This document shows, piece by piece, positions 1 through 20,000 of a stretch of DNA of 20,000 nt; position 1 is the first letter of the stretch, and the number at the start of each line of letters is the position of its first letter. Under the pieces are notes generated by a model that worked only from the letters and a program-made list of their open reading frames with translations, made no database searches and was not told where the DNA came from. Origin of the DNA: Tricharina praecox (lineage: Eukaryota); the NCBI RefSeq assembly GCF_024521635.1, contig NW_026250447.1, positions 115,621 through 135,620 of the forward strand, written 5' to 3'. The position numbers and the translations under genes were made by a program.

Positions 1-2156
1 CTACATGGATAGACCTCCAGGGCACCGCTCGTTAAGAAGGACAGTGTTTACCAACTGTTGTCTGACTAATCACGTAATCAAGCTTTGTTTCACCCTATGG
101 TGTTTCACGGCCTTCTCGCCTGCAGCCGTAATACAGACTCCACGCAGCGATCAACTTGCTCCGCCTCCCCCTCCGCCCTAAGCTCCGAAACGGTGGGGTT
201 AGAACGCCCCAAGGAACGTGCACGATGGCGACATGCTCAACAAAACGGTTGTTAGTGCTGTGCTACCAATAATTGCTAGCCGTTGAGCATCCAGGAATCA
301 GTACATATCCGACGCGTTTCCCTGTCCGTCGGCGTATATGGCGGGACTGGGGGCCGCGCCTCGCTGAAATACCGACTTACAACACGCCTGTTGTGCATAC
401 CCGGCACTAACAGAAACCGGGGGACACCTGGCACTTACAGCCCTACATAACCCACCAGCACACCGCCGAAAACATCGTCCCACTTCAGCAACACGACTCC
501 ATAGTCATCATCCGAGTGGTACCCAAGGTACAAAGCTTGTTCATTCCTTACGGAGCACGCAATTGATTGCTCCTAAGTGAAACACCGCCGATTCGCCGTG
601 TGCGTGGTCATGATCTGCGGCGGGCAACATAGGCCCATTTGTCGCCGGCGTGTTCTCTACGTCATCTGGAGTGCAGCTGGGTTAGGTTTGCTGGCGTGCA
701 CATGATTTTGGCACTAGCGGATGCTGGGTTCCAACGTTCGCGTTGCAACGGCAAGCTCCGGGAATGTTCCCTCGAGCTTCCATGCGGCCTGTGCCCCATC
801 GAAAACGCTCACTCGCGCTATCTACCGAAAGCCTCAGTTAAATCGTCCACAAGTCCTGTCCTCATTCCCTCCGACCTGGTCCCTGTTTCTTTTAAAGTGT
901 CTGGATTGCTGAGCAACAAAGTGGGAGTAATGGTGTAGCTATGGGCGTATGGGACGATTCTACGGCTAACACGTACTTTTTTCAAAAAAGAAGCAACTGC
1001 TTCCGCTCGACACCGCGATGCCGGCACTGCTATACCTACTCTATCGGTAACACCTGTTGCGAGACCGGCCTTATGTACTACGAATCCGCCTGCTGCCCAG
1101 GGTGGTGGTGGATCGTGCGTCGGAACGGCAGTATAACGGCGGACCCGCCGACTTGGATGGGATCTTGGAGACTTGCAGGGAGTTCGGACGACAACAGTTC
1201 ATGCTGCTAGAGTGTAGGGGGAGCGGATACGAGAGATATTCCATGAAGACGAGCGCTAGCCAGAGTTCCAACGGCTACCAAGAATACGGGAGAGCGCCGA
1301 CTTTCTCCCGGCCGTCAGTACCTATTCCCCGAGGAAATAATAGTGAGTGTGTATTTGAAGTTGAACGCATTCCCTCGGGCACGGTTGGAGACATCTGACT
1401 TCTGGGAGGTAGGTGAGGCGGGACCGGGAGATAACTTCCCCCGGCCTTTTAGGTGGATATTCTCGGGTACTACGAACTCTGGATTCAGGAATCCTGGTAC
1501 TAATGGCCCCCTTCGAGGTTAATCAACTACTGGCTCAGATCCGGATTACACATGTACTCCTCCCGAATCGCCGTTGCCGCACTTTGTACGAATCGCTCGA
1601 TTTCTGTCCCCATTACACCTCTATCGTATGCCTGGCGGGCAGACATCAACTTGCTAGACCAGCTCGATATCTTCGGTGGGCAGCTGTACTTCCGCAACTA
1701 CGAGGCCTAAGAAGGTATATGTATTCTGGGGCCTCTATATAGGTAGACGAACTTTGATGGAGACAGAAACGATGATGGACAGTGGAAGAGGATGATAAAT
1801 GGACGCGGAATTCGGAGGTCGACAGGTGTACGAGGATTTGGAGGTATGAGCCTAAGTCCTATACAACCCATAAAATACGCTTTCTTCAGTCTGCTAACAC
1901 CACGAAATGACGAGCGGGCGCTGCGTAGGCCGAGAGAAAAGGCTAAGGGATTGGGGCACCGCCGGGCGTGAACGTGTGGACAGACGAACCATAAGCCGAC
2001 AATGGACCAACAGGGTAGTCGGTAGTGTAGACAAATGTGCACTCGAAAGCCGGGAAACTACTTCCAACAGGCCACGATGCAGAGCGTGCAGCCGCAGCTC
2101 GCGCTCTGGTAGAGGTGAAGGATTGGGCGTCACGACAGAAATTTCAGGGGGCAAGC

Positions 2157-2184
2157 GGCGGGCGGAGGGGCGGGCGGAGGGGCG
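2157..2184. repeat. 12-bp G-rich tandem duplication (GGCGGGCGGAGG) x2.3
   Basis: Copies at 2157-2168 and 2169-2180, plus GGCG. Confidence 0.85.
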
Positions 2185-3824
2185 CATCTCCACGGACTAC
2201 AGAGACATGACCCAGTCATGTGCACGAACCTCACTTGTTCGTCACCACCGGCGAGCCTACCAGCTTCAACTACACCCCAAACACCCATCTGGCAGACAAA
2301 GTGATCTCGTAGGCAGTAAAATGCGCCCCCCTCCGGGGAGCCATAACTGACAGGAGGCGAGAACTCAAAGCCGGTCGTGTCTTAACCTGTACATACACAA
2401 GAAATCACATGTACTATTAAACCATCCAATGTCGCGCCGTGTGAAACCCTGTTATACCACACCGGAAATGTGAGCCTGTGCACACCGCTTCATCCAATCT
2501 CACTCGCCATGCGTTACAATCATGATTATGATGTGTACTTGAATTACGGTCTCATTTAGACGGCAGTTTGAAGCATTCGCTACTTAATCTGTAGCAAGAG
2601 TAACCTACGTGCCGCTAGACATTCAACTGTTGTTGTCGTCGGCAGGTTCGTATGATGAAGCATTTCCCCACTTACATCCACCACACTGACTTCTGCCCCG
2701 TCGGAGGGGACCGAAAATAACGGCAATAAAATTCTGTACTACTCACCACAACGAAAAGGACACTTAATGATTGCCAGGAAAGAATATAAATGTATAGACT
2801 CTCATAAAATTCAACTTTTCTGTCTTCTTTTTTTTTACACTCTCAGGAGTAGATCTCGATGAAAAGTGCCAGAAAGCCATAAACTGTGTCACAACAGGGA
2901 TAAAGAGATATGGATGGATTGATAAACGGTGAGACTGTTGATTATAATGCTTCTCGTCGGGGCCGGAGCGGTGGGGAATTTGATTCCAGTCCATGCACTC
3001 GAGTGCTTTTGATATCACTCATATTCACCAGCTCTGCGCTAACCCCGGAAATTTGAAAAACACGGCGTCCCGCCAGACGGGCACGTAGGCATCCGCGCTC
3101 ACTGCGACACGCCAATTACCGCCGGCTGACCGAAAGGTACCTACTGGAGGTACTATCAAGGCAACCTGCAGAACGATTATTTCTTGGGGCGAATTCTGAG
3201 CACATATTTCGATAATCGAGAGTGTTAAAAGAGACCACAGATCGCAAAGGAACGTGAGTACAAAGAAATTGGAAATCTCACGATAGACAACAATTTTGAG
3301 ATCAGAGACTCGGAGTAGGGCAGAGGTTTTATGTACCAGGAGCTTCTCTTTTATGGAGAATCTCCTGTGTGATGGATGCCCCTTCACTACACTGAGAAGC
3401 TTCTGAAGGCGAGTTTCGCGACGACGTCTTGCGCCGAGTCGTGATATACGAACGGGTGGGCAAAGATATCACAAATCTTAACTCTACCATTCTATCATGT
3501 TTTGATTGATGTCGTTGGAAACCTATTCGCTAGGCACTTAATTAGGCAGGTCAAATCGGCTTTCTCGTGGGATAACTAGTGGGGAATCATTTGTGGTGTT
3601 GGATATGCTGATACTGCTACTGTGTGCGGAATATACTATTCCAATGCGGTTCCTACTATCACTACATCGATACGTGTCGGGGTATTCACACAATGACGGG
3701 CAACATGCTGAGAGGTTCTCTGAATTCGATTATCTCTTCGCCCCACGGCGACAGGAGATACGCGCAACCACACCGTAATATGTACATGACGCAACACGTC
3801 CCCCTCTCCCCTCCCGATTGCGCC

Positions 3825-5258
3825 CTATTCCTTCTCCGTTTTCGTCTCCGGTTTCCGGCCGACAACATGCCACCTGTATTGTCACAGGTGTCAGCACCGC
3901 GCGAAGTCGATCTGGTCTGTAGGCGGGGAGAGGGGGGGAGAGGGGAAAATTTACATGATCTGATATGAGTGCACCTTCTTAGTCTCGATCTCGGTCTGCG
4001 CACTGTTGCACAGCTTGACGACCTCGTCAGAGCTCATGCCTAGGTACCGCGTCAGCGGTGCCATGGCGTACGACTGCAGCCCGGTGGCACTGGTCAGCGC
4101 GGCGATGTACCCCGCCCGCTTCATATCCGGGTTCTTGGGCCAGCCGCCCCAGGGCTGCTTGAACTGGTGGATCTGGGTCCGTGTTGGTGGATGTTCGAAG
4201 CGGCAGAGGCTGGGCAATGGGCTGGCTTACTTTTATATCGACGAACCCAGCGGCGGCGATCTGTCCTTCAGGAGTTCACCCGACGGAAGCACCAGATTCG
4301 CCCCCGAGAGCGACTTGATGAAGCATGCAAAGTAGGTTTCGATCGAAGTGCAGGCCAACGTGCCGTCATCCGAGTGCACCGCTGTCTCGGCCTATGCCAG
4401 CTCTATGTATCCGCCAGGCTTGGTGTGGCTAGATGGCGCGCGCAGTCAGTCAGCCGAGTGCTTGCAGAGTGAGTGGACGAGGACGAACAGGAATATCTGC
4501 TCCAGGTATTTAGGCCAGTCACGAACGCTCTGGGCGATGTTTCGAGAGTGGATCAAGTCGAAGTAGTCCTGCGCGCGCCTTAGTGGGGGTTGCCGCAGGT
4601 CGGAGGCGCAAAAAGCTGCGGTGATCGTGTGCATACCTTGCGGAAGGTCCAGTCTAGTTCGAGGTCGTCGACTTCGAAGCGCACGTTGGGTACAACCCAG
4701 TCGGGTTGGATCGGACTCAGGTCCACGCCGACGACCTCCGCCGACGGGAATAACTCGCCCATATCCAACGCCCAGATACCGGTTCCGGTACCGCAGTCGA
4801 GTATGTGCTGTGGCTTCTCGCCGATCGGCGCAACGTAGAGTGATCCTTTGAGTGACAGAAGCTGTAGGTGATGGTACAAATCGAGGCTTTGACAGGGCGT
4901 TTAGCTTCACTTCCCTCCGATTGCCGTGAGAGGACTGACCGATCTTGCTCCCGCTCATCGTTCGGCAACATGTACTTGCCCTCTTGGAAACGGTGGTATC
5001 GCCGGCCGTTCTCATAGACGTAGTAGACGATCGAGGAGGTTATGCTGTGCGTTGAACTCTCCCTACGGCAGATGTCAGTCGTTGCATGTACACACGAACA
5101 GTGGTTGGCATGTGGGCGTACAGGGTGGAGGAATATTCCGACGAAGAAAAATCGGCATCGTCAACTTCCAACTGCGGTTGTCAGCCTGGTGAGAAAGTAT
5201 AGTCAAGTCCGCAATGGAGACCTACAGCCGGCTGCTCGATGAATTCTGCTGTTGCCAT
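3825..5258 (-). pseudogene. LaeA-like (LLM-type) class I SAM-dependent methyltransferase, 8 exons, disrupted by a nonsense codon and a 1-nt frameshift
   Basis: Manual splicing on the - strand gives exons 5258-5226, 5171-5122, 5062-4940, 4886-4637, 4568-4489, 4428-4231, 4172-3955 and 3873-3825, all GT..AG. The translation has the family motifs YENGRRYH, LPNDEREQDRLDL, LDCGTGTGIWA (SAM motif I), GVDLSPIQP, PNVRFEVDDLE, KPGGYIEL, AGFVDI and C-terminal GRKP. There is an in-frame TAG at 4392-4394 and a missing base near 4261-4263. Repaired length is about 333 aa. Confidence 0.9.
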
Positions 5259-6704
5259 GTTTTGTTTTTTTTCTTGCGCGTGTACTACGGGTACGGGTGT
5301 TCGTCGAAATTTCGAGTGGGAGGAATCTAGGCGTCTTCCGAGCGATATTCAGATAGCCGGAGCAAAACCGAACAATCTTCGGCGGCAGCACGGTACTTAT
5401 GGGCATCAGCGGACACCAGCGTGCGGAAAGGATTTAGCTGCCTCGCAATTGTCCGCTTCCTTGCTTGACTCAGGGACACACCATTGGCGCGAGTCGCTTG
5501 CATGATGCGCGGAATACTCGCTTGCAGTTCATATGTCGTCTGTTTGTGGTGGGGTTGTTTACATAAATACCTAGGGTGGACCTCTGCAGTCAGCTGGAGT
5601 ATGTGTTCAGTCGGCGTGCGGGACCATGAAGAAAAGGTCGCGGAGATTCTTCCATTTGCACCGTTTCTTCCATTGCGCCGTTGATATCCACTGAACGCGC
5701 GCTTAAAGGCGGGCCTAGCCGGCGGTGCATCGAGCAGACCCCAGCTCGAAACGTCCTCTAGCAGTCGACGGCAATCAACAGACATCCACAGTAATATCTG
5801 CTCCTACCGCAACAGCTGGAGTGGAAGCAAACACGGTCTTGCGCAAGCCAAGAATCGAAGGTATCGATGCAGTGAGCGTGGTACGTACTCTACACATCTG
5901 CAGGCTCCGGGTGAAGATCTGCAGTCACTCTCAGGACATTGACAAGGTACCCTGCGATTCTACTCCTCGAGAATCGAAATAACTGTATGAGAGACCAAAG
6001 TATTCCCGTGCTCGGAGCATAGTACATAGGTATGGGGTGAGGGCTGGTGTACGTACGGGATGTTCATCCCAGCGATTTATTCCATCCAATGTTCACGGTT
6101 CACTCCCCAATAACTATCGACTTCGATGATGAATAGAATCTGAGCATTGTTCCTCGCCTCCAAGGGCGCAGAAACACCACTGGTCGAAACGGCACGGCAC
6201 CTCTCTGGCGGGCAGGATTTGCGTGCAATGATCAATCCCTGGAGCCGGGCAATTACTCTATATGTTTCCGGTGCTTGTCAACCCAAAGCCATCTAAAAGC
6301 GGGGTAGGCGGTTTGGAGGTCGAGAGTCCTACATATCCCATGGCCGTGCGGCCCCGCTCCCGGGCTTTTCGGAGACATTCCGACGGGATCATCGGGTGCC
6401 CCCCAGAAAAGCAAGCGCAAGTGCATGTGGCAATCGCAAAGAGACGAACGTCCGCCGGTATACGGTGTGGGTTGTGTATGGAGATGCACGTCCACATGCT
6501 GCGCACCAGGGGCTGTTCATCACGCGTATGTGCCTACATATGTACACGGTACATATCGACATACATCCAGGCTATTTGCAAACGATAGCCATAATCCTAT
6601 GCATATCCTGTATTCACGAGTACCTACCGTATCACATGAAAGAGTTCCTTTCAAGCTGTAGGGAAGGGATGGATGGATTCGGCCATAGAAACTAGGTAGG
6701 AGTC

Positions 6705-6748
6705 GGTCAATCTAGTCTCCTAGGTCAATCTGGTCTGCCAGGTCAATC
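6705..6748. repeat. Imperfect 18-bp tandem repeat, about 2.5 copies (GGTCAATC core)
   Basis: GGTCAATCTAGTCTCCTA (6705), GGTCAATCTGGTCTGCCA (6723), GGTCAATC (6741). Confidence 0.85.
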
Positions 6749-7139
6749 GTTGTGGGCCTGCAGTCGATACCTACCGATGCCCACGTATGTACCAGTGTTC
6801 CACGTCAATTCCTACCTCAATGGTTTAGCCGGTGGATGACAAGGGTTTCGCTGACCAGTTCGATTGTCGCTTGTGGCGCGGTGGAGCCTGGAGGCCATCA
6901 AATAATCGTGGCGGTATCGGGCCGCAGAGTTCCCAAGAGCGAGAACCTCAAGCCTTGCGTTTAAGGTTTCGTTTCCGACGCGTAGGCATATTGGGAATGT
7001 CACAAATGGGTCATCTCCACATTAATTATTAGTCCGTCATTCAGTCGACGGCGTGAACATCGCGCATCGCATCCGAATAGAACCTAATATTGCTCGTCCC
7101 AGCCATCCGTAACAAACCATCACTGCTAAAGCCATGCAA

Positions 7140-8513
7140 CTACTCCTCCTCTCCAGGCGCATCCTCATCCTCGTCGTTATCTTGCTCGTCGTGGTGGGTC
7201 TGCTGCCCAGCGGGCGGTAGCTCCACTCCCTCATAGCGGGCAACATACTCCTCTCTCCTCCTCTTCTCCGATGGGATCAGGTCCCTAATCTTCAGTTTGA
7301 GTGCCTCGGCGGCCAGCTCCTCCTCCCCCTCATCTTCTCGCCGCTGGCTCAGATCGAATTGGAACTTTGCCTTTCTCTTGGGACGGATGGTGTATCGTCC
7401 AAGGATGGGGTAGAAGTAGGCGCCGCGGGGCCTGTCCTCGTCGCCGGCCCGCAGACACATGGCGACCTCCTCGGGCTGCATGTCGAACTGGGTGTGCCCG
7501 CCGCGGGTATCCTTCGCTTCGTAGCGGCGCACGTACGTGTAGCGGAATTCGTCGTCGTCCAGGTCTTCCTCGTACGAGAACTTGCGCTTCACGGCGCCGG
7601 CGGTGGTGGTGGTGTCGGGAATGTAGAAGTCGAAGCACTCCCTGCGCTCCTCGGGCGGGGTTTCGTCGTCGTGGTGCGTCTCGACCGGCTGGAATAGACT
7701 CATGTCGATCCTGACGTCCCTGCGACCGTCGCGCTCGGCGTCCGTCGGCGCGGTCTGGAACTTGAACACCATGTAGCCGCCGGTATCGCTCATCCCCTCG
7801 AGATGAGGCAGCAGCGGGAAAGTCTCGAGCGCCTTGACGCCGGGCTTGTTGGGATGCTTCAGCTCCTTCCAGTTGCGCTCCGCGTTCATGGCCGCCTTGT
7901 CGCCGGAAGCGTACTGTCGCGCCGCATCCGGAACATCCGGATTGGGGTTCGCGACGTCGAATCCCTTCATCACCGCAGCCAAGATGCGCACGGGATCGGT
8001 GTCCTCCGGTCGCTGCGTCGTGCGGCGCGATTTCGACGGGATCGCGACAAGCTGGCTCGACGTCGTCGATTTGAACGATGACCGTGATTGCTCGGCCGAG
8101 ATGTACTCGGTACGACGTAGAAAGGAGACACTGCTACCCCCGGTCGCAGTGCGGTTGGTGGGCTTTCCGAGGGACGCCGCGGGCCGGAGAAGCGCGCGGT
8201 CGCGCGGATCGACAGGCGGGATAGGATCCATGGGACGTAATACCGAGTCGTCGCCCTCGAAGACGCGCGGGATGTGCACCAGGTCTAACGGCATGCCGAG
8301 CTCCGAGTCCACCTCGATGTTGAGGGGCTCCGAACGGGCGAGTTGCGAGACGAACGACGTATCGGTGTACTGCGAGAAGGCGGAGTTGGGCACGTCGAGA
8401 AGCTTCGGGGGGCCAATCGGGATGGGGAGGGCATTGTTGTAACGGATGCGCGCAATATAGTCTTGAGGGTAAGTTCGTGACGCCGCTGGGCGTTGCGAAG
8501 AGGAGGACGACAT
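7140..8513 (-). CDS. PAF1: RNA polymerase II-associated factor Paf1 (Paf1 complex subunit), 457 aa, intronless
   Basis: Uninterrupted ORF from the ATG at 8513 (MSSSSSQRPAASRTYPQDYIARIRYNNALPIP...PKLL). It contains the Paf1 motifs DSELGMPLDL, DPRDRALL, VSFLRRTEYIS and LKHPNKPGVKALETFPLLP, and ends in an acidic tail. Confidence 0.95.
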   Translation of the reverse strand: MSSSSSQRPAASRTYPQDYIARIRYNNALPIPIGPPKLLDVPNSAFSQYTDTSFVSQLARSEPLNIEVDSELGMPLDLVHIPRVFEGDDSVLRPMDPIPPVDPRDRALLRPAASLGKPTNRTATGGSSVSFLRRTEYISAEQSRSSFKSTTSSQLVAIPSKSRRTTQRPEDTDPVRILAAVMKGFDVANPNPDVPDAARQYASGDKAAMNAERNWKELKHPNKPGVKALETFPLLPHLEGMSDTGGYMVFKFQTAPTDAERDGRRDVRIDMSLFQPVETHHDDETPPEERRECFDFYIPDTTTTAGAVKRKFSYEEDLDDDEFRYTYVRRYEAKDTRGGHTQFDMQPEEVAMCLRAGDEDRPRGAYFYPILGRYTIRPKRKAKFQFDLSQRREDEGEEELAAEALKLKIRDLIPSEKRRREEYVARYEGVELPPAGQQTHHDEQDNDEDEDAPGEEE

Positions 8514-8691
8514 TTTGAATAGGGTGGTTGGTGGTCGTCGTGGAGTTAGGGTGGTGGAAGACTGGTGAGAGTGAATGAGCTTGAAGTTTCCCGACGCGAC
8601 AGAGCGATCGAGCTGTGCGGTCCCGTGCGCAGACACGCTAGTCCAGATTAACGCATATCGAGTGATGGACCTGGGTAGCCGCAAAACGGCC

Positions 8692-8697
8692 ACGCGT
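8692..8697. promoter_or_regulatory. Single MluI cell-cycle box (ACGCGT) upstream of PAF1
   Basis: Exact ACGCGT about 180 bp upstream of the PAF1 ATG. A single hexamer can easily occur by chance. Confidence 0.3.
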
Positions 8698-8847
8698 CTA
8701 AATTTTCCAACGGTAAAGCAGGCACTTCTATTCTATTCTCTATTGTTACAGTCGAATTCGTTTACTCTCATTATCGGGGGAGTCATTGAAGTCTGATAGA
8801 GGACGACACCCCAACTGCCCTCGGAAACAATGCAGCCAGTCAGGACA

Positions 8848-8891
8848 GCGGGAAAGCGGGAAAGCGGGAAAGCGGGAAAGCGGGAAAGCGG
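8848..8891. repeat. Perfect 8-bp tandem repeat (GCGGGAAA) x5.5
   Basis: Copies start at 8848, 8856, 8864, 8872 and 8880, plus a partial GCGG at 8888-8891. It lies about 335 bp upstream of the PAF1 ATG. Confidence 0.97.
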
Positions 8892-10177
8892 AGTAGAAAA
8901 TGGGACTGTCAGCCGCTTAGATGGCTGTTTAGGAGTGATCGCCCATCATTATAGTAGATACCACATGCTCTAGAGATTTTTGACAGCGAGTGTTCCACCT
9001 GAGATCGTGGGCAGGGATGGAGAAATCAACCGTCCTGGCCGGTACATACCCGTCCTGACTCCTAATCGTTGGTGGTGCAGAGATACATCGGTTCTCTACG
9101 AGACTTGCAGACCCAACTGGGTTGCATGGTACCGTTGGAAACGGCGGTCCGCTCTGCTATGTAATCTGCCCGAGATCGGCACCATTGGGAGTTGCCCAAC
9201 GCATCATCCGATGAATCTTCCCGCAGACCGTTTGTGGCGGCAGACGCAGCAATGCACGCTTTGCATTAGCCGCGGCAGTTGTATGTTCTATCATACGACC
9301 AAATAGACGGATAAACGCAACCCATCATGCAGACACCCCGACGGAGGAGGTTAAATAGCTGGCGGCTGCGAGCTGGGTGGCCTGGAGAAGGAGAGGAAGA
9401 AGCAGCAACTCGGCAGCGACGGGCCGCATAGAAGTGAGTGACGTGGGCGCAGTGGATTCCCGTTTGCTGGCGGGTGTTTTCTCGAATGCATGCGTGTGAA
9501 ATGCTGCTACGTGAACTCTGCAGGGCGGCTAATCAACGCAGCTGCACACAGCAATGCCCACCACTCCCCCGCCTATCCGGCCTTCTTTCGGCGGCGGGGA
9601 ACGGCGGTAGATTAGTGCAAATACGCCACAGTGGGAGTCGCGACTCGCGCGTGCCATGAGCATTCACTCATCCCTTTTCCACAACGCCAAAAAAATATTA
9701 TTTTAATATGTGCGGCTGAGGCTGAGGTGGTTGCCGCATCGGGTAGAAATCAACGACCCCTGTGGGCCCACAGGAATTGTCACGACTATGGACCGTGCAC
9801 GAAAAGTGAAGTGAGTGAGATAATGAGGATGTGTTTCTGTCATGAACGCTCCCTCTAAAGTTGGGCTTGCCACCAAAGCTTACAGGAACCGATCCCGCAA
9901 GATTGGGAGTCGAACCTTTAAAGTTTTCTTGGCATAGTGTATCGCGTCAGTTTCACGTATTCTACACGACGATCAGCCGCGGCGCACAATTGTCAGCAGT
10001 ACGTAGGTTTGCAGCGCCTCCTGGTCCGTTCACCTGAGACGTAGGCTTCCCCACATACAACTGGCTCCCAATGAACTTACACATCATACGGAAGCAGACC
10101 AGCAACGCGAGCAAACATACCAACAGCAAGAACGAGCATACATACTGGCAGCAGGAACGACCATCTCGAGCGGCACA

Positions 10178-12374
10178 ATGCTTCGTTCCCAGTATTGTGA
10201 CTTCAGATCATGTTGGCATGCCGGGGAGGACAGCGTCCATCCTCGCCGTCCACTGAGATTTAGAACTCAAGCCAAAATTTACTCTCCTGCTACTGATGAA
10301 CGTATCCGTCATACGCACGTTTCTCGACAACACGTCCCCTCTCCGACTCTCGTCCCCCGTCTTCCAGCCCCCTCGTTCGGCCTCCTCAAGCTCCCCCCAG
10401 AAATCCATAGCATGATCATCGAGTACCTTACTCCCGAGTCCGCACGCGCGATGACGGTATTCCTGTCTAGCCCGACGATCCTAAAAATATCAGAATCCGA
10501 CATGAACCTCGGCATGTACGTGTGCAAGGCTAGCACAGGGGGAAATTGCGGAAGGATGCTCATGGAGACACTCTCGCTGCCGGAGTTCTCGCTATCCACC
10601 TTCGGTGTACTCCTTGACGCCTGCCCGACGAACGAGTTGATAACTCAGCACTATCCAGACTGGCAATTGGATGGCACCGTGCCCATAGTTAGGGACAACC
10701 CACCTTGGAAGAATAATAATGTGGCTTGGTTGCATACAGTGTGTAGCGTTGGGTGCTCAACACTGCAACTTGCACGGATATATCCGCGCGATGCACCGGA
10801 GACATGGTCGAATCCAATCGATATGGCTGCGGCTGTTGGTGAGTGGTCATGTTCCCCTTACGCGTCCCAATGAAGCGTGGAAGCTAACGTGAGCTCTAGG
10901 GAATGCTGATGTACTTCAGCTTCTGCTTGATCAGCTCGACAGTAGGGATGCGTTGGCTGACTCACCGACCTTCGGATTTATCCAGCCCGTGCATCCCCCG
11001 GATAAGCCCACGCGACCGGTACATCACCTTCCGCCATCCGCGCGCGAAATACGGGCTGTTGGACCTCTACACTGGGCGGCGGTCTACGGACAATATGATA
11101 CGTTCGCTATCTTGATGGCTTGGTTCCTAGAGAATAATCCAAAACGGTTGCTCCATATTCTGGATTGCGACTGTAGTCTTAGCGTGCTTCATTGCGCGGT
11201 GCTTGCTACCTTTCACCCTGGTCGTCGGCGAGAAATAGGAGGAATAATAGAGATAATCCGTGCCGTGGCCGGGCTGCTGCCGGAAGAAGCTCGGTACGAG
11301 AATCCATCGCCGCTTTACCTGGCCGTGAGGTCGGGAAATACCGATGTACAGCTATTTCAGGCTCTCCTCTCAGTCCCTAGCGGTATTGAAGCGTACCAAG
11401 ATGCCAATTTGTGCTCTCAGCTTCTCATGTGGCCCGCTGTCTTCAATACTCTGCTGGATGCTGGTCTCTGGGTCGAAGAAAAGAGCGTTGCGGCCCTTGC
11501 CAGGAGGATTATGGTTTCAAGACACCGCAACGAGTCTAATTGCATCAACTTTCACGCGGCACTACAGCGAATCCCCCAACCTTTGAAAGATTGTCTTGTT
11601 CACTATGTTCTGCGCTCGTTTCTGGAATTGGAGGCATGCGATCTGGAATATGGAATGGAAGATGAAATAGAAAATCCATTGGTCATGCTCAAGGATGGCG
11701 GCTGTCGCTTCAGCCACGGAGTCGGTCCTTCGGGTCTTTCCGCACAACAACACTTGATGTTTGGCCATTGGCCAGACGACCGAGCTGCGGCAGTACTGTT
11801 GGGCTGGCTGGTGGAGGAAACAGGCCTGGATTGCGCACCGTTTTCAACGCCGAGAAAATTCGACCGCGGATTCAGGTACATGTGGCCCGAGACGACCACA
11901 CGCGAGCTCGCAATCCAGACTGCGTCTGTTCCGATCTACTCCATCGTTCTGGATGTACCCCACGTCCCTCTCCCAGGCGCCACTCCCGACGCGGCATGCG
12001 CCATCATTGGACGGCAGGATGATTCCGAGTCTCCCGAGTATACCGACACCGAGTATCTCGCCAAGTTTCTGGTTTATCCAACTGACATTGCCGAAGTCTT
12101 TGAATGGATGCTCACAATGACCGAGACGCACGCCGACATCATACTGGACTGGTCGTTCCGCGACATTCCTAACTTCGTTGCACACGTGGGACATGCGGTT
12201 TGGCAAGCGATGAGGTGGATTCAAAGCACCAGGGAGAACGGCGTGAAAGAGATGAAGGAGGCCGGATACGAACTGAGAGAGTGGGCTCGCCGAACATCAG
12301 TAGCCAAGCGGTGGGTACCCGAGAAGCTCACTGAATCGCTTGAAAAGCTCTGTCAGACTGCCGATTCATTTTAG
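10178..12374 (+). CDS. F-box + ankyrin-repeat protein, 2 exons (10178-10838, 10900-12374), about 711 aa
   Basis: Intron 10839-10899 (GTGAGT...GCTAAC...TAG) joins the two long ORFs in frame and rebuilds an ankyrin repeat across the junction (NPIDMAAAVG|NADVLQLLLD). F-box-like motif LLKLPPEIHSMIIEYL at about 10382-10430. Further ankyrin-like repeats are GPLHWAAVYGQYDTFAIL, SVLHCAVLA and SPLYLAVRSGNTDVQLFQALL. The start codon is less certain than the rest. Confidence 0.8.
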
Positions 12375-13409
12375 GGGGGATTGCTTGCACAACATCAAGG
12401 GAGTAATAACTGCGGTAGTTCTTCTTGCTGAATTTCTTTAGTGTTTTCTTTTTCTGCTGTTACTGCTGTCGTGGGAGGCTTCTATGAAATCTTGAATTTG
12501 TACCGCTTAATAGCTTGTTTTTTTGAACGGTTTGTAGTATTTTTTTTGTTCAATCTTCATTACATTCAGCCTTAGCAGATCGTGGTAGATTACGTATCCT
12601 TTTCCACTCGGCTCTCCCGGCTGGCCGGCGGCGAGCTCGATACCGGTTCCCTATTGCTCTCCGCCCAGCCCTCCCCGCTCAATCTCCCGCAAAACCCTCC
12701 CGGCGCATCCCCCCTCACGGCGCAGCCCCCGCACGACCCTCTCTACTCAACCCGTCAGATAGAAAGAACGATAGAAAGACAGACAGCAATAAAGAAGTGT
12801 GGTTGCGACTTGTTGAGCGGCGGTGGAGGGATAGTCCGACAGATAGTGTGGAAGGAAGACGAGGAGAGAGGGAGGAGGGAATTTGGGAAGCAAAAGTTGC
12901 GTGATGAGAAAGAGAAGACAAACTAGGTGCTAGAGCCGAATCACCTTTGGAACTGAATCGCTGTTGCTAGTCGTTGTAAGTGTCGCTACCGTTGAGGCAT
13001 AAAATGTCACTCGGAAGCCGAGTGCTGCACTGTGACGCGCTGCCCGAGGACCAGTTCTCTGGCGGGCGGCCACCGAAACAAGCTATTTACCATGTTCGGT
13101 AGCATATCTCCCTCCGGGATCAGTAAGCGCCGCTCTCTAGTTTGACGCCGCTTCGGACAAGGTTCGTTATAGTGGCAACCAACCGACTCAGCACCAAGTT
13201 TGCTAGCTACAACGACCCGTGCGGTGGGGTGATCCAATTGCAACGCCTGACGAGCAGAGAGGATGCTGTGTGGGAATTCAGAGTGAATGCGTCGACTCGA
13301 CTTCAACATACATAGCAGGCCAATTCACATGATTCATGAATTACTCCCCCCCTATCCTCAGCCACCCTAACTAGAGTACACATAGACACGCACACTAGAA
13401 AAAATTACT

Positions 13410-13741
13410 CTAGCACTCATAGTGCCTATAAATCTGCCCGCTAGTGCAGGCCTTCGTGACGATGCCCTTAGCGGTGCAGTACGAATAGAACCCTCCATTC
13501 CTATTCAACCACATCTGCGCCCCTCCACAGCCCTCGAGTGTGAAGCCGGAGATCCCACCGGTCGTGAATGTATGTCCGACGGACTGGCTGGTTGTTTCGA
13601 GAGGAATTCCGCCGCGCACGCGTCCGTCGGTGCGTCCCACGCCAGGTTGTGTGTGTTGTCGTCGGAGCGGCCTTGGATGCCGATGTTGATCGTCGCGGAG
13701 GCGGTGGCAAAGATTGGGAGGAGGACGAGGTGGAGTTGCAT
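13410..13741 (-). pseudogene. Small secreted cysteine-rich protein (about 110 aa when repaired), frameshifted by a 1-nt deletion (pseudogene or sequence error)
   Basis: The ATG at 13741 begins a signal peptide (MQLHLVLLPIFATASA) followed by TINIGIQG...AWDAPTDACAAEFLSKQPASP. The Cys-rich C-terminus (GHTFTTGGISGFTLEGCGGAQMWLNRNGGFYSYC...KAC...HYEC*) is in another frame. The junction reads CCG TC GGA at 13582-13575, and adding one G gives CCG TGC GGA (P-C-G) and six Cys in total. Confidence 0.8.
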
Positions 13742-14211
13742 GGTGATCGAGAGTGTCGAGTTGGACGGAATGAGACTGGGATCGGAGGAAAGGACGGGGT
13801 CTGTTGGTGGATGCGTATGTTCTGGAGAGGTGGTGTGGAGGTGGTGACGAACTTGGGGAATGTTGTAAGGAAGAATGAAAGCTGCCGGAAGAACAGGGAG
13901 GGGTCTGCGCTTTGTAGCAACTGCTCTTCCGGCGCCGATGCATCGGTGAAGGCATCGGAGTTTATTTCGCATACAGACTATCCAGACTACACCGAACGTA
14001 CTAACAAACAGAAGGGGTGTACCCTCCGGGCGGTCGAGGAAGAAACCGCCAGTGCACACATCCCCGGTAATCGCCTAGGTGGGCGGGTGATAGTCTATGA
14101 GCGCATATCGACACAACCGGTCCGTTCAATGTCTACCTTCATCTATTGACTGGCTGACTATGGGTGCTAGGTCGAGGGGAGGTGCATCGATGACTCGTCC
14201 ACTGCAGAGAT

Positions 14212-14300
14212 CTGTGGCGAGAGCTGTGGCGAGAGCTGTGGCGAGAGCTATGGTGCGTGCTATGGCGCGTGTATGAGTGTGGCGCGTGCTGTGGCGTGTG
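14212..14300. repeat. 12-bp minisatellite (CTGTGGCGAGAG) x3 followed by diverged copies
   Basis: Exact copies start at 14212, 14224 and 14236, followed by CTATGGTGCGTG, CTATGGCGCGTG and further degenerate units to about 14300. Confidence 0.9.
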
Positions 14301-14693
14301 TAGTTTACGAAGCAGCCTCGCCGGTGCCACCGCATCACCAGCCAGCCTCCCTTCAGCCTGCTACTCTACCGCTAGCGTTCCTTTTCCGACGTCCATTCCC
14401 CCAATCCCCCCTGCCTACATGCGCATCGTTGCACAGAACTTTTGGCCGATCGAAAGGATCTCTGCAGACGGTATCCACTCTACCCATGGTAGCCAGGTAT
14501 GTGGGCACGCTAGTTGTACATCATCACGTCAGGCATCCTCTTCCGGTTGGGCAGGAAAATATAGTGCACGACCCCGCCCACGACCAAGCGGGGGAGCATG
14601 AGCCGCGACGCCGAATACTGAAACCTAGAGTACAACTGGGCACGAGGCGGTATCGGATGAGGGGGTTTAGGTAAGGCCGGGCCACCGATCTCA

Positions 14694-14698
14694 TATAA
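14694..14698 (+). promoter_or_regulatory. Possible TATA element of FKBP12
   Basis: TATAA about 95 bp upstream of the ATG, followed by a C/A-rich leader typical of filamentous-fungal 5' UTRs. Confidence 0.35.
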
Positions 14699-14789
14699 CC
14701 TCAATCCCCCTTCAATCCTCCATCAGCCCCATCTACCCCACCACACCCACACCATACTCCATCCGAAACTTCATCACCACAAAGCAGTC

Positions 14790-15635
14790 ATGGGCTTCAC
14801 CAAGGAAATCCTGTCCGCAGGCAACGGAGTCAACTTCCCCAAGAAGGGCGACAAAGTCTCTATGCACTACACCGGAACCCTCGTCGACGGCAAGAAGTAT
14901 GTAGCTGCCCATTCTCCCAGCTCTGCAGCCTTATTGACATCGATATGGAAAGGTTCGACTCCTCCCGCGACCGCGGCCAGCCATTCGTGACTGCCATCGG
15001 AGTTGGCCAGGTCATCGGAGGTACGAAGCCATTGCCGTCCCCATCTCCACTGCGCGCGCACCACGAGCCGACATCTCTGCCGCCGACACCCCAATGCCGA
15101 GTTTCTGCCGCCTGTCGTCTCAATTAAGATTTACTGACGACCCTCTGTTATCTACACAGGTTGGGATGCGGGCGTTCCCACCATGTCTCTGGGTGAAAAG
15201 GCCGTCCTTACCATCACTGCGTAAGTCGTTCCCGCGTTCCTACCCCCGAATTTCCTCGATTACAACAACCATTCGTCCCCCACGGCTCCGTGTATCTGAC
15301 TGACTTTTCCGCAGTGACTCCGGCTACGGAGCTAGGTAAGAATCTACAACCACGGTGTGCCGTTTGCACTCCCGCTTTGCTGACAATCAATTCCTTGCTC
15401 GTTCAGGGGAATTCCCGGTACGATCCCGCCGAACGCGACTCTCGTCTTGTAAGTTCTCAATTCTCTGTCCCTTTTCCCCTCTCTCGAGCTGCCGCAAACT
15501 TAATGCGAGCGATGCATGACTCGCATGAGCGATTCGCATGAGCGATTCGCAGCAGCGGGAGGCCACATCATTCGCCGCTATCACACCGCTAACTTCCTTG
15601 TGAATAGCGAGGTCGAACTCCTCAAGATCAACTAG
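14790..15635 (+). CDS. FPR1: FK506/rapamycin-binding protein FKBP12 (peptidyl-prolyl cis-trans isomerase), 108 aa, 6 exons
   Basis: Exons 14790-14896, 14953-15020, 15160-15220, 15315-15335, 15407-15448 and 15608-15635 total 327 nt, all GT..AG and in phase. Protein: [108 protein letters not shown]. FKBP signatures HYTG, FDSSRDR, VIxGWD, YG and [14 protein letters not shown] are present. Confidence 0.96.
15521..15551. repeat. 13-bp tandem duplication (TCGCATGAGCGAT) in FKBP12 intron 5
   Basis: Copies at 15521-15533 and 15534-15546, plus TCGCA at 15547-15551. Confidence 0.9.
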
Positions 15636-16682
15636 TTTAGTGTAGTTGAACGTCAACCCTCAGTCAAACGGGCTCGCAGACTGTGTTGCTGAATGATTAC
15701 GCCGATATCTTTTCTATTCACAATGTGATTCTGTTCACGCCCTCGTCTGATTTCCTGTCACTGATACAACTCAAACCTTGCGAGTAACGTGATTTTCGAT
15801 TCTGAGACCCCCGGCGGCTGTGAGACGAAACCGATTGGCTCTCCACCATATCTTGTATCTGCCACTCGTATCATACAGCCTCCAAACTTCTGCAACCGAG
15901 GACCAAGAAAGTGATAACGCACAGATCACGTCTCGACACTTATTTAGTCAACTCGAGATTCCGCAATCGATACTTAATAGAGAGGAGGGTGAAGTTGCAG
16001 AGCGGCTGATTACACCTCGAGTCTCGCGGAGTTCCTGGCGACTCGGAAGATGCCGGTCAGTCTTATGCAGACCACTAGCTTATCGTGGGGACGATGCTGC
16101 GTCCCGTGCTATCCATCTTATCACCTCCGATCTCCTTCCCATTCACCAACACCCCGCCCCCTTTGATCGTCCCAACCTCTTGGGTTACTCTGTTATATCT
16201 CCGATGACAGACAGACTCCCTTACGCACCCCACGTCTTCGGGCCTACCTGCATCTTGTTGAAGATTCCGACCCGCAGCCTTCGACACAGCATCATATCTT
16301 CCTAGCCAAAGCAACTGTCCGATAGCAATGATAATGTGACTACCCCAACGAATTATTCCATGCCGTTGCACCCTGACCGTCTTATTCCTCCTCCTTGCGC
16401 TTTACTATCCAGGGCCATCTTTCGACGGCCGGCGTCTGATCGTCGACGGACACTCGGGTTTTCTTGCTGAACAGACACTTACCGCACAGCTGCATGGACC
16501 TCGCTCGCCTGCCTCTTTGTTTCCCACCCCCCACCGCCGGACTCCTCCCACCGCTCTATCATAGTCGATTGACATACGGCGTTATCGCCTCGCTTGCCAC
16601 TCGAGTACTTGTAGATTATCAAATCCCGTTTCAATACCACGTCCGGTGATGACAGGGAATTCCTAGTATTAGTTTCGATTAC

Positions 16683-17260
16683 ACCGCCGAACGTGAGAAA
16701 GAAATCCCTAAATGATATTGCGCCAAAGGAATAGCTTGTGCATACATGACATCCAAATAGATAACCATCGCATCACCCAGGCGGTTGCAGATGCCCCCAG
16801 TGCGCTCGCCTCCAGATTCTATGTACCAGCTAAAGACCAACCATGCTCCAACAGCAAAGTACATGCATTGAATTGGCAAGAGAGAGGACGCGGACTGCTG
16901 GTGGTGCTACGATCAACTCTCCGCCTAGACACGCGAGCACTTGTTCAAGTGCTGCAGCAATTGGAAGGAATAGGAGAAGGAACTGTGGGGGGAGGTGGAA
17001 AAGATCAGCCGCAGAGGGCGGGACCGCTGGCGAGTATGTAGCGGACCTCTTTGCCGATGAGCGGATGGCAGAAGCAATCCTCACGTTTCTCAGAGAGACT
17101 GAGATTGGTAGAAGGCTACCGGGCGAAGAACGGTAGCAGGACCCGCCGCCGAGCGAGACGCCGGGGGTAGACTACGGGGGCGAGGAGTAGGATTCGAGGA
17201 GGAGAAGCGCAGCGGGCGCGGGAGGTGTGAAATTAGTTCGCTTCCTTTTGCTTTTTCCAT
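16683..17260 (+). mobile_element. 5'-truncated, degenerate non-LTR retrotransposon (Tad/LINE-like), ORF2 C-terminus with CCHC zinc knuckle
   Basis: Stitching three frames gives AVADAPSALASRF/YQLKTNHAPTAKYMH*IGKREDADCWWCYDQLSA*TREHLFKCCSNWKE*EKELWGEVEKISRRGRDRWRV/ADLFADERMAEAILTFLRETEIGRR. This matches the fungal LINE ORF2 tail pattern (RFYQLKTGH...CWWC...QTREHLFKxC...LFADER..AxLxFL..TxxG). Stops are at 16869, 16926 and 16971. A T-rich tract follows at about 17236-17260. Boundaries are approximate. Confidence 0.85.
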
Positions 17261-18024
17261 TGGCTAGTGTATCTCTCGCGGGCAGGCCAGAGACGCTGAT
17301 AATGACTGATGTAGACTTGCGTGCCCGCTCCTCCCTCCACCTCGCCTGTTCCCTTACCTGTGCCTTACTTTCCTTTGGTGTTACTGAATGAACGGCGTAA
17401 TCAGTCATTGCTAGCGCGGCGGGAACTGAAGGAGGAAGCCGGGACGGACAGGCGAACGCAGGTGGATGAAAACCGACTTCTGAGACAACACGTGGATCCG
17501 ATCGTGTGCGCGAGAGGCGGTTCGCTATGACGTATTCCATATGAGAGTATTCGTTCGGTGGTGTGTGCGGAGGAACCACAGATCTGAGGCTCTATTGTGG
17601 TTGTGTCAAGCAAATTCTCCGAAAGCCGCGTGATTTGCAACCGGAAGTACTCCACGTCTTTATTTGACCAACTTTCTTCTCTCATTGACAGTAGGAATTG
17701 AAAGTTGCAGGACAAAAAGACAACCACTACCCCAACTCGCGTCTAGCTAGATAGGTCACCGAAGTGAGAAAACGAAGAGAAACCGATCCGCACTGACGAG
17801 TGCCCGCAGTACAAACATGGATTTCAATGTCAACCCGGCGTGCTTGCTCGACGGGTTGTAAAAAGACAACATATTACCATCCCCAAACCACTGCAACCAA
17901 TCCCAGCACTACGCTGCGACTCTCTTTAGGGGTCATCCAGTCTTCGGGCAATCGAATGGTTTCAGCGATTTTCTAGACCACCACTCCGCAGCGCGAACGT
18001 AAGCATCTGGCGGGTAGCCTTACC

Positions 18025-20000
18025 TCAAGAAGACGCCGCCTTCCGAGCTTCTCGGAGTTTCTTCCCGATTTCCGGATGGATGTCTGCCACAGTTGTGCAC
18101 ACTCGAGTATAGCCGGGGTTGACCAGTATTTCACCTGATTGTTGGCTACGCCGGACGTACTTCGGGATCGATGTTGCTCGAGGATTGTCGTCTAAGTTCT
18201 CCAGGATCCAGAGGAACTTGATGTCAACATCATAGCCTGTCAGGTGGGTAGACTAGAAAGGCCAACGTGAGAGAAAGTTAAACTCCGCGCTCTCGTGGAA
18301 CTTGCGGATCGCAAATTGGACAGCGACAACAACCGCTTTCTGCCTCTTCGCGTTGCGGTATAGCAGCACGCCGACCGCAGAAGGGTAGTTCCACTCAATC
18401 GGTAGTATTTACAGCTGCGGCACTCCGTTGCGTATTTTTAGTGATGTTTTTGGAAGGTTGTGACAGGAATCGCTGCGTAAAACTCTTCTCCTGCAGGCTG
18501 GCAGCCTTTGGAAGATATGGCGCTGAACACCATTTGCTCCACAAAGAAACGCAAAATAAAGGGGTTTCCACGGGCCAACTTCAAGCCTTCAAACCATTGA
18601 TGTGACAGGAAACCTTTCCCGCAATCACCTGATTCCATTCGAAGGAAATTGGCAAGGGTTGTACGCGCAAGCATGGGTGTCGCAAATCCTCTCCCACCTT
18701 TTCTGTGGAAGTATCGTAGATCCATGTATTCTTCGCTTGCATCCGTGAGCCTGCCGTTATTGAGACAACAGTAGGACGTCGTAAGGTACCTAAAGCGAAT
18801 GTTAATTAAACACATTTAAAAGCAATAGTGAGGAACCTACCGTTCCCATCGGTCGTGCCGATTGTGACACGCTTACTGGAAGTCTTCCGCGAACGCACGC
18901 ACATTGGTGGTCAGGTTCTGTACTTCTGCTGATTCCCAGTAATTTCGGAAGACAGCAGCCATCCTATTCTCATCCTCAGTTTCAGGGTCCACGTCTAAGT
19001 TGTCGCCATTGCCGGGGCTTTCGATTTTGATTCCATCCATTTGGAGGAATACACGAAGGAGGATTGGATTTCTCCCTGTAATAGCTTCGATAGACCGTTT
19101 GTAATTTTGGCTAACCTTTATAGGCAACCGATCCGCAAATGTTGACCACCACTCGACCATCTCAACCTAGGTAGTTCGGAGTGTAAGTGTGCATCGGAGA
19201 TCCAGCCGTCAGAGAATCGTGTACAAGGATTGGCTACGTACATCAGTATATCCATCAAGGCAAATAATGCGGCTCTGATGTGTTTGACGTGATCTTTCTT
19301 TTCGGTAATCTTCCATGCTGCCACTGCAACTCCAGATGTTGGCATGGACGCTACAGATCTTATGGAGGTTAGCTAATGCCGCATCCTTTTGTGCCTTTCG
19401 GAGACTGCCAGTTTCGCGCAAGTCGAGGGCGTTCGTTTGATCGATGATGAGCACGAACTCCACACCACTATCCGCGAGTGCGCCGAAGATTGCTGCGAGT
19501 CCTTGGGATGGTGGGGTGCGTATAACCTGCATTTGGATCGCTGGACTGTCTGCAAATGCCAAGAGCAACGCTGCGCGCATGTACAAGAAATACGATTCCG
19601 CCAGCATGCGGCATTCGGGGATGTAAATCACCCGCCTTCCTTGTGCCTGTAGCAGACAGGTAAGCGCCGCAAGTAGGTGACTTGTGCCGGAGCCCTGCAG
19701 CAACCACTTCATATGGCCTTGTCCGGATCCCATTTTCTCAACTGCGTCGTAGACCTGAATGTATTTCTCTCTCCCGATGTACTGAAACCTATCGCCAACA
19801 AGGTCAAACCTGTCGGTTGGTTTCCACCGAAAAGCTGATGGAAATGGGAGGTTGGCGTTACCCGCCGCGCAGTCGGCGGGTAGACGAGGTACTTGGCTAA
19901 GCATCTGAGAAAGGCGAACGTAAGCTGAATTTTGGACAGTATAACGGCGCAACGACTCCGGCGCTTGGGGTATTGCCTTGTATGATAGGAATGTCTTCAA
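18025..20000 (-). pseudogene. Decayed P-loop NTPase gene with a putative C-terminal PD-(D/E)XK-like nuclease domain (Crinkler/CR-effector-like); 5' end lies outside the window
   Basis: Exons are >20000-19242, 19166-(18877 or 18841) and 18789-18025. Motifs include FQYIGREKY, a degenerate Walker A (LLQGSGTSHLLAAL, 19677-19697), RVIYIPECR, a Walker B-like FVLIIDQ, ITGRNPILL, and C-terminal WNYPSAVGVLL...VVAVQFAI...IKFLWI. Lesions are a frameshift near 18440-18450, TAA at 18409-18411 and TAG at 18253-18255. The terminal TGA is at 18025-18027. Confidence 0.7.

Follow-up and report, generated by a model that had tools for sequence, protein, structure and literature searches.

How does one six-letter word come to sit on both of the frame breaks in a dead retrotransposon? 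The locus that raises this question is a short LINE relic within a 20,000-nucleotide stretch of Tricharina praecox DNA, hereafter the window. The relic contains TATGTA exactly twice on the plus strand, with no other copy in either orientation, and its reading frame changes at each of them (Table 1). The first-pass annotation had proposed that both changes are scars of a departed Tc1/mariner-type transposon.

The LINE relic and its surroundings

The window looks like ascomycete nuclear DNA, since the nearest named clusters of its Paf1 open reading frame (ORF) belong mostly to Ascomycota. A domain scan of the window's ORFs placed the genes listed in Table 1. The reading of the Methyltransf_23-type gene is spread over three frames, and the first of its frame changes spans a gap of about 53 nt that resembles an ordinary short intron rather than a frameshift; a TATGTA lies just past the last ORF of this gene, at 4404. 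Tandem arrays occur upstream of two other genes: an 8-nt unit, GGAAAGCG, is repeated six times at 8835-8898, immediately upstream of the Paf1 ORF, and the FKBP gene has 12-nt GAGAGCTGTGGC-like repeats upstream of it at 14207-14295. Beyond the LINE relic, no recognisable gene was found between 17400 and 19200, where the sequence approaches a 263-aa open frame (19212-20000, minus strand) that has no Pfam match and continues past the window end.

Table 1. Positions in the window of the LINE relic, its two insertions and the neighbouring genes
Feature	Position	Strand	Description
Relic, frame A	16760-16822	+	...DNHRITQAVADAPSALASRFY; profile columns 45-65, E 0.0079 (weak; against three frames)
Relic, frame B	16824-17036	+	YQLKT...CWWC...HLFKC...RWRV; putative CCHC knuckle, three in-frame stops
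Relic, frame C	17038-17136	+	VADLFADERMAEAILTFLRETEIGRRLPGEER; profile columns 133-165, E 5.2e-09
Probable LINE 3' untranslated tail	17137-17355	+	Extent uncertain
TATGTA, site 1	16820-16825	+	TTC TA[TGTA]C CAG, in or next to a Tyr codon; frame A to frame B
TATGTA, site 2	17035-17040	+	CGA GTA[TGTA] GCG, at a Val codon; frame B to frame C
Methyltransf_23 gene	4446-5160	-	Domain scan of window ORFs
Paf1 gene	7143-8732	-	Domain scan of window ORFs
Ankyrin-repeat ORF	10893-12371		Domain scan of window ORFs
FKBP gene	about 14661-15124		Intron-containing; domain scan of window ORFs

Judged by protein homology, 16760-17136 is a remnant of the 3' end of a fungal LINE ORF2, truncated on its 5' side and drawn from the part that follows RNase H. 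Frame B, searched with its three stops read as X, matched 337 proteins of a representative library at E<=0.001, including 21 at E<=1e-10, and the best of these are 49-59% identical to it; a word-indexed search for longer proteins with the same piece returned one candidate and no scored match. An RNase_H domain lies upstream of the matched region in 8 of the 13 homologues scanned, and two longer relatives of the homologue P0028, namely P0158 (1302 aa) and P0170 (1332 aa), carry both endonuclease families, with PF03372, PF14529, PF00078 and PF00075. Because RNase_H lies upstream and the longer relatives combine RVT_1 with RNase_H, the homologues are C-terminal pieces of LINE ORF2, and the relic aligns with the C-terminus of proteins carrying Exo_endo_phos, RVT_1 and RNase_H. 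The closest long relative, P0162 (835 aa, RVT_1 and RNase_H), aligns in two gap-free pieces, with residues 702-772 matching 16824-17036 at 50.7% identity and residues 772-802 matching 17038-17130 at 61.3% identity. The putative CCHC knuckle is legible in frame B as C-x2-C-x10-H-x3-C, where the Pfam zf-RVT model scores 17.7 bits (E 0.006), under its cut-off of 27.5 bits.

Recognisable LINE homology starts at 16760. Upstream of this limit, a permissive tblastn with the upstream parts of 32 homologues detected no LINE homology, and neither RVT nor Exo_endo_phos was matched by any of the window's 124 ORFs of at least 70 aa. The lack of reverse transcriptase and endonuclease domains in the window, taken with the lack of homology upstream of 16760, points to a 5'-truncated fragment rather than an element. 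On the 3' side, a single weak tblastn alignment (P0092, 35% identity) covers the tail to 17355.

Frames were assigned with a profile built from 21 homologues. Its strongest match is to frame B, running from 16818 to 17036 over columns 63-133 (SMYQLKT...RWRV; E 4.3e-30). The frame C reading starts with VADLFADER and closes with the stop TAG at 17134-17136, and frame A is matched not only by the profile but also by tblastn with the upstream parts of 32 homologues (E 0.001-0.1), ending LASRFY. Within the recognisable homology the frame therefore changes exactly twice, once at each TATGTA, just as the first-pass annotation had it. A third change, from frame B to frame A near 16760, had been suspected by eye and found no support in either the profile or the permissive tblastn.

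The three in-frame stops of frame B, which the first-pass annotation left unmentioned, are TGA at 16869-16871 and TAG at 16926-16928 and 16971-16973. They align with W, Q and Q of the relatives (TGG to TGA once and CAG to TAG twice). All three are C-to-T or G-to-A transitions, as expected from deamination or a RIP-like process.

Two net +4 insertions and their ancestral bases

At each site two codons 4 nt apart match one and the same profile column, so both changes are net +4. Column 65 (Tyr) is read at site 1 as TAT at 16820-16822 and again as TAC at 16824-16826, and column 133 (Ile/Val) at site 2 as GTA at 17034-17036 and again as GTA at 17038-17040; residue 772 of P0162 is likewise used twice across site 2. 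These double readings bear out the earlier claim that both frameshifts are 4-nt insertions at a TATGTA. Where exactly each insert begins can be shifted by 2-3 nt. For site 1, for example, an ancestor with TAT and an insert of GTAC fits equally on length alone, but is less economical.

Site 1 leaves no room for a +1 change accompanied by a genuine extra residue: none of 133 homologue domains has an insertion there and four have a deletion. At site 2 such a change is unlikely: homologue domains do carry an insertion just before column 133 in 32 of 106 cases, but none of the 32 homologues most similar to the window has extra residues there, the first appearing at rank 33. The tolerance of this position for extra residues across the wider family nevertheless counts against reading site 2 as an excision footprint.

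The bases that preceded each insertion were reconstructed from distantly related DNA and from proteins about 50% identical. A metagenome scan recovered 48 loci (L001-L048), none of them close to this LINE family at the DNA level; all have amino-acid identities of 57% or less. They apparently come from one other fungus present in several samples, reduce to 27 non-redundant loci (103,693 bp), and are themselves truncated relics in which no RT domain was found. We drew on them for controls and codon usage rather than as copies of the family. Prokaryote genome contigs were also scanned for DNA with the exact flanks, 2-6 nt being allowed at site 2, and gave no matches, as expected.

For site 1, the relatives' DNA (21 distinct 15-nt contexts) contains 12 Tyr codons, 11 of them TAC and one TAT, and the usual reading is TTC TAC CAG. 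A TA at this position is secure, because any Tyr codon contains TA and the relatives mostly have TAC. For site 2, the 26 distinct contexts read ATC (20), ATA (2), GTC (2), GTT (1) and ACC (1); a TA is present in only two, which also weighs against an excision footprint there. The ancestral codon at site 2 was probably GTA, a reading taken from the window itself, where both duplicated codons are GTA. The excision reading of the first-pass annotation thus gains independent support from the relatives for the TA at site 1, while the probable TA at site 2 comes from the window. Neither TATGTA nor TACATA appears in any of the relatives' contexts, 21 for site 1 and 26 for site 2.

At both sites, then, a net gain of 4 nt places TG between two copies of TA, which is the form that defines a Tc1-type footprint at the sequence level.

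Chance, slippage and inherited scars

It is unlikely that both junctions carry the hexamer by chance. Even at the window's elevated density (22 per 20 kb), the probability that the hexamer falls on both in a usable register is about 1e-5 to 6e-5, and two identical +4 insertions on an inferred TA are in this respect established as something other than coincidence. The same figure bears on the simplest alternative, in which two unrelated small insertions, produced by replication slippage or by imprecise end joining of ordinary breaks, share their hexamer by accident. Small indels are indeed common in dead LINE copies: LINE paralogues from the other fungus, aligned across its 27 non-redundant loci, contain 78 four-nt gaps in 52 distinct contexts. 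Only 1 of these 52, however, has the form TA to TATGTA. Moreover, neither insertion in the window is a clean tandem duplication; TCTA-TGTA and AGTA-TGTA each need an extra transversion to be derived in that way. The frequency of TATGTA in the window, at 1.1 per kb, favours accident, but against the joint probability and the control indels we consider two unrelated insertions unlikely.

The lone control case (L023, near 856) takes the same form as site 2, with a longer allele of GGGTATGTAGCG and a shorter allele that has a single TA. Frameshift junctions in the control relics were also inspected (15, of which 14 are distinct): the hexamer is present at none of the five '+1' junctions, and TACATA lies near one distinct '+2' junction.

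The general abundance of the hexamer deserves separate attention. Counting both orientations, TATGTA/TACATA occurs at 22 sites in the window, compared with 4.9 expected from dinucleotide shuffles, 8.7 from a Markov-3 model and 14.5 from a Markov-4 model, and none of 200 dinucleotide shuffles reaches 22 (maximum, 13). It is the window's most over-represented hexamer under a first-order model and its commonest TANNTA word, followed by TAGGTA/TACCTA with 14. The excess could reflect widespread footprints or another word-making process.

Several features of these sites were noted in passing. The first 6.8 kb contains 15 of the 22, and C follows 11 of the 22. We rejected 5' splice sites as the main source of the excess, given that G precedes only 6 of the 22. 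One 10-mer, TATGTACCAG, occurs three times (3330-3339, 6786-6795 and 16820-16829); its flanks share nothing more, and the recurrence is probably due to chance, because several other non-repetitive 10-mers also occur three times.

A second alternative draws on this abundance. A sequence-specific process that involves no transposon might make TGTA or TATG at TA, for example if (TGTA)n microsatellites arise and expand where pyrimidines and purines alternate. Such a process would also account for the general excess, with the hexamer at the top of the window's over-represented words. The unrelated fungal LINE-bearing loci have the same density of the hexamer: they hold 105 TATGTA/TACATA sites in their 103,693 bp (1.01 per kb), compared with 15.6 expected under a first-order model, and contain (TGTA)n runs (for example L010, 841-861) as well as TATGTACATA palindromes (L006, 1410; L033, 834-860 and 1097). 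Slippage, however, requires an existing repeat, and the inferred ancestors, CTAC and GTAG, have none. The window itself lacks a (TGTA)n array and has only one TATATA site, and its hexamer excess falls to 1.5-fold under the Markov-4 model. We know of no described non-transposon mechanism that generates TATGTA at TA, and regard this explanation as distinctly unlikely.

The abundance could also be turned in favour of excision on a much larger scale, with the two scars being a sample from a dense, genome-wide litter of Tc1-type footprints that is itself the source of the hexamer excess. On that account, some +4 scars in neutral DNA may later have grown into (TGTA)n arrays, and the TATGTACATA palindromes may be double scars. 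We think so extensive a litter very improbable.

A further possibility is that the footprints are real but were made elsewhere, either in a source LINE copy whose product then arrived by trans-mobilised retrotransposition or in a locus that was later copied by segmental duplication. LINE copies can be mobilised in trans, and the window gives no indication whether the insertions are older or younger than the relic's arrival. Against this, two ORF2 frameshifts would make a source copy ill suited as a template, since a LINE preferentially copies the RNA from which its own proteins were translated. An origin elsewhere therefore seems to us very improbable as well.

Excision as the preferred reading

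We assign a probability of about 0.55 to both insertions being Tc1/mariner-type excision scars, a reading drawn from the sequence of the two junctions. The proposed history begins with a 5'-truncated, dead fungal LINE copy at about 16760-17355. After the death of the LINE, a cut-and-paste element of the Tc1/mariner superfamily would have moved into two TA dinucleotides lying 215 bp from each other and subsequently out of both. The putative element would have targeted TA and borne 5'-CA...TG-3' termini. Each insertion would have duplicated the TA; excision cuts staggered by 2 nt would then have left the element's terminal dinucleotide on the flank, and end joining would have closed the break to give the +4 scar TA-TG-TA. 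Such scars would be visible as the relic's only two frameshifts because the LINE ORF is conserved. The first-pass annotation had an element inserting and excising twice. Both insertions are present, but the number of visits is a matter of interpretation: two elements may have been involved, or, equally possibly, a single element hopping locally.

The window holds no candidate for the element, which tells against the excision reading. The 124 ORFs of at least 70 aa contain no transposase domain, nor do 127 of the 161 shorter ones (45-69 aa), the other 34 lying inside recognised genes. A search of the window for a TA-flanked inverted-repeat element gave 12 weak pairs (<=3 mismatches per 14 nt), none of which is convincing or starts with CA, and the three inverted pairs from the window repeat search are not relevant. 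TA-flanked Tc1/mariner families of the Fot1/pogo-like type are common in ascomycete genomes, according to part of one published account (PMC2836289).

The closest parallel is Tc1 of Caenorhabditis elegans. In the sections drawn on here, the published reports describe +4 footprints of TATGTA or TACATA at TA, left by 78% of endogenous somatic excisions and likewise by 8 of 11 excisions from a reporter (PMC12632400; bioRxiv 10.1101/2022.08.01.502254), in agreement with what the first-pass annotation had stated of Tc1. A review, in the portion used, explains such scars by end joining at the site of excision and describes them as flanked by the TA duplication (PMC2874221). As far as these accounts extend, Tc1 footprints and the relic sites share a TA target (in the relic secure at site 1 and probable at site 2), a net gain of 4 nt and the terminal 2 nt between the TA copies. 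For Tc1 the element is known, and its footprints were directly observed in the animal once it had excised; for the relic, the host is an ascomycete, the event is read from a dead ORF and the element is putative.

Sleeping Beauty, Passer, impala and Fot1 follow the same general scheme, in which the TA target is duplicated and a few terminal bases are left by end joining. The scars of impala, a fungal Tc1-like element, are 5 nt long, not 4 nt. Part of the literature on the other elements also reports different lengths: the Sleeping Beauty scar adds 5 nt, as TAG(T/A)CTA (PMC2874221), and Passer leaves 0-4 bp (PMC9976928). The Sleeping Beauty, Passer and impala lengths count against reading the relic's insertions as footprints. 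So does their density, because two scars at about 11 TA sites are more than the window-wide rate would give (p about 0.01-0.03). Past activity of a TA-specific element has been deduced before, for Stowaway MITEs of the Triticeae, from presence and absence together with residual footprints; that work, in the part considered here, compares orthologous loci across species (PMC1925063). For the relic, by comparison, a dead retrotransposon's conserved frame serves as the reference, read within a single sequence.

The kind of event proposed here is well known and the instance is new; its value lies mainly in being a clean example and in hinting at a method. In neutral DNA such a scar would normally go unseen for want of the original sequence. 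Here the conserved dead reading frame supplies that sequence and makes the two scars directly legible. The same principle would suggest a genome-wide approach, in which +4 insertions in dead repeats are polarised against the family consensus as a measure of DNA transposon turnover. Were the hexamer excess truly a genome-wide litter of footprints, dead ORFs would be a record from which the historical rate of DNA transposon excision in fungi could be measured. If confirmed from the genome, the two scars would show when and where a TA-specific cut-and-paste element was once active in this fungus.
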